Of a DNA stretch of 64,000 nucleotides, positions 1 through 64,000 are shown in pieces. Both the position numbers and the translations under genes were made by a program. Source of the DNA: Candidatus Latescibacterota bacterium (GTDB lineage Bacteria; Latescibacterota; UBA2968; UBA8231). The stretch is from NCBI GenBank assembly GCA_965203175.1, contig OZ241867.1, forward strand, positions 768,001-832,000. Reading direction: 5' to 3'. The notes under the pieces are model-generated. The model was not told the DNA's origin. It searched no databases and saw only the letters and a program-made list of their open reading frames with translations. Numbering within the stretch: the first letter of the stretch is position 1; each line of letters opens with the position of its first letter.

Positions 1-2
1 TT

Positions 3-1124
3 CTGCTCCTCGACGAGCCGACCAACCACCTCGACGCCGAGACGGTGGCGTGGCTGGAGGGGCATTTGCATCAGTACCAGGGGACGGTGATCGCCGTCAC
101 CCACGACCGGTATTTTCTCGACAATGTGGCGGGCTGGATTCTGGAGCTGGATCAGGGACATGGCGTACCGTGGAAGGGGAATTACTCGTCGTGGCTAGAG
201 CAGAAAAAGGAGCGCCTGCGGCTAGAAGAAAAAAGCGAGAGCGAAAGACAGCGGACGCTGGAGCGCGAACTGGAATGGATTCGCATGACGCCAAGGGCCA
301 AGCAACAGAAGAACAAGGCCCGGATCAGGGCCTACGAGGAACTGCTAAATCAGGATCGAGTGCAGCGGAACGAGGAGGTGCAGCTCTACATTCCGCCGGG
401 GCCGCGGCTGGGCGATATCGCCATTGAGGCCAAAGGCGTGAGCAAGCGCTACGGCGACCGCATTATCTTCGAGAACATGGATTTCGCGCTGCCCTCGGGC
501 GGGATCGTCGGAGTCATCGGACCCAACGGCGCGGGCAAGACGACCCTGTTCCGGCTGATTACCGGCCAAGAGACCACCGACAGCGGCCAGCTCCACATCG
601 GCGAGACCGTGCAACTGGGATATGTAGATCAGAGCCGGGAAACCCTGGTAGGGGAAAACACGGTCTGGCAGGAAGTCTCGGGCGGCGAGGAAGAGCTTGA
701 GCTGGGCGAGCGCAAGGTAAATTCGCGGGCGTACCTCGCGCGCTTCAACTTCCTCGGTGCCGACCAACAGCAAAAGGTGGGTACGCTCTCTGGCGGACAG
801 CGCAATCGGGTGCATCTGGCCAAGGTGCTCAAAGAGCAGGCCAATGTATTCCTACTCGACGAGCCGACCAACGACCTAGACGTGCATACGCTGCGCGCAT
901 TAGAGGAGGGGTTGGAAAACTTCGCTGGCTGCGTGGTAGTCATCAGCCACGACCGGTGGTTTTTAGACCGCATCGCCACGCACATTCTAGCGTTTGAGGG
1001 CGACAGCCAAGTCTATTGGTTCGAGGGCAACTTTTCGGAGTACGAGGAAAACAAGAAGGCGCGGCTAGGCGAGGATTCCGTCGTGCCTCAGCGAGTCCGC
1101 TACCGCCAACTGACGCGGGACTAA
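3..1124 (+). CDS. ettA: Energy-dependent translational throttle protein EttA (ABC-F family), 5'-truncated by window edge
   Basis: [11 protein letters not shown] in frame from nt 3, [17 protein letters not shown], second ABC domain GPNGAGKT / LSGGQRNR / [10 protein letters not shown]-terminal RYRQLTR. Confidence 0.95.
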
Positions 1125-1143
1125 TTCTGTAGTTCACCACCGC

Positions 1144-2466
1144 TTACATACTATGCAGCGCGCTCTCGACCCTATTGAGCGCTTCGTCGATATCGTCCAA
1201 GGTGTGCTGGGCTGACACGCCGTGGTGGCCGGCGACGAGCGTGCCGTAGTCGTGGAAATAGACCCCTTTGTTGGCGCAGACGCGGATGAATTGCCCGGCC
1301 ATCTCCTGATCGCGGTTGAGGCTATCGTCAAACCGCTCGACCGGATCGGTGAAGCCGAAGAAGATGCCGAAACGCGCACCCAGCCCCTGCACCCGGGCGG
1401 GCACGCCAGCGCGCTCAAACAGTCCGGCCAAACCGTCGCAGAACCGACCTCCAGCTTCATAGATGTGATCGTAAAACCCCGGACTAGTCAGCTCGTTGAC
1501 GGTAGCCAGCGCTGTCATGACGGCCGGCGGGCTGCCGGTGAAGGTCCCACTCTGGGCCACCTCGCCAAGCGGTCCCACCTGGTCCATGATTTCGGCTTTG
1601 CCAGCGATGACGGTGAGCGGAGCGCCAGCGGCGACCGCCTTGCCCAAAACGCAAACATCCGGAGTGACGCCGTAGTACCCCTGCGCGCAGTCGGGCCCAG
1701 TGCGGAAGGCCGAGAGCACCTCGTCGTATATGAGGACGATATCGTGGGCACTGGCTTGGTCGCGGACGAACTGCATGTACTCGGTGTCGGCGACGATGCA
1801 ACCTTGGTTGTAATTGATCGGCTCCATGATGATGCCGCCGATCTCGTCGCCGTGCTCGCGCAGCGCTCTTTCCAAGGCGGCCTCGTCCTTCCACGGCACG
1901 ACGATGATGAGGTCGTCCATCTGCGGAGGCATGCCCGCAGACTCACCACAAGGTTCGACGTAGCTGCCCGGAGTCACCGGCGTCAACGGCGTGTGCGCAT
2001 TGAACATGACGTAGTCGTAAAGACCGTGAAAGTGCCCCCAGAATTTGAGAATCTTGTGCTTGCCGGTATGGGCGCGAGCCAAGCGAACACAGACCATCGT
2101 CGCCTCTGAGCCGGTATTGCCGTAGCGAACGCGCTCGGCGCAGGGGACGATCTCGGTGATCCGCCGCGCCAAGTCAGTATGTGCTTCGGTTTCGTAGCCG
2201 GAGAGAATGCCCGCGTCCACTGCCGCGGTCATGGCCTCGCGCGTTGCCGGGTGGTTGTAGCCCAAAAACGCGGCTCCGTGGGCCAAGTTGAAATCGATGT
2301 ACTCCTTGCCATCGACATCGTAGATGCGGCAGCCCTCGGCATTGCGCAGGTAGAGGGCGTACCCCAGGCATGGGTTGTGCCGTGCCGAAGCGCCGACGCC
2401 TCCCGGCAAGTAGCGCTTGGCTTCGGCTCTGAGATCACTCTGTGACATCGTCTGTATCGTGGACAT
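1144..2466 (-). CDS. Class-III PLP aminotransferase (glutamate-1-semialdehyde aminomutase-like)
   Basis: YDVDGKEYIDF, GNTGSEAT, FHG, IYDEV, PLP lysine in LGKAVAAG; start MSTIQ after AAGGA RBS. Confidence 0.85.
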   Translation of the reverse strand: MSTIQTMSQSDLRAEAKRYLPGGVGASARHNPCLGYALYLRNAEGCRIYDVDGKEYIDFNLAHGAAFLGYNHPATREAMTAAVDAGILSGYETEAHTDLARRITEIVPCAERVRYGNTGSEATMVCVRLARAHTGKHKILKFWGHFHGLYDYVMFNAHTPLTPVTPGSYVEPCGESAGMPPQMDDLIIVVPWKDEAALERALREHGDEIGGIIMEPINYNQGCIVADTEYMQFVRDQASAHDIVLIYDEVLSAFRTGPDCAQGYYGVTPDVCVLGKAVAAGAPLTVIAGKAEIMDQVGPLGEVAQSGTFTGSPPAVMTALATVNELTSPGFYDHIYEAGGRFCDGLAGLFERAGVPARVQGLGARFGIFFGFTDPVERFDDSLNRDQEMAGQFIRVCANKGVYFHDYGTLVAGHHGVSAQHTLDDIDEALNRVESALHSM

Positions 2467-2603
2467 CGCTGTTCGTTCCTTTGTGAAGATAGACTGGTCC
2501 TTTCGCTGTTCCATTATTGTCCTTTTTAATCGCACAAGTCAAGACGCCTTGCCCGAATGACCTTGTGAAGTACCATCCAAAAAGGCAAGTATGCTAATCT
2601 TTT

Positions 2604-2665
2604 TGTCAAATATACTTGACATTACAATTTTTTAGATTATGTTCTTTAGTAAAGCAAGCTTTACT
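2604..2665 (+). promoter_or_regulatory. Sigma70-like promoter with two palindromic operator sites (probable autoregulation by the XRE protein)
   Basis: TTGACA (2616-2621) N16 TATGTT (2638-2643); related inverted repeats TGTCAA-N6-TTGACA (2604-2621) and AGTAAAG-N4-CTTTACT (2648-2665). Confidence 0.6.
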
Positions 2666-2687
2666 TTATGCAAAGGACAGCAGACTT

Positions 2688-3107
2688 ATGGAGAAGCCAA
2701 TGGTCAATTTGAGTTGTCTTACTAGCGGCAGTGCAAAAAACACAATTCGTTTTCTTTGTTGGACCCTTGCTTGGTCAATGACGATGGTGTTGGCCGACAA
2801 AGCGATATTATACGAATGGCATTCCTCTGCTTTGATCTCCGCTATCGCAATTGTCCTCAACGCGGGCATCGGCATCGGCATGATCCTGTCGTATTTGCGC
2901 CATCTGAAATACATGGATGAGCTACAGCGCAAAATCCAACTCGATGCACTGGCTATAGCTATGGGCGTCGCGCTCGTCGGCAGTTTTAGTTATTCGCTGA
3001 TGGTAACTGCAAAATTCATAACGGATGCAGAAGTCTCAGATATCATTTTGCTGATGACGTTTACATTCGTGGTCTCCGTTATCGTTGGCCATATCCGCTA
3101 CCGATGA
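2688..3107 (+). CDS. Small integral membrane protein (4 TM, DELQRKI motif), translationally coupled to XRE regulator
   Basis: Hydrophobic helices around MDELQRKIQLDALA; ATGA overlap with downstream HTH gene. Confidence 0.75.
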   Translation: MEKPMVNLSCLTSGSAKNTIRFLCWTLAWSMTMVLADKAILYEWHSSALISAIAIVLNAGIGIGMILSYLRHLKYMDELQRKIQLDALAIAMGVALVGSFSYSLMVTAKFITDAEVSDIILLMTFTFVVSVIVGHIRYR

Positions 3108-3307
3108 AAAACCGCCTAAAGGTGTTGCGCGCCGAGCGCGACTGGACCCAGGCCGATCTCGCGGAGCGTCTGGAGGTCTCGCGGCAAACGGTGAACGCCC
3201 TAGAAAAGGGCAAATACGACCCCAGTCTGCCGCTGGCATTTAAGATCGCCCACGTGTTTTCCGCGCCGATCGAAGCAATCTTTATACACGAGACGGAAGT
3301 CAGTTGA
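3104..3307 (+). CDS. XRE/Cro-family helix-turn-helix transcriptional regulator
   Basis: MKNRLKVLRAERDWTQADLAERLEVSRQTVNALEKGKYDPSLPLAFKIA is a canonical HTH_3. Confidence 0.93.
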   Translation: MKNRLKVLRAERDWTQADLAERLEVSRQTVNALEKGKYDPSLPLAFKIAHVFSAPIEAIFIHETEVS

Positions 3308-3437
3308 CGCGGGATTAAATTGCACCGCAAAACCTTGCTCCTGTTCTCATTCTAATGTACCGTACACATTAGGACCATATGGCAGAATGTATCTGACTAC
3401 GACTTTTCCTGATGGAGCGGCGTAGCCTCCCTTCACC

Positions 3438-3644
3438 GTGCATACAGAACGCGAAAATACCTTGGACGACACCGAGCGGCTGCAACTCGCCCGCCAAGCC
3501 TTTGCCGACAACTACGCCCGCTGTTTCTGGTATATGCGCCGCGACTTGGAAATAGGCGTCGAAGATATACCCGAGATCGCCCGCGGCTTGCGCCTGCACG
3601 GAGGTCGGCAGGGATTTATTCTGGCCGCCCGCCTATGCCCCTAA
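3438..3644 (+). CDS. Small protein, putative antitoxin partner of downstream nucleotidyltransferase
   Basis: 68-aa ORF overlapping the toxin start; RCFWY motif. Confidence 0.6.
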   Translation: MHTERENTLDDTERLQLARQAFADNYARCFWYMRRDLEIGVEDIPEIARGLRLHGGRQGFILAARLCP

Positions 3645-4426
3645 GCGCGTTTCAGCAATCCATCCTGCGCTTGTTAGCGCAAAACCGCAGCCCAGAAAGC
3701 TATGTAGCTGGTGCTACGGTCCTGCACCAAATTCCCGACAGTCCGCGTTTTTCCGATGACCTAGATATGTTCCACGACGCGGAAGACAGCGTCGCGCGGA
3801 GTGCCGCGTTCGACGTTGCCGTCCTAGACGCGAATGGCTTTGCGATCGAATGGATTTTGCGGCAGCCAGCCTATCTCAGGGCCATCGCGGCGAAGGAAGG
3901 GCAGTCCCTTAGATTGGAGTGGGCTCAGGATTCCGCTTTCCGCTTCTTTCCCGTTGAACAAGACGAACTATGCGGCTACCGCCTGCACCGGGCCGACGCG
4001 GCCACCAACAAGGTGTTGGCTTTGGCCGGACGCCGGGAGGCGCGCGATTTCATCGACGTTCTGCACTTGGACAGCAGCTATCTCTCGTTAGGAGCGCTGT
4101 GTTGGGCAGCCTGTGGGAAAGATCAGGGCTATACGCCGGATTTCTTGCTCAACCAATTGAATCGCAACGCGGCTTTTACCCAAGAGGAAATCCAGCGACT
4201 AGACTTGGCGATCCCCCAGAAGCTACCGGATCTGAAGCGTCAGTGGTGCGCGGCAATGGAGCGGGCCGGTAGATTGCTGACCGCACTGCCTGCGAACGAA
4301 GTGGGTTGCCTCTATCTGGACAGACAACAGTCCGCTCCTGTGCAACCCGACCCAACACACGAGGCATTTGCCTCATTGCAACGACATTTTGGGTCCGTGC
4401 GCGGAGCCTGGCCTACGATCTGTTGA
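3635..4426 (+). CDS. AbiEii/AbiGii (DUF1814)-like nucleotidyltransferase toxin
   Basis: YVAGATVL...RFSDDLDMF and KVLALAGRREARDFIDV motifs. Confidence 0.78.
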   Translation: MPLSAFQQSILRLLAQNRSPESYVAGATVLHQIPDSPRFSDDLDMFHDAEDSVARSAAFDVAVLDANGFAIEWILRQPAYLRAIAAKEGQSLRLEWAQDSAFRFFPVEQDELCGYRLHRADAATNKVLALAGRREARDFIDVLHLDSSYLSLGALCWAACGKDQGYTPDFLLNQLNRNAAFTQEEIQRLDLAIPQKLPDLKRQWCAAMERAGRLLTALPANEVGCLYLDRQQSAPVQPDPTHEAFASLQRHFGSVRGAWPTIC

Positions 4427-4558
4427 ACGGAGCTTCTTTGTCAAAACAGACGATCTCTGAAACTGGACAGAAATAGGTAGTGGGGTATTATGAAAAAAGG
4501 CGGACATAAACACACTTGTTTTATGGGCCTAATCTTGATCGTCTAGGACGATCGGGCT

Positions 4559-5095
4559 TTATGGGCCGAGGCCGCCTCTTCTCCCGAGTACTAAGCTCAA
4601 CCCGATCTCGTTGTAGTTGCCATCAACCCATCGGCTGTAATCAATCTTGACCTGCCAGACAAAGGGTCGCTCTTTCATCGTCTGGTAGCCCAATCCAATT
4701 CCCACAGTGGCATCTTTATCCCCACTGGGAAAGTATCCACCTATTTCCCCCTCTATATAATACCCATCTTGGTTATGCCCTCGCGGGTAATAGGACACGA
4801 TCCCTCCTAGCTTCCGATACCAGGGGTTGGGATAGTCGTCATTACTCCAGGTATAACCCAAGTAGGCATAGGGGCCAAAAGCGGCGTATTGGCTAGGGAA
4901 CCACTTGAGGTAGAGCGCGCGTGTCGAAGGTATGCTTATGGTGATAAATCGGCTATCCTTATCTGCAAGAGACGATACAACACCAAACTGCGCCCCCAGT
5001 TCAAAAGAAAAAGCCGCAAGGGGCCAGCCAAAAACAAGAAGGCTTCCAACACAAAGCTTAGTACACCAGTTCTCTCCAGTAATCCGACGGATCAT
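4559..5095 (-). CDS. Hypothetical exported protein, probable small outer-membrane beta-barrel
   Basis: Signal-peptide-like N-terminus (…PLAAFS), alternating aromatic beta-strands; lower GC than flanks. Confidence 0.55.
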   Translation of the reverse strand: MIRRITGENWCTKLCVGSLLVFGWPLAAFSFELGAQFGVVSSLADKDSRFITISIPSTRALYLKWFPSQYAAFGPYAYLGYTWSNDDYPNPWYRKLGGIVSYYPRGHNQDGYYIEGEIGGYFPSGDKDATVGIGLGYQTMKERPFVWQVKIDYSRWVDGNYNEIGLSLVLGRRGGLGP

Positions 5096-5420
5096 CTATC
5101 CATCTCCAGTAATGGATTTGGGTGACCGTAATATCACGACCGTCAAAAGGCTCTGCAAATCGGTTGCACTCTTGGTCTGCTTAGCTTTTGCTTCTTCCGC
5201 ACCGGGCGTGATAGTGCTTGATTTTGTTTCAAACCCACTGGTAGGTGTTGCAGCAGGTGTCGTAGCCGGACATGTGGGGTCTGAGTATGTAGGACTTAGA
5301 CCAATAATGCCGGTAGTAGGTTCCTTTGAAATCTAGTCGTTGCTGAGTGACTCACTACCATAGAATAACCCCCGATGCAGGTCGAGCACCGGGGGCTATT
5401 CCTGTTAGGTACGATGGCAC

Positions 5421-6236
5421 TCAGGCGATGGCCGCAAGCGCCTTGCGGGCGAAAACCTTGGCCAAGTGACGGCGGTACTCTTCGCCAGCAAAGTGGTCGG
5501 CGAGTACCTCCTGTCCGTCGGCCGCCTGTGCAGCGGCAGCAGCGATCGATTCCTCGCTCAAGCCGCCGCTGAGGGCCTCTTCAACCCCACTATCGCGGAA
5601 GGCCGCATTGGCCACGCCCGTAAAGGCCACCTTCACCGCGCCTCCGGCCGAGGCGACAGCGCAGCCCACCACGGCAAAGCGCGAGGCTGGATGCGGAAAC
5701 TTGACATACGCCGACTTGTCCGCAGCCGAAACTCGCACCTCAGTGATGATCTCATCCGGCGCGAGCGCGGTCAAAAACAGATCGATGAAAAACTCGTCGG
5801 CCGGAATCGAACGCCCGCCGTCGGGTCCCCTGACGACAATCTCAGCCCCCAACGCCAAAATCGCAGCCGGGTAGTCAGCCGCCGGATCGGCGTGGGCCAA
5901 GGACCCGCCAATAGTGCCCTTGTTGCGCACTTGCGGATCGCCGATGACCGAAGCAGCTTGGGCCAAGGCCGAGGCATTGGCACTCACCAAGTCCGAGGAC
6001 GCAATCTGCTGGTGGGTAGTAGTCGCACCAATAGCAATGGTGCCGCCGTCCTCTCTGATGTAGTTGAGCTCGGCGATCCGGCCAATGTCGATCAGCGCGC
6101 CCGGTGACGACAGGCGCAGCTTCATGGCCGGCAACAGGCTGTGGCCGCCAGCTAAGAGCTTGGCGTCGTCCGAGAGGAGCTCAATCGCCTCATCTACTGA
6201 AGAGGGACGATGATAGTCAAACGCGACAGGTATCAT
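5421..6236 (-). CDS. coxM: Xanthine dehydrogenase/CODH family FAD-binding (medium) subunit
   Basis: LAGGHSLLP, QVRNKGTIGGSLAHADPAAD motifs. Confidence 0.92.
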   Translation of the reverse strand: MIPVAFDYHRPSSVDEAIELLSDDAKLLAGGHSLLPAMKLRLSSPGALIDIGRIAELNYIREDGGTIAIGATTTHQQIASSDLVSANASALAQAASVIGDPQVRNKGTIGGSLAHADPAADYPAAILALGAEIVVRGPDGGRSIPADEFFIDLFLTALAPDEIITEVRVSAADKSAYVKFPHPASRFAVVGCAVASAGGAVKVAFTGVANAAFRDSGVEEALSGGLSEESIAAAAAQAADGQEVLADHFAGEEYRRHLAKVFARKALAAIA

Positions 6237-6249
6237 GGTCGTCTTCTCC

Positions 6250-8622
6250 TTAGCTGGCTTGTTGGATGGCCTGCCACACCTTCTGCGGCGTCAGCGGCAT
6301 AGCCAAGTCGCGCACGCCCAAAGGCCACAGGGCATCAATTACGGCGTTGACAATGGCCGGCGGCGAGCCAATCGTGCCGGTCTCGCCAGCACCCTTGACG
6401 CCGAGAGGATTGTGCGGGCAGGGCGTGACAGTGTGGTCGGTTTCAAAGGAAGGCAAGTCGTCGGCGCGCGGCAGGACGTAGTCCATGTACGAGCCAGAAA
6501 TGAGCTGGCCACTGTCGTCGTACACAGCCTCCTCAAACAGGGCTTGGCCAATGCCGTGCGTAATGCCGCCGTGGACTTGGCCTTCGACGATCATGGGATT
6601 GACGATATTGCCCACGTCGTCAACAGCGACGTAGCGCCGCACCGCAACCACGCCGGTCTCGGCATCCACCTCCACGACCGCGATGTGAGCACCGAAGGGA
6701 AAGGTAAAATTGGCCGGGTCGTAGAAGCTGGTAAACTCCAACCCCGGCTCCAGCCCCTCGGGAAAATTGTGCGGCACGTACGCGGCCAGTGAGACCTCGC
6801 CAAAGGAGATTGACTGGTCGGTGCCCTTGACCGTCCAACTGCCCTCGGCGAATTCGAGGTCTTCCTCGGCGGCTTCGAGCAAGTGGGCCGCGATCTTGGC
6901 CCCCTTCTCCTTGATCTTGTCCATGCTCTTGACGATGGCTGTGCCGCCGACAGCCAGCGAGCGCGAGCCGTACGTGCCCATGCCAAAGGGCACGGACTCG
7001 GTGTCGCCGTGAATGATATCCACGTCTTCGATCCCCACGCCCAACCCATCGGCCACCACCTGGGCGAAGGTCGTCTCGTGCCCCTGCCCGTGCGAGTGGC
7101 TGCCGGTGAAGACCGTGACTTTGCCGGTCGGCTGGACGCGGACGCCCGCGCTCTCAAACAGGCCAGCGCGCGCACCTAATGCGCCAACCACGGCCGAGGG
7201 CGCGATACCGCAGGCCTCGATATAGGTCGAAAAGCCAATGCCGATATGGCGACCGTTGCCAGCGGCGCGCACCTGTGCCTGCTCTGCGCGCAGTTCGTCG
7301 TAGCCGATGGCCGCGAGGGCCTTTTCGAGCGCGGCCCCGTAGTTGCCGCTGTCGTATTGCAGGGCCACTTGGGTCTGATAGCCCTCCTGCTCGACGCCGT
7401 CAAAGGCTGGGATAAAGTTTTGGCTCCGCAGTTGGGCCGGGTCGCGGCCCGTCTCCAAGGCAGCCTGCTCAATAGTGCGCTCGAGGACGTACGTGGCCTC
7501 GGGGCGGCCCGCGCCACGCAGAGCATCAACTGGCGTAGTGTTGGTGAAGACGCCGGTGACATCGACGTGGACCGCCGGGGTCGTGTACAACCCCTGCAAA
7601 AGCGTGCCGTAGAGATACGTGGGCACGCACGGCGCAAAGGTCGATAGGTACGCGCCGAGGTTGGCGACGGTCTTGACCCGCAGGCCGACGAAATTCCCAT
7701 CGGCGTCGAGGCCGAGATCTACCTTGGTGTGATGGTCGCGGCCGTGGGCGTCGGTGAGGAATGCCTCGCTGCGGCTGGCAGTCCACTTGACCGGACGGCC
7801 AATCTGGCGCGAGCACCACGTGACGAGGACTTCTTCGGCGTAGTGAAAAATTTTCGAGCCAAAGCCACCGCCCACATCCGGCGACACCACGCGCACCTTG
7901 TGCTCGGGCAGACCCAAGACAAACGCCGTCATCAGCAGGCGAATGACGTGGGGGTTCTGCGACGAGGTGTAGAGCGTGTAGTGGTCGCGCGCGCCGTCGT
8001 AATCGCCGATGGCGCAGCGCGGCTCAATCGCGTTGGGGATGAGCCGTTGGTTGTCGAACTCCAACGTGGTGATGTGCGCGGCGCTGGCCAAGGCGGCGTC
8101 CGTGGCCGCTTGATCGCCGAGCTCCCAGTCGAAGGGCGTGTTGTTGGGCACATCGTCGAACAACTGCGGCGCGCCCTCGGCCGTCGCTTGGGTTGCCGCG
8201 ACGACCGCGTCCAAAACCTCGTACTCCACGGCCACCAACTCAGCGGCGTCCGCAGCTTGTTCGCGGCTCTCGGCCAAGACGATGGCAACCGGGTCGCCGA
8301 CGTGGCGCACCTTGGTCGCAGCCAACACCGGATGGGCCGGCTCCTTCATGGTGTCGCCACTTTTGAAATCCACCTGCCAGCCGCAGGGCAGGCCGCCGAC
8401 GCCAGCAGCTTCGAGGTCGGCACCCGTAAAGACGGCGACCACGCCATCGGCTGCGGCTGCGGCCGTCGTATCGACGTTATTGATCGCGGCGTGGGCATGC
8501 GGGCTGCGCACGAGCGCCGCAAAGGTCGAGTTGGGCAGGGCAATGTCATCGGTGTAGCGACCCTTGCCGGTGATAAAGCGCTGGTCTTCGACGCGCTTGA
8601 CGGATTGTCCTATGACTCCCAT
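6250..8622 (-). CDS. coxL: Xanthine dehydrogenase family molybdopterin-binding large subunit (form-II CoxL-like)
   Basis: [39 protein letters not shown] motifs; lacks form-I AYxCSFR. Confidence 0.9.
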
Positions 8623-8631
8623 AGCGGCCTC

Positions 8632-9096
8632 CTATGCGCTTTCGGCGGCGTGTTGGACCGCCTTGATGATGTTGTCGTAGCCCGTGCAGCGGCAAAAGTT
8701 GCCTTCGAGCGCGTGGCGAACCTCCGCGTCGCTGGGCGTTGCATTGCGCTCTAGCAACTGCCAAGCGGCCATGATCATGCCGGGCGTGCAAAAGCCGCAC
8801 TGCAAGCCGTGGGTCTCGCGGAAGGCTTCCTGTAGCGGGTGCAGCGTGCCGTTGGCCGCAAGCCCTTCGATGGTCGTTATCTCCGCGCCGTCGGCTTGCA
8901 CCGCAAGCATGGTGCAGACCTTGACGGCTTGGCCATCGACGATAGCGGTACAGGCACCGCAGTTGCTGGTGTCGCAGCCAACGTGCGTGCCCGTCAGGCC
9001 CAACTCATCGCGCAAATAGTTGACGAGCATCTGGCGCGGCTCCACCTCGTGCTCGTGGGTCTGACCGTTGACAGTGACCTTGATTGCTACTGACAT
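8632..9096 (-). CDS. coxS: (2Fe-2S)-binding small subunit of molybdenum hydroxylase
   Basis: [25 protein letters not shown]; AAGGAGG RBS. Confidence 0.93.
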
Positions 9097-9113
9097 AGCC
9101 ACCTCCTTGAATG

Positions 9114-9180
9114 GAATTGCGAATTGCGAATTGCGAATTGCGGCCGGGGCCGGGAATTCGCAATTCCTAATTCCTAATTG
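9114..9180. repeat. Heptamer tandem repeat (GAATTGC x4) with inverted degenerate heptamers, forming a hairpin
   Basis: GAATTGC at 9114, 9121, 9128, 9135; AATTCGC AATTCCT AATTCCT AATTG at 9155-9180. Confidence 0.85.
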
Positions 9181-9613
9181 ACACTTCGCGCTCCAGCGCC
9201 TTAAAAAACTGATTGGTAAACATCCGCGCCACGCCCGAGAGCAGGCGCTGCCCCATGCTCGCCAACCGGCCCGTCAACTGCGAGCCGCCCTCGACTTCCA
9301 CCGTGGTCGTCTCGTGGTCTTGGTCAGTGAGCTGGACGTGGCCCTCGGCCGCGATCTGGCCGATTTTGCCATCGACGTCGATGAGCAGGCGATAGCTTTC
9401 CGGCTCCTTGCTATCGACGACTTGCAGCGCACCGTTGAAGGTACTGTTGATCGGTCCCATTTTGATGTGCAGCACAGCTTGGTACTGGCCGGGGCCAGTT
9501 TGCTCCAAGGTATCGACACCTGGCGTGATGCGCGCCAACACCTCGGGATCGTTGAGCAAGTCCCACATGACTTGCCTTGGGGCGCGAAAAGTATGAGAAC
9601 CTGCAAGCTGCAT
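9167..9613 (-). CDS. coxG: CoxG / SRPBCC-domain accessory protein
   Basis: [32 protein letters not shown] motifs; adjacent to coxS. Confidence 0.85.
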
Positions 9614-9770
9614 GGGCCGATACTATTGTTAAGGGCCAGAAGCAAGTGACGCGGTGGTGGATAGTACAAAATTTTGCCTGTCTTTGTCAATCAAGTGATT
9701 GCTCTGCCAGCTAAAGCAGGCGGTCTTACGGCGAGTTGGATAAGCTAACGCAGCGGAGCGACGGATTGAG

Positions 9771-10370
9771 ATGACCAGATTCGCAAATCTTAGCGGAATC
9801 GTGCTAGCGGCGGGGCGTTCCTCCAGGATGGAGGGTACCAATAAGTTGCTGCTGCCTTGGAAGGAGCAATGCGTCCTTCAAGTCGTGGTGGAGCAGGTCT
9901 GCGAGGTGGGTTTGGGGGAAGTGGTCGTGGTGACAGGGCATCAGCGGACAGAGGTAGAGGAAGCACTGAGCCGCTATCCCGTGCGGCTGGTACACAACCC
10001 AGATTTTGCCGAGGGAATGGCCGCCTCTATCAGAGTGGGCGTGGAAGAGGCAGTCGGCGAGCAAGGGTATCTCTTTGCCCTAGGAGATATGCCGCAGATA
10101 GCTGGTACGACGATGCTAAAGGTCGCCGAGGCGTTGAAAAGCAGCGAGACTATCGCCGTGCCAGTGAGCAACGGGCGACGCGGCCATCCAGTAGCTATCG
10201 GCAGCGCCTATCGAGATGCCTTGCTCGCGTTGATTGGCGATCGGGGAGCGCGGCCAGTCTTGAAAAAAAACGCAGCCAGCGTCGTCGAAGTACCCGTTGA
10301 GGACGAGGGCATCTTCGTGGATGTGGATACGCGGGAAAGCTATCGAGCGGCGCGGACCGCATTGCAATAG
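9771..10370 (+). CDS. mocA: Molybdenum cofactor cytidylyltransferase (MocA-like nucleotidyltransferase)
   Basis: IVLAAGRSSRM..NKLLL, LGDMP, GHPV, GDRGAR, DVDT motifs. Confidence 0.85.
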   Translation: MTRFANLSGIVLAAGRSSRMEGTNKLLLPWKEQCVLQVVVEQVCEVGLGEVVVVTGHQRTEVEEALSRYPVRLVHNPDFAEGMAASIRVGVEEAVGEQGYLFALGDMPQIAGTTMLKVAEALKSSETIAVPVSNGRRGHPVAIGSAYRDALLALIGDRGARPVLKKNAASVVEVPVEDEGIFVDVDTRESYRAARTALQ

Positions 10371-10375
10371 AACAA

Positions 10376-11179
10376 TTAACCAACCAATAGCTGCAGCGCG
10401 GTTTCCACGTTCAACATCGCCGCGTCTTCCTCCCGTTCCAAAAACGGACGCACATCGGCCGCCACCTGATCCCACTCCAGCACCCGTAGCCGGCTGCCGA
10501 CCACTTCCCGCCAAGTCCGCTCCGTTAGTGCCTCGCCAGGCCACTGCGTCTGCTGCAACGCCGCATTGAGTAGAGATAGATTGGGCGCAGGCCACGTCCG
10601 GTCACTCAAGTACCATATCAAGTCGTATAGATCCCGCCCTTTGGTATAAGGGCGCTGTAGGATCGCATGTAGTTTGCCGGCTAGCAGGGAAGCTCGGTCG
10701 TGATGCTGGAGCCGCAGTGTCACGTGTCGGCGCACCAAACGGGTCTCCAGCACGACACCAGTTGGCGGGTTCGTATCGACCTCGATGCGCACGGAGAGAA
10801 TTGCGTCTTGATGCGGAGAAAGACCGGCCTCGTACAGCAGGCCCTTGAAGCGCACGAACGCGCGGTGGACGGTCTGCCGGTCGTTTAAGCCGAGCCCGAC
10901 TTCGTACCCCTCGCGAGCAAATTCTGCGCGAATGGCTGTTAAATAAGCGCGCAAATCGTAGAGAGCCGGATCGCCTTCGAGCGTAAAGTCGAGGTCTTCG
11001 GAGTAGCGCGGTAGCGCAAAGAGAAAGCGCAGGCTAGTGCCCCCCTGAAACGCCAGCGGCACCATCGCCCCCGCGCGCTGTAAAGCATCCAAGATGCGGG
11101 CTTGCAAGTATTCGCGCAGGATGTTGCGCCCCTGCAAGGAATCCGCCGCCTGCACGAGTTGAAACAGGTGATACTTCAT
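10376..11179 (-). CDS. abiEii: AbiEii-family nucleotidyltransferase toxin (type IV TA)
   Basis: FQGGTSLR, RYSEDLDF, KLHAILQR..KGRDLYDL; ATGA overlap with antitoxin. Confidence 0.9.
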   Translation of the reverse strand: MKYHLFQLVQAADSLQGRNILREYLQARILDALQRAGAMVPLAFQGGTSLRFLFALPRYSEDLDFTLEGDPALYDLRAYLTAIRAEFAREGYEVGLGLNDRQTVHRAFVRFKGLLYEAGLSPHQDAILSVRIEVDTNPPTGVVLETRLVRRHVTLRLQHHDRASLLAGKLHAILQRPYTKGRDLYDLIWYLSDRTWPAPNLSLLNAALQQTQWPGEALTERTWREVVGSRLRVLEWDQVAADVRPFLEREEDAAMLNVETALQLLVG

Positions 11180-11814
11180 AGCTGCTCGTAGCCCAACGTC
11201 TCGTCTTGGGCTAGTGAGCGAATGCACCGCACGGCTCTCAGTAACTTGGGACGGGCGGCGATAGCAGCCAATCTATCCAGTTCCGCTAGGTCGAGGCTCC
11301 CCCAGTCGAGGCGCAGCTCATTGATATAGGCAGGTGCATCACCACTCGGCTGCAGATAGATCAGATCGAGCAGTGCCTTTTCTGGCGCAGCGACAAAAGC
11401 CAACTGGCCATGTGCCAACTCCACGTGTTGATAGCCGTAGAGCAGATCGGTCTTGAGGTGGCGAAAGGAAAAGCGACCTAGCGGCGTCTGGCGGAGCTGC
11501 GGACGTCCGGCCGTCACACTGGTCACTTCCGGCACGTACTCGGGAATCACACCAGCGTGGGCCAACGCCGACAGACCGCTGACATACGAGCCGCGCACCA
11601 GTCGATTGGCGACGAGGAAGGGATGGGGCGCGGTCTGGCGGTAGGGCGGCGCCAGCGCGTAGAGCCCGCGCCGTAGCTGGTGCAGTCGTCCAGCTTGGGT
11701 CCAGCGCACGAGCTGCCGCCGCATATCGCTTGGATTTACGGACCCAGCCAAGAGCAGGCCGGTTTCAAATACCGGCTCATCGGCCACAATGGCGAGCAAT
11801 TGATCGAATTTCAT
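11176..11814 (-). CDS. abiEi: AbiEi-family antitoxin / wHTH regulator (type IV TA)
   Basis: LRRGLY, SYVSGLSAL, PEKALLDLIY motifs; directly upstream of abiEii. Confidence 0.85.
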   Translation of the reverse strand: MKFDQLLAIVADEPVFETGLLLAGSVNPSDMRRQLVRWTQAGRLHQLRRGLYALAPPYRQTAPHPFLVANRLVRGSYVSGLSALAHAGVIPEYVPEVTSVTAGRPQLRQTPLGRFSFRHLKTDLLYGYQHVELAHGQLAFVAAPEKALLDLIYLQPSGDAPAYINELRLDWGSLDLAELDRLAAIAARPKLLRAVRCIRSLAQDETLGYEQL

Positions 11815-11816
11815 AA

Positions 11817-11846
11817 CAATAAATTACCTTTAATGGCAATTTATTG
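11817..11846 (-). promoter_or_regulatory. Inverted-repeat operator upstream of abiEi
   Basis: CAATAAATTACC-N6-GGCAATTTATTG (1 mismatch) immediately 5' of the start codon; AbiEi proteins are known to autoregulate at promoter inverted repeats. Confidence 0.55.
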
Positions 11847-11867
11847 CAATAAAACATGCTTTTGTCG

Positions 11868-14198
11868 TCACTCCTCCGGCGGCACCAAGCGCTGCGTCGT
11901 CTCCGCCCGGTCGCGTATCTCCTGCCAATCCCACAACTGAGGTATGAATTCCACATCGGCCCAAAGCTGGGCTTGGTCGGCGTAGTGCGGGCTAGCCGGG
12001 TGGCCGGAGGCCCCCAGCGGCGCGATCCAGCGCGAGCGGGTCCAGTCGGAGGGATCGAAGATATAGCGGTTGACCGAAAGACCCGTAACTGTGAAGTCGT
12101 CGAAGGCGTAGCTGCCGGCTAGGGGCGTATCGCCATCGCCGTGGACGGAGAGCGAAGGGGGGTCGAGAAAGGAAGCGGCCTCGGGAAAAACCACAGAGAA
12201 TGGGTGCTGAGGTCGGGTGCAGTGCAATCGGCCCCAACTCCATTGGCTCATGTCGTCGCCAAGAGCCTCTTTGAGAGCAGCGAGCGCGCCGGTCAAGGCC
12301 CCGGTCAGAGCCTGGGACCAAGTTTGACCGGACGGTAGCAGTGCCGTATCGCCGCGCTCAATAGCGAGAGTCGCTTCGAGGGTGATGAGACGCCAGTGGG
12401 CGTCGCCGCCAGCCTCTGCGAGCAAGGTCATGGCGTCGCCGCCAAATAGGTTCTGCGCGATGTGGTAGCCAAGTAGGGCGCGGGTTTGCGCATAGATCGT
12501 CGGCTGGACTTGGTCGCGGTCCATCCGGCAGTCCCACTGGCGCAGCAAATCGAGAGCTTGGGCGCAGTCGGCGTCGGGCGGATCGATGGCGAGCAAGGCC
12601 CGCGTAAAGACCTGGGCCGGCAGCGAGACGCATTCGGCGTGGATGCGGCCCATCGCCTCGGGCGTGGCCGTGCCCTTTGCCAGTTCGAGAATGCGGGTCT
12701 GGATGCGGCGGGCGCGGTAGTCGGGGCTAAAGACGAGCCCGACGTAGTAGGGATAATCCGGGCCGGTCACGCGCTGGTTGCAGGTGATGGCATAGCCCGT
12801 TGCGGGGTCTATGGCCTTGGGCAACTCGGCGTGGGGGATGTAGCCCTGCCACTCGTGCTCGCCGCTCCAGCCGGGAACGGCGCGCCAGCCGTTTGCAGCC
12901 TCGCGCACCGGGATCCGGCCCTCGTGCAGATAACCGAAGCAGCCGTGGACATCGGCGACGGCGTAGTTGTTGACGCGGTCGTTCCAGCGGGCGAAAGCTT
13001 GGTGCAAGTCCTCGACCGAGCGGGCGCGCATGGCATCGCGGGCCGCGTCGGCCCAAGGAGTACCTTCGATGAGGCCGGGGTCGCTGATGGCGATGGCCTG
13101 ACCTTTGCGCGGGTCTCCAGCGATGATAGGTCCGTGGTGGGTAATGACGACCTCAGCGGTAACGGATGCCGCGCCGCGGACGTGGATTTCTTCCCGCAGG
13201 ATTTCCGCTGGCCGCCACGCGCCGCTGAATTCGTACTCCAAGCCATCGGCCGTTTCGCGAAAGCGCTCGACGAACAGATCTTGGGTATCTGCACTGCCGT
13301 AGGTCATGCCCCAAGCCACGTACTCGTTGTGGCAAAAGTGCAGGGTGCCGGGGACGCCGGGCACAGAATAGCCGCTGACGGCGAAGTCGGGGCAGGCGAT
13401 ATGGACTTGGTAATAGACGGAAGGAGTGTCGAGGCCGCGGTGTGAGTCGCCGGCCACCAGCGGCAAGCCCGAATCCGTGTACTCTCCCGCGATGGACCAC
13501 GCATTGGAGCCGGGGTCGGTCTCGCGGCTGAGGGCCGTGAGGCCGTCGAGAGGTTCTCCCTGGTACTCAGCGCCGGGAGGCACGGTGAGCAGGTGGCCTT
13601 GGGGATAGCCTTTGATTAACTGAGCAAGGTTCGCGGCCACAATACTGTAGCCGGACTGCTCAGGGCCGACGACTTGGGCCAGACGAGTGCGCCAGAGCTT
13701 GGATTCAAAGGTGCCGAGCAGGCTGTTGCGCATCTTGTACACAGCGAGGCAGTGCCAGCTTTCCCACGGCTCGGGGCGCTGGCCGAGGAGTTGGTACTCA
13801 ACAGGCAGGGCCGTTGTCGTCGCCAAAAAGGCGTTGACGCCAGCGGCGTACGCGTCGAGCATGGCGCGAGCTTGGGGACTGGACGCTTCGTAGTCCAACT
13901 TGGCGGTGCGGCCCATGCCCGCGGCGCGCAAAAGGCGGTCGCGGTCCAGTCCTGCAGGGCCAGCCCATTCAGACCAGCGGCCCAAAGCCTGATGGCGATC
14001 GAAGTCCATATGCCACAGGCGGTCTTGAGCCGTGGCAAAGCCCTGAGCGAAGAACATATCGGCTTCGCCTTCAGCTTGGATATGGGGGATTCCCCAAGGA
14101 TCGCGGTGGATGGTGACGGTATTTTCAAGGCCCTCGCAACACTGGGTGCTTTCGAGGTCGGGAAGGGCGGCTTGAAGGTCTTCGGCACTGATAGGCAT
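11868..14198 (-). CDS. Penicillin acylase family Ntn-hydrolase (peptidase S45; possible AHL acylase)
   Basis: RDPWGIPHI, AQDRLWHMD, GSNAW nucleophile site, GASGHPASPHYADQ. Confidence 0.92.
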   Translation of the reverse strand: MPISAEDLQAALPDLESTQCCEGLENTVTIHRDPWGIPHIQAEGEADMFFAQGFATAQDRLWHMDFDRHQALGRWSEWAGPAGLDRDRLLRAAGMGRTAKLDYEASSPQARAMLDAYAAGVNAFLATTTALPVEYQLLGQRPEPWESWHCLAVYKMRNSLLGTFESKLWRTRLAQVVGPEQSGYSIVAANLAQLIKGYPQGHLLTVPPGAEYQGEPLDGLTALSRETDPGSNAWSIAGEYTDSGLPLVAGDSHRGLDTPSVYYQVHIACPDFAVSGYSVPGVPGTLHFCHNEYVAWGMTYGSADTQDLFVERFRETADGLEYEFSGAWRPAEILREEIHVRGAASVTAEVVITHHGPIIAGDPRKGQAIAISDPGLIEGTPWADAARDAMRARSVEDLHQAFARWNDRVNNYAVADVHGCFGYLHEGRIPVREAANGWRAVPGWSGEHEWQGYIPHAELPKAIDPATGYAITCNQRVTGPDYPYYVGLVFSPDYRARRIQTRILELAKGTATPEAMGRIHAECVSLPAQVFTRALLAIDPPDADCAQALDLLRQWDCRMDRDQVQPTIYAQTRALLGYHIAQNLFGGDAMTLLAEAGGDAHWRLITLEATLAIERGDTALLPSGQTWSQALTGALTGALAALKEALGDDMSQWSWGRLHCTRPQHPFSVVFPEAASFLDPPSLSVHGDGDTPLAGSYAFDDFTVTGLSVNRYIFDPSDWTRSRWIAPLGASGHPASPHYADQAQLWADVEFIPQLWDWQEIRDRAETTQRLVPPEE

Positions 14199-14395
14199 TG
14201 CGTTCCTCTTGCGTTATTGGTTTAGAGTATTCTGCAAGGCAAATGCGTTTGCCGCAACATGTATATTGATACGTTTTAGAATTGGCAGTCGCTTCCCAGA
14301 CATCTATCATCATAACTCATAGTCGGCTGAAGAGAAACGACTCGGTCCTCCTTTTTTTATTGCCATTGTTCAGGCTCGCGTTCAGCCTCTAGAAC

Positions 14396-16492
14396 ATGGC
14401 ACTTTTCATCCTCTTCAGGGTCCGAGGCGGCGCAGTTTTGCGTCTATGTCGCCTGCCTCTCGCTCACGCGGCTTCATTCTGGCTTCTCCTACTCATTGCA
14501 GCCGTCCCGACGCGTGCTGAATCACCGGACGACTCCACGCGCGCTGTAACGGCCTTGCGCGTCGATCAGCCGCCGCAGATTGACGGTCATCTCTCCGAGC
14601 CTGATTGGCAGAAGGCCGAGGTAGCCGGGAACTTCTTCCGCGCTCAGCAAAATCGCGGCATGCCCGCACGACTGCGCACGGAGGCATTCGTTCTCTACGA
14701 TGCGGTGGCGATCTATGTCGGCTTCCGCTGTTGGGAGCCGGATATGACCGGACTCCGCGAAACCCTGACGCGCCGCGACACGCGGATTTGGGACGACGCC
14801 GTCGAAGTCATTTTCGATACCTACCACGACGACCGCAATGCCTACATCTTCGGCATCAACACGCTCGCAACGCAGATGGATCAGCGCGTCAGCAACGAGA
14901 GTTCCTTCACCTTTGCCTGGGACGCCTCGTGGGAGGCAGAGGTACAGAAGTACGCAGACCACTGGACCGCTGAATTTGCCATACCGTTGGCCGAACTGCA
15001 GTACGATAAAGAGGGCACCACGTGGGGTGTGAACTTCTGGCGGGCGCACCCCATCGATCAGGAATCCTATTCTTGGTCCGACACAGGCGGTGACTTTGGC
15101 CGCATCTCCGAATTCGGTGAGCTGCGAGGGCTTCAGCTAACCACGGTCACAACAGAGACCGTCCGCCTAGCTTTTCTGCCCTACGCCAGCTACCGCGCCC
15201 TCGAAGATCGCCCCGACGACGGAGATGCTGGCATCGATTTAATCTACCAGCCGTCGGCCAGCCTGATCGGCAACCTGACAGTGTTTCCCGATTTCTCACA
15301 GCTAGAGAGCGACCCAACGCTGATCAACGTCAACGACGAACGCGAGCTGTCTTTGCCCGAACGCCGGCCATTCTTTCGCGATGGAGCAGAACTTTTCGAT
15401 CTGCCTCTGCGCCTGTTCTACACGCGCCGAGTGCAAGAAATCGATTTAGGCGTCAAGGGCACGGGAAAAATGGGCGGCTACACGTGGGCCGCTGTAAACA
15501 CGTACGGCAAGCTCATCGACCGCTACGACGGCAATGCCAAACGACGCGCCAACCTCGTCAACCTACGCCTCAACCGCGACATTGGCGAGCGCACCGTCAT
15601 CGGCGCCATGGCGGTCCACAAGCACCAGAGCGACCGCGATGTGGGCCTGCTGTCCCTCAACGGTCGCCTCGGTCTCGGGCGCGACTGGACCGCCACGAGC
15701 CAGTTCGTAGGCAACTCCACCGGCAGCAGCCCTCATTATGCCTATCACGTCTCGACCGAATGGCGCAACCAGTCGGGTCTGAGTGGTTTTGTCGAACTCG
15801 AAGAGATTCGCGACGGATTTCGGCCGAACGAAACCGGTCTGGAAGACGAGGCGTATCGCCGCGCACGGGGCAGCTTTACCTTCCTCAACGAGTATTCAGA
15901 AGGCAGCACACTCAATGCCCTCGTGCTGCGCGGCCGAGTGTTCCGGCAGACAGACGAGACGGGTCGTCTGCGCGAACAGTACGCCCAAGCTGAGGGGTCG
16001 TTCGATGTGGGCCGTTTCGATTTCTATTCGCTGGCCCGCGTCGGACAACTGCGGGAAGCCGGACGCCTCTGGAACACGCGATTTACTGGTGCCGACCTCG
16101 AATACACATCGACATGGGGTTTCGTCGGTATCTACAACCAGATCGGCAGCCGCCAAGGCATTTTCAACTGGTTTGTCAGCCTAGACGCCAACGCCAACCT
16201 TTTCAGCCGACTGACCATCAGCTTGGCTGCACACCGTTTCGACTGGCGCGACCGACGGGAAACGCTCGTCATGCGCACGACGACGAACTACCAGTTCACC
16301 CGCCACGTCGGTCTGCGGCTGTTCCACGAGCGCGTAATTGAGCAAACCGACGGCACCACTAAGGACAATTTCAACACGGTCTTCGACTATGAATTCACCC
16401 CCGAGAGTCACTTCTTTCTCGTCTTCGTGCGCGACCGCGACCGCACCAAAGCCGCTTTCAGCAAAATCGCCTATCTGTTCGGTGGAATCTGA
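14396..16492 (+). CDS. CBM9-like / DUF5916 domain exported protein
   Basis: PQIDGHLSEPDW, FDTYHD.RNAY.F, WTAEFAIP, PDFSQLESD, ERRPFF motifs; beta-strand-rich C-terminus; start may lie slightly downstream. Confidence 0.75.
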   Translation: MALFILFRVRGGAVLRLCRLPLAHAASFWLLLLIAAVPTRAESPDDSTRAVTALRVDQPPQIDGHLSEPDWQKAEVAGNFFRAQQNRGMPARLRTEAFVLYDAVAIYVGFRCWEPDMTGLRETLTRRDTRIWDDAVEVIFDTYHDDRNAYIFGINTLATQMDQRVSNESSFTFAWDASWEAEVQKYADHWTAEFAIPLAELQYDKEGTTWGVNFWRAHPIDQESYSWSDTGGDFGRISEFGELRGLQLTTVTTETVRLAFLPYASYRALEDRPDDGDAGIDLIYQPSASLIGNLTVFPDFSQLESDPTLINVNDERELSLPERRPFFRDGAELFDLPLRLFYTRRVQEIDLGVKGTGKMGGYTWAAVNTYGKLIDRYDGNAKRRANLVNLRLNRDIGERTVIGAMAVHKHQSDRDVGLLSLNGRLGLGRDWTATSQFVGNSTGSSPHYAYHVSTEWRNQSGLSGFVELEEIRDGFRPNETGLEDEAYRRARGSFTFLNEYSEGSTLNALVLRGRVFRQTDETGRLREQYAQAEGSFDVGRFDFYSLARVGQLREAGRLWNTRFTGADLEYTSTWGFVGIYNQIGSRQGIFNWFVSLDANANLFSRLTISLAAHRFDWRDRRETLVMRTTTNYQFTRHVGLRLFHERVIEQTDGTTKDNFNTVFDYEFTPESHFFLVFVRDRDRTKAAFSKIAYLFGGI

Positions 16493-16533
16493 AGGAAGAA
16501 ATCGCGCTGTATCCTAAGTCGCTGCCGGCCGCG

Positions 16534-17715
16534 TCAAGCCGGCCGATCGTGGATCGGCCCCGGATGGTCGCGGAGCGAGCCGCCTTGGCGGCCGGTGAGC
16601 GCGGCTTGGATTTCGCCGAGAATGGATAGGGCGATTTCCTCGGTCGTTTCAGCGCCAATGTCGAGTCCGACGGGGCTGAACAGGCGTGCGGCCTGCTCAG
16701 CGCTTGGCGCGACGCCTTCTTTCTGCAAATCGGCGAGCAGGCGCTGGGTGCGCTGATGTGGGCCGAGGACGCCCAAGTAGGCGAGGGGCGCGTCGATCAA
16801 GTCCCGCAACAGAGCTTGATCCTGTAGATAGTTGTGGCTCATGATGACGGCGCACGAGCGGTTGTCGAACTGCAGGTCCTCGGGCAGATGATCGGGCTGG
16901 GCGAGGAGGACTTGCCTAGCCCAAGGGAAGCGCTCGGCGCGGGCATAGGCGGGCCGGTGGTCGGCGACGGTGACGCGCCAACCGAGTTCGCTAGCTAACT
17001 GGGCTAGGGGCACGGCGTCGTAACCAGCGCCGAAGAGATAGAGGGCGATGGGTGGCAGCAAAGGCTCTATGAGCAGGGCGGCCTTGCCGTGCGTCAACTC
17101 GTAGTGGCGCGTGTATCCCGGGGCGATGGGCAGTCGGGTGTCGTCGAGTGTCGCGAGGATTCCACTAGCAGCGTTAAGCGCAATCTCGCGCAGCTCCAAA
17201 TCGGCGATGTCATCTCGGGCGTCTGCGGCCCCCATGCGGAGGCCGGACTGCTCCCGCTCGTCGAGGATCAGATGTTGGCCCGGCGCGGCATTCGTTGCGC
17301 CCTCGGTAGCAAAGACCGTGACGAGGACGCCGTGCCGATTCTCCAGGGCGCAGCCGTGCAAAAAGGTCGGATAATGAAACGGCGCATCTTGGGGCAGGCG
17401 CTCTAAGAGCACATCCACCGTGCCACTACAACCCAGACCAGTACCCCAGAGAATGTCGTCCTCAGAAGTGGCGTCGTAGTGCAGGAGGCGAGGTTGACCG
17501 TCGGCGAAGACAGCTTGCGCGTTTTCGCGCACATCGCCTTCGAGGCAGCCGCCGCTGATGGTGCCCAAGCTCTGAAGATCGGCTTCAATGAGCATGCGGG
17601 TGCCCGGGCCGCGATAGACCGAGCCAGAGGTCTGGACCACAGTGGCTAGAACATAAGACTCACCCGCCTCGTCGAGCACCCGGGCGCGACGGAGAATCGT
17701 CTGCAAGTCTTTCAC
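16534..17715 (-). CDS. xdhC: XdhC/CoxI family Moco chaperone
   Basis: GSVYRGPG, GTISGGCLE, LGCSG, FGAG, MSHNY, PVGLDIGAET.EEIALSI. Confidence 0.9.
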   Translation of the reverse strand: MKDLQTILRRARVLDEAGESYVLATVVQTSGSVYRGPGTRMLIEADLQSLGTISGGCLEGDVRENAQAVFADGQPRLLHYDATSEDDILWGTGLGCSGTVDVLLERLPQDAPFHYPTFLHGCALENRHGVLVTVFATEGATNAAPGQHLILDEREQSGLRMGAADARDDIADLELREIALNAASGILATLDDTRLPIAPGYTRHYELTHGKAALLIEPLLPPIALYLFGAGYDAVPLAQLASELGWRVTVADHRPAYARAERFPWARQVLLAQPDHLPEDLQFDNRSCAVIMSHNYLQDQALLRDLIDAPLAYLGVLGPHQRTQRLLADLQKEGVAPSAEQAARLFSPVGLDIGAETTEEIALSILGEIQAALTGRQGGSLRDHPGPIHDRPA

Positions 17716-18989
17716 GGCTCAACTCCAAAGCGCCGGTACCAATCAGCCCTCGTCGGTGCGGCGGGCAGGGCTTTCGTCGGCGCAGGTGGCTCAGGCCGTC
17801 GGCGCAGGTATTGCGCAGCCGTCGCACCGCGCAGCGTCATCAGGTATCCAACGAGCGCCTTGAGACTGTCGATATTGTGGGCTGGGGCAAAGAGGTCGAT
17901 GTACGGCAAGGCGGCCTGCATCCCGCGCGTGGCGGGCCGATAATCCGGGCTGCCCAGCAAAGGGTTGAGCCAGATGAGGCAGCGGCTGCGGCGCTGCAAC
18001 GCGTGCATACTTTCTTCGAGGATCTCAATATCGCCGGTGTCCCAGCCGTCGCTGACGATCAGCAGTGCGGTCTGGTGATCAACGAGATCGGCGTGTTCGC
18101 TGAGAAAAGTCTCCAGCGCGGCCCCAATGCGCGTGCCGCCCGACCAGTCCGGCACCTGCGCGGCAATCGCATCCAAACCCGCGCTTAGGTCGTTGCCCCT
18201 CAGCAGGGGCGCGACGTGGTGTAGCGAGGTCGCAAACACAAACGTCTCGATGCGGCGATAGGCGTTTTGGAAGGCGTACATGAACTGGATCAAAAAGCGG
18301 CTGTACAGATCCATGGACTTGCTGACATCGCACAGCAAGACCAGCTTGGGCTTCTGGCGGGTGCGGCGGCAATAAGAAAGATCCAACAACTCGCCGCCTC
18401 GGCGCAGGCTGGAACGAAGGGTGCGCCGCAAGTCGAGGCGGCCCGGCGGACGCGCGGGCCGATAGCGGCGGCTGAAGCGCGTGGCGAGCGCGCGGGCAAT
18501 GGCTTGCAGCAACCGCCCGATTTCCTCCAGCTCTTCGGCGTTAAAGTCCTTAAAGTCGCGCTTTGTATGGACCTCAATGGGGCTGTATCCAGCGGCCTCG
18601 CGCTCCTCTTCGGTCGGCTCGCCCTGTTTGAGCCAATCGCGAACGCTCGTCAAACCATTCTTACCGGGACGGCTGGCACTATCCTTTTCAGAGGCAGAGG
18701 GCTCGGGCTGGGGCTGACCCAACTCGCCGGCGCGATCCCATACGGACCAATAAATATCAAAAAGCGCGTCGAACAGCTTCTGCTCGGCGGGCGTCTTGGC
18801 CAAAACCGTCCGCAGGCTTAGCCGGAAGTCCTCTGGGTCTGACAGGTCAATAGCTGCCAGGGCGCGGAGCGCGTCTTGCTCCTCGCCCAAGGCCACGCCG
18901 GCACGCTGGGCGCGCAACAGGCGACAGAAACCGACCACATTCGCGCTCAACGCGCCGTGCAATGCGATGTCGTCGATCTTGTGGTTCAT
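17712..18989 (-). CDS. coxE: CoxE-like VWA domain protein
   Basis: LCDVSKSMDLY, WSGGTRIG, IVSDGWD, WLNPL motifs. Confidence 0.88.
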   Translation of the reverse strand: MNHKIDDIALHGALSANVVGFCRLLRAQRAGVALGEEQDALRALAAIDLSDPEDFRLSLRTVLAKTPAEQKLFDALFDIYWSVWDRAGELGQPQPEPSASEKDSASRPGKNGLTSVRDWLKQGEPTEEEREAAGYSPIEVHTKRDFKDFNAEELEEIGRLLQAIARALATRFSRRYRPARPPGRLDLRRTLRSSLRRGGELLDLSYCRRTRQKPKLVLLCDVSKSMDLYSRFLIQFMYAFQNAYRRIETFVFATSLHHVAPLLRGNDLSAGLDAIAAQVPDWSGGTRIGAALETFLSEHADLVDHQTALLIVSDGWDTGDIEILEESMHALQRRSRCLIWLNPLLGSPDYRPATRGMQAALPYIDLFAPAHNIDSLKALVGYLMTLRGATAAQYLRRRPEPPAPTKALPAAPTRADWYRRFGVEP

Positions 18990-19882
18990 CGTTCCGGAGC
19001 CAGCTTGGCGCGGACCCCCAATCCTTCTAAGAACTCGGCCAGCGATTGCTTCACCTGCGCCACGTCGCGTTGGTCCTTGAACACAATGCCCAAGGTATCC
19101 GCCACGACCTCGAGGTCGAGGTGGTGCTGGTGCAGGGCGACGAGGGCCTTGGCCCAGTCGAGGGTTTCGGCGACGCCGGGGACCTTTTCGAGGCGCTGCA
19201 TGCGGATCTTTTCCATGAAGCGGCAGATCTGTTCGGCGAGCTGGATGTCGATCCCATTCACCTTGCGGCGCACGATCTCCACTTCCTTGTCAAATTCCGG
19301 GTAGTCGATCCACAAGTAGAAGCAGCGGCGGCGCACGGCATCGGAAAGCTCGCGGGTGCGATTGCTAGTCAGGATTACGTGCGGCCGCGCCGCCGCGCTG
19401 ATGGTGCCGATTTCGGGGATGGTAATCTGCCAGTCGGACAGCACTTCGAGGAGAAAGCTCTCAAATTCCTCGTCGGCCCGGTCGAGTTCGTCGATCAGCA
19501 GCACCGGCGGGACGGGCTGGGTGATGGCTTGGAGCAAGGGGCGCTTGAGCAGGAAGTCCTCGGAAAAGAGGTCGGCCTCGCGCTCGGCTAGGGGGCGTTG
19601 GCTCTTCTCGTCGAGCTTGATGTGCAAAAGCTGGCGCTGGTAGTTCCACTCGTACAGCGCGGCGTGGGCATCTAGCCCCTCGTAGCACTGCAAGCGGATC
19701 AACTCGGTGTCGAGGGCGCGGGCTACGACCTTGGCGACCTCGGTTTTGCCGACGCCAGCCGGCCCCTCGATGAGCAAGGGACGCTCCAAGGTCTGAGCAA
19801 GGTACACGGACATGACAACTTGGCGATCGGCGACATACCCGTGCTCGGCGAGCATCTCTTGGATCGCGTCAGTGGTACTCAT
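18986..19882 (-). CDS. coxD: CoxD-like MoxR AAA+ ATPase
   Basis: EGPAGVGKT, RLQCYEGLD, LIDELDRADEEFE, PGVAETLDW. Confidence 0.9.
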   Translation of the reverse strand: MSTTDAIQEMLAEHGYVADRQVVMSVYLAQTLERPLLIEGPAGVGKTEVAKVVARALDTELIRLQCYEGLDAHAALYEWNYQRQLLHIKLDEKSQRPLAEREADLFSEDFLLKRPLLQAITQPVPPVLLIDELDRADEEFESFLLEVLSDWQITIPEIGTISAAARPHVILTSNRTRELSDAVRRRCFYLWIDYPEFDKEVEIVRRKVNGIDIQLAEQICRFMEKIRMQRLEKVPGVAETLDWAKALVALHQHHLDLEVVADTLGIVFKDQRDVAQVKQSLAEFLEGLGVRAKLAPER

Positions 19883-20074
19883 TAAACCTCTCTCGTTGCG
19901 CAGTATAGTGTCCTATTCGCCGCCTGCAACGCTTATCACAGGCGGGTCAAGTCCCTTAATATCACGCGCCGACTTCCGTACAGCAAGAACGCGCCCGCCG
20001 CGCCTGACATTGCCCACCGCTAGGGATTCTCTATATTCTCAAGTCTCTTTAACTCCGTCTGTGGATGCCTTTGT

Positions 20075-21124
20075 ATGGCCCTTGAAACATCCGCCAAAAC
20101 CGAGTTAGTGCGCGACCTTTTGGGCCGCCCGCTGGCCTCTTTGCGCGTGTCGGTAATCGACCGCTGCGACCTGCGCTGCCAGTACTGCATGCCCGAAGAG
20201 CACTACACTTGGCTGCCGAGTGAAGATATTCTCAACGCCTCCGAGCTCGAGCGCGTAGTCGATGCCTTTTGCCAAGTTGGCGTCCGCAGCGTGCGCCTGA
20301 CCGGCGGCGAGCCGCTGTTGCGCGCCGATCTACTCGAACTCATCGCCCGACTCACACGACTACCGCTGGTCGAGGACCTAGCGCTGACGACCAATGCGAG
20401 GCGATTGGCGCACCGGGCTGAGGCGCTGCGAGAAGCCGGGCTGCGGCGGATCACCGTCAGCTTGGACTCGCTGCAATCGGCGCGCTTTGAGGCACTGACG
20501 CGGAGAGCCGCGCACGCCAAGGTCCTGGAGGGAATCCGCGCCGCCGCCGCGACTGGCTTTGACTCAATCAAAATCAACTCGGTCGTGATGCGCGGCTTCA
20601 ACGACGACGAGTTGGTGGATCTGCTCGAATTCGGACGGGAGATAGGCGCAGAGGTCCGCTTCATCGAGTACATGGACGTCGGCGGGGCCACCCACTGGTC
20701 GCTCGGAGAGGTGGTGTCGCAGCAGGAGATGCTAGCGAAGCTGGAGGCGCACTACGGCCCTATCGAGCGCGAGGCAGGGCGTGGTTCTGCACCCGCAGAG
20801 CGCTTCCGCCTGCGCGACGGCACGAGCTTTGGCATCGTCGCGTCGGTCACCGAGCCGTTTTGCGGAGCTTGTGATCGCAGCCGATTGACAGCCGACGGCC
20901 TGTGGTACTTGTGCCTCTATGCCCAGCAGGGCACTGACCTGAAGCCTTTGCTGCGCAACGGAGCGGACCGCGAGCAACTGGTGCGACACATTCGCGCGGG
21001 ATGGGCGGGACGGACGGACCGCAGCGCCGAAGAACGGCGAGAAGATCCACATCGCGGCGTGCTCTATCAAGTCGCAGAATTGCAAGCCGATCCGCACCGC
21101 GAGATGCACACCCGCGGCGGTTGA
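20075..21124 (+). CDS. moaA: GTP 3',8-cyclase MoaA (radical SAM)
   Basis: CDLRCQYC, LTGGEP, C-terminal FCGAC.R, terminal GG. Confidence 0.95.
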   Translation: MALETSAKTELVRDLLGRPLASLRVSVIDRCDLRCQYCMPEEHYTWLPSEDILNASELERVVDAFCQVGVRSVRLTGGEPLLRADLLELIARLTRLPLVEDLALTTNARRLAHRAEALREAGLRRITVSLDSLQSARFEALTRRAAHAKVLEGIRAAAATGFDSIKINSVVMRGFNDDELVDLLEFGREIGAEVRFIEYMDVGGATHWSLGEVVSQQEMLAKLEAHYGPIEREAGRGSAPAERFRLRDGTSFGIVASVTEPFCGACDRSRLTADGLWYLCLYAQQGTDLKPLLRNGADREQLVRHIRAGWAGRTDRSAEERREDPHRGVLYQVAELQADPHREMHTRGG

Positions 21125-21142
21125 GCCGCACCTTCCCACTAC

Positions 21143-23254
21143 ATGGATTACTTTCGCGCCAAACGCTATTTGGACGCCCTGCCCGACTGGGAGGTCGGCC
21201 GTCCAGCGCTCGGGCCAATCGAGGATTACCTGCCGAGAATGCGCTCCCTGCTGACCCGCCTCGACGATCCGCAGACGCGTTTCCGCTCAATCATTGTCGG
21301 CGGCACCAACGGCAAGGGGACGGTCGCCAGCCTACTCGCCGCTATTCTAAAGGCGCACGGACACAAGGCCGGGCTGTACACTTCGCCACATCTACACACC
21401 CAGCGCGAGCGGGTCCGCATTGACGGCGAGATCCTCAGCAAGGAACAATGGGCCGACGCCGTATCGCATCTCGACGATTGCACCCGCGACTTTGGCCGGG
21501 AGACCTTGGGTTCGTTCAGCAAGTTTGAGGCCCTGACCGGCCTCGCGGCCCATCTCTTCGCGCAACAGGATGTGGAATTCGGGGTTTTCGAGGTAGGGCT
21601 TGGGGGCCGCTACGACGCGACTAACGCTTGGGACTCGGAGCTAGCAGTTCTGACGGCCATCGGCCTAGACCACGTGGACCTGCTGGGCAATACTTTGGAA
21701 GAAATCGCCGCTGACAAGCTGCACATCGCCCGATCGGGTCGCGTACTCGTCACCACGGCGGCGCAGGCACCCGAGGTGATGGACCTAATCCGGCAGACCT
21801 GTGTAAAACAAGAAGTGAAGTTACAAATCGCCGGAACGGAATGGCCCCTAGGCCACCTAACAGGCCATCCAGCAATCTACGCGGAAAATGCGCGGCTGGC
21901 CCTTGAAGCAGCGCAGAGACTCGTCCGAAGACTAGAAGACGAGATAGCGCACCAAGCCGTGGCGTCCCATCACTGGCCGGGCCGCTTTGAAGTCGCGCAA
22001 GAAAAGCCGTTGGTCCTACTCGACGGCGCGCACAATCCAGCGGCTGCCGAGGCGTTGGCCGGAGAGTTACAGCGGCTGAGCGGAGAGCGTCCCGTCGCCA
22101 ATACCGGCGACGCATGGGTACTGCTCGTCGGCGCGGGAACAGGACACGATGCCGCAGGAATTTTGCGTGCCCTAGCGCCGGTGGCACAGCGGGTCTTGCT
22201 GACTTCGTCTGATCATCCACGAGCTCTGGCACCAGCGGTGCTAGCAGACTTGGCACCGGACGGCCTAGCCATAGAGCAGATACCTGCAAGCAGCCAAGCG
22301 CTCAAGCACGCGCGGGCGCTAGCGGGGCCCAAAGGCCGAGTCTGCGTGGCCGGGTCCCTGCACTTGGTAGCGCGGGCGCGGGAGTTTTTCAACCTGCCCG
22401 GCGAGCGCGACGGCATCACCGAAGACATGGCGCTGGAGAATCTGGAGTGCGTTGCCGAGGCGGGCCGGCGACAGGGACTCATCTGCGCGTGGATCTCGGA
22501 CGACGGCACGCGGCTCAAGCTATCGGGCGGACGGCGTCCCTTGCGCTTCTGGCGCAACAAGCACCCCTTCAACGACTACGTCGAAGCCCGCCTCGCCGAA
22601 GACAAGGCATACCAATACGAGGATTTCGCCGCCGCCGGATTGCCAGTCCCCGATACGCTCAAGCTCTTCAACCCCTTAGCCGACGCGCGCTTCGACCGCT
22701 ACAAAACGCACGCCACAGTCGCGGAAATCGTCGAAGAAGTAGTAGCGCGGTTCGAGTTCCCCCTATTGGTCAAAAAGTGCCATAGCTCACTGGCGCAGGG
22801 CGTGTTCTTGGAACACAACGCAGCAGACCTCGGCCAGCGGCTCGAAGCCCTCTTTGCCAACAGCGGCTTTTTAGACAACATCGCGCTAGTGCAGCAATAC
22901 GTAGCCGGGCCGGAATATCGGGTCGTCGCCAGCCGCAACGAACTGTTACTGGCCTATCGCAAGGAAAGCGAGGCCGTGGGCGCAGACGGAGACCTCAATC
23001 CGCTGCATCAAGCTACGGGGCGCGCCGTGCGCGTAGAAGACGCGGCCCTGCTAGCGCAAATGCAACAGCTAACCGCACAAGTGGCCGGTGTGTACTCGCT
23101 CGGTTTTTACGCCATTGACCTCATCCACGGCGCGGACGGTTTCTCCATTATCGAAATCAATCCCAACCCCATGTGCTACGCGTACAACCGCGACAACGGC
23201 CGCCGGGACTTCATTCGGCTATACGAGCGGCTGCTCACCCAATTTGCCCTGTAA
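21143..23254 (+). CDS. FolC (folylpolyglutamate synthase/Mur ligase) fused to a C-terminal ATP-grasp ligase domain
   Basis: GGTNGKGT, YTSPHL, EVGLGGRYDATN, WPGRFE, DGAHN, GSLHLV followed by DK…GLPVP, PLLVK…GV, VQQYV…EYRV, AIDLI, IEINPNP. Confidence 0.8.
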   Translation: MDYFRAKRYLDALPDWEVGRPALGPIEDYLPRMRSLLTRLDDPQTRFRSIIVGGTNGKGTVASLLAAILKAHGHKAGLYTSPHLHTQRERVRIDGEILSKEQWADAVSHLDDCTRDFGRETLGSFSKFEALTGLAAHLFAQQDVEFGVFEVGLGGRYDATNAWDSELAVLTAIGLDHVDLLGNTLEEIAADKLHIARSGRVLVTTAAQAPEVMDLIRQTCVKQEVKLQIAGTEWPLGHLTGHPAIYAENARLALEAAQRLVRRLEDEIAHQAVASHHWPGRFEVAQEKPLVLLDGAHNPAAAEALAGELQRLSGERPVANTGDAWVLLVGAGTGHDAAGILRALAPVAQRVLLTSSDHPRALAPAVLADLAPDGLAIEQIPASSQALKHARALAGPKGRVCVAGSLHLVARAREFFNLPGERDGITEDMALENLECVAEAGRRQGLICAWISDDGTRLKLSGGRRPLRFWRNKHPFNDYVEARLAEDKAYQYEDFAAAGLPVPDTLKLFNPLADARFDRYKTHATVAEIVEEVVARFEFPLLVKKCHSSLAQGVFLEHNAADLGQRLEALFANSGFLDNIALVQQYVAGPEYRVVASRNELLLAYRKESEAVGADGDLNPLHQATGRAVRVEDAALLAQMQQLTAQVAGVYSLGFYAIDLIHGADGFSIIEINPNPMCYAYNRDNGRRDFIRLYERLLTQFAL

Positions 23255-23273
23255 ACCAGCTAAGGAAATCTCA

Positions 23274-24413
23274 ATGGATATTCAGACCCGCCTCGTCCAC
23301 GCTGGCGAGGAGCGCATAAACGGTGCCGTGGTGACGCCGATCTTCCAGAGCTCGACTTTTGTTTCACCTAAGGAGGAAGAGTACCACGACATCCGCTATC
23401 TCCGCCTCAACAACACACCCAATCACCGCGCCTTGCACGCCAAATTATCCGCTGTCTGCGGCGGCGAGGACGCCTTGGTCGCCGGCTCCGGGATGGCGGC
23501 GATCACCACTGCATTGATGACCGTGCTCAACAGCGGTGATCACCTGCTGATCCAAGACTGCCTCTACGGGGGCACGCACAGCTTTGTGACGCAGGATGCG
23601 CCGGGCTTGGGGCTGAGCTACGACTTTATCGCCGGCAACGCGCCCGAGACGTGGGCCGCCAAACTCCGGCCCGAGACGCGGGCGATCTACGTGGAGACCA
23701 TGACCAACCCGCTGATGGAGGTCGCCGATTTAGAAGCGGTAGTAGCGTTTGCCCGCGAGCACGGGCTAGTCTCGCTGATCGACAATACCTTTGCCTCGCC
23801 GTGCAACTTCCGCCCGCTGGAGATCGGGTTCGACATAGAGCTACACAGCGCGACCAAGTACCTCAACGGCCATTCGGACCTCGTCGCGGGCGTAGTCGTC
23901 GGCTCGGCTGAGCACGTCAAAGCCATTAAACACAAGCTGAATCACTTGGGCGGCTCGCTGGATGTCCACGCCTGCTTTTTGTTGCAACGGGGCTTGAAAA
24001 CCTTGTCGCTAAGAATGCGGCAACACGACGAAAATGGATTGCGGCTAGCGCGCTTTTTGGCTGAGCAGGCCCAGGTGGCGAAGGTGAACTACCCAGGACT
24101 GGAGAGCCATCCGCAATACGAGCGGGCGCAGCGGCTGTTTGCCGGGGCGGGTGGAGTGTTGAGCTTTGAGTTGCACGGGGGCGTGGAGGCCGCCGAGCGG
24201 TTGCTGTCCAAGCTGGTTTTGCCAGCGTCAGCCCCCAGTCTCGGCGGGGTCGAAACCCTCATCACTCGGCCCGTCACCACGTCGCACAGCGGCTTGAGCC
24301 GAGAGGAGCTAACGGCCATAGGCATAGCCGACGGCTTGGTGCGAGTGGCGTGCGGCATTGAGGCCGCCGAGGATTTGTGCGCGGACTTTGCACAGGCGCT
24401 GGCTGAAGTGTAG
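23274..24413 (+). CDS. Cys/Met metabolism PLP enzyme (cystathionine gamma-lyase/synthase family)
   Basis: PIFQSST, SGMAAI, YGGT, DNTFA, HSATKYLNGHSD, SLGGVE. Confidence 0.92.
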   Translation: MDIQTRLVHAGEERINGAVVTPIFQSSTFVSPKEEEYHDIRYLRLNNTPNHRALHAKLSAVCGGEDALVAGSGMAAITTALMTVLNSGDHLLIQDCLYGGTHSFVTQDAPGLGLSYDFIAGNAPETWAAKLRPETRAIYVETMTNPLMEVADLEAVVAFAREHGLVSLIDNTFASPCNFRPLEIGFDIELHSATKYLNGHSDLVAGVVVGSAEHVKAIKHKLNHLGGSLDVHACFLLQRGLKTLSLRMRQHDENGLRLARFLAEQAQVAKVNYPGLESHPQYERAQRLFAGAGGVLSFELHGGVEAAERLLSKLVLPASAPSLGGVETLITRPVTTSHSGLSREELTAIGIADGLVRVACGIEAAEDLCADFAQALAEV

Positions 24414-24541
24414 GGTTTTGTTCATACGTCTACACAATCACAATACCGTTCTGGGGCTTATCGTTGATAGTATGTGTTTGTGTGGAAACGACAGTATATA
24501 TTTGTGTAGAAACGGCTCGGCCCACCGTAAGATTTGCTCGA

Positions 24542-24766
24542 ATGATTATACACCAACCCGCTCAAGATGTATGGCCCATGCTGACCCCTGTTGTGTTCGT
24601 CCCCCAGGCAGAGAGCGAATATCAACGGCTTGTGGCTGTACTAGACGATTTGATCGATGTAGTAGGCGAGGACGAAAATCACCCCCTAGCCTCATTAATG
24701 GAGGTTATAGGTGTGCTGGTTGAGAAATATGAAGAGGAGCACGTCCCTGAACTAATGGCAGAGTAG
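24542..24766 (+). CDS. Orphan/truncated HigA-like antitoxin (N-terminal part only, no HTH)
   Basis: EYQRLVAVLDDLIDVVGEDENHPLASLMEVIGVLVEKYEEEH resembles the HigA N-terminus; no toxin adjacent. Confidence 0.65.
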   Translation: MIIHQPAQDVWPMLTPVVFVPQAESEYQRLVAVLDDLIDVVGEDENHPLASLMEVIGVLVEKYEEEHVPELMAE

Positions 24767-24814
24767 TTCCGCTCTGTTATCTAATAATTCGCAAGAGAAA
24801 AGCAAATTCAATAC

Positions 24815-24869
24815 TTGATATAGAGATATTTTATGTCTATATACATACAGAGTGCTGCAAACGTGTTCA
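24815..24869 (+). promoter_or_regulatory. Putative sigma70 promoter and LacI-type operator for the TonB receptor
   Basis: TTGATA-N17-TATATA (24815-24843); TGCAAACGTGTTCA (24856-24869) resembles LacI consensus TGNAANCGNTTNCA. Confidence 0.45.
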
Positions 24870-24955
24870 TTGCAACGTGTCTATTAAGCAAGTGCCGGAT
24901 ACACTACCTAAAATCGGCCTGTTTTTACCACGTTGGATAACTTAGGAGGTCAACT

Positions 24956-27769
24956 ATGATTAACACGTGTCACAAACTTATTTATGCCGCGGTTCGCCGA
25001 ACCTTAGCCAATGGTCAGGTACTCCGAAGCAGCTTAGCCGCGCTGGTTTTGTGTGCATCCATGGTTGCGCCCCAGGCCGCCGCCGAAGAGGAAGAGCAGC
25101 AGAAGGTGGTGGAAATGGAAGAAATAGTCGTTATCGGCTTTGCCGGTTCTATGCAGCGCGCTGCCGATATTAAGCGTTTTTCCAATCAGGTGGTGGACGC
25201 CGTCTCCGCCGAGGATATCGGTAAACTTCCAGACCCCAATATCGCTGATGCACTGCAACGGGTGACCGGGGTGCAGTTAACGCGTCAGGACAATGCTGGG
25301 CGCGAAGTCAGTATTCGCGGTTTGTCTTCCTTCTTCACCAAAGTGACGGTGAACGGCGTAGGAATGGCCCCAGGTGCTGCCGCTGACGACAGTGATGGTC
25401 TGGATATCGGCGTGCTAGGGGCCGATTTGGGCACAGCACTCGAAGTGTATAAAAGCCCCACGGCTAAGCAGATCGAAGGCGCGGTTGGAGGTACGGTCAA
25501 TATCCGCACGGCGCGTCCGCTAGCACTGGACAAAGATCTGGTCATTACCGGTCGTCTGCGCGGCAACTATGAGCCGCTACAGGGCGATATCACGCCGGCA
25601 GGCTCCATCCAATTCGGTAAAATTTTCAACGACAATTTTGGCCTTATCATCGATTTCCACCAGGGGGTCCGCGAATACCGCCGCGATGCGTACCACGACG
25701 ATCGATCCGGTGGTTTCCGCAGCGAATTTGACGATGTAAACGGCGACGGCATAGATGATCTACACCCGGAAAAATCCCGCACCCGCTATAACGAGAGGGA
25801 GGACGATGAGCGCACGGTCAATTTGTCCTTGCAGTGGCGGCCCAATGAGAGAATGAATCTCTTCCTCGATGCTACGGCGTCTGAGAAGGAGAAGTTTCGC
25901 CAATACAGTCAAAATGAGATCGGCTGGCGGCGTTCCGAACTGGTGCCGGGAACCGCGGTTGTCGATCAGAACAATACCATTGTTGAGGCCGAGTTCTCCG
26001 AGGTGAGTTTTCTCACTCGTAGTGCCGTGCGCCAAGATACCGAAGAACTCGAGATATACAATTTTGGCACTGAGTATGTGTTTAATGACCGCTTTCTTAT
26101 GAGCAGCGCACTGTCTTATACCTCGAACGCGGTTGAAGAACTCACTCAGGGTAATGCTGTCATAGAGAACAGAGGCTTTGCCCTGCCCGAAGGCGAGACC
26201 TTTGGTTATCGCCTCAGTGGTGGGGAGGCGGGCTTCTCCTTTCTCAATCCCAGCGGCTTCGATTTTACCGACCCGTCTCTATACCTAGATATGCCCGACC
26301 GGCGCTTGACGTTCAATGACGGTGGTAACTTCGATCTCTATGACCACGACCAAGTGGCCGTCCAACTCGATTTCACCTACGACTTGCAGCGTAGCTTCTG
26401 GAATGATCTCGAGTTCGGTGGCCGCTGGTTCTCTCGGCAAGAGGAGCGCAATCGCCCTGGGCACGAGTTTACGGGCGAGACCGATGACCTGATGACGTTC
26501 TTCGATAATTTGGATGGGTCGCCATCGGACTATGGCAATCTGCTGCACATCGACGGCTTTGATCCGTTCGTTTTTCCCGATGCGTCTGCGATGTTTAATG
26601 AGGCGAGGTCTATGGGCTTGCTCTCGTCTAACGACGGACGCACCGATCGTCTGTTCGAGGACAACTATATCAGCGAAACGGATTCTTGGGCCGCCTATGC
26701 GCAGTTCAACGGTGCCGGCGAGTTGTTCGGCATTTCCGCACGCGGCAATATCGGGCTGCGCGCGGTGGGTACCAATTTTGAGTCCACCGGTGTTACGGTG
26801 GTCAACGACCGCGATTTTGATCCCGGTGATTTTGCCCAAACGCTGGCCACTGTGGGTAATGAGTACGCGAATTTTTTGCCCAGTGCCAATATTGCACTAG
26901 ATGTAACCGATAACCTGATCGTGCGGACTGCCGTGTCGCGCGTAATGAAGCGGCCTCGCCCGGAAGATACCCGCGCAGCATTCAACGTCTATGATGTTGT
27001 AGATGATGCTGACGGCTCCATTTTGCCGCCGGATTCGGAGACCGGTGCCTATGAAGCGTTCAACGGCAACCCCGAGCTCGATCCCTTTGTGGCGAATCAA
27101 ATCGACCTCTCCGCTGAGTACTACACCGAGGCCGGTGGGTTATTTGCAGCGGGCGTATTTTACAAGGACGTCAGCGACCTGACCGGGTTTGGTGCCACTG
27201 GTCGCATCGTGCCGGTAGCCGTGTTTAACCCTATTACCAAAGAGACGCTGACGGTTGACGCCTTGCTGACTTCACCCGTCAATATCGATGGCGAAATCAG
27301 GGGCTTTGAACTGTCTGCACAGCAACTGTTTGTTTTCCTGCCCTCGCCGTTTGACGGACTGGGCGCACAGGCGAACTATACTTTCACCGATGCCGAAGAC
27401 GAGGAAGGCCGTGAAATCGGCGGTACTTCGGAAAAGGTTTACAACCTGATCGCTTTTTATGAGCAGAGCGGCTTTGGCATTCGCCTAGCTTACAATTTCC
27501 GGGATAGTTTTCTCGATTCTCCCGACCGGGGTGAAACGATTGCGTTGCCGGATGGCTCAACGATCAGAGGTGGACGCTGGACTGATGACAACGAGCGACT
27601 CGACCTGTCCGCCTTCTACGAGATCAACAAAAACCTGATGATTACAGTAGAGGCTGTCAATCTAACCGAGGAGGGCAGTCGCAGCTTCTTAGACGGATAC
27701 AAGAACCGCCTCAATGCGTACGAGCAAACCGGCACCCGCTGGTTGACAGGTGTGCGTTTCAAGTTTTAG
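24956..27769 (+). CDS. TonB-dependent receptor (carbohydrate-uptake type)
   Basis: Signal peptide, EEIVV TonB box, DAVSAEDIGKLPD.NIADALQRVTGV plug, GNPELDP, C-terminal GVRFKF; AGGAGG RBS. Confidence 0.95.
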   Translation: MINTCHKLIYAAVRRTLANGQVLRSSLAALVLCASMVAPQAAAEEEEQQKVVEMEEIVVIGFAGSMQRAADIKRFSNQVVDAVSAEDIGKLPDPNIADALQRVTGVQLTRQDNAGREVSIRGLSSFFTKVTVNGVGMAPGAAADDSDGLDIGVLGADLGTALEVYKSPTAKQIEGAVGGTVNIRTARPLALDKDLVITGRLRGNYEPLQGDITPAGSIQFGKIFNDNFGLIIDFHQGVREYRRDAYHDDRSGGFRSEFDDVNGDGIDDLHPEKSRTRYNEREDDERTVNLSLQWRPNERMNLFLDATASEKEKFRQYSQNEIGWRRSELVPGTAVVDQNNTIVEAEFSEVSFLTRSAVRQDTEELEIYNFGTEYVFNDRFLMSSALSYTSNAVEELTQGNAVIENRGFALPEGETFGYRLSGGEAGFSFLNPSGFDFTDPSLYLDMPDRRLTFNDGGNFDLYDHDQVAVQLDFTYDLQRSFWNDLEFGGRWFSRQEERNRPGHEFTGETDDLMTFFDNLDGSPSDYGNLLHIDGFDPFVFPDASAMFNEARSMGLLSSNDGRTDRLFEDNYISETDSWAAYAQFNGAGELFGISARGNIGLRAVGTNFESTGVTVVNDRDFDPGDFAQTLATVGNEYANFLPSANIALDVTDNLIVRTAVSRVMKRPRPEDTRAAFNVYDVVDDADGSILPPDSETGAYEAFNGNPELDPFVANQIDLSAEYYTEAGGLFAAGVFYKDVSDLTGFGATGRIVPVAVFNPITKETLTVDALLTSPVNIDGEIRGFELSAQQLFVFLPSPFDGLGAQANYTFTDAEDEEGREIGGTSEKVYNLIAFYEQSGFGIRLAYNFRDSFLDSPDRGETIALPDGSTIRGGRWTDDNERLDLSAFYEINKNLMITVEAVNLTEEGSRSFLDGYKNRLNAYEQTGTRWLTGVRFKF

Positions 27770-27800
27770 GATACATGCAATAACATAGGCCATCGCCACA

Positions 27801-27869
27801 AAAAAAGCCCGGATTTGCGCTGAAGAGGTGTACCCTTTCTTCAAACGTTCATCCGGGCTTATCGTTTTC
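27801..27869. terminator. Long hairpin, probable (bidirectional) intrinsic terminator
   Basis: AAGCCCGGAT (27805-27814) / ATCCGGGCTT (27851-27860), with an A-run upstream and T-rich sequence downstream. Confidence 0.55.
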
Positions 27870-27944
27870 TTTGGGCGAGCGCGCAGTGCTTGTGCGCTTT
27901 GTAACCGGGGTGTATGCAGAAATTGTGATCGGAGACAATGCGTT

Positions 27945-29960
27945 ATGGGGATTAAGTTGTGGATCGCGCTTATAGGTGTTTTTGCCGGTTTTGTGCTTCT
28001 GGTGCCGGGGATGGGATATGTCGCATTTTACCTTTCGCCACGCGATCCAGATGCCATACAACGGGCAGCGGAATTTGAGGCTGTGATGGCGGATGTTGAG
28101 ATCCCCAATCGCCATCCCGAAGCAACGGGGACGGTGCATCGGGTGGCTGAATGGGCGGGTGGACGATTTGGCGAAGCGCCCCTTCTCGCTCAACGGGTGC
28201 GAGAAGGGCATCTGCCGCCCGTAGCGCAACGCCTGCCCGAAAATCCTCTAGTTATTGTACCGCCGCAACAGCATGGGCCTTATGGTGGGACGTGGACGCG
28301 GTTTGCCACTGGTCCTCGCGATGTGGGTATTGTCGAAGCCCGGTTTGCATACGAGGGGCTGGTGCGATGGGATGCGATGGCGCAGAAAGTGATCCCCAAT
28401 CTGGCCGTGCGGTGGGAGATTGCCGATGGTGGGCGCAGTTTTACATTTTATTTGCGCCGAGGGGTCAAGTGGTCAGACGGACATCCATTTACGGTCGATG
28501 ATCTGATTTTCTGGTATGAAGATGTGTTGCAAAATGAAGAGATAACACCTGTTGTTCCGCGCGATTTTAAGCGGGGTGGACAGGTGATGGGGTTGCAAAA
28601 GGTCGATGATTATACAGTGCGGTTCACATTTCTGGAACCCAATGGATTGTTTATCGTGAAATTGGCGTCGGGGCGCGGTTATGAGATGTTGCGCTATCCG
28701 GCCCATTACATGAAGCAATTTCATCCGCAGTACGCGTCTTTGGAAAAGCTCGAGGCAATGAGCGAGGCGGCGGGGTTTGATTTGTGGAGGCAGCTTTTTG
28801 CAGACATGCACGATTGGCGCAATCCGGATATCCCGCGTTTGTGGCCGTGGATTGTGGTCGCCCCACCGCCTGCGCGCCCGGCAGTGCTGGAGCGCAATCC
28901 CTTTTATTGGAAGGTCGATCCCGCTGGGAATCAACTGCCGTACATCGACCGCATGACTTTTGAGATTTTTGATGCAGAGACCATCAATCTCAAGGCGATC
29001 AACGGGGAGATGGGTATGCAGGGGCGGCACCTTCAGTTTCAGAATTATCCGCTGTTTATGGAAGGGCGAAAGAAGGGCGATTATCGGGTTGTGCATTGGA
29101 TTAATGGATCTGCGGGGTCAAATATTCTGGCGTTGAATTTGAATCACCGCGATCCGGAAATGAAGAAAATTATCGGCGATCACCGCTTTCGCAAAGCTCT
29201 GTCGCACGCGTTGAATCGCGACGAATTAAACGAGGCGGATTACTTTGGGATTGGGAAGCCGAGGCAAGTTTGTCCGCCGCCATCGTCGCCGTTTTACGAT
29301 GCGGATTACGAGCGCGCATATATTGAATACGATCCCGACCGCGCAAATGCATTGCTCGACGAGATGGGTTTGAAACGCGGGAGAAATGGCATGCGATTGC
29401 GGGCAGATGGCGTGCCCATCAAGCTCTACATTGAGACGACGTCTCTGAACAATCGCATTCTGGAACTGGTGGCGAGCTATTGGACTGCGGTGGGGGTGCA
29501 GTCAGAAGTCAAGGAAGAAGCGCGGCAGTTGTTTTACGAGCGCAAAAAGGGGTTGTTGCACGATGTTGGCGTGTGGGGTGGGGCAGATGAGCAGATCGCT
29601 GTTTTGGATCCGCGCTGGCTCGTTCCATTTAGCGATGAGTCTGTCCACGCGGTGGATTATGCGCGCTGGTATCGCACGGAGAAAAAACGCGGCGCAGAAC
29701 CCCCGGAGGATATTCGGCGGTGTATTGAGCTGTTTTGGGAGATTGAGAAGACGATTGACGAAGATGAACAGATCAGGCTTATGCAAGAAATTATCGATTT
29801 GAACCGCAAGAATCTGTGGGTTATTGGCACGGTGGGGGCATTGCCCTCGTTTTATCTGGTCAAAAATTCATTTCGCAATGTGCCCGAGGTCGCGATGTCT
29901 GGCTGGGCATTTCGCACGCCTGGGAATACGGCGGTTGAGTGTTATGCGATTGAGGAATAG
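27945..29960 (+). CDS. ABC transporter substrate-binding protein, family 5 (oligopeptide/oligosaccharide)
   Basis: LPPVAQRLPENP, YGGTW, PNLA..WE, KWSDGHPFT.DD, GNQLPYID; N-terminal membrane anchor. Confidence 0.93.
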   Translation: MGIKLWIALIGVFAGFVLLVPGMGYVAFYLSPRDPDAIQRAAEFEAVMADVEIPNRHPEATGTVHRVAEWAGGRFGEAPLLAQRVREGHLPPVAQRLPENPLVIVPPQQHGPYGGTWTRFATGPRDVGIVEARFAYEGLVRWDAMAQKVIPNLAVRWEIADGGRSFTFYLRRGVKWSDGHPFTVDDLIFWYEDVLQNEEITPVVPRDFKRGGQVMGLQKVDDYTVRFTFLEPNGLFIVKLASGRGYEMLRYPAHYMKQFHPQYASLEKLEAMSEAAGFDLWRQLFADMHDWRNPDIPRLWPWIVVAPPPARPAVLERNPFYWKVDPAGNQLPYIDRMTFEIFDAETINLKAINGEMGMQGRHLQFQNYPLFMEGRKKGDYRVVHWINGSAGSNILALNLNHRDPEMKKIIGDHRFRKALSHALNRDELNEADYFGIGKPRQVCPPPSSPFYDADYERAYIEYDPDRANALLDEMGLKRGRNGMRLRADGVPIKLYIETTSLNNRILELVASYWTAVGVQSEVKEEARQLFYERKKGLLHDVGVWGGADEQIAVLDPRWLVPFSDESVHAVDYARWYRTEKKRGAEPPEDIRRCIELFWEIEKTIDEDEQIRLMQEIIDLNRKNLWVIGTVGALPSFYLVKNSFRNVPEVAMSGWAFRTPGNTAVECYAIEE

Positions 29961-29970
29961 TAAAAGATAG

Positions 29971-30966
29971 ATGCTAAATCTGGTGATCAAACGCCTGTTG
30001 TGGATGATTCCCACGATGGTGATTATTTCGTTCATTTCATTCTCGATTATCCAGCTTCCACCGGGGGATTATCTCACGTCGTATATTGCAGCGCTAGGTG
30101 AAACCGGGGAGACGGTGGATGAGGCACAGGCTGCGGCTTTGCGGGCGCGGTACAATCTCGATCGGCCTTTTATGGTGCAATACTATCGCTGGCTGGTCGG
30201 CATGGTACAGGGCGATTTGGGGATGTCATTTGAGTGGAATCGGCCCGTGACAGAGCTGATTGGCGAACGCATTTTGCTGACATCTATTATTTCGATTGTG
30301 ACACTGCTGGTGACGTGGGCACTAGCGATTCCGATTGGGATTTATTCGGCTGTGAAGCAGTATTCACTGCCGGATTATTGTTTTACGTTTTTGGGATTCA
30401 TCGGACTTGCGACGCCCAATTTTTTGCTCGCGCTCGTTTTTATGTACATCGGGTATTCCGCGTTTGGGGTGAGTGCGGGCGGTCTATTTTCACCCGAATA
30501 TCAGAATGCAGCGTGGTCTTTTGGCAAATTTCTCGATTTGCTCGGGCATTTGTGGATCCCGGTGATTGTGATTGGTACTTCTGGTACGGCGGGATTGATA
30601 CGGGTGATGCGGGGCAATTTGCTGGATGAATTGCGCAAGCAGTACGTGATGACGGCCCGCGCCAAGGGCGTGCGCTACTGGGTGTTGCTGATGCGGTATC
30701 CGGTGCGCGTCGCGCTCAATCCGCTCGTCAGTACTGTGGGATGGGTTTTGCCTGGCATTGTGTCTGGGGCGACCATTACGTCAGTGGTGTTGGGTTTGCC
30801 GACGACGGGGCCGCTGTTGTTGCGCGCGCTTATGAATCAGGATATGTATTTGGCGGGCAGCATGGTGATGATGTTGAGTCTATTGACACTTGTTGGTACG
30901 CTCATTTCAGACATTTTGTTGTTGTGGCTCGATCCGCGCATTCGCTACGAAGAGGGGGAGCATTAG
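29971..30966 (+). CDS. ABC transporter permease (DppB/OppB-like)
   Basis: QLPPGD, TARAKG, LDPRIR motifs. Confidence 0.93.
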   Translation: MLNLVIKRLLWMIPTMVIISFISFSIIQLPPGDYLTSYIAALGETGETVDEAQAAALRARYNLDRPFMVQYYRWLVGMVQGDLGMSFEWNRPVTELIGERILLTSIISIVTLLVTWALAIPIGIYSAVKQYSLPDYCFTFLGFIGLATPNFLLALVFMYIGYSAFGVSAGGLFSPEYQNAAWSFGKFLDLLGHLWIPVIVIGTSGTAGLIRVMRGNLLDELRKQYVMTARAKGVRYWVLLMRYPVRVALNPLVSTVGWVLPGIVSGATITSVVLGLPTTGPLLLRALMNQDMYLAGSMVMMLSLLTLVGTLISDILLLWLDPRIRYEEGEH

Positions 30967-32103
30967 ATGGCTACGCCCATGCGGGAAGAGGTTGTAAAGC
31001 GAGATGCGCTGACCGAGGAAACGGGAGCTTATGCCGCGTCTCAGTGGCAGTTGATGTGGTGGAAATTTCGCAAGCACCATCTGGCAATGGCTGCGGGTCT
31101 GGTTATTGTCGCGCTTTATGTAGTGGCTACATTTTGCGAGTTTTTGGCACCTTATACACTCAATCATCGGCAGGTCGCATACTCGTTTGCCCCGCCCCAG
31201 CGTTTGCATTTTGTGTCGGATGAGGGAGTGCATTTCCGGCCCTTTGTGTATGGGATCAAAGGCGTGCGGCATCCGGAGACACTGCGGAAATTCTACGTAG
31301 AAGACCGAGAGCAGCTCTATGCCGTGCGTTTATTTGTGCGGGGCGCGCCCTATCGGTTTTGGGGATTGTTTGAGACAGATGTCCACCTCTTCGGCGTCGA
31401 TGACGGAGGTACGCTTTTTCTTTTGGGTACGGATCATCTCGGTCGGGATTTGCTTTCGCGGATTATTTACGGTTCGCGCATTTCGCTGACCATAGGGCTA
31501 GTGGGGGTGACGCTGAGTTTTGTGTTTGGTCTGGTGATCGGCGTGGTGTCTGGGTACTACGGGGGCTGGATCGACAATCTCATTCAGCGCGGGATTGAGA
31601 TTCTCAGGTCGTTTCCATCTATTCCGCTGTGGATGGCCTTGGCCGCGGCCCTGCCTTCGTCTTGGTCGCCCTTGCAGATCTATATGGGCATTACGGTTGT
31701 GTTGTCCTTTATTGGGTGGACGGGTTTGGCTCGGCAGGTGCGCGGGAAAATTTTGTCGTTGCGCGAAGAGGATTTTGCAACTGCTGCGCTACTTGTCGGC
31801 GCGAGTCGCTGGCGGATTATGACGCGGCATCTGCTGCCTTCGTTTATGAGCCATATTATCGTGAGTTTGACGCTCGCTGTGCCGGGCATGATTTTGGGCG
31901 AGACCTCGCTGAGTTTTCTCGGTCTTGGGTTGCGTCCACCAGTGACGAGTTGGGGCGTGCTGTTGAAAGAGGCGCAAAATGTTCAGGCTGTGGCTTTTCA
32001 GCCGTGGCTTTTGACACCTGTGGTTTTTGTGATTATTACCGTGCTCGCATTTAATTTTGTCGGCGACGGTCTGCGCGACGCCGCCGATCCTTATTTGCGT
32101 TAG
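30967..32103 (+). CDS. ABC transporter permease (DppC/OppC-like)
   Basis: LGTDHLGRD, ETSLSFLGLG, GDGLRDAADP. Confidence 0.93.
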   Translation: MATPMREEVVKRDALTEETGAYAASQWQLMWWKFRKHHLAMAAGLVIVALYVVATFCEFLAPYTLNHRQVAYSFAPPQRLHFVSDEGVHFRPFVYGIKGVRHPETLRKFYVEDREQLYAVRLFVRGAPYRFWGLFETDVHLFGVDDGGTLFLLGTDHLGRDLLSRIIYGSRISLTIGLVGVTLSFVFGLVIGVVSGYYGGWIDNLIQRGIEILRSFPSIPLWMALAAALPSSWSPLQIYMGITVVLSFIGWTGLARQVRGKILSLREEDFATAALLVGASRWRIMTRHLLPSFMSHIIVSLTLAVPGMILGETSLSFLGLGLRPPVTSWGVLLKEAQNVQAVAFQPWLLTPVVFVIITVLAFNFVGDGLRDAADPYLR

Positions 32104-32137
32104 GGGATTATGGCACGCGCAAAAGAGGCCGTGTGAT

Positions 32138-33145
32138 TTGGACAATGTGTTGACCATAAATAATTTGCAGACGCACTTTTTTCTCGATGAGGGTACAGTT
32201 CGCGCTGTGGATGGCGTCACGATGGATATTCCCCGGGGAAAGACAGTGGGTATTGTGGGGGAGAGTGGATGCGGGAAGAGCGTGACGGCTTTTTCGGCCT
32301 TGCGCTTGGTGTCACCGCCCGGGCGAATTGTCGAGGGTGAGGTTGTTTTGCTCCGTGCAGACCGCGAGATCTATTTGACGGATCTGGACGAGGAGGGCGA
32401 GGATATTCGCGCGATTCGCGGGCACGAAATTGCGATGATTTTTCAGGAGCCCATGACATCGCTGAGTCCGGTGCATACGGTGGGGTTTCAAATTGTGGAG
32501 GCGATTCGGTTGCACCTCAATTTGCGGGGCGAGGAAGCGCGGTCACACGCCGTACATATGCTGGATCGGGTTGGGATTCCAGATGCGGAGCGGCGGTTTG
32601 CACAATATCCGCACGAGATGAGCGGCGGGATGCGACAGCGCGTGATGATTGCCATGGCGCTTTCGTGCCGCCCGGCTCTGTTGATTGCCGATGAACCCAC
32701 GACGGCATTAGATGTCACCATTCAGGCGCAGATACTGGACTTGATGCGCGATTTGCAAGACGAATTTCAGATGTCGATTATGCTGATTACACACGATTTG
32801 GGTGTGGTCGCAGAAATGGCAGATGAGGTTGCAGTGATGTATATGGGGCGCATTGTGGAACACGCGGCGACCGAGGAGGTTTTTGAAAATCCCAAACACC
32901 CCTATACGCAGGCGTTGATGCAATCTATCCCGGGAATGAGCCGGGCGAGAAAGACGCGGTTGCAAACGATCAGGGGGTCCGTGCCCGATCCCTATACGCA
33001 ATTGCCGGGGTGTCCTTTTCATCCCCGATGTGAAGTAGCGCGGGACGGGATGTGCAATACAGGCGAAAGGCCAGAATTGCTCGCTGTTGGAAATGGGCAT
33101 GCGGTTGCGTGTGTGCTTTATGGAGAGGATGTGCGCGATGCGTGA
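32138..33145 (+). CDS. ABC transporter ATP-binding protein (DppD-like)
   Basis: [29 protein letters not shown]; TTG start inferred from RBS. Confidence 0.92.
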
Positions 33146-34151
33146 ACCTAACGCCCTGTTGCGGGTGCGCAATCTGAGAAAATATTTTCCCATTACGCGC
33201 GGTTTTTTCAATACGGTTGTCGGTCAGGTCAAAGCCGTAGATGGCGTGAGCTTTGATTTGTTTGCAGGCGAGTGCTTGGGGCTGGTTGGGGAAAGCGGAT
33301 CGGGTAAAACAACGGTTGGGCGCACGATTTTGCGGGCGCTAGCACCCACGGCTGGCGAGGTGTGGTTCCGCAGAGATAGCGAGGAGGTCGATGTTGCACG
33401 GGCACTCCACGATGTGCTCAAGTCGCTGCGTCGAGATATGCAGATGATTTTTCAAGACCCCTACGCCTCTTTGAATCCGCGTATGACGGTGCTCGATATT
33501 ATCGGTGAACCGCTGCTGGTCAATGGGGTTGCAGATCGCCGCGAACGGGAGGCGCGCGTGCGGGAATTGCTCGTTCAGGTGGGGTTGAATCCCCATTTTT
33601 TGCGGCGGTATCCACACGCTTTTAGCGGGGGGCAGCGGCAGCGCATTGGCATTGCGAGGGCACTGGCACTGCATCCCAAATTGATCGTGGCGGATGAACC
33701 CGTTTCCGCGCTGGATGTCTCTGTGCAGGCGCAGGTGCTCAATTTGCTTCAGGAGTTGCAAGAAAAGTTCGGGTTGACCTATTTGTTTGTCGCGCACGAT
33801 TTGAGTGTGGTGCGTCATATTTCCGATCGCGTGGCCGTGATGTACGTGGGTAAAATTGTGGAATTGGCTCCGGTTGATCAGCTTTTTCAAAGTCCCGCGC
33901 ATCCCTATACCGAAGCACTCTTGTCGGCGGTGCCCAATCCAAATCCCAGACAAAAGAAGAAGCGCGTTTTGCTGTCTGGCGAGGTGGCCGATCCCGGCGA
34001 TACGCCTTCGGGTTGTGCGTTTCATCCGCGCTGCCCTTATGCTGAGGATCGATGCAAGTGGGAAGTTCCCGAATTGCGCGAGATCGCGCCAAAGCATGCG
34101 GTGCGCTGTCATTTGAGCGATTCATTGCAGTTGGAAGGCATGGCGGATTAG
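33138..34151 (+). CDS. ABC transporter ATP-binding protein (DppF-like)
   Basis: [29 protein letters not shown]. Confidence 0.93.
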
Positions 34152-34185
34152 GGATGGAGTGTTGCTATCAAGAGCCGCCTTCCTC

Positions 34186-34824
34186 TCACAATATCCCGTA
34201 GCGATCAAAAACCTCCCTCGGCGACTGCCCCGCAGCCAATTCATCGCGCACGACGTTTTCCCCGGCGAGCTTTTCCATGGCCTTCTTGTGGACTTCGCCT
34301 TTAATCGCCGTCGGAATCACCGCCACGCCGTCGTAGTCAGCTAAAATAAAATCGCCAGGGTGAACCTGCGCGCCGCCGCAGGTGATGGGCTGGTTGATCG
34401 TTTTAGCCAGGATACGGCCCGCCGAGTCGAGCGGCGAATAGCCTTTGCAGAAGCAGTGGTAGCCCATGGCGTTCATCTGGCGCACATCGCGGACCAAGCC
34501 GTCGGTGAGCACGGATTCGACGCCGCGAGCTTGGGCAGCCGTGGAGAGAAGCTCGCCCCAGAGGCCGGAGCGCTCTTCGCCGTTAGTCGCAATGACGAAA
34601 ACGTCGCCGGGGCTAGCTTGATCGTAGGCGGCAAAAATTTGACCGTAAGGATCGGGGTCGGGACTGGCATCGGCGTACGCGTCGATGGTGAGCGCCGGAC
34701 CGGCGATGAAGGCGTCAGGGCGGCTGGGCCGGATATCGGGCGTCATGGCCTGATCGCGGTAGCCGAGTTGGTCCATGATGTCGGTGACTAAAGCCGAGTA
34801 GATAGGCTTCCATTCGTCGTACAT
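34186..34824 (-). CDS. RraA / HMG-aldolase family protein
   Basis: WGELLSTAA, DGLVRDV, V.PGD.I.AD.DG motifs. Confidence 0.85.
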   Translation of the reverse strand: MYDEWKPIYSALVTDIMDQLGYRDQAMTPDIRPSRPDAFIAGPALTIDAYADASPDPDPYGQIFAAYDQASPGDVFVIATNGEERSGLWGELLSTAAQARGVESVLTDGLVRDVRQMNAMGYHCFCKGYSPLDSAGRILAKTINQPITCGGAQVHPGDFILADYDGVAVIPTAIKGEVHKKAMEKLAGENVVRDELAAGQSPREVFDRYGIL

Positions 34825-34842
34825 TTTTAGTCTCCTAGTTCC

Positions 34843-34876
34843 TAGCATTCCTCCAACAGTTGTTGGAGGAATGCTA
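34843..34876. repeat. Perfect 16-bp-arm palindrome at the downstream border of the low-GC defence gene
   Basis: TAGCATTCCTCCAACA-GT-TGTTGGAGGAATGCTA. Confidence 0.9.
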
Positions 34877-34912
34877 CTCCTTATGATTGCGATCTCCATT
34901 CACTGTTCTATA

Positions 34913-37900
34913 TCACCGTTCGTATTCATTCAGATCTGTGCGAATAGCGTAACTTTTTTCAAGACACATCTGATCTATCAGATCAAGGCATTTAGCTGCC
35001 CATTCATCACTTTGATGTTGGTGGTATGTTCGTAAAATCAACTTTGACACCATCGGAACATCACCTGCCCGACTCGTACGCATATCATTCGCCTCTTCGA
35101 TAAACCGTTCGAGAAATTTTTTACATACAATATACGTAATGCCAGGTAATCGGTAAGAAGATTCCTCAAGAAGGTGAAGTAAGGAAAACGAGTTTTCTTG
35201 ATAGGCTGCACTATCGCAAAACTTGACTATCAGATTCTCGTAGAATTCTAGAGGTTGTTTTTCCAAATTTCGGAAGCACTCTGCAGCTTTTCGACGAACC
35301 TCAATATCATCGTCATCAAAAAACAGCAGAAGTTTTTGCCCTGACCATTGCCGGTACTCCTCTTGGCCGATGTTGGCAGATGCCACTTGAGCCACCCCTA
35401 CTCTCTGTGACGAGTTGCCACGGAGTGCTTCTTCCACAAGATCCTCGGCATCGTCGCGCTGAAGGAGCAAAGCAATGCTCACCAATCGAGCACCTCCCTC
35501 ACTTGCTTCAGGAAGATTTGATCGAAGCATTCTCTCTATGACGGTTCTAAGGTCTTCGAAGTGCTCGTGCAGGCCGTAACGAATAAAATGCCCTATGTAT
35601 GGGGTTGTCAGTAAACGGTCGTCGCTATGTTGGTTGTCCCGAGATTCGATGAGACTGAGAAACTGCCTTAAAGCAAATCTCGATTCCTGACCGAGAATAG
35701 CTAAAAGAATAGAACTTGTACAAGCCCGAACGGCCAAACTGTTGTCGTTGACCAACTGGTCAATAGTAGGACGAAAGCGATCGATGTATGATCTATTTCG
35801 TTGTATAAGATTACGAATGGCCTCAGCAGCGTGGCCACGTGTTGTATTGATACCATGTGTAAGAATATCACCTCCTCCGCTCGTGGCTTCTTCACTCCAC
35901 AACTCTTTATCCGGATCCGAATTGGTTGCCAGCCAGTCGAGCATCTGCACAGCATCATCGGGAAGTGGTTCTTCAATTAATCCCAATAGGTCTGTAATCG
36001 CTTTCCCACAACTATCGCGGTATTCATTATACGCCTTGCGACACACTTCTAATTTGAGTTCGATAGAGCACTCTGTCTCTTTCAGACCATTGAGGGTATG
36101 CTCTATGTAGGAGGGATGGGTACCCAACGGAAATCTAAGGCTCAAGCGGGCAAATCTTTCCGGCTCTTGCTTCACGAACTCCTGTAACATCTGGGCAAGC
36201 TCCGGCGCTCCACCCTTTTCAGGATTCTCCCAAAGGTATTTTCTCTCTTCTGAATCATATTCTTGGATTGCTCTTAGCCATTGCTCATCTGTCATTCTCT
36301 CTGCGGCTATCTTTTCAATTGGGGAGCCTACTTGATACACTTCTAATCTTCGCGGAGAGGAATCTGGTGATCTAAATTTTCGTTCAAGTTCCATATAACG
36401 GCTCTGAGCATTCCTGCTCCTCAATTCAACTGGAATGCTAGACAGTAGATTAAAACAGGCATGTCCTCTCCGCTTGTACCCTTCAGGAGTGCGCTCCCAA
36501 GGTGAGATGTAATCCAGAATAGCCTTTTCGAGCTTTGTACAGTTCTCACCGGAACAAAGCGGAGTAGCTGCTTCTATTAATTGCATCGCTATCCAATAAG
36601 GGTTATCGGAGTATCCGCATTGAAATCGCCAAGTCTTGTCGCATAGGTCGGACACAGCTTCATTGGCAAAGTGCTTAGCACCTACTGTATAAGCACGAAG
36701 CAGGAGAAAATTTGCTAGATAGGTATCACGGCTACGTAGCTCTGCAAGAATCTTGCCAATACTATCTGACCTAGTCTCGGCTAGCTTCTCTACTGCTATA
36801 GCGGCTACATCCCTGCATGTTCCACGGATTGAAACACTTTCGCCGTTAATCAAGTGCCCCCAAACAGCATCCCGCTTGGGGACGGTGGAATTTTCCCTAT
36901 AGACGGCTTCATCAGCAATTTTTAGAATTACAGGTAGGACATGCTGTGCAAACTCTTCAGGAGCCTTGATTGCAGAGTCGTGTATAAGTTTTGGTCCAAA
37001 ACCGTCATGGTTGAACAGATCATTCCAGTTAGGTTCACCTGTACCATCCTGAGCCGCTCGAATAACGGAAAGACATCTTTGTAGCCAATGAGCAGTTACT
37101 TCGACAATCCAATCAGGACGTGTCTTATCGAGTCCATACATCATGCTCCAAAACGTGCTATTGACTGCGATCGGTCCAACTGCATTGTCCAAAGTTCCAT
37201 CGTCAATCAGATTCAAAAATAAATCAAAGAACCTTCGACTATTTTCAAGAGTAGCCCATTGCATAACGTAACTTAACCGCTGAGGCCATTCGCCTCCTTT
37301 TCCTACGAATGGCTCAAGGAGTTCAGCGACTCTGTCCCCTGAGTGTTCCTGATGAAATCGAGTATAGTTCACTCCCATGTTGACTAGACCGTTGTTCTCG
37401 GATGTAAGCCAATCTACAATCAGACCTTTTTCATCCGTAATCTGAAACCAATTCTGAGACATATGAAAACGGTTCCAAACCAAAGACGCGAATTTGTCTG
37501 TATTTGGTCTGTTGCTCTTAATTGCCTCAAGTTCAGATTCGATCCATGGTGAAATTACGTTCCATTCACCTTCTTCTGGATTAGGCATCGAAAAGGCGAG
37601 AGCAATGGCAAGGTCCTTCAAATGGTACCTAATCCTTTCGTCTCTCAATAATCCACTGAGTTCTCTACAATACCACCCTCGATCAGCATCACTAAGATAA
37701 ACGAGGACTTGCCGCACCTGTGCTCTGCGAAATAGATGTTGTTCTGATGGCACAAGGAATGACACCAATGAATCTCCCCTTGCCATGAAGGCGCGGGCGA
37801 AGCAGTAATCGAAAAAAGTCTCATGGCCGAATCCATAACTCCTTCCATCAAACGAAAGCACTCCCTCTGACGCCATCTGGACAAGACAATCATTCGGGAA

Positions 37901-39460
37901 CTGGTCTAGTTTCTCTTTCGGAACTGAAAGCCGTTGGGATTCAGTCATTGCGTCGCACAAAACCTGGATTATGTTGGCCCAATTATCAGAGGAGAAAGCA
38001 GTGCGCTCATTGACTGCATTGCGTTTCTCATCCCAGTAAAGATCAAACAGGTCCTTTTCCGAGAAGAACTCAGGCTGTGAATCGGAGTTATAATTGGCGT
38101 CAAGGAACAGCGACAGATTCTGAGGAAGGCATAGCAATTCTAATTGCTTTGCATCAAACAGATCAGTGTTGAAGCTACCACCCCCAAGCGAGGATTTCAC
38201 CTCGTCCAAAGAGAAGTCCGTGACTGAGATTTTGGCGTCAACCTTAGCGAGAAGGCGACGCAAACGATGATCGTTCTCCCAATCAAATTCTCTACAAACA
38301 ACCACTATATGTAATTTTACTCTTTCACGTAAACCTCGTACCTCTTTCAAAAGGTCTTCCACGACATCAAAGAAGTCTGAACTGCGGCCAGAAGTCGTAC
38401 TAACGGCATCAAGCTGGTCAATAATGAGCACCGCTTCACCTGATGTGGCTTTAGCTGCTGCCTCCAATACTAGGGCTGGCGATTCCTCTAATTCAAGACT
38501 TTCCCCCAACTTTTTAGTGGACGATACCGGGTCTATTCTATCTAATCGAAAAGCGAGTACCGCAACAGGATCATTGCTTTGATGAAGAGCCTCCACGCAT
38601 TCGATGACACACCCGGTCTTTCCACCACCTGCCTTGCCGGTTACAACGCAGTCGCTGCCTCTAGGGACAGGGCCTTTGATCTTTTCAAGAAGCTCCTTAG
38701 TCGATGAACGAGGAATGAGGGAGTCTTGAATCAGCCTTCGTTTTGTGCTGTCAAGATAGCGACCTGTTGCTTCAGAGATAAGCGAGAGGGCATCACTTGG
38801 TCTGGTAAGTCGCCGCAATGAGAAGCCCTTGTCCGAAAGGTATGAAATCAGATCATCCCAGTTGATGCACTTATGAATTGAGTCTTCAGCAAAATTACGG
38901 AGAAAGTCACAGACTTCCGGACTACTAAGAAACCGCGCTTGCAGCAACTCTCGCACTTTATCTTCAAGCTCTCGTTCATCGATTGTGCTGACCTCTATGC
39001 GATGAAGTAATTTATATGCCGTGGCTGTGTCAGTTTCCCAAATACCTTTGAGTCTTTCGAGGGCTTCCTTTTGAGTCTGAGCATCAACAAACACTGACTC
39101 AAATTCCTTCTGATTCTTTGAATCAATAGCCCGCTCCGTTAGCACTTTTAGCTCTGGAGCGTCACTACCTGAAGCAAAAACGAATCGTGTGTTTTCGCTT
39201 GCAGAAAGCTGCTCAAACATCACCTGTAGTATGCTCCGAAGATCAGATAGATTCCACTTGCCTTCTGGATGACTGCGCTTTGCCTGATGTAGCTCTCGAC
39301 AGTCTCCTACAGCGACCACAAATTCGGCTTTATCGAAATTCGGATCCTCAATTCGTATACTGTCGGCCTCTTTATCGATAATCCGTACTAACTGACGGAT
39401 CGTCCACCACGATTCGTAGCGATTTCCCAGCTTGTTAGCGGGACCACCAGGCAACGGCAC
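34913..39460 (-). CDS. Avs/AVAST-like antiphage protein: N-terminal PD-(D/E)xK-type nuclease, STAND NTPase, helical-repeat sensor
   Basis: GNRYE…IED…EF…HQAK N-domain; Walker A GKAGGGKT; Walker B VLIIDQLD; HETFFDY; long helical C-terminus; low GC; GGAGG RBS. Confidence 0.7.
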   Translation of the reverse strand: MPLPGGPANKLGNRYESWWTIRQLVRIIDKEADSIRIEDPNFDKAEFVVAVGDCRELHQAKRSHPEGKWNLSDLRSILQVMFEQLSASENTRFVFASGSDAPELKVLTERAIDSKNQKEFESVFVDAQTQKEALERLKGIWETDTATAYKLLHRIEVSTIDERELEDKVRELLQARFLSSPEVCDFLRNFAEDSIHKCINWDDLISYLSDKGFSLRRLTRPSDALSLISEATGRYLDSTKRRLIQDSLIPRSSTKELLEKIKGPVPRGSDCVVTGKAGGGKTGCVIECVEALHQSNDPVAVLAFRLDRIDPVSSTKKLGESLELEESPALVLEAAAKATSGEAVLIIDQLDAVSTTSGRSSDFFDVVEDLLKEVRGLRERVKLHIVVVCREFDWENDHRLRRLLAKVDAKISVTDFSLDEVKSSLGGGSFNTDLFDAKQLELLCLPQNLSLFLDANYNSDSQPEFFSEKDLFDLYWDEKRNAVNERTAFSSDNWANIIQVLCDAMTESQRLSVPKEKLDQFPNDCLVQMASEGVLSFDGRSYGFGHETFFDYCFARAFMARGDSLVSFLVPSEQHLFRRAQVRQVLVYLSDADRGWYCRELSGLLRDERIRYHLKDLAIALAFSMPNPEEGEWNVISPWIESELEAIKSNRPNTDKFASLVWNRFHMSQNWFQITDEKGLIVDWLTSENNGLVNMGVNYTRFHQEHSGDRVAELLEPFVGKGGEWPQRLSYVMQWATLENSRRFFDLFLNLIDDGTLDNAVGPIAVNSTFWSMMYGLDKTRPDWIVEVTAHWLQRCLSVIRAAQDGTGEPNWNDLFNHDGFGPKLIHDSAIKAPEEFAQHVLPVILKIADEAVYRENSTVPKRDAVWGHLINGESVSIRGTCRDVAAIAVEKLAETRSDSIGKILAELRSRDTYLANFLLLRAYTVGAKHFANEAVSDLCDKTWRFQCGYSDNPYWIAMQLIEAATPLCSGENCTKLEKAILDYISPWERTPEGYKRRGHACFNLLSSIPVELRSRNAQSRYMELERKFRSPDSSPRRLEVYQVGSPIEKIAAERMTDEQWLRAIQEYDSEERKYLWENPEKGGAPELAQMLQEFVKQEPERFARLSLRFPLGTHPSYIEHTLNGLKETECSIELKLEVCRKAYNEYRDSCGKAITDLLGLIEEPLPDDAVQMLDWLATNSDPDKELWSEEATSGGGDILTHGINTTRGHAAEAIRNLIQRNRSYIDRFRPTIDQLVNDNSLAVRACTSSILLAILGQESRFALRQFLSLIESRDNQHSDDRLLTTPYIGHFIRYGLHEHFEDLRTVIERMLRSNLPEASEGGARLVSIALLLQRDDAEDLVEEALRGNSSQRVGVAQVASANIGQEEYRQWSGQKLLLFFDDDDIEVRRKAAECFRNLEKQPLEFYENLIVKFCDSAAYQENSFSLLHLLEESSYRLPGITYIVCKKFLERFIEEANDMRTSRAGDVPMVSKLILRTYHQHQSDEWAAKCLDLIDQMCLEKSYAIRTDLNEYER

Positions 39461-39648
39461 GGCTATTTCCTCCCTCGAATATCAGAGTGACAAAATTCCA
39501 CAGCATCAATTGATAACAGACGAAAGACAAGTACGACCAGTCCAATTGTCGCCACAGTGTAGAGACAATCTCCCCATCCGAGAAACGGCCGGCAAAACGG
39601 ATCATCTACTTGTCCGTTTCTGACTTTCTTTGCAGTCGCACAACCGCC

Positions 39649-39893
39649 TCACGGGACGCGACAATCCGCACGAACTTGGGCTACTGCTTCGTCAACAAGG
39701 GCTTGGGCTTCCTCAGCCGAGAGGTGTTTGTTGCGTTCCCAAATGGAGTCAACGGTCTCCCAAAAGATCGCTTGGCGGACCGCACGGACGACGAAACGCG
39801 ATAGGTCGCCCCTTTTCCCACCCGTTCGGGCCAAATAGCTCCGAACGGTGCGGTCCCCGTATCTTCCGAGACGACGATGCTCCAACGGGTCAT
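39649..39893 (-). pseudogene. Frameshifted ribbon-helix-helix protein (XACb0070-like antitoxin)
   Basis: MTRWSIVVSEDT / DRTVRSYLARTGGKRGDLSRFV…EAQALVDEAVAQVR, joined by an apparent +2 insertion in the G run at ~39855-39858. Confidence 0.7.
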
Positions 39894-39920
39894 CAATAGC
39901 CTCTCTTCGAGTTTTGCAGT

Positions 39921-40073
39921 CAAGTACGGCCAGCCCAATTGTCGCGACACTGTCGCGACAATATCAGCTTCGCGGAATGCCTTGGCAAAATTTATCATCC
40001 GAGTGAGAGCCGAATAGCTGTAACCTCGCCCAAATTAGGCAGTCAATTGTTGCGACAGTGTCGCAACAATCTC
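39921..40073 (-). pseudogene. DUF1016 (YhcG) N-terminal domain fragment with internal stop
   Basis: EIVATLSQQLTA*FGRGYSYSALTRMINFAKAF.EADIVATVSRQLGW resembles DUF1016-N. Confidence 0.65.
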
Positions 40074-40204
40074 AGTTCTGGAACAGCCTGTTCCAGAATT
40101 TCTGCGACAGGCTGTCGCAGAAATTCAAAATGGCAACAGCTTGTTGCCATTTTGCGTTCACCTCCGAGACGACGATGCTCCAGCGGGTCATCAATAGCTT
40201 CTCT

Positions 40205-40537
40205 TCAAGTTTTGCAATCAAGTACGACCAGCGCAATTGTCTCCACAGTGTAGAGACTCTCCCAACTCTCCCCGCTCGGATCCGCAGCAAGATGTGCGAC
40301 AACATCCATACCTTCAACAGCGCGTCGTACCTGATTAAAATCGGCAATATCGCACAGGATGAATTTCTCGTCTGGAATTTCGAGCGTCCATGACCCCGGA
40401 ACGCGAACAGATGGCTCCAATTTGTAGTCGAGTGCATACGCATCGTACTTTTCCGGTTGTTCTTTCAGCCGTTTGTATGTCATGTAACCAATCTGCCCAG
40501 TAGCGCCTGTAACAAGCACCCTCTTAGGTGTAACCAT
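40205..40537 (-). pseudogene. 3'-truncated NAD-dependent epimerase/dehydratase
   Basis: VLVTGATGQIG, CDIADF, VVAHLAADP, then homology appears to end at ~40255 inside a palindromic repeat. Confidence 0.75.
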
Positions 40538-40584
40538 ACGTTTATTTTTCTTTCGTTTATGGGTGTTCCTCCATTACAACGTGC

Positions 40585-41877
40585 CTATTTCCTGCGTCCC
40601 CCATTAAAAGCATCTGGCTTCTCGGTACCCGAAGGCCAGTACCCACTCGGATCCTCGCCCCACGGCGTCCCACAAACTTCCGTCAAAACCCGCCACTCAG
40701 ACGCGCCCATAACCTCTGGATGAAAGACAAAGCGCTTGAGTCCAGCCGCCTCAGACGCCCGCAAGATGCCGAGCAAATCGCGCGCGGGCATGGGATCACC
40801 CGCGTGCGGCGTGCGACCAGTCGAGACCCAGCAAATCACCTTATCGACACCAGCCGCCTCTATGGCCCTGCGCGTTTCCCCGTACACGACCTCGCTGAAA
40901 AACTCGTCGGGAAAGCCCGCCTCCAAGTCAAAAAGTGTCCGCACCTGCGGTAGCTTGATGCCAAAAAGCGCCTGCACCACGGCAAAAGCGTCTTCTTCCG
41001 TTAGCCCCGGATTCCACTCCCCAATTGTCTCCACCCAGCGCGCCACTGTGCCATAAAGTCCGTCGAACCCGCGATGCCAGTAGTAGTGCTTGGGCAGTAT
41101 ATAATCAAAGTATCCGGCCATCCGCTCATAGTCCTGCCCGGTCAACCCAGAAAAGACAGCCGTGCGCGGAATCCCACCCAACTCGATCTTGCGCGAGGCC
41201 TGATCGACTATTGCGCGAGCGTCTTCCCAAGAGCGGCGCGACTTCTCCTGCCGCATCCGCAACCAATACAACCCATCCTCGTCGAGGTCGATCAAATTCA
41301 ACACCGAAAACAGGCCACCTTGGGCGAGGTAGCGCACCCGCTGGGGCGTCAGCCGACACAGGGCCTGCTGCAGATGGTCAATACCCCGCTGCATCCGCCC
41401 GACATCGGCCCCCATGCCAGCAAAAAGCTGATCTTCGCCGGGCCGAAGTTCCAGCAACTCCCCGCCGTGGTGGAACGCCAGCTCGTAGTGGTTTTCGCCG
41501 GGGCCGTCGACAATGACGCCGTGGACCTGCGGATAGAACGCGATCAAATCCTCCAGCCCAACCAGCCCACCGCGCCCCATCCCAAAGGTCATAATCTGCC
41601 AGCCACGCGCCGCTGCATCGTCCATCATGCCTTGGAGCTTTTTCTCTTTTTCTAGATCGCGGGGCGTATCCTCCGGCGGCTCGACGCCGTGCTCGGCGTA
41701 GAGCTTGGTATTGACCGGATAGCTGGAGATCAACGAACCATCGTCCTGCTTAAACTGCATGCGGCCGACGATAATGCCCTCGACGCCGCCTTCTTCCCAA
41801 GCGTCGAAGCGCTGTTGGTAGCCTTCGAGCCAGTGTTCGAGCGGCTGGTCGCTGTGGGTGAAAACCCAAAATTTCAT
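40585..41877 (-). CDS. Hypothetical protein (430 aa)
   Basis: Long ORF with host-like codon usage, AGGAGG RBS, in operon with amidohydrolase. Confidence 0.8.
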   Translation of the reverse strand: MKFWVFTHSDQPLEHWLEGYQQRFDAWEEGGVEGIIVGRMQFKQDDGSLISSYPVNTKLYAEHGVEPPEDTPRDLEKEKKLQGMMDDAAARGWQIMTFGMGRGGLVGLEDLIAFYPQVHGVIVDGPGENHYELAFHHGGELLELRPGEDQLFAGMGADVGRMQRGIDHLQQALCRLTPQRVRYLAQGGLFSVLNLIDLDEDGLYWLRMRQEKSRRSWEDARAIVDQASRKIELGGIPRTAVFSGLTGQDYERMAGYFDYILPKHYYWHRGFDGLYGTVARWVETIGEWNPGLTEEDAFAVVQALFGIKLPQVRTLFDLEAGFPDEFFSEVVYGETRRAIEAAGVDKVICWVSTGRTPHAGDPMPARDLLGILRASEAAGLKRFVFHPEVMGASEWRVLTEVCGTPWGEDPSGYWPSGTEKPDAFNGGRRK

Positions 41878-41887
41878 AATGGCCTCC

Positions 41888-42721
41888 TTAGCGGTCTGGC
41901 CACTTGTAGGCGGTCTTGCTGTTTTGCCAGAAGTACTTCTCGGTCACGCCCTTTTCGCCAAAGTACGCTTTGACAATGGAGATGGCGGCCTTGAAACTCC
42001 CCGCTCGGTCGCTAACGGGCCAATTGCTGCCATAGATCACGCGGTCTGAGCCAAAGGCGTCCCACATGGCGTCGAGGATCGGGCGATAAAAGTCCAGCTC
42101 TTCCGGCACCGGCTCCACCCTGCTTTGCTCCATGATCGCCGAGACCTTCATAAAGACCTGCGGCTGCTCGGCCGCTTGAGCTATGGCGTCCAACCACATC
42201 GGATCGGGATCGCCGCCATCGGCTCCGACCCCGCCGCAGTGATTGATGACAATGCGCAATTCGGGCAGCCGCCGGGCCAGTTCGACCACTTGAGCCAAGT
42301 CCGCCGGCCCCACCAGCGCGTCGAGCTCCAAGTCCCTTGCGACGAGGTGCTCCATGTCGGCGAGAAAAGACCCAGCCTCTAAGTCGGCAAAATACCCACC
42401 GCCGCAGCGAATGCCGCGAAAGAGTGCGTTTCCCGCTAGGCGGTCGATGTCGCTTTTGAAGTCCTCCCGATTGGGATCGACGTGGCCCACCAGCCCGACG
42501 ATCCAAGGGTCATCAGCGGCCAAATCCAGAATCCACTGATTGTCCGCCAACCACGCGCTGGCCTCCACCACCACCGTCCCGGTCACCCCTTCGGGCGCGG
42601 CGAGAGCGCGGTGGTGCTCGGGCAATACCGTGCGATAGAGCAACTCGTTGTCAGCCGGCGGCCAAGGCACGCCTTCCGGTCGCGTGGGATCGTAGAAGTG
42701 GGTATGAGTATCGATAATCAC
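41888..42721 (-). CDS. Amidohydrolase_2 family protein (L-fuconolactonase-like)
   Basis: IIDTHTHF, VINH, KVS, YGSNWPV. Confidence 0.88.
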   Translation of the reverse strand: MIIDTHTHFYDPTRPEGVPWPPADNELLYRTVLPEHHRALAAPEGVTGTVVVEASAWLADNQWILDLAADDPWIVGLVGHVDPNREDFKSDIDRLAGNALFRGIRCGGGYFADLEAGSFLADMEHLVARDLELDALVGPADLAQVVELARRLPELRIVINHCGGVGADGGDPDPMWLDAIAQAAEQPQVFMKVSAIMEQSRVEPVPEELDFYRPILDAMWDAFGSDRVIYGSNWPVSDRAGSFKAAISIVKAYFGEKGVTEKYFWQNSKTAYKWPDR

Positions 42722-43767
42722 GATGCATTCCTTTCTGTCATGGTTTCTTCAATCAACGTCGCAAACGCCTCTATGTCCTCTGCCTCAGTGTCGAACGAGG
42801 TCATCCAGCGCACCTCGCCCCGTGTGGCATTCCAGGGATAAAAGAAAAACTCCTGCTGCAAAATGGGAATCACTTCCACCGGCAACCGCGCGAAGACAGC
42901 GTTGGCCTGCACTGGGTAGATCACCTCCACCCCGCGAATGGGCCGCACTCGCTCGGCCAGCACCTGCGCCATAGCGTTGGCGTGTTCGGCGCTCCTGCGC
43001 CAAAGGTCGTCGGTCAGCAGGGCCGTAAACTGCGCGGCGACAAAGCGCATCTTAGAGGCCAGTTGCATCCCCTGCTTGCGTGCACGGCGATAGTCCTCGG
43101 CTAGCTCGGGCTGAAAAAAGACCACAGCTTCCCCCAACATCAGGCCGTTCTTGGTGCCGCCAAACGACAGCACATCGACCCCACAATCCCCAGTAACCTC
43201 CCGCAGTTCCAAGCCCAAGCCCACGGCTGCATTGGCAATCCGCGCTCCATCGACGTGCAAATACAACCCGTGATCGTGGGCGCAGTCGGCGATGGCGCGA
43301 ATCTCACTCGGCGCATAAACAGTACCCAGTTCCGTAGCCTGAGTAATCGACACCACGCGGGGGCGCACTTGGTGCTCGTCACCGCGACCCGCAATGTGGG
43401 CAACGACTCCCTCGGGAGTGATTTTGCCGTCGGGTGCTGGCGCGGTCAGGAGCTTGACGCCGGCCACCTGTTCGGGAGCACCGCATTCGTCGATGTGGAG
43501 ATGAGCGGTGTCCGAGCAGATCACCGCGTCGCAAAAGCGCGTGAGCGCGGTGAGGGCCGTAACATTGGCTCCGGTGCCGTTGAAGGCCAAGAAAACCTCA
43601 ACCTCCGACCCCAACACCTCGCGAAAAAGCGCGACGGCTTCATCCGTGTGGGGATCGTCCCCATAGGAATGCACGTGCCCCACGTTGACTCGCTGTAAGG
43701 CCGCCATGACCTCGGGGTGGACTCCGGCGTGATTGTCGCTGCCAAAGCCGCGAATGCGCTCGCCCAT
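42718..43767 (-). CDS. ltaE: Low-specificity L-threonine aldolase
   Basis: SDN, YGDD, NGTGAN, DECGAPE, HVDGAR, SFGGTKNG. Confidence 0.9.
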   Translation of the reverse strand: MGERIRGFGSDNHAGVHPEVMAALQRVNVGHVHSYGDDPHTDEAVALFREVLGSEVEVFLAFNGTGANVTALTALTRFCDAVICSDTAHLHIDECGAPEQVAGVKLLTAPAPDGKITPEGVVAHIAGRGDEHQVRPRVVSITQATELGTVYAPSEIRAIADCAHDHGLYLHVDGARIANAAVGLGLELREVTGDCGVDVLSFGGTKNGLMLGEAVVFFQPELAEDYRRARKQGMQLASKMRFVAAQFTALLTDDLWRRSAEHANAMAQVLAERVRPIRGVEVIYPVQANAVFARLPVEVIPILQQEFFFYPWNATRGEVRWMTSFDTEAEDIEAFATLIEETMTERNAS

Positions 43768-43852
43768 TATTCTAGTGCCTTTCTCTGTTGTACTCCTCCG
43801 TCCCTCACTCTTCCATCCAACTCAAGTTTCTCCCAATTAAGACGATTTCTAA

Positions 43853-46024
43853 TCACGTCACGCATAGCCTGAGCCGCAGCTTTTCGTTCAACTTTTCCAC
43901 GAACACATCTTTGTTCGGCACAGAGGGATTGTTCCGCATGATGAGATTTTTCCAAGCGGCGCGAATTTCGGTTGGCGAGAATGTACTTTCCAACAACCAG
44001 CCCAATGTTTCGTTGCATTGCCGGCAAAACGTTTCGCTGTCGTTTGTGTCAATAGTGTCTAAAGGCGTCCACGGAGCGGACGGTTTGTTGCCTTCGAGAG
44101 CGAAAACCAAAACGCTGTCGTGCCGGATTGAGTTCAAGTTGCGAATATGTACTGAGATGGGATGTTCGGAGTACACTACGTAAGCATTCATCAGCCTAAA
44201 TCCGGCACTTTTGAGCGCCAAAGTGAGTTCAGCCCACGCGCTGGGATCCCAGTGGTGAAAAGTAAATACCATCCGCCCGGTCTGTTTCTTTAAGACGCGC
44301 CCGCACTCTGCGAAAATTCCCGCGAGTACCCTCATAAAATTGCTAACACCAGCGGTCGCTTTTGTCGCAACAGCACTGTCGGATTCGTCGTAACTCCACT
44401 CGGCCTCGTCGGGAAGCAGGCGCGTCAGCCACACCCGAAAAAAAGCCGCCAGATTGCTGTATTGCACACTGTCGTAATAGGGAGGATCGGTCACTATCAT
44501 ATCTACAGAATGGTCGTCGAGAGGCAAACTCTGCGAATCGCCCTGAATGAGCCAAAACCGGCTCCGATCACGCACGAGATCGGCCTGATTGAAAACTTCA
44601 ACGCCATCATCCGCTTCTCCCGGTATCTTGACTAACTCCCTTTTGCCGTCTTCCCCAATCTTCCGTTCAACAGGCAATACCGACCACTTGCGTCCCCGCT
44701 CAATCCGATCGCGAAAGAGCAATTGTAGGTTGCCGGACGACTTGCGAGGATTGACTGGGTTGTTTTCCAGCACCGTGTATTGAAACGAATAGGCGTGCAA
44801 AGCGAAAACGTGCCGAATCGCACCTGGACGGCGTTTGTTCCAACCCTTGTATCCGCAGAGCATTGCATTGAACTCTAAAGACGTGGACACAAGCATCCCA
44901 AGGGTGAGTCTATCTATACCCGCGTAGTCGCGAAGTTGCCGAATCGCTTGGTGCAAGTACAGTAGCTGACGAGATGAAAAAACGTCGAGATATGAACGGA
45001 CATTGTGCCTTAGCAGATCACCGGATTTAGGGCCGTCATGTACCCTAAAATCCTCCAACGGCCCGAAGTCCAGTTCGCTACGCCGCTCGTCGGCCCGCTT
45101 GATTCGCGCCAAATCTTCTTCACTAGGCGAGCGAAAAAAGTTACCGTGCTCGGGGCAGGTCGCAACAATCGCAATCGGCGTATAGCGCGCATAAAATGGC
45201 AAGTCGAGCAGTTCCTCGTACTTCTGACCGCAGCTAGGACACTCTTTTTCAGCTTTGGTAATCAGATCTGTAGTTGCACCGACCATTCTGGTCAGCGGAG
45301 ACAACTTTTCGACGGCGGTCTTCTGTCCATTTTGATTGCGAAAAATCTCCCCGCTCTCAGGGCAAATGCTGATTGTTGCGTCGTCCTCATGTCGCAAATC
45401 GTACTGATCAATCTGCACGACATTCCGACAAGCGCATTTTTTACGCAGCCCGTGTAGCAAATATTGGATATCCACAGTCTGCTCACAGGTTGGACATTCG
45501 GTCTGGAAATAAGGCCCCAAGCTATCGTGCAAATCGGCGAAGAACCGATCAAAAACTACTCGCAAACCCGCCAACTCGACCTGAGTGAGTGACGCTCGGG
45601 CCTGCACAATCGGGATGGGGTCTATATCCGCACCGATGACGTTCGCGCCGAGGCGAATCGCTTCGTGCAGGGTTGTGCCACCTCCCATCATCGGGTCAAG
45701 CACGGTCATGCCTTCTAGCCCGCCAGGTGCGTAGTAATCGCGACACTCATGGTCAGCCGCAAATTGCTTGAGTATGGTGCGAAATGTGGACCCGCATCGT
45801 CGCGCCCACCACTTATGCAGATACGTGTTTGGACGAAAGAGGTGTTTGTTGAACACCTCCTGACGGGAAAGGTCGTTGACAAATTCCTCGGGAAAGGCTC
45901 GATCTATACTGAGACTGTGTTCCGTTTGCCTCGGACGAATTAGTTCGTCCAGTGTCAACTGGCGTACGTCGCTCACAACATCGGACGATGGCTTGATCTT
46001 TTTAGACGATGAGTATTCGGTCAT
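43853..46024 (-). CDS. Amino-DNA methyltransferase with Zn-ribbon insert (DUF1156-like), orphan
   Basis: HKWWARR, motif I DPMMGGGT, Cys pairs CPTC/CAC/CPSC/CPEH, motif IV TDPPYYD, FTFHH. Confidence 0.82.
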   Translation of the reverse strand: MTEYSSSKKIKPSSDVVSDVRQLTLDELIRPRQTEHSLSIDRAFPEEFVNDLSRQEVFNKHLFRPNTYLHKWWARRCGSTFRTILKQFAADHECRDYYAPGGLEGMTVLDPMMGGGTTLHEAIRLGANVIGADIDPIPIVQARASLTQVELAGLRVVFDRFFADLHDSLGPYFQTECPTCEQTVDIQYLLHGLRKKCACRNVVQIDQYDLRHEDDATISICPESGEIFRNQNGQKTAVEKLSPLTRMVGATTDLITKAEKECPSCGQKYEELLDLPFYARYTPIAIVATCPEHGNFFRSPSEEDLARIKRADERRSELDFGPLEDFRVHDGPKSGDLLRHNVRSYLDVFSSRQLLYLHQAIRQLRDYAGIDRLTLGMLVSTSLEFNAMLCGYKGWNKRRPGAIRHVFALHAYSFQYTVLENNPVNPRKSSGNLQLLFRDRIERGRKWSVLPVERKIGEDGKRELVKIPGEADDGVEVFNQADLVRDRSRFWLIQGDSQSLPLDDHSVDMIVTDPPYYDSVQYSNLAAFFRVWLTRLLPDEAEWSYDESDSAVATKATAGVSNFMRVLAGIFAECGRVLKKQTGRMVFTFHHWDPSAWAELTLALKSAGFRLMNAYVVYSEHPISVHIRNLNSIRHDSVLVFALEGNKPSAPWTPLDTIDTNDSETFCRQCNETLGWLLESTFSPTEIRAAWKNLIMRNNPSVPNKDVFVEKLNEKLRLRLCVT

Positions 46025-46099
46025 TTTGCGTCCCTTCGCGGACACACGTACCATATTTTGCTGCGTGCAATCATAGCTTCCCGGTATCCGCTCGGCCCC

Positions 46100-48823
46100 T
46101 CAGTGCGCCTCCAGCCAATTCTCGCCGGTACCCATCTCGATTTCTATCGGCACCTCCATCGGCAAAGCCTCGCGCATCTCGCGCGCGACTAGCGGCGGTA
46201 GGGTCTCTACCTCGTCCCGGTGCAGGTCAAAGACCAGTTCGTCGTGGACCTGCAACAGCATCGCCGAGCGAAACCCTTCCTCGCGCAGCAGCCGGTGGAT
46301 GCGGCTCATCGCCAGCTTGATCATATCCGCGGCCGTGCCCTGAATGCGAGTATTGATCGCGTTGCGCTCGGCTCCCTTGCGGGTGGTGGCATTGCGCGAG
46401 TTGATGTCGCGCAAATAGCGCCGCCGCCCGGTCACCGTCTCGACGTAGCCCTTGTCGCGGGCGAACTCCACAGTCTCGTCGAGATAGCACCGCACCCCTG
46501 GATACTGGGCAAAGTACTGCTCGATTAGCTCGGAGGCCTGCCAGCGCGGAATGTCGAGCCGCTCGGCCAAGCCAAAGGGCGAGATCCCGTAGATGATGCC
46601 GAAGTTGACCGTCTTGGCCTGGCGGCGCATCTCGGGAGTCGCTTGGTCTTCTGCGACTTGGTAGATCTTTGCGGCCGTGGCGAAGTGGATGTCGCCGCCG
46701 CTGTTGAAGGTGTCCAGCATCCCCTCGTCGCGGCTGAGCGCCGCGGCGATCCGCAACTCGATCTGCGAATAATCGGCCGAGAACAGCAGGTACTCGCTGC
46801 TGCGCGGCACAAAGGCGCGGCGGATTTCCCGCCCCTGCTCGCTGCGGATGGGAATGTTCTGGAGGTTCGGGCGGTCGGACTTCATGCGCCCGGTGGCGGT
46901 CATGAGCTGCTCGTAGTTGGTGTGGACGCGCCCGGTAGCTTTAAAGACCGCGCTGGGGAGCTGATCGACATAAGTTGACTTGAGCTTGGTGTGCAATCGG
47001 TATTCAAGCACCTGCCGCGCGATCTCGTGGCGATTGGCCAGCCGGCGCAAGATCTGTTCGCTGGTTTGGTACTGGCCGGTCTTCTGCGTCCGCCGCGCAT
47101 TGGGGTCCAGCTCCATCTTATCAAACAGCACGGTCCCTAGCTGGTTGCCCGAATTGAGGTTGAAGCGCTCCCCGGCCAGCTCAAAGACGCGCTCGGCAGC
47201 CTGCTCGATGGCCTCCTCAAACTGCCGCGAGAGCGCAGCCAAGGCAGAGCTTTCCATGCGGATGCCCTCGTATTCCATATCCACCAGCACCGGCAGGAGC
47301 GGAACTTCGATCTCGTAAAAAACGCGCTGCTGATCCATGTCTTCGATCTTCGGCCGCAGCGCCGCAGCGAGTTGGAAGGTAATGTCCGCGTCCTCGCAGG
47401 CGTACTCGGCCACTTGCTCTACCGGCACTTGCAGGAGCGTTAGCTGCTCACCGCCGCGCTCGCCGATCAACTCAGATATGGGCTTAGGCGAGTAGGAAAG
47501 CAGGCTCTTGGCCAGCTCGTCCATGCTGCGTCTCAACTCTGGCTCGGCCAAGGTCGCCGCTAGCATCGTGTCGAAGAACGGTCCCTCCACTCGCATACCG
47601 TGCCAGCGGAGGACGCTGAGATCGTACTTGAGGTTGTGGCCGATTTTTTCGCTCGTTCCTTCAAACACCGGGCGGAATTCCTCCAAAACGGCCAGCACCT
47701 CGGCCCGCTCCCTAGGCAGCGGCACGTAGTGGCCCGTACCCAGTGCCCACGAAAAGGCCAAGCCAATCAAGTCGCATTGCCGGACGTCGAGTCCGTTGGT
47801 CTCAACGTCAAAGCAAAACGCGGGCTGCTCCAACAGCTCCTCAATCAACGCCTGTCGCTTGTCGGGCGTATCGGCGAGTTGATAGTCGTGCTCTACATCC
47901 GCCACCCCTTTGAGCGGGCCGTGGGCCGATTCCTTTTCAACGCTAAACTCGTCACCGAGTAGCCGCCGACCCAGCGTATTGAATTCGAGCTCGGTGAAGA
48001 GGGCCTCTAACTTCTCGCGGTCCCAGTCGGCCTTAACCAAATCCGCCAGTCCCACGTCCAACGGCACGTCGCACTCAATGGTAACTAGCTCCTTGGAAAG
48101 CAGAGCCTGTTCCCGGTGTTCCTCTACGTTCTGTTTCTGCTTGCCCTTGAGCTGGTCGGTATGCGCCAGCAACTCTTCGACGCTGCCGTACTCAGCGATG
48201 AGCTTTTGCGCCGTCTTGGGGCCGATCCCAGGAACGCCGGGCACATTGTCCGAGGAGTCGCCCATCAGCCCCAGCACGTCGATCACTTGGTCGATCCGCT
48301 CGACCTGCCATTGGGCGAGAATCTCCGGCACGCCCAACACCTCGGCCTCGTCGCCGCCGCGCCCCGGCTTGTACATAAAACTCCGCTCGGAAACGAGCTG
48401 GCCGTAGTCCTTGTCGGGCGTGACCATGTACGTCGCAAATCCCTCGACCTCGGCCTTTTTAGCCAACGTACCGATCACATCGTCGGCCTCCCACCCCGGC
48501 TCGCGCAAAACCGGGATATTAAACGCCTCGCAGAGCCGGAACACATACGGCAGTGCTTGGCTCAAATCCTCGGGCATCGCCTCGCGCTGGGCTTTGTACT
48601 CTTCGTACTTGTGGTGCCGATGCGTCGGCTCAGGCGTGTCGAAAACAACGGCGATATGCGTCGGCTCACCCTTTTCGATGATGGAAAGCAAGGTATTGGC
48701 AAAGGCAAAAACGGCCGACGTGTTCATGCCCTTTGAGGTCAGGCGCGGATTGCGGATCATCGCGAAGTGGCCCCGATAGACGAGGGCCATACCATCTAGC
48801 AGGAAGAGGACTTTTTCGCTCAT
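46100..48823 (-). CDS. polA: DNA polymerase I
   Basis: 5'-3' exonuclease (EADDVIGTLA, GDSSDNVPGVPGIGPKTA), PNLQNIP, ADYSQIELR, AKTVNFGIIYG, QVHDEL. Confidence 0.98.
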   Translation of the reverse strand: MSEKVLFLLDGMALVYRGHFAMIRNPRLTSKGMNTSAVFAFANTLLSIIEKGEPTHIAVVFDTPEPTHRHHKYEEYKAQREAMPEDLSQALPYVFRLCEAFNIPVLREPGWEADDVIGTLAKKAEVEGFATYMVTPDKDYGQLVSERSFMYKPGRGGDEAEVLGVPEILAQWQVERIDQVIDVLGLMGDSSDNVPGVPGIGPKTAQKLIAEYGSVEELLAHTDQLKGKQKQNVEEHREQALLSKELVTIECDVPLDVGLADLVKADWDREKLEALFTELEFNTLGRRLLGDEFSVEKESAHGPLKGVADVEHDYQLADTPDKRQALIEELLEQPAFCFDVETNGLDVRQCDLIGLAFSWALGTGHYVPLPRERAEVLAVLEEFRPVFEGTSEKIGHNLKYDLSVLRWHGMRVEGPFFDTMLAATLAEPELRRSMDELAKSLLSYSPKPISELIGERGGEQLTLLQVPVEQVAEYACEDADITFQLAAALRPKIEDMDQQRVFYEIEVPLLPVLVDMEYEGIRMESSALAALSRQFEEAIEQAAERVFELAGERFNLNSGNQLGTVLFDKMELDPNARRTQKTGQYQTSEQILRRLANRHEIARQVLEYRLHTKLKSTYVDQLPSAVFKATGRVHTNYEQLMTATGRMKSDRPNLQNIPIRSEQGREIRRAFVPRSSEYLLFSADYSQIELRIAAALSRDEGMLDTFNSGGDIHFATAAKIYQVAEDQATPEMRRQAKTVNFGIIYGISPFGLAERLDIPRWQASELIEQYFAQYPGVRCYLDETVEFARDKGYVETVTGRRRYLRDINSRNATTRKGAERNAINTRIQGTAADMIKLAMSRIHRLLREEGFRSAMLLQVHDELVFDLHRDEVETLPPLVAREMREALPMEVPIEIEMGTGENWLEAH

Positions 48824-48843
48824 GCAGAATTCTTTCGTCGCGC

Positions 48844-49683
48844 TTAAACGGCTTGGTTAGCTGCTTCGTAGTACTTGTTGATGCCGGGCACGTCGCTCAT
48901 CCCGTGCCACACGCCCCGAAAGAGCGTGCGGCGCTTCTCTGGAAACGAGGCGATCACTTCGGCGGACGGACACCCTTTGCCCCACTTGGAATTGACTGTG
49001 TCGTAACAGGTGAACAAGCTCAGCCGGTCGCGCTGCTCGTTGGTCCAGCGCGTGCCCGAATGGCACAGAGCCTCGGTGAAAATCACCGCCGAACCAGCCG
49101 AGCAGGCATAGCTCTCCCACAGCGCACTGTCGCGCGCGCTCAACTCGTCGGGCCGGGAAAAGGCGGCCTTGTGGCTGCCCGGCAGAAAAAGCGTGCCCCC
49201 GTCGCCGTCGCCGACTTCGTTGAGCTCCCACACCACCCGCGTCAGGCCGGAATGCACCTTGCCCGACTGCATCTGGTAGATGTGCGAGTTGCCGCGAAAG
49301 TTGAAGTACCCGCCGCCGCCATGCGGGCCGAAGTTGTCGTGCCCAGCCTGGCGATGGCTGGTATAGGTGTGGTCGTAGCGGAACCCATAGCAGTCTTCGC
49401 TGGCCAGCGCCTGATGCGACAGCACTTCGTTGAGCACGCCCACTACCGCAGGGTGGTCGAGCAAGATCTGCGACGGGCCGCCGTGATTGTCGCGCTCGTC
49501 CGGCGGCAGGGACTCGCGCTCGTAGAGAAATTTCATCTGGTGAGCGCGGATTGACACTAGCTCTTCTTCGCTCAACAGCGCGGGCAAAAGAATAAACCCC
49601 TTGAGGTCAAAGAGGTACTTCTGGGCCTCGGTCATCGGGATGACGTCCCGCCCGTCGGCATTGGTCGTCGGCAGCAGGTCCAT
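48844..49683 (-). CDS. Phytanoyl-CoA dioxygenase (PhyH) family protein
   Basis: YLFDLKGF, PHGG, GGTLFLPGSHK, FTEALCH..T. Confidence 0.82.
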   Translation of the reverse strand: MDLLPTTNADGRDVIPMTEAQKYLFDLKGFILLPALLSEEELVSIRAHQMKFLYERESLPPDERDNHGGPSQILLDHPAVVGVLNEVLSHQALASEDCYGFRYDHTYTSHRQAGHDNFGPHGGGGYFNFRGNSHIYQMQSGKVHSGLTRVVWELNEVGDGDGGTLFLPGSHKAAFSRPDELSARDSALWESYACSAGSAVIFTEALCHSGTRWTNEQRDRLSLFTCYDTVNSKWGKGCPSAEVIASFPEKRRTLFRGVWHGMSDVPGINKYYEAANQAV

Positions 49684-49690
49684 ACGCGCT

Positions 49691-50704
49691 TCAGTCCTTC
49701 CAGTTGAATACCACGTTGAGCATGTTTTTCTCGCGGTGATACGCCATTTCATAGGCTTGCACCATGTCCGAGTAGTGCAGCCGGTGGGTGACCAAACGGC
49801 TCGGCTGGAGCTTGCCCTCCTGCATCAGCGAGAGCACGTGGACGCAGCGGCCGTCGTTGTCAAAGTGGTCTCCTTCCGGCGGCGGAAAAAGCGACCCAGC
49901 CCGGTCGTTGACGGCGACAATTGAAACGCCCTTGAAGTAAAACCAGCGCATGTCCAACGGGTTAAAATCCAACGGCTCTTCGCCCCGCCCGGGCAAGCTG
50001 ACGACGGATACCCGCCCGTTGGTCCGGACCACTTCCATCGCCGTGCGATACGCCGGCCAAGGGTTGGCCGTCAGGATCACCAAGTCGATCCCCTGCCCGT
50101 GGGTGAATTCGTCCAGCTTGTCCTCCAACTCGGGGTCGTCCGACAACAGGGCCTCGTGCGCCCCCATCTGCCGCGCCATATCCAAGCGCACCGAACTGTT
50201 GCCTAGTCCCACGACTCGCGCACCAAAAAGCGGGCCTAGCGCCACGGCCCCCAGTCCCAAGACGCCCAATCCCACCACGGCCACGGTCTCGCCGGGCGCG
50301 AAAAACGCCTTGGTGTAGCAATGCATGCTCAAGGCGTACAAATGGGCGAACACCGCGTCTTCGGCCGCCACCCCATCCGGCACGTGGACAATGCTCTCGC
50401 TGTCCCGCGCCACGTACGCCGACTGATGGGGATGCCGCGACACCACCCGATCCCCCACCGCGAACTTGGTGACCTTGCTGCCGACCCCGCGCACCACGCC
50501 TAGGTTGCTGTCGCCCACCCAACGCGGAAAATCCGGTGCTCCGGGCACCTGTTCGGCCCCTTCGTAGTTGCCGCGATCAGTGCCGATCTTAAACCCCGTA
50601 ATCTCCGTCTCCACCCAAATCTGGTCGTCCTCCAAGTTCTCCGTGTCCAGCGTCAAATCTTCAATCCGCAAATCTCGCGGACCGTGCAGCATGGCAATTT
50701 TCAT
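49691..50704 (-). CDS. MDR-family (zinc-binding dehydrogenase-like) oxidoreductase
   Basis: GroES-like N-terminus, VVGLGVLG Rossmann motif; canonical Zn ligands absent. Confidence 0.85.
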   Translation of the reverse strand: MKIAMLHGPRDLRIEDLTLDTENLEDDQIWVETEITGFKIGTDRGNYEGAEQVPGAPDFPRWVGDSNLGVVRGVGSKVTKFAVGDRVVSRHPHQSAYVARDSESIVHVPDGVAAEDAVFAHLYALSMHCYTKAFFAPGETVAVVGLGVLGLGAVALGPLFGARVVGLGNSSVRLDMARQMGAHEALLSDDPELEDKLDEFTHGQGIDLVILTANPWPAYRTAMEVVRTNGRVSVVSLPGRGEEPLDFNPLDMRWFYFKGVSIVAVNDRAGSLFPPPEGDHFDNDGRCVHVLSLMQEGKLQPSRLVTHRLHYSDMVQAYEMAYHREKNMLNVVFNWKD

Positions 50705-50721
50705 GCGATTTCCTCCGGCTG

Positions 50722-52596
50722 TTAAAGTCCAATTTCGTGGCGCAGCGCCTCGGTATCAGCGCACCAGTTGCCAACGTTCCAGCGGCCAAAGGCCCCCAAG
50801 GCTCCGCGTTCGTCTGGTCCGAAATAAACGGGGACGTGTATCAGCGACAAGCCGCCGTGCGCCCGCGCCTGGTCCAATGCCCTTTCCAGCGACTCGGGCG
50901 AATACCCGCCGCTCAACGCGACCACGCCCTCTACTGCACTCGCCCAAGCCACGTAGTCAACAGCCACGCGGTCCCAAGTGCCACAGTCAGCGCCGTACTG
51001 GGCCAGTTGCAAACCCGAGATCGCGCCCATCCGCCGATTGTCCAACAGCAGGATGCACCCGGTCGCTCCGTGCTCTACCCCGTCGATGAGCACCTGCGGA
51101 TTCATGGTGAAAGACCCATCGCCGCTAATGGCCAACCCGTAGAACGGCTCGGCTGCTACCGCCGTGGCCAACAGTGCCGAGACCGCAAATCCCATATAGC
51201 TAGCCCCGGTCTCGGTAAAGGTGCGCCCCAAGCGATCGTCCTCTACTACTTGAAATCCATTGGCCTGTACGTCGCCGGCGTCGAAAAAACACACCGCATC
51301 GCGGGCGCGCGCCCAGTCCGTGGCCACCTTGATGGCCGTCGGCTGCGTCATAACCTCCGCGTCCCACATCTCGTCGTACAGCACTGACTTGTGATAGCGC
51401 ACGGCCTTAAACGCCGCCCACTCCCGCTTCTTGTCGCTACAGGCTTGCAACCAAGCCGAAGGGGAGCCGTTTTGCACGCGGCTCGCGCTGAGCGCGCGAT
51501 TCAATTTCCGCAGCGTCCCGGCCGCATCGCCGACCAAGGCCATAGTCTTGCCGTAGTGAGTGGCGGTCTCTGAATCGGCGTTGATATTGACGACTCTCTG
51601 TACGCGCGGATAGCCCGTGCGCGACGAATCCGACTGGCAGACAAAGCGGGCACCAACGGCGATCAAGAAATCGGCTTCCTCCATTGCATAGTTGCCGCAG
51701 ATCGACCCCTTGCTGCCGCCGACGGTCATGTTGCGCGGATGATCGTACGGCAAGACGCCGGAGACTAAGGGACTGGTCACAGCCACTGCGTCGGCTAGCT
51801 CCAACAACTCAGCCAACTCCGCCCCGGCCCCACGCGCACCGCCGCCAACCTTGACGACGACGCGCTCGGCCGCAGCAATGGCGGCTGCCGCCTCTGCGTA
51901 GCGCCCCTCATCCGCAGCCACACCCAACGCTGGCGGTGCGCCCACGGGCAGCTCGTCCAAATTGAATTGCGCCAGTTCCGCCGGTTGCACGTTGAGCGGC
52001 AAGAGCAAGAAAAACGGCTCGGCCTGATGCGGATGTTCCACCGCGTTGAGTCCGCGCCGCAATGCCGTGGCAAGCGCCAGCGGCGTGTGCAGCGAGTACG
52101 CCCGGCTCATAGTGCCAAACAGCCGCAGGAAGGCATTTTGTTCGGTCCCGGGTATCTGCTGCATGTTCGGCCCTTCGTCTTGGGTCGTCTCGTCCCCGAG
52201 CAGATACCAGATGCCCAACCCGTCCGAGCGCGGGACAATAGAGGCCGCCAGCGCTTGCAGTGCTCCCGGACCGATCGAGGTGACGACCGCAGCCTTTTCG
52301 CCGCGCACCCAGCGCAGAGCCGCAGCCGCGTGCGACGCCTCGATTTCGCTACGCACCCCACAGACGCGCACTAGCCCAGCGTCCTGATAAACCCGCAAGA
52401 CCTCGCCGATCTCAGTCGAGCCGTGGCCAAAGACGCAAAAAAACGTCCTGACGCCTTGCAACCAAAGCCCCAGGACTAGCGCCTCGGATACCGTGGTATC
52501 GATGCGGCGGCCCAGCACCCCAAAACCCCCGGCTGCGGCGATTTGCTGCGCCCGCTCCTGCCGCGTCTGTGCCAATTGCTCTACGGTTGCTTCCAT
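50722..52596 (-). CDS. Thiamine-diphosphate-dependent enzyme (IolD-like acylhydrolase family)
   Basis: FGHG, SEIEASHAA, TSIGPGA, YMGF, GDGSFTMN…LLDN ThDP motif. Confidence 0.8.
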   Translation of the reverse strand: MEATVEQLAQTRQERAQQIAAAGGFGVLGRRIDTTVSEALVLGLWLQGVRTFFCVFGHGSTEIGEVLRVYQDAGLVRVCGVRSEIEASHAAAALRWVRGEKAAVVTSIGPGALQALAASIVPRSDGLGIWYLLGDETTQDEGPNMQQIPGTEQNAFLRLFGTMSRAYSLHTPLALATALRRGLNAVEHPHQAEPFFLLLPLNVQPAELAQFNLDELPVGAPPALGVAADEGRYAEAAAAIAAAERVVVKVGGGARGAGAELAELLELADAVAVTSPLVSGVLPYDHPRNMTVGGSKGSICGNYAMEEADFLIAVGARFVCQSDSSRTGYPRVQRVVNINADSETATHYGKTMALVGDAAGTLRKLNRALSASRVQNGSPSAWLQACSDKKREWAAFKAVRYHKSVLYDEMWDAEVMTQPTAIKVATDWARARDAVCFFDAGDVQANGFQVVEDDRLGRTFTETGASYMGFAVSALLATAVAAEPFYGLAISGDGSFTMNPQVLIDGVEHGATGCILLLDNRRMGAISGLQLAQYGADCGTWDRVAVDYVAWASAVEGVVALSGGYSPESLERALDQARAHGGLSLIHVPVYFGPDERGALGAFGRWNVGNWCADTEALRHEIGL

Positions 52597-52598
52597 AG

Positions 52599-53183
52599 TC
52601 AGCGGTCCGACAGATGCCCCCAAACGCATTCAGCCACCACACGTCCCAATAACTGCGATCCCTCCTCGGTAAAATGCACCCCATCTTGGGTCAAAAGCCG
52701 AGCCTTTCCCTCGCGTTGAACAACGGCAAAGAGGTCGTCAATCGGCACGTCTAGATCCTCTGCCACGGCGCGGGCCGCCGCATTGTAGGCCTCCACATCG
52801 GCCTCCAAGCGATCGAAGCCCTTATTCTGATGATGCCAATTTTCGTCCACTGGCGTAGTAGTAGCCCAGACGACGGCCCCGTTCAACTCGCGTTGCAGCC
52901 TTTGCAGTATCTGGCGCACGTTGCGCTCGTATTCGTCCAGAGGCACTGCGGATGCTGCGCCAAAGGCCCTCTTCAAATCGTGCAACCCACAATTGACGTG
53001 TACCACGTCCGGCTGGCGCGCAAGCACCCACTGGTCCAGATGTGCGAGAACATTGCGACTATCGCCGCCGTTTTCTTCAGGTACCCAAACCTCGGCCCGA
53101 CCCGCCAACTGACTGGCGACATGGTCCTGATAACCCATGCGAATCGAGTCGCCGATTAGGACGACGAGGGACAAATTAGCCAT
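52599..53183 (-). CDS. SGNH/GDSL hydrolase
   Basis: IGDSI, NCGLHD, DGVH motifs. Confidence 0.88.
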   Translation of the reverse strand: MANLSLVVLIGDSIRMGYQDHVASQLAGRAEVWVPEENGGDSRNVLAHLDQWVLARQPDVVHVNCGLHDLKRAFGAASAVPLDEYERNVRQILQRLQRELNGAVVWATTTPVDENWHHQNKGFDRLEADVEAYNAAARAVAEDLDVPIDDLFAVVQREGKARLLTQDGVHFTEEGSQLLGRVVAECVWGHLSDR

Positions 53184-53189
53184 AAAGCA

Positions 53190-53678
53190 TCACGCCGAAC
53201 TGACGCCTCCCATCTTGCAGACTTCCTTCCACTCCTGCGCGGTGACCGGCTGAATCGAGAGCCGCTGACCTCGTTGCACCACCCGCATGTCGGCGAGCTT
53301 GTCGTTGGCCTTGAGGTCGGCAAGGTGGACAAACCGTTTGAATCTGCGTTTCCACTTCACGTCGAAAGAGAACCAGCGCGGCTCATCCTCAGTGGATTTT
53401 TCGTCGTAGTAGTGGTGCTTGTCGTCGAATTGGCTAGGGTCGGGATACCCCGCTCTTGTAATCGTCGCGATTCCAGCAATCCCCGGCTCGTCGCAATTGG
53501 AGTGATAAAAAAACGCCAACTCCCCCTTCTTCATGTCGTCGCGAATGAGATTGCGCGCTTGGTAGTTGCGCACCCCTCGCCAGTAGCCCGTGCTTTGCGG
53601 ACGCTGCTTTAACTCGTCAAAGGAGCACTCGTCGAATTCGCACTTGACGAGCCAGTACTTTTTTCCCCGCTTGCTCAC
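53190..53678 (-). CDS. EVE domain-containing protein
   Basis: YWLVK, W.GVRNYQARN, FFYHSNC, RLSIQPV. Confidence 0.9.
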   Translation of the reverse strand: MSKRGKKYWLVKCEFDECSFDELKQRPQSTGYWRGVRNYQARNLIRDDMKKGELAFFYHSNCDEPGIAGIATITRAGYPDPSQFDDKHHYYDEKSTEDEPRWFSFDVKWKRRFKRFVHLADLKANDKLADMRVVQRGQRLSIQPVTAQEWKEVCKMGGVSSA

Positions 53679-54493
53679 AACCATTCCTCGACCACTTCCC
53701 GCGTCTTTGCTATACCCTCCCATTCGTCTCCTGGACTAGAAAAAATCAGCGAGTATGGCCCGGCAAATCCCGCATCATTGGCCAACTGGAGACAGTGATC
53801 AAAATCCTCGCGGTCCATCTGCCCCACTGCGGTAAAGTCGGCCTTGGCGTGTACGGAAGTCGCCCTCGGCAGAATCGCCGCCAGATCGCGGTATTTGTCC
53901 GGCCCCTTGAAGTTGCCAAAGTCAGCGCATAGGCCGACCTCGCCGTCGCACAAGTCGAGGACCGCATTGAGCGACTCAACGCTCGTACCCAGCGTCCGAA
54001 AATTCTCCGTCATCACCCCAATACCCAAGGTGCGACCAAAGCTGGCGAGCGTCCGCAAATTCGCCGCGCTGACCTGCACGGCTCCGCCGTCGCTTGCCTC
54101 CCCGGCGATCACCCGCACGCACTGCGTGCCACAGCGGGCGGCAATCTCCATCCACTCGCGCACCCAAACCACTTCATTTGCGCGTCGGGCCGCATCGGGA
54201 TGCGCAATGTCCCCAGCGTCAATTAGCACGCTGAAGAGCCCGACGCCGCTGTCGGCAAGTGCTTGCCGCAATTGGCTGATATAATCATCGTCGAGCCTAG
54301 GAAAGTGGAAGTGGCAAATCTCCAACAGGCCGATGCCGCGTGCGGCAAGCTGCGCCGGTAGCTCTAACAAGGTGAGATCGCCCTGCCCGGTCCCTTCTAG
54401 CACCGGCTCGCCCTTGGGGTCGGGCCACTGGTACATCGACGCTCCTAACGTCCTGTGCAAGCTCCATGTCGAGGTCGCTATACGCGTCATCAC
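53675..54493 (-). CDS. Sugar-phosphate isomerase/epimerase (xylose-isomerase-like TIM barrel)
   Basis: TEN, ADFGNF, VHAK metal-binding motifs. Confidence 0.82.
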   Translation of the reverse strand: MMTRIATSTWSLHRTLGASMYQWPDPKGEPVLEGTGQGDLTLLELPAQLAARGIGLLEICHFHFPRLDDDYISQLRQALADSGVGLFSVLIDAGDIAHPDAARRANEVVWVREWMEIAARCGTQCVRVIAGEASDGGAVQVSAANLRTLASFGRTLGIGVMTENFRTLGTSVESLNAVLDLCDGEVGLCADFGNFKGPDKYRDLAAILPRATSVHAKADFTAVGQMDREDFDHCLQLANDAGFAGPYSLIFSSPGDEWEGIAKTREVVEEWL

Positions 54494-54500
54494 ACCATCC

Positions 54501-55196
54501 TCACAGGTTGATTTTAGCGACCCATCCAGACGCGGCGTCGCAATAGATCAAATCCTCGCCAAAAATCGACAAGCCGTGCGGCTGGGGGTCGCTGTCGGGC
54601 ACCACAACTCGATCCAACTCGGCCCCGCTCTCCACGTCGAGTTTGACGATCACGCGGTCGGACGTGTGCACCACCCAAATGCCGTCGGCAACCCGCACCA
54701 CGCCGTGCGCGCGCCCGTAGGGCAGGTCCAGCACGTGCTCGACCGACCAGCCGGCGATCTTGACTTTGCTCAACGTCTGGCTCTTGAGAGTGGTAATCCA
54801 CACGTGGCCTTCTTCAAACGGATCGTACTCCATCCCGTGGACCCCACCTCCGCCAGGCACAGGATAGCGATTGCGAGTCGCGCCAGTGGCCGGATCGACC
54901 TCGAAAATCTCGCCCTCCTCAGCGTCCGTCGGCCGTGCGGGCCGCCAGAGCGTACCCGCCCCGTTGGCCGCCAACCACAGCGAGCCGCCGCCCCACGCCA
55001 TGCCGCTGGTATTGGACGACTCGCTGGGGATATCGCGGATCAGGCGGGTGACGCCGTATTCAGACGGCTCGGCGATTTCAATAAGCGCCACCCGGTCGGT
55101 AATTTGGTCGGTAATCCACAGTCCTTCTTCTACTACTTGCAGCGCATTGGGCACCCCGTACGGGGCGCGGAAGAGCTTCTCTACGGTCCTACTCAT
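54501..55196 (-). CDS. Hypothetical beta-propeller protein (Vgb/glutamine cyclotransferase-like)
   Basis: Repeated blades PNAL…LWITD, SGMAW…LW, HGM, PHGL. Confidence 0.65.
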   Translation of the reverse strand: MSRTVEKLFRAPYGVPNALQVVEEGLWITDQITDRVALIEIAEPSEYGVTRLIRDIPSESSNTSGMAWGGGSLWLAANGAGTLWRPARPTDAEEGEIFEVDPATGATRNRYPVPGGGGVHGMEYDPFEEGHVWITTLKSQTLSKVKIAGWSVEHVLDLPYGRAHGVVRVADGIWVVHTSDRVIVKLDVESGAELDRVVVPDSDPQPHGLSIFGEDLIYCDAASGWVAKINL

Positions 55197-55210
55197 CGTC
55201 GTCTCCTGAC

Positions 55211-56182
55211 TCAGTTGTCCCACGTCAATAATACCGCCATCGTCTCGCCCAACCGATTGTAGAGCAAATCGAAGGCCGCTGCCGCTTCGGTGTAGGGGAA
55301 GCGGTGAGTGATCATCTTGGCGAACTGGATCTGGTCTGTAGCCAGCAACTCTAACGTACGCGCCGATCCTTCGGGCCGCCGACTAGCGTCGAGATAGCTG
55401 CCTATGAGGCGCTTGCCCATGATTTTTTCTGAATAGAGCGGCAGAGGTTCGTTCTCGTACAGGCCCAGCACCTGCAAGAGGCCGCCGCTCTTGAGCATGT
55501 CCTGCGCCTCGGCAAAAGCCTGTGCCCCAGCCCGCCCGCCCACGGCTTCGACCACGATGTCGGCACCCTTCCCGTCCGTCAGCTCCAAGACCTGTGCGAC
55601 CGGATCGCCAGCGCTGGCGTCAATCATCTCGTCAACCCCCAACTCGCGCGCCAGTTCACAGCGCAAGGGCAAAGTGTCAATCCCAATGACGCGCCCCGCG
55701 CCCTGTGCCTTGGCCGCCTGCATACAACCGCTGCCGACCAAGCCCTGCCCCTGTATGACCATGACATCGTCCGGGCCGGCCCCGGTCTCCCACATCCACA
55801 GGACCGAACTGGTTCCCAGCGGCCAAAAGGTGCCCGCCTCGGGCGACAGGCCCGCGGGCAGGCGCACGGCCGCAGGCTGGTGCCGGCTGGCTCCGACTTC
55901 GACCGCCACGTATTCGGCGTGCGGCGCAAGCGCCGCGACCAAGTCTCCGACTTTGAACTCCTCGACCTCTGCACCCACCTCTGCGACTCGGCCCACCAGC
56001 GAGTAGCCCATGGAGCGGTGGTCGATAGCCTCTTCGCGCACGTAGCGCCGCCAAATCTCCGAGCCTCGGCTGATCAGCGAACATTCGGCGCGAATCAAAA
56101 TCTCGGTCGAGGCAATGGCCGGGGTCTCGACCTCTTCTACTACGATATTATAGGCCCCTGCGGGCTTGGCGATGCGTTTCAT
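55211..56182 (-). CDS. MDR-family (zinc-binding dehydrogenase-like) oxidoreductase
   Basis: ISRGSE, GYS.VG, GQGLVG, MITHRF; GAGGAGG RBS. Confidence 0.85.
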   Translation of the reverse strand: MKRIAKPAGAYNIVVEEVETPAIASTEILIRAECSLISRGSEIWRRYVREEAIDHRSMGYSLVGRVAEVGAEVEEFKVGDLVAALAPHAEYVAVEVGASRHQPAAVRLPAGLSPEAGTFWPLGTSSVLWMWETGAGPDDVMVIQGQGLVGSGCMQAAKAQGAGRVIGIDTLPLRCELARELGVDEMIDASAGDPVAQVLELTDGKGADIVVEAVGGRAGAQAFAEAQDMLKSGGLLQVLGLYENEPLPLYSEKIMGKRLIGSYLDASRRPEGSARTLELLATDQIQFAKMITHRFPYTEAAAAFDLLYNRLGETMAVLLTWDN

Positions 56183-56248
56183 AGACGGCCTCCTCGCGGA
56201 CAATATGGCAAAAATACCGCGCGTGAACCAACCTAGTTCAACGCGGGC

Positions 56249-56287
56249 AAAAAAAACCGGGCGCACCCTAAGGTGGGGTGCGCCCGG
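56249..56287 (-). terminator. Strong intrinsic terminator
   Basis: 12-bp stem CCGGGCGCACCC/GGGTGCGCCCGG followed by T8 on the minus strand. Confidence 0.9.
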
Positions 56288-56548
56288 CTGTACTCTCAGA
56301 AGCTATGCCGCCGAGGCGACTGTGCTTCTGACCAGGTAGTCGATCACCTGGAGTTGATCAAGTGATCAACCTCCCTGCGGTACGTTTACTACTCAATGGA
56401 CCACCTCCTTTCGCTGTGCGCGCCTCATATCCATACTCCAACTCTGCGCGTCGTTGCGGCCAATTGCAAAGTCGGGTTGGCCCGCTCGCGTAGCCTCGAG
56501 CCTCAGCATAGCGGCAACAGGGGTTTGAGGCCCCCGAACTCGACTCGA
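56249..56548 (-). ncRNA. Candidate structured RNA / micro-ORF transcript with extended 16S-complementary Shine-Dalgarno
   Basis: Multiple hairpins, GAAAGGAGGTGGTCCA (56397-56412), 12-codon ORF 56358-56396, own terminator; no family recognised. Confidence 0.5.
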
Positions 56549-56578
56549 TTTTAATATGACAAACGCCACAGAACCATG

Positions 56579-57571
56579 TCAAATGCTTTTTACTTTCACC
56601 GGCTGCCCGCTAGCGGCCGAGGCCCATGCCGCTTCGGTCAGTTCAATGACCCGCAGGCCGCATTCGGGGGGCACCTGCACCTGATCGCGGCCGAGAATCG
56701 CGTCGATGAAATTCTGGTCGGGCGTCGTCGAGCCGGGCAAGTTATTTACTTCGTACACCTCGTTGCTGTGCTGCGTCTTGTAAAAGATCTGTCCCCGGCG
56801 TATATAGACCGCGGCCTTGGTCCCCCAGATGGTGATGTCCTCCCATATCCCGCTGGCCGGCGAGTTGCCCACCACCGCAATCGTCCCCAGCGCGCCGTTG
56901 CCAAAGCGCAGCGACAGCGCCGAGTTGATGTCCACTTCGGAGTCTAAATACTCCATGTAGGCCTGCACTTCCGCCACCTCTAACCCGGTCATCCACAACA
57001 CAATGTCCAGTAGGTGGCTTCCCGAGTCGTTGAGCTGTCCGCCGCCCGACAGCGCCATTTGCTGCCGCCACAGTCCGATCGTCCCCTGGTACCACTTCTG
57101 GTCTTGGAGCGCCGATATAAATTGGATGTCCCCCAATTCCCCGGCCGCAATCTGGTTGCGCACATAGCGGTACTGCGCCTGCAAGTGCCGCTGATAGGAA
57201 ATCATTACGAGCTTGTCGGTCTCCTCGGCTTTGGCGATAACTTGGCGCGCGTGATCGACAGTACAGACCATCGGCTTTTCGGTCAGCACGTGCAGCCCTT
57301 TGTCCAGCGCGGCCATAATCTGCTCAAAGTGCAATGTGTGGGGCGTGGAAATTTCTACCGCATCCAGTTCGACTTGCTCCAGCATCTCTTGGTAGTGGGT
57401 AAACTCCGGCAACTCCGCGGCCTGCGAGTTGCGCTCTTTGGCTCGCTGCAGACTGGCCTGATCCACATCACACAACGCCACCACTTCGGCCTCGGGGATG
57501 TCGAGAACCCGCCCTAGGTGCCCGCTGGCATTTCCACCACAGCCGATAAATCCCACGCGAATCTTGTCCAT
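56579..57571 (-). CDS. Gfo/Idh/MocA family oxidoreductase
   Basis: GFIGCG, TPH..H, EKPM, GGQLNDSGSH. Confidence 0.92.
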   Translation of the reverse strand: MDKIRVGFIGCGGNASGHLGRVLDIPEAEVVALCDVDQASLQRAKERNSQAAELPEFTHYQEMLEQVELDAVEISTPHTLHFEQIMAALDKGLHVLTEKPMVCTVDHARQVIAKAEETDKLVMISYQRHLQAQYRYVRNQIAAGELGDIQFISALQDQKWYQGTIGLWRQQMALSGGGQLNDSGSHLLDIVLWMTGLEVAEVQAYMEYLDSEVDINSALSLRFGNGALGTIAVVGNSPASGIWEDITIWGTKAAVYIRRGQIFYKTQHSNEVYEVNNLPGSTTPDQNFIDAILGRDQVQVPPECGLRVIELTEAAWASAASGQPVKVKSI

Positions 57572-57611
57572 TTTCCTCTCTTTTCAGTCTGGTTGAAGAG
57601 ATCGCCGGTGA

Positions 57612-59579
<1,968 letters not shown>

Positions 59580-59595
59580 TCAAGGAGGGCGCACT

Positions 59596-60390
59596 TCAAG
59601 GCCGCCTTGATCCCTGGTAAACGCGCGGCATCAAAAGCTGGCCATTGCGAGCCAGAGGCAAGCCGGCAAAGGCACAGGAGTTGCCCCACTGGTCGATGGC
59701 AGCCGCGGTTTTGTACTCGTTGATGATGGCGTGGCGGGCGCGCGGGGTATAGTTGTGCCCGGCGCGGTGAACGACGAGGACGTGGATGATGGCCACGTCG
59801 CCCGGCTCGGCCTCTAAGACGACCTGCTCACTGGCGGGGATGTGATCGTCGGGGATGGTGTGGCTGCTTTCCAACGTGGGGTACTCGCCCTTGAGGTGGC
59901 TGCCGGGCAGGACCTCGGTGGCCCCGGCTTCAAATCCACTCGGATCGAGGTACGTAATGGCCGCGGCCAAGTCTGGCTCGGTATGGCGCTCGTACGGCCA
60001 GTCTTGGTGCCAACTCTGGGTGCAGACAAAGCCGGGGGGTTTGTTGCGAATCTTGCCGTTGTGGAAATCAAGGTCCGGGCCTAACAGATCGACCATGACC
60101 GAGACAATGCGTGGCTCGGTGAACTGGTCGAACCAGTAGTCGCCAGCCAACGTCTGATCCATCATGCCGACGACATTGCGCGGATTGAAGGGGTCGGGCG
60201 CGTACCCGTCCGGCGCGTCCATAAAGGAGTACTTGACGTTCTTGGGCCGGGATTCGATCTCGGTCACCAGACGATAAAACTCGTCACGCATCTGCTCCAT
60301 CTCCCTAGGGCCGTAAAAGCCTTTGAGCAAGAGATAGCCGTTGTCGTCGAAAAACTGCTTCTGCTCGGGGTCTAAAATGAGCAAGCTCAT
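59596..60390 (-). CDS. Phytanoyl-CoA dioxygenase (PhyH) family protein
   Basis: WHQD, LPGSH, VHRAG.N..R motifs. Confidence 0.88.
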   Translation of the reverse strand: MSLLILDPEQKQFFDDNGYLLLKGFYGPREMEQMRDEFYRLVTEIESRPKNVKYSFMDAPDGYAPDPFNPRNVVGMMDQTLAGDYWFDQFTEPRIVSVMVDLLGPDLDFHNGKIRNKPPGFVCTQSWHQDWPYERHTEPDLAAAITYLDPSGFEAGATEVLPGSHLKGEYPTLESSHTIPDDHIPASEQVVLEAEPGDVAIIHVLVVHRAGHNYTPRARHAIINEYKTAAAIDQWGNSCAFAGLPLARNGQLLMPRVYQGSRRP

Positions 60391-61541
60391 GGCGTGGCGT
60401 CCTTTGCGGTTGAGCGGTTGGGTAGGAAGAAGGCCAGCCCAGCGGGCAATATCGGCAGCAGGGCTAGGTATTTCAAGGTCTCAGCCACGCCGATCTGGTC
60501 GCCGAAATGGCCGATCAGCGGCAGCGCGAGGCTGGCCAAGCCCCAGCTAAAGCCCAGCGGCAGGCTGGAGACCAAGCCCGTATTTTCCGGCGCAAACTCT
60601 TGGGCCATGGCGACCATGATCGAATTGGAAGACAGCAGCAGGCCGCCGCCCAAAAAGAGCAGGGTATAGCTAGCCAGCGTGCCCTCGACATAGATGAAGG
60701 CGTAGAGTGGCGGCACCGAGCACAGCAGCGATCCCCAGACCAGCGGTTTAGGATCGACGCGATCGGCTAGATAGCCAACGATGAGCGCGCCGACCACGCC
60801 GGCGATATTGTAGATTCCCAAGGGGATGCCGCCCGCGACGAGACCAAGGCCGCGCTCCTGGGCCATGAGCGTCAAAAACGTGCCAAAGCCCAGTCCCGAC
60901 ACTGAGCGCAAAATGACGATCGCGGTGATCAGCACGAGAGGACCCGCTTGGTCGCCGAGACTGCGCCACTGGGCCGTGCTTCTGCCGTGGGAGAAGTTGG
61001 GGTTGCCCAGCGGCACCGCGCGATACATGAGCAGGAGAAACAACAGGCCGGGAATGGAGAGGTAGGGCAGGGATTCCAGCCCGAAGGAATTGGTGTAGGC
61101 AGGTGCCCACAGCGGCGTTAGGCCCAGCCCCAGTGTCCCGCCAAAGATAAAGAGCGCCAAGCCAAAGGAGCGGCGCGGTCCGCTGAGTTCGCCGGCCAGC
61201 GAAAAGACTTGGGGGTGGAAGGCGGCAACCCCGAGCCCACCCAGCGTCAGAATGGCAACGAGAGTCAGATAATTGTGAGCCAACCCCATGAGCGGGGAGA
61301 AAACGGTCGCCAAGGCCAAACCACCGACGATCAGCCAGCGCCAAGCCATGCGGTCGGCCCACAAGCCCATGAGAGGCTGGCTGATATTGCATATAGAAAC
61401 GATGGAACCCAAAAACCCAACTTGCGCCAAGCTCAGCCCCAAGTTGACCTTGATCAGGGGCAAGAGCGGGGCCAGCATCGTGGCGTAGCTATCGACGCAA
61501 AAATGCGAGACCGAGATGACGAACAAGCGGAGTTTTTGCAT
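60387..61541 (-). CDS. MFS transporter (Fsr-like)
   Basis: SHFCVD, QPLMG.WADR, AAFHP; 12 hydrophobic segments. Confidence 0.88.
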   Translation of the reverse strand: MQKLRLFVISVSHFCVDSYATMLAPLLPLIKVNLGLSLAQVGFLGSIVSICNISQPLMGLWADRMAWRWLIVGGLALATVFSPLMGLAHNYLTLVAILTLGGLGVAAFHPQVFSLAGELSGPRRSFGLALFIFGGTLGLGLTPLWAPAYTNSFGLESLPYLSIPGLLFLLLMYRAVPLGNPNFSHGRSTAQWRSLGDQAGPLVLITAIVILRSVSGLGFGTFLTLMAQERGLGLVAGGIPLGIYNIAGVVGALIVGYLADRVDPKPLVWGSLLCSVPPLYAFIYVEGTLASYTLLFLGGGLLLSSNSIMVAMAQEFAPENTGLVSSLPLGFSWGLASLALPLIGHFGDQIGVAETLKYLALLPILPAGLAFFLPNRSTAKDATP

Positions 61542-61550
61542 TCGCCTAGT

Positions 61551-62768
61551 CTAAACCGTAACCCCTGCGCCGTCCAGACGGCGGCAGAGGCCAAAGGCAC
61601 CGAGCGCACCGAGCGCTGTGAGCGCCGTGCCTAGGTAGAAGGGCAGGGCGGCATTTATCTCGATCAAGTAGCCGCCGAGCAAGCTGCCGACCACCATCGA
61701 GCCGCTCCAAGCGAAGTGGCCCAAGCCGACGAGGCGGTTTTTTTCTTCGGGGGCGGCGACGTCGTTGATGAGCCGGGGAATCAGCGTCGAGACGGCCCAC
61801 GCCGTAGCGGTGAGAGCGGTACCGCAGGCAAAGAGGCCGACGAGGGAATCGTGCCACAGGGCCAGTCCCAAGGCGCTGAGGAAGACGCCAGACGCCGAGC
61901 CGAGGAGCGGTGCAGTGCGGCCGAGGCGGTCGTTGAGATAGCCGACGCTGAGCTGACAGCAGGCCGCCGCCACCAGCGAGAGGGAGGCAAAGAACGCGGG
62001 CAAGGCCTCGCTTCCGCCAACTCGATAGATCAACAGGGGCAGGGCCAGCGTCGCCATACCCCAGAAGGTAGTGATAGTCAGGCGCAGGCTGAGCAAAAGG
62101 TGCACATTGCGGCGGCCCAAAAGCGGTCGGTAGGCCGTCCACGTATTGAGACGCGCCGTCTGCGCCGTGGCGGGGGCAGGCGCGTCGCCGGGCAACAGCG
62201 CCAGCGCTACGGCAACTACCGCGACCATGCCGATGCACATGGCAGCGCCAATCTGGGCAAAGGAATAGGCGGTTTTAACCAAGCCGGTACAAAAACTGCC
62301 GAGCGCGTTGCCGAGCGTATTGCTGAGAAAGTACAAAGCGCCGCCCAAACCGAGTCGAGCGGGACTGACTGAGGTAATGAGAATGCTCTGTCCGGCCGTG
62401 GACCAAGGGCCGCTGGCCGCGCCCATCACCAACAGCAGGCACGAGAGTCCCCAAGGATCTGCGGTGCGAAAGACCAAGCCGGTGAACGCGCTGCCGATGA
62501 GGCCAATCATCAGGGTTGTCTTGCGGCCAAAGCGGTCGCAGAGCCGGCCGGCGACCACGGCAAATATCCCCCCCAAGAACAGCATGAGCCCGCGCAGATA
62601 GCCGGTAAACCACGGAGGCCGCGCCAAATCGGCTTCGATATAAACGGGGAAGAGCGCTTGGAAGGGGGCGACGAGGAAGCTCTCGAAAAAGTAAATCAAA
62701 CAAAGGGCCAGGAAGGCGCGGCTGAGCAGCCCGCCTTCCTGGCCCGTGGTCGCGGATGTTGAGTCCAA
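61551..62768 (-). CDS. MFS transporter
   Basis: GRLCDRFGRK and GYLNDRLGR motif A repeats. Confidence 0.88.
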   Translation of the reverse strand: MDSTSATTGQEGGLLSRAFLALCLIYFFESFLVAPFQALFPVYIEADLARPPWFTGYLRGLMLFLGGIFAVVAGRLCDRFGRKTTLMIGLIGSAFTGLVFRTADPWGLSCLLLVMGAASGPWSTAGQSILITSVSPARLGLGGALYFLSNTLGNALGSFCTGLVKTAYSFAQIGAAMCIGMVAVVAVALALLPGDAPAPATAQTARLNTWTAYRPLLGRRNVHLLLSLRLTITTFWGMATLALPLLIYRVGGSEALPAFFASLSLVAAACCQLSVGYLNDRLGRTAPLLGSASGVFLSALGLALWHDSLVGLFACGTALTATAWAVSTLIPRLINDVAAPEEKNRLVGLGHFAWSGSMVVGSLLGGYLIEINAALPFYLGTALTALGALGAFGLCRRLDGAGVTV

Positions 62769-62771
62769 GGG

Positions 62772-63731
62772 TTATTTCTTGCTGGCGGCGACCGAGTTTT
62801 TGAGGACGCCGATCCCAGAAATTTCAATTTCGACCTTGTCGCCCTTTTTCATAAAGGTGCCGGTGGTCGCGCCGACGCCCGATATGGTACCGGTGCTGAT
62901 CAGGTCGCCCGGTTCTAGGGTAATAATCGCCGAGATGTACTCGATGATCCTATTAACCGGATAGAGCATCTGGCCGGTGTTGTTGTGTTGCTTGCGCTCG
63001 CCATTGATGTACGTGCTGATGTCGAGGACTTGCGGATTCTTGATCTCGTCCGCGGTGACGATCCAAGGTCCCTGCGGGGCAAAGGTGTCGAGCCATTTGC
63101 CGTTGAGCCAGTCGAACCACTCGTCGCGCGGGCGGCTGTCAGTGCGCTTCTTGATGACCAACTCGCGCTCGGATACGTCGTTCATAACGGTGTATCCAGC
63201 CACGTATCTGAGCGCGTCCTTGGCTTTGACGCCCTTGGTCTTGCGACCAATGACCACGGCCAACTCGCCTTCCCAGTCGATGCTGTTGGCGATCGGGGGA
63301 ATGAGGATGCGGTCCCCGGGGCCAATGACCGTGGTCGTCGGCGGCTTCATAAAGACGCGCGGGGTTTCCTTGTCTTGGGCATCCATTTTACCGCCGCCCT
63401 CTTCGATGTGGTCTTGGTAGTTGCCAGCCAAGCAGAACACCTTGCGCGGGTTGGGCACGGGAGCGCGGAGGCGGACCTTGCTGAGGGCGTGGATAGTTTT
63501 GCCGTTGGGTTCCTTATCCTCGGCATACGCCGCGGCCTGTTTGGCGGCGCGCAGGCCCTTAGCACCAGCGCCGAGCAGCGCGAGCATGTCGCTAAAGAAG
63601 GGATGAGTCTTGCGCTTTTCACGGCGAGCCAAGATGCGATCGACAGCGGCGAGGTCCACGACGATATTGTCGTCGCCGACGACTGCGCCCACGCGCTGTT
63701 CGCCAGCGGCAGAGTACGTGGCTAGTTTCAC
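62772..63731 (-). CDS. Fumarylacetoacetate hydrolase family protein
   Basis: NY.DH, DWEGEL, NDVSER, GKWLDTF.P.GP, PGD.ISTGT. Confidence 0.92.
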   Translation of the reverse strand: MKLATYSAAGEQRVGAVVGDDNIVVDLAAVDRILARREKRKTHPFFSDMLALLGAGAKGLRAAKQAAAYAEDKEPNGKTIHALSKVRLRAPVPNPRKVFCLAGNYQDHIEEGGGKMDAQDKETPRVFMKPPTTTVIGPGDRILIPPIANSIDWEGELAVVIGRKTKGVKAKDALRYVAGYTVMNDVSERELVIKKRTDSRPRDEWFDWLNGKWLDTFAPQGPWIVTADEIKNPQVLDISTYINGERKQHNNTGQMLYPVNRIIEYISAIITLEPGDLISTGTISGVGATTGTFMKKGDKVEIEISGIGVLKNSVAASKK

Positions 63732-63818
63732 AATTTCCTCCGTATGCAAAGGGTTTCTGCGCCGACCCTTCGGTCGGTGCATTGGTAAATAGATAGGGAC
63801 AATTTATATTCGATCAGC

Positions 63819-64000
63819 ATGGCAAAAGAATACTTCATCCATCCCAGCACCTGCGTCGATGAGCCGGTCGCCATTGGCGCGGGAACCCATATATGGCATT
63901 TCTGCCACCTGATGCCCGACGCCCAAATCGGCCAAAACTGCAATCTTGGCCAGAACGTCTATGTCGATCGCGGCGTGGTGATCGGCGACGGCTGCAAAAT
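63819..64000 (+). CDS. Hexapeptide-repeat N-acetyltransferase (WbpD-like), 3'-truncated by window edge
   Basis: Own translation: MAKEYFIHPSTCVDEPVAIGAGTHIWHFCHLMPDAQIGQNCNLGQNVYV…. Confidence 0.85.
   Translation, partial: MAKEYFIHPSTCVDEPVAIGAGTHIWHFCHLMPDAQIGQNCNLGQNVYVDRGVVIGDGCK

Follow-up and report, generated by a model that had tools for sequence, protein, structure and literature searches.

The window, by which we mean the whole 64,000-nt stretch of DNA that was analysed, contains a stretch of low GC (45–52%, against about 60% in the surroundings) that is bordered on one side by an RraA-like gene and on the other by a gene for a protein of 430 aa. On the minus strand, from 40537 down to 34913, this stretch holds a truncated epimerase gene, three fragments of the DUF1016 N-terminal domain, a ribbon-helix-helix gene and a STAND NTPase gene. 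The YhcG remnants here, the fragments and a stump, come from two forms of the protein that share about 30% protein identity, a 357-aa form (type 1) and a 377–424-aa form (type 2). The features are as follows:

34186-34899: RraA-like gene, one border of the low-GC stretch
34913..39460, minus strand: STAND NTPase gene (1515 aa; GC 45–47%), a variable cassette, listed by PADLOC as candidate PDC-M54A
39525..39606, minus strand: fragment A, type-1 YhcG N-domain (the third such fragment); its palindrome at 39545-39569 is imperfect
39649..39885, minus strand: ribbon-helix-helix gene (RHH_6, E 8.8e-13), a variable cassette between fragments A and B
39924..40076, minus strand: fragment B, type-1 YhcG N-domain (residues 64-113 of 357), with one internal stop
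40043..40150, minus strand: 35-codon ORF (MATSCCHFEFLRQPVAEILEQAVPELRLLRHCRNN), a type-2 YhcG stump made up almost entirely of palindromes 4 to 1 (see below)
40163..40257, minus strand: fragment C, a copy of a 95-nt repeat, 88% identical to 39865-39959
40205..40537, minus strand: NAD-dependent epimerase gene, truncated, keeping residues 1-102 of the 271 found in its relatives
40585-41877: gene for a 430-aa protein, the other border of the low-GC stretch

Fragment B could be assigned to DUF1016_N from positions 39927-40076 of the minus strand, which score 41.6 bits against PF17761 (cut-off 32.8; profile positions 46-95) as one piece, the individual ORF pieces scoring under the cut-off; a tblastn comparison gave E 3.4e-10. 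Fragment C carries a palindrome (40236-40257) from which the outer 3–4 nt are missing at the junction with the truncated epimerase gene. Upstream of the 35-codon ORF stands GGAGGTGAACGCAAAATG, the same letters as in the intact genes of the relatives G002 and G014. No YhcG_C nuclease domain scores above the cut-off in the whole genome (best 12.2 bits, E 0.48), and therefore all of its DUF1016 pieces are wrecks and the window is without an intact gene. The original prediction had pointed to recombinases, HUH nucleases or reverse transcriptases as partners of the array; a scan of the 46 larger window ORFs turned up none of these, nor an integron integrase.

Four perfect inverted repeats lie back to back in the type-2 stump and at its edges, and further palindromes were found elsewhere in the window:

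40046-40070: palindrome 1, perfect inverted repeat, 12-nt arms, 1-nt centre (centre 40058)
40076-40098: palindrome 2, perfect inverted repeat, 11-nt arms, 1-nt centre (centre 40087)
40096-40126: palindrome 3, perfect inverted repeat, 15-nt arms, 1-nt centre (centre 40111)
40126-40154: palindrome 4, perfect inverted repeat, 13-nt arms, 3-nt centre (centre 40140)
39938-39962: palindrome 5, perfect, 12-nt arms, 1-nt centre
39545-39569 and 40236-40257: imperfect relatives of the array units
34843-34876: a further palindrome with 16-nt arms

Palindromes 1 to 4 had been described in the original prediction, and all four were recovered exactly; recomputing their centres returned the same distances of 29, 24 and 29 nt. 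Palindrome 5, the imperfect relatives and the palindrome with 16-nt arms are additions to it. The ACA-n-TGT core that all units were said to share is present as such in palindromes 1 and 4, the core of palindromes 2 and 3 being ACAG-n-CTGT. It had also been stated, correctly, that palindrome 1 lies in a DUF1016_N fragment, where it reads IVATLSQQL on the minus strand, and that the array is neither a tandem duplication nor a CRISPR array. Adjacent units, 5, -3 and -1 nt apart, abut or overlap and leave no spacers between them, and their arms are not alike; a CRISPR array was rejected on these grounds.

Read as protein, the units sort by the two forms of YhcG. Palindrome 1 is the first coding palindrome of the type-1 N-domain fragment and palindrome 5, which encodes IVATVSRQL directly before L-G-W, is the second; their centres are 108 nt apart, a spacing equal to that in intact genes. 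The minus-strand product of palindrome 2 is (I)LEQAVPEL, a type-2 YhcG unit, and that of palindrome 3 is EFLRQPVAEI, palindrome 3 being homologous to the unit that encodes the motif in intact type-2 genes. One arm of palindrome 4 holds the retained type-2 ATG (40148-40150, minus strand), and its inner part is similar to the core of a YhcG unit.

Chance does not explain the cluster. When arms of at least 10 nt and loops of at most 4 nt are required, 93 perfect palindromes are found in the genome (6,579,469 bp), and five of these fall inside 217 bp at the window locus. As single-stranded DNA, the array (121 nt) folds into four consecutive hairpins on either strand, the plus-strand fold having an energy of -45.6 kcal/mol compared to -14.9 +/- 2.3 for shuffled sequences (z = -13.3; 0/200 shuffles equal). 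Genome-wide, 64 centres of 1 nt and 70 centres of 3 nt are flanked by at least 11/12 pairs. Units of the array type are confined to the window locus and a second place (1399668 and 1399849), each with DUF1016_N fragments; the other palindrome families of this genome are dispersed and of different kinds. The predicted tie to DUF1016/YhcG genes holds. A terminator was rejected (there is no T run, and the units lie within coding sequence), as was an assembly fold-back artefact, since the units are present in independent assemblies of five genomes and in contigs of two public runs. The public X2 contigs match window positions 39400-40105 and 40112-40257 with zero differences. The material from four public runs consists of contigs, which break at palindromes, and not of reads; among those listed, none spans 40105-40112, the centre of palindrome 3, and the joints in the public contigs agree with the arrangements in sister genomes.

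Of the 40 related genomes searched, 22 contain pieces of 39461-40300. Among 13 syntenic sites from genomes of the genus, 12 carry perfect palindromes of the kinds seen in the window, and the gene content is different at all 14 genus sites (the 13 and the window). In several sister genomes the syntenic site holds intact YhcG genes (377 aa at L029; 357 and 424 aa at L026), with both the YhcG_C (PF06250) and the DUF1016_N domain of Pfam, and PADLOC lists the sister-genome YhcG proteins as candidate PDC-S02. Here the palindromes lie in frame within the coding sequence of the YhcG N-terminal domain. Intact type-1 genes have a 25-bp perfect palindrome that encodes IVATLWRQL directly before L-S-W-S-H, and intact type-2 genes have a 27-bp unit that encodes AILRQAVAEL and a 41-bp unit with 19-nt arms that encodes AKEFLQQLVAEIPW, the conserved motif of the family.

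Letter-by-letter comparison shows that the window retains the type-2 ribosome site and ATG, identical to those of G002 and G014. Three units follow this ATG, then CTGAG, and then the first palindrome of the type-1 fragment, which extends from there to just past the second palindrome, 108 nt on. G012, G020, G021 and G022 also have the stump, in versions of two or three units that continue differently, and the array recurs at 96% identity in G021. A further copy of the composite array is found in G012, G014 and G021, where it separates the 430-aa gene from the epimerase gene and meets the end of the former at a microhomology of 12 nt; the epimerase gene of G021 thus has direct array copies on both sides. 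The expectation that homologous loci would differ in the number and make-up of their units was borne out by these sister genomes. The four palindromes are almost certainly remnants of YhcG coding sequence. Judged from these alignments, the array appears to have been born by deletion and fusion of coding sequence and not by accretion, and it is very probably the wreck of YhcG/DUF1016 genes in a variable defence islet between two conserved genes.

The palindromes extend far beyond this genus: across the family, the segment before L-x-W-x-H is encoded by a perfect or near-perfect palindrome of 23–41 bp, in Bacteria of many phyla, in one Methanosarcina genome and in E. coli yhcG; in many members it is present as two or three units in tandem. 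For type 1, we scanned one genome per species across many phyla using search patterns from the C-terminal domain, which carry no bias to palindromes. This yielded 80 loci, from which five without a usable frame, three wrong frames and L066 (diverged motif) were left out; the remaining 71 loci and the G002 reference gene form a set of 72 genes. At the site before L-S-W-S-H (72 genes), a mean of 10.35 of 12 pairs are Watson-Crick, compared to 5.0 expected from synonymous resampling, with a perfect palindrome in 19/72, at least 11 pairs in 39/72 and p<=0.05 in 68/72. A second site, 36 codons upstream (69 genes), has a mean of 9.03/12 compared to 4.68 expected from the same resampling; it is perfect in 8/69, has at least 11 pairs in 26/69 and reaches p<=0.05 in 55/69. 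Along the type-1 gene, pairing has only these two peaks (8.93 and 10.37; gene mean 3.06 +/- 0.86), and at least 11/12 pairs are reached in the N-terminal part of 58/72 genes and in the C-terminal part, which is twice as long, of 0/72. Because the homologues share ancestry and transfer has spread many of them, these counts are not counts of independent events.

A sample from the phylum of the window genome (Latescibacterota) gave a similar picture. About 140 matches were listed by a profile search of 151 genomes, and 50 of the domains were fetched. The best palindrome of a domain is perfect in 19/50, has at least 11 pairs in 31/50 and at least 10 pairs in 39/50, and 31/50 domains beat synonymous permutation at P<=0.05. 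Nearly all of the best palindromes lie within a few tens of residues before L-x-W-x-H, where they encode unrelated peptides (PIVPPGAQL, TILSTWREL, PNLRSIGDL, ILYTLCREL), and the longer domains inspected have two or three tandem units. A clear palindrome is absent in 11/50 domains, so it is dispensable for some members.

Ten records were taken from other phyla. At least 11/12 pairs are present in seven of them (E. coli, Legionella, Phocaeicola, Arthrobacter, Leptolyngbya, Pontibacter and a Citrobacter plasmid), 10 in one and 9 in one; the tenth, L177 (Curtobacterium), matches in two frames and was not read. The E. coli gene yhcG, which lies beside nanQ, has three tandem units, two perfect and one with 10/12 pairs, and 4,468 of 5,426 complete genomes contain its region. 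This gene was found by protein search of plasmid records, one of which is a mislabelled chromosome; a DNA search of E. coli with the Latescibacterota gene gave matches only in the flanking type I restriction genes. A search of the full-text literature (main texts of open-access papers), on DUF1016/YhcG with palindromes and on inverted repeats in coding sequence with template switching, found no report of this feature.

The arms of the palindromes change in step and the encoded peptide changes freely. In the 71 aligned sites, both-sided changes occur at 9 of 13 pairs, amounting to 114 cells compared to 34.0 +/- 4.4 after shuffling (0/500 as high), counts that related sequences inflate; at least eight distinct arm variants are perfect palindromes. 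In the true register 91.6% of the cells pair, and in controls slid along the sequence 25–54%. Mismatches in pairs 1-10 comprise 13 G:T, 9 A:C and 41 others at one site and 12 G:T, 14 A:C and 53 others at the other, and the wobble preference expected of RNA was not found in these pairs. Pairing reaches a centre of 0–3 nt. The lack of a wobble excess, together with pairing up to the centre, argues for constraint on DNA and against RNA. Purines are favoured in the innermost pair (A:T 41, G:T 27, C:T 1). The operator of a dimeric regulator was considered and rejected, as the inner bases covary and are not fixed.

Similarity is higher between the two palindromes of a gene than between palindromes from different genes (20.29 compared to 17.82 of 25 positions; 0/5000 permutations as high), which could reflect copying between units or a shared function. 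At the protein level, both type-1 palindromes are predicted to encode helices (H59-77 and H99-108) in an AlphaFold2 model of the 357-aa protein that is itself poor (pLDDT 64.7, pTM 0.38). Foldseek with this model returned weak matches for the nuclease domain only (NucS/EndoMS, Can2; best E 1.4e-3) and no match for the N domain, and a PDB sequence search with the YhcG profile gave no match at E<=0.01.

A mutational process probably accounts for this pattern. Template switching during replication at a quasi-palindrome would copy one arm from the other and so keep the arms complementary, and the palindromes would thereby be self-maintaining within a tolerant part of the protein. Units that are similar and read the same on both strands would also offer breakpoints for deletion, duplication and fusion, and such breakpoints have probably collapsed the coding sequence into four back-to-back units. 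Several differences between relatives are of the kind expected. One orthologous unit is imperfect in G002, perfect in G014, where the left arm has changed (R to Q), and perfect in the window, where the right arm has (L to P and a silent change). In palindrome 4, compared with the imperfect forms of G020, G021 and G022, an adjacent AA/TT double change in the outer arm (40129-40130) completes the pairing; this change is polymorphic, with both forms in contigs of public runs. The central letter of the units alternates between C and G. Clustered changes that raise complementarity in either arm, and inversion of the centre, are what template switching is expected to produce, with the directions of change here taken from comparing few genomes, without a rooted tree.

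Template switching is described in PMC5941160 and argued there to conserve inverted repeats, and PMC8794818 and PMC8604942 also treat correction of quasi-palindromes by this route. We infer that the arms of the YhcG palindromes are kept matched by template switching, going by the sequence comparisons, and we assign a probability of about 0.6 to the reading that template switching, without further function, maintains the palindromes of the family. Fold-back synthesis, as originally proposed, is probably involved in this form, as switching between arms, and the other part of that proposal, the addition of new 25-mers, does not hold. To preserve palindromy through full turnover of the peptide, between subfamilies of about 30% identity, is a lot to ask of mutational bias alone.

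The palindromes also appear to mark rearrangement breakpoints, both at the window locus and in E. coli. Every onset of mismatch between the window and a relative falls at or within a palindrome: at 40044 for G021, after palindrome 2 for G022, within palindrome 3 for G020 and G012, and within palindrome 4 for G002, and the epimerase deletion breaks at 40257. In the yhcG allele of E. coli O157:H7, 78 nt are missing in frame, which equals two of the three units; a widespread truncated E. coli yhcG ends one letter short of the end of the third unit, and in another strain the end of an IS1 abuts the third unit, four letters in. On a larger scale, an N-terminal module (YS-type) is present in 12 of 71 genes and requires 10 changes on the C-terminal tree (AU test p = 4.5e-8). 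The single near-identical pair examined (L078/L101) places the 3' boundary of the swapped module 30–100 nt past palindrome 2, a position that does not support crossing-over at the palindrome for the module swap.

Other explanations for the units were weighed against these data. The original prediction was that self-complementary stretches of about 25 nt are added or captured one by one, which would leave a record-like, hypervariable array. Unit number and make-up do vary between genomes, and arms vary between units, as an enzyme that worked in this way would have it; still, we consider this highly improbable, as each unit, far from being a record of accretion, is homologous to an in-frame palindrome of the intact sister YhcG genes, G021 has the array at 96% identity, the genome shows such units at two DUF1016 fragment loci only, and no candidate enzyme lies nearby. 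It is equally hard to credit that YhcG genes acquired the units in frame as small mobile palindromic elements (REP, MITE or the Rickettsia palindromic type). Their shortness, palindromy, reading frame, occasional tandem arrangement and place in a tolerant part of the protein would suit mobile elements of this kind, but the units are not dispersed, being found in this genome only in DUF1016 fragments; they occupy one homologous position, which includes the family motif, across subfamilies of about 30% identity; and the dispersed palindrome families of the genome are different ones. A role for the palindromes as RNA hairpins, affecting how the mRNA is processed, how stable it is or how its translation is controlled, is very improbable too. 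They do lie within transcribed coding sequence, and the innermost pair, with common G:T and rare C:T, is what RNA would give; against this, in pairs 1-10 G:T is no commoner than A:C and both are far below the other mismatches, an RNA hairpin could not use pairing up to a centre of 0–1 nt, the units stay perfect in stumps that bear stops, and Rfam 15 gave nothing above threshold over 34500-41000 (only the SpF25 sRNA, scoring 25.9 bits where the gathering score is 48; E 0.61).

A selected function in DNA is harder to set aside. The palindromes may be a cis-acting DNA element of YhcG genes (a hairpin or cruciform) that template switching serves only to repair, with roles such as exchange of modules or cassettes at this site, regulation of the nuclease gene or recognition by the nuclease itself; we regard this as possible but clearly less likely than not. 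It would account for deep palindromy at one position of the domain despite turnover of the peptide, for strict Watson-Crick covariation without wobble preference, and for concerted evolution of the two sites of a gene. The swapping of the N-terminal module among lineages and the cassettes of the hot spot, which are flanked by palindrome-bearing fragments (the G021 epimerase gene by direct array copies), are likewise consistent with it. Two plasmid records have a DUF1016 gene directly after, and overlapping, a gene for a recombinase family protein/site-specific integrase, and a table in PMC9881135 has DUF1016 enriched beside genes that undergo programmed inversion. However, no recombinase was seen in the ORFs scanned, the L078/L101 module boundary is not at the palindrome, a hairpin needs no perfect pairing up to a centre of 0–1 nt, and the feature is absent from the 11 phylum domains mentioned above. 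In its more specific form, in which the palindromes are conserved, selected hairpins or cruciforms that serve as an exchange site or are sensed or acted on by the encoded PD-(D/E)XK nuclease, the proposal seems to us rather unlikely.

REP elements are intergenic, have tens to hundreds of copies per genome and are linked to RAYT transposases. The array units, by contrast, are coding, occupy two loci in the genome and have no RAYT-type transposase in view in the window; the many dispersed intergenic copies typical of REP, REPIN and MITE families were not found for them. Integron cassette arrays resemble the locus in having variable cassettes between structured palindromic sites of variable sequence, the recognition of which could be structural. 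The attC sites of integrons are longer and imperfect, with extrahelical bases, and require the integron integrase. The array units differ from these sites, and from those of CALINs, in being perfect, 23–31 bp long and derived from coding sequence, with no integrase among the 46 ORFs scanned. As with REP, BIME and REPIN sequences (PMC3116915), the array consists of short palindromes, some of them clustered, that are hot spots for insertion sequences and rearrangement.

The closest parallel in mechanism is the quasi-palindrome correction of PMC5941160, in which, as here, arms are perfected by copying, multi-nucleotide changes raise complementarity and the centre is inverted. The repeats described there are non-coding and from one bacterial group (Proteobacteria), whereas the YhcG palindrome occupies one coding site across phyla, the protein follows the DNA, and there are tandem units. 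Inverted repeats in coding sequence with both arms translated are known from mitochondrial genes of Nematomorpha (PMC6649704) and from Rickettsia elements (PMC4316617). As these sources describe them, such repeats are lineage-specific and lie in many unrelated genes, in contrast to the YhcG units, which are confined to one family and a homologous position in many phyla. At 23–41 bp, YhcG units are also shorter than the Rickettsia palindromic elements (about 100–150 nt, as cited in PMC4316617) and the longest Nematomorpha repeats (up to 284 bp, PMC6649704). The passages on DUF1016 in PMC4316617 and PMC11341870 treat it only as a mobile-element gene.

YhcG/DUF1016 is a very widespread, uncharacterised nuclease family, a candidate phage-defence gene found in restriction-modification and mobile-element loci and in most E. 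coli genomes. In this family palindromy of the DNA is maintained across phyla at one fixed stretch of the coding sequence, with the amino acids following the DNA; as a natural example of a protein shaped by a force that acts on nucleic acid, it is unusually clean. If template switching alone is responsible, the family would be a ready system in which to measure the mutational steering of protein evolution, and also a gauge for the creation of tandem coding units and of rearrangement hot spots. If the palindromes are a functional DNA element, they would be a new cis-acting feature of a defence gene, directly testable in E. coli K-12. As the palindromes break short-read contigs and mark truncation points of YhcG, they also matter for the annotation of defence islands. 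Should the nuclease act on the palindrome that encodes its own helix, a protein sequence would be linked directly to a DNA site.

The type-1 YhcG N-terminal module (type 1 being the 357-aa form of the protein), including both of its palindromes, has been swapped between lineages (loci L039–L118). When two of the compared loci, L078 and L101, are aligned, identity is ~90–100% downstream of approximately codon 160 and 33–83% upstream of it. For type 2 (the 377–424-aa form), a remnant lies between the 430-aa and epimerase genes (L028, L029 and L030), fused to the end of the former via a common 12-letter stretch, GCAGGAAATAGG. This join, which is common to three genomes, is an illegitimate recombination junction.

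The number of palindromic units also varies within a species, as seen for E. coli yhcG (loci L169, L179, L180, L181, L182 and L183). Most alleles, including the K-12-like ones, carry three units, an O157:H7 allele has one following an in-frame 78-nt deletion, and a yhcG paralogue of 76% identity has two. Truncated E. coli forms end at or within the third unit, and the truncated gene adjoins IS1 in one case and another transposase gene in one other.

Tandem DUF1016_N fragments occur at a second place in the Latescibacterota genome that the window comes from, outside the window (locus L003, C1 1399500–1400300), with one coding palindrome per fragment:

1399668, palindrome with 11/12 pairs, encoding IPQTLSVEL
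1399849, perfect palindrome, encoding IGPTLSDQL

Within the window, the 88 nt that separate the stop of the STAND gene from the RraA-like gene hold another palindrome:

34843–34876, perfect, 16-nt arms around a 2-nt centre

At its centre it reads CAACA-GT-TGTTG, similar to the cores of the YhcG units, and an exact search of the other loci collected at that stage found no other copy of its 11-letter core. Two further palindrome families are scattered across this genome:

GTAGGGG...CCCCTAC family, e.g., at 691058, 1561966, 1912736, 2700904, 4038530, 6391869 and 6519595
AATCCTTTAGG...CCTAAAGGATT family, e.g., at 1363243, 2250856, 3383600, 2464806, 3269304 and 4974139

Both look like REP-type repeats, and they are unrelated to the YhcG units.

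The window also holds other defence-type or DNA-modification genes:

3635–4426 and 10376–11227, two AbiEii-family nucleotidyltransferase genes
43853–46054, 733-aa DNA methylase-domain protein
53190–53723, EVE-domain protein

Type I restriction-modification loci are a known setting of DUF1016 genes. Consistent with this placement, in L131, from a related genome, the DNA immediately upstream of a Latescibacterota DUF1016 gene has 69% identity to E. coli genes of type I restriction (methylase and S subunit; hits H1–H8). On two plasmids, from Sulfurimonas (L174) and Citrobacter (IncA/IncP; L175), the DUF1016 gene directly follows a gene whose end it overlaps, annotated as ‘recombinase family protein’ in the former and ‘site-specific integrase’ in the latter; this suggests that on each plasmid the DUF1016 gene and the upstream recombinase or integrase gene form a single operon.

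Follow-up and report, generated by a model that had tools for sequence, protein, structure and literature searches.

A candidate class-wide RNA family of Candidatus Latescibacterota with an extended Shine–Dalgarno sequence, a conserved micro-ORF and two alternative predicted folds

The stretch of DNA considered here (the window; 64,000 nt of a Candidatus Latescibacterota genome, with positions counted from its first letter) contains, between two minus-strand genes, a unit that raises the question of what a short RNA would do with a sequence able to pair with the 3′ end of the 16S rRNA when this sequence precedes an open reading frame (ORF) of 12 codons. The flanking genes encode a GFO/IDH/MocA oxidoreductase (stop at 56579) and a Zn-dehydrogenase-like protein (56182–55211). 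A preliminary description, made from the letters of the window, had proposed ribosome sequestration, a small peptide, or attenuation as possible functions. The genome, a single contig of 6.58 Mb, was scored as 93% complete with 6.5% contamination, and closed relatives gave similar values; the completeness marker set probably fits this lineage poorly. The features of the unit are collected in Table 1.

Table 1. Features of the RNA unit, in window positions and in the order of transcription.
Feature	Position	Strand	Description
Promoter, sigma-70 type	56553–56582	minus	TTGACA (56582–56577), 18-nt spacer, CATATT (56558–56553)
5′ structured domain	56413–56546	minus	3′ end formed by a GC-rich hairpin and an A-rich linker
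SD1	56397–56412	minus	GAAAGGAGGTGGTCCA; complement of the 16 3′-terminal nt of the organism's 16S rRNA, including one G:U pair
Micro-ORF	56358–56396	minus	TTG start (56396–56394), 12 codons (MSSKRTAGRLIT), TGA stop (56360–56358)
SD2	56369–56375	minus	GGGAGGT inside the micro-ORF; GGAGG core ends 9 nt before the stop
Strand A (putative switch strand)	56359–56368	minus	Last codons of the ORF; partner SD1 or C5′
Strand C5′	56341–56351	minus	CCAGGTGATCG; partner strand A (fold Y) or C3′ (local hairpin)
Strand C3′	56332–56338	minus	TACCTGG, 16S anti-SD-like; partner C5′ or SD2
Variable hairpin	56296–56331	minus	TCAGAAGC...GCTTCTGA, inner stem GTCGCC/GGCGG
Intrinsic terminator	56249–56289	minus	14-bp stem (56289–56255) followed by a T-run

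The promoter, the terminator, and contigs from RNA libraries bear out the earlier proposal of a discrete, structured, and independently transcribed minus-strand RNA. The CATATT previously described as -10-like proved to be part of a TTGACA-18-CATATT promoter, which showed 10 of 12 matches in a promoter scan (one site found, compared to 0.1 in shuffled sequences) and was conserved across 30 related loci. A regular expression detected a promoter-like site in 37 of the 43 loci sharing the layout of the window RNA (type 1, see below), and a terminator-like hairpin followed by at least five T, a criterion of our own, occurred in 32/43. Transcription would start near 56546, and promoter and terminator enclose approximately 300 nt of the minus strand. 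The RNA folds with a predicted energy of −135.2 kcal/mol (z = −4.74), and none of 200 shuffled sequences was as stable. Both the stem TCAGAAGC/GCTTCTGA and the strong terminator reported previously are present; in this variable hairpin, alignment pair 229/259 occurs as AU (17), GU (8), CG (2), and GC (2), and the inner stem shows compensatory changes as well. Between the terminator and the Zn-dehydrogenase-like gene lies a TTGGTT-18-CATATT-like sequence (56202–56231, minus strand), which is kept in congeneric loci and fell below the criterion of the promoter scan.

Contigs of four metatranscriptome runs, belonging to three studies, were aligned to positions 55800–57000 and covered the unit in all four, which speaks for its presence in RNA libraries rather than for strand, ends, or true level. 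Summed word depth across the four runs ranged from 13,413 to 508,519 at 56415–56496 and from 226 to 11,930 at 56292–56373, compared to only 0–226 over the flanking genes. Depth was zero at 56538–56701 in the four runs, where absence of cover is not evidence of absence. The highest values belonged to contigs at 56415–56537, upstream of SD1, although contig depth is unsuited to ranking regions within one gene. Read literally, these values suggest that most molecules may be a 5′ fragment without the SD, and such a dominant fragment would be a poor fit to a simple ribosome sponge. Sequences that we take to be library adapters abut the RNA at 56397 (three runs) and at 56415–56430, weakly hinting at RNA 3′ ends at or just before SD1.

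Regarding its distribution, BLAST searches showed that 28 of the 30 genomes of the genus carry the stretch (82–95% identity), and the two negative genomes were 58% and 75% complete. The relatives available in the public genome collection are metagenome-assembled genomes. A covariance model built from the RNA core (R1) matched 69 of the 75 genomes of the family, with one copy in each positive genome. In other families of the class, R1 was positive in 3/3 genomes of family f3, 3/22 of f4, and 0/31 of f2, and 36 genomes from further families of the phylum gave no match. The 13-mer GAAAGGAGGTGGT was found in 126/132 genomes of the class, mostly once, including 31/31 of f2 and 21/22 of f4; it alone detected a second group of relatives (type 2), which R1 missed. 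A composite pattern, consisting of the 13-mer, a TG within 3–12 nt, and GGAGGT within 9–30 nt, was present in 121 of 168 genomes of the phylum, compared to a single match for the reversed control. Judged from these comparisons, the RNA is a member of a class-wide family.

Two layouts can be distinguished within this family. Type 1, which includes the window RNA and is found in families f1, f3, and part of f4, is composed of a 5′ domain of 58–180 nt, the module of SD, micro-ORF, and switch strands, and a short 3′ part. Type 2, found in f2 and f4, begins approximately 8–12 nt before SD1 without the type-1 5′ domain. It continues with an ORF of 11 codons, opened by an ATG at 7 nt and closed by TAG, after which come a 3′ domain of approximately 200 nt and a terminator. 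Both layouts co-occur in three f4 genomes (G062, G063, and G064), one of which carries the composite pattern twice, and for this reason they look like paralogues rather than replacements of one another. In many f2 and f4 genomes the type-2 RNA is located downstream of what appears by eye on the DNA to be the C-terminus of an ABC-transporter permease (L153–L164). The composite pattern was also observed once each in G133 and G139, which belong to family f6 of another class; here the spacer is longer, and a possible 8-codon ORF is followed by AGGAGGT.

The surroundings of the RNA vary. A methionyl-tRNA synthetase gene and the GFO gene are situated upstream in four genera, whereas on the downstream side the gene changes from genus to genus and frequently has the opposite orientation; one genus has the RNA flanked on both sides by opposite-strand genes. 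Since the neighbors vary, the RNA is best considered a stand-alone gene. In several genera (L102, L104, L105, L106, L109, L114, L121, L128), haem-synthesis genes adjoin the RNA divergently on the opposite strand, namely those encoding glutamyl-tRNA reductase, an amine-oxidase-type enzyme, and a URO-D-like protein. The same variation bears on the possibility that the RNA is a cis-acting leader-peptide attenuator of the Zn-dehydrogenase-like gene. In favor of such a role, the RNA combines an ORF resembling a leader with alternative hairpins and ends in a terminator ahead of a gene on the same strand, and in each of two RNA runs one contig crosses the terminator into that gene. However, attenuation of a downstream gene, as suggested earlier, does not agree with the variable and often oppositely oriented neighbors, no switch strand overlaps the terminator stem, and a conserved promoter-like sequence follows the terminator. 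We consider this explanation extremely doubtful.

The pairing capacity toward the ribosome was examined against the genome's own 16S rRNA gene, the single one detected, which terminates in ...GGCTGGATCACCTCCTTTC. Plus-strand positions 56397–56412 (TGGACCACCTCCTTTC) are identical to its 3′ end at 15 of 16 positions, so the match first described against the common bacterial sequence holds for the organism itself. The lone mismatch of the 16-mer becomes a G:U pair in the minus-strand RNA, and GAAAGGAGGUGGUCCA can consequently base-pair over the full final 16 nt of the 16S rRNA, again in agreement with the preliminary description. The additional claim that this exceeds a normal SD by far stands only in part. 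On the one hand, SD1 is the only non-rRNA site of the 6.58-Mb genome within two mismatches of the 16-mer. On the other hand, its contiguous Watson–Crick complementarity amounts to 11 nt, and 13 other non-rRNA sites of the genome reach 11–12 nt, several of them preceding ATG genes. As a very strong SD, SD1 is thus not the only one of its kind, and the presence of strong SDs before ordinary genes indicates that the organism uses them in general. Given these 11–12-base SDs, SD1 may simply be a strong SD as far as its sequence is concerned, and its length alone does not establish the ribosome sequestration suggested earlier.

What is special about SD1, judging from the alignment, is its conservation. 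The sequence AAGGAGGTGGT was kept in 49/49 aligned homologues, and the GAAA facing the terminal bases of the 16S rRNA was invariant in 48 of the 49 type-1 sequences. The occurrence of GAAA in these sequences and in 126/132 genomes of the class exceeds the needs of an SD and would accord with a device that guards or checks the mature 16S 3′ end, either shielding the anti-SD tail from exonucleases or testing new 30S subunits. This purely inferential reading appears very unlikely to us, and the first bases of the actinobacterial relatives discussed below are GGAA instead.

Downstream of SD1, the TTG at 7 nt from its GGAGG and the ORF of 12 codons are present as described previously. Among 68 aligned homologues (49 of type 1 and 19 of type 2), a start codon is located 6–11 nt after SD1 in every sequence (TTG in 30, GTG in 9, ATG in 29), and it opens an ORF of 9–13 codons in all 68, closed by TGA in 44, TAG in 21, and TAA in 3. 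The stop follows SD2 by 7–12 nt in 68/68 and by 9–10 nt in 66/68. One genus without the TTG possesses an in-frame ATG 4 nt further on. The range of 9 to 13 codons across lineages implies that every insertion or deletion kept the frame. When spacers were shuffled, a comparable ORF was retained in 10% of trials, a fraction that is not a probability because the 68 homologues are related by descent. The frame of the micro-ORF is also open for 74 codons upstream (56358–56582, minus strand), up to a TTG inside the -35 box; this is probably due to chance, since the 5′ domain contains no in-frame ATG and differs between genera.

The earlier suggestion of a small peptide is borne out for the conserved micro-ORF and weakened for a functional peptide, whose sequence is not conserved, with the internal SD-like motif read in all three frames. 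The encoded peptides include MSSKRTAGRLIT, MSSTSTTGRWIT, MSSSIPLRRSTT, MESTGRSIT, and MSSCIPVGGATT, as well as MSEMTSGGGCR in type 2, and they end in ...GRLIT, ...GGATT, ...GGGCR, or ...EVAAS in different subfamilies. This use of SD2 in all three frames is seen across the type-1 subgroups, type 2, and members of the Ms_IGR-5 family (see below), and the GGAGG motif is translated as either G-R or G-G, depending on the group. Residue conservation coincides with the RNA motifs SD2 and strand A, which encode the conserved positions. Within the genus, about six non-synonymous versus three synonymous changes were counted by eye on the alignment.

These data bear on the possibility that the RNA is an mRNA for an abundant peptide of 9–13 amino acids, whose promoter, SD, and structured ends maximize yield while its folds tune translation or stability. 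The ORF persists in 68/68 homologues even where one valid start or stop codon has been replaced by another, which would fit such an mRNA, as would a serine at positions 2–3 for which different lineages use AGT, AGC, TCT, and TCA; position 3 of the type-2 peptides is D or E in 19/19 sequences, so some selection on the peptide is conceivable. However, the peptide is wholly different between subfamilies, its conserved residues are dictated by SD2 and strand A, and the distance from SD2 to the stop is kept while the reading frame of SD2 changes. In type 2, codon 4 is invariant at its third base, which pairs with the flank of SD1, and varies at the first two. The neighboring genes vary and include none for maturation or export. 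We therefore regard a peptide function as somewhat unlikely.

The folding of the RNA was evaluated on a 49-sequence type-1 alignment (A4). The two further SD-like motifs of the preliminary description, SD2 and CCAGGTG (56351–56345, minus strand), are both present; the separate hairpins assigned to them are explained better by a helix between the two regions or by pairing of SD1 with strand A plus a hairpin. In the first of these arrangements (fold Y), SD2 and strand A pair with strand C, leaving SD1 and the start codon free. Here 93.5% of alignment cells were paired, compared to 23–49% in slid controls, three pairs had both sides changed (10, 5, and 16 cells), and none of 500 shuffles matched the covariation score. 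In the second (fold X), strand A folds back on the AGGUGGU of SD1 and closes it, while strand C forms its own hairpin. Fold X was paired in 99.1% of cells, with strand A varying solely by GC/GU and UA/UG exchanges that always preserve its pairing with SD1, itself invariant. The G by which SD1 deviates from perfect 16S complementarity pairs with a U or C of strand A. As SD1 is invariant, the SD1:A helix lacks two-sided covariation and is not provable by this means. Constrained energies placed the folds close together (median Y minus X, +1.1 kcal/mol). Two mutually exclusive and conserved pairings were thus found for one strand, one of them covering SD1, which is the arrangement of an SD/anti-SD/anti-anti-SD switch.

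The covariation supports the forward helix of fold Y, and the predicted pairings suggest that strand A toggles between SD1 and the downstream strand. Outside type 1 the signal is lower: the SD1:A helix of type 2 is weak, with four wobble pairs and no covariation, and the type-2 and Ms_IGR-5 alignments showed little covariation in general, part of strand A in the latter being dictated by the search pattern. Per-sequence minimum free energy folds of the full RNA gave no consistent partner for SD1, and a pairing of SD1 with the GCCGCC of the 5′ domain showed no compensatory change. The GGGAGGTTGATCA/TGATCAACTCC hairpin of the preliminary description was considered and rejected; it could form in the genus of the window, whereas other genera have a variable loop in place of its second strand. 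Conservation of the RNA is lowest in the 5′ domain, which measures about 58 nt in some genera and up to about 180 nt in others. Its proposed closing helix AGTCGAGTT/AACCCGACT was paired in 89.2% of cells in 29 congeners, compared to 13–55% in slid controls, with three cells having both sides changed, and RNAalifold prefers another partner for the 3′ strand; formation of this helix is plausible from the sequences.

The same elements could be read as those of a trans-acting base-pairing sRNA, in which strand A, strand C3′, or the 5′ domain would pair with the SD region of target mRNAs, exposure of this seed being gated by translation of the micro-ORF. The two conserved anti-SD-like strands are consistent with this, as are the abundance of the RNA, its own promoter and terminator, and the deepest contig cover, which falls on the 5′ domain. 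In contrast, the anti-SD-like strands are paired in both folds, and the 5′ domain is both variable and missing from type 2, which makes this role quite improbable in our view.

With respect to known RNA families, the preliminary description had named a match to a known family, lack of transcription, and lack of conservation in relatives as reasons to abandon it. In the Rfam search of the window, no family reached its gathering score on this RNA, while contigs from RNA libraries cover the unit and both the SD and the ORF are conserved. The best weak Rfam match on the strand of the element was CC2171 (RF01867), with 23.9 bits versus a gathering score of 75, and membership was rejected on this score. 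The alignment was confined to the first 27 or so positions (SD and start) and the terminator, and the CC2171 model had no match in the whole genome, with a Caulobacter control being positive. By its consensus, to which the comparison is limited, CC2171 resembles the window RNA in that it opens with the complete 16S 3′-end complement and continues with GUG, hairpins, and a terminator. The study bioRxiv 10.1101/2022.01.24.477521 describes CC2171 as a Northern-validated alphaproteobacterial sRNA of unknown function.

A closer likeness was found to the actinobacterial sRNA Ms_IGR-5 (RF02471; gathering score 45 bits). The window RNA was rejected as a member, as the model gave no match at E ≤ 10 in 56100–56700 and none in the whole genome, a search that was also positive in 0/14 control genomes. 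Type-2 loci of the sister families, in contrast, scored 23–41 bits (threshold 45) in 7/8 loci, with E-values down to 2e-7. To obtain relatives of Ms_IGR-5, metagenomes were scanned with two short motifs from its consensus, yielding more than 119 stretches, of which 80 loci were analyzed. Among these, 76/80 carried a start, an ORF of 12–18 codons, and a stop 11 nt after an internal GAGG, and 17 of the 20 loci tested were true members with 52–195 bits. One contig with such a member (L178, 790–963) bears a c-di-AMP riboswitch about 2 kb away.

The likeness concerns the module itself. The SD of Ms_IGR-5 is GGAAGGAGGTGGTC, compared to GAAAGGAGGTGGTC in the window RNA, and the start follows 7–13 nt later; the ORF of 12–18 codons contains an internal GAGGTGG with the stop 11 nt after the motif. 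The Ms_IGR-5 combination of AAGGAGGUGGUC, a short ORF with an internal GAGGUG, and a stop approximately 10 nt later is complete in the window RNA, and the first stem given by Rfam for Ms_IGR-5 corresponds to the SD1:A pairing. However, the SD of Ms_IGR-5 lies at the extreme 5′ end, whereas that of the window RNA lies about 135 nt in, behind a structured domain. The 3′ domain of Ms_IGR-5, a conserved single-stranded stretch with a terminal hairpin, likewise differs from the short 3′ part of the window RNA, the peptides are unrelated, and the phylum is different. Type 2 shares the layout of Ms_IGR-5. The literature search returned nothing on the window RNA or on a micro-ORF in Ms_IGR-5, although supplementary files may list such ORFs. 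According to the literature, Ms_IGR-5 is expressed, validated, uncharacterized, NAD-capped, and present in one copy in Streptomyces lividans, and PMC4974804 reports ribosome-protected reads for its homologues.

Other RNA classes were considered in turn. A tmRNA was rejected, as that of the genome is located elsewhere (RF00023, 200.6 bits) and the window contains no Rfam match to it. A 6S RNA (RF00013) appears less likely: no match was found in the window or the genome with a model that is insensitive, being positive in 5/14 controls, and the predicted fold of the window RNA is branched, not a 6S-like rod. A sponge of the CsrB/RsmZ type was rejected, given that CsrA is absent from this genome and present in 4/30 congeners, compared to 28/30 for the RNA.

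Leader-peptide attenuators of the erm/cat type provide another point of comparison; in these, a ribosome on a short ORF re-pairs downstream strands and exposes the SD of a resistance gene. Like them, the window RNA has a short ORF that is preceded by an SD of its own and extends at its 3′ end into alternative hairpins. It differs in that no ORF follows the switch and the downstream neighbors vary.

Considering the above, the reading that we favor, with about an even chance of being correct, is that of a ribosome-responsive riboregulator in which the engagement of ribosomes, and not the peptide, is selected, so that the RNA would act as a buffer, a parking site, or a sensor of free ribosomes. 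Ribosomes would load on SD1 and translate the micro-ORF. Since strand A comprises the last codons of the ORF, a translating ribosome must melt it from either fold, and this melting would reset the switch. Possible outputs include occupancy of 30S or 70S particles, exposure of the anti-SD-like strands, and control of the RNA's own processing or stability. It is the joint selection of ribosome loading, a short translation run, and a toggling strand that leads us to read this RNA as a ribosome-responsive switch.

A more specific version of this proposal, which we hold to be unlikely, is a device that parks ribosomes and guards the anti-SD. An abundant RNA would hold 30S or 70S particles by base pairing that extends over as many as 16 nt at the 3′ end of the 16S rRNA, translation of the micro-ORF would release the ribosome and re-close the RNA, and SD2 would hold the terminating ribosome; in different layouts, the device would be shared with Actinobacteria (Ms_IGR-5) and perhaps with Alphaproteobacteria (CC2171). 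The anti-SD region is where the protein hibernation factors RMF and HPF sit. Were the parking reading correct, the RNA would share their target, namely the 16S 3′ tail, but they are proteins, and HPF co-occurs with the RNA. Replacement of HPF by the RNA was rejected: HPF is encoded in 119/132 genomes of the class, including this one, without anticorrelation, and this co-occurrence indicates that the RNA does not take its place.

As a single-copy RNA that is near-universal in its class and deeply covered in metatranscriptomes, it would rank with the housekeeping RNAs. The conserved entity is a micro-ORF with an extended SD inside a predicted two-state fold, not a peptide. The same module is found in true members of Ms_IGR-5, an sRNA family of mycobacteria and streptomycetes that has been listed for more than a decade without a mechanism, and this makes the hypothesis genetically testable. 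If the parking reading were true, these RNAs would represent a new way to control the pool of free ribosomes.
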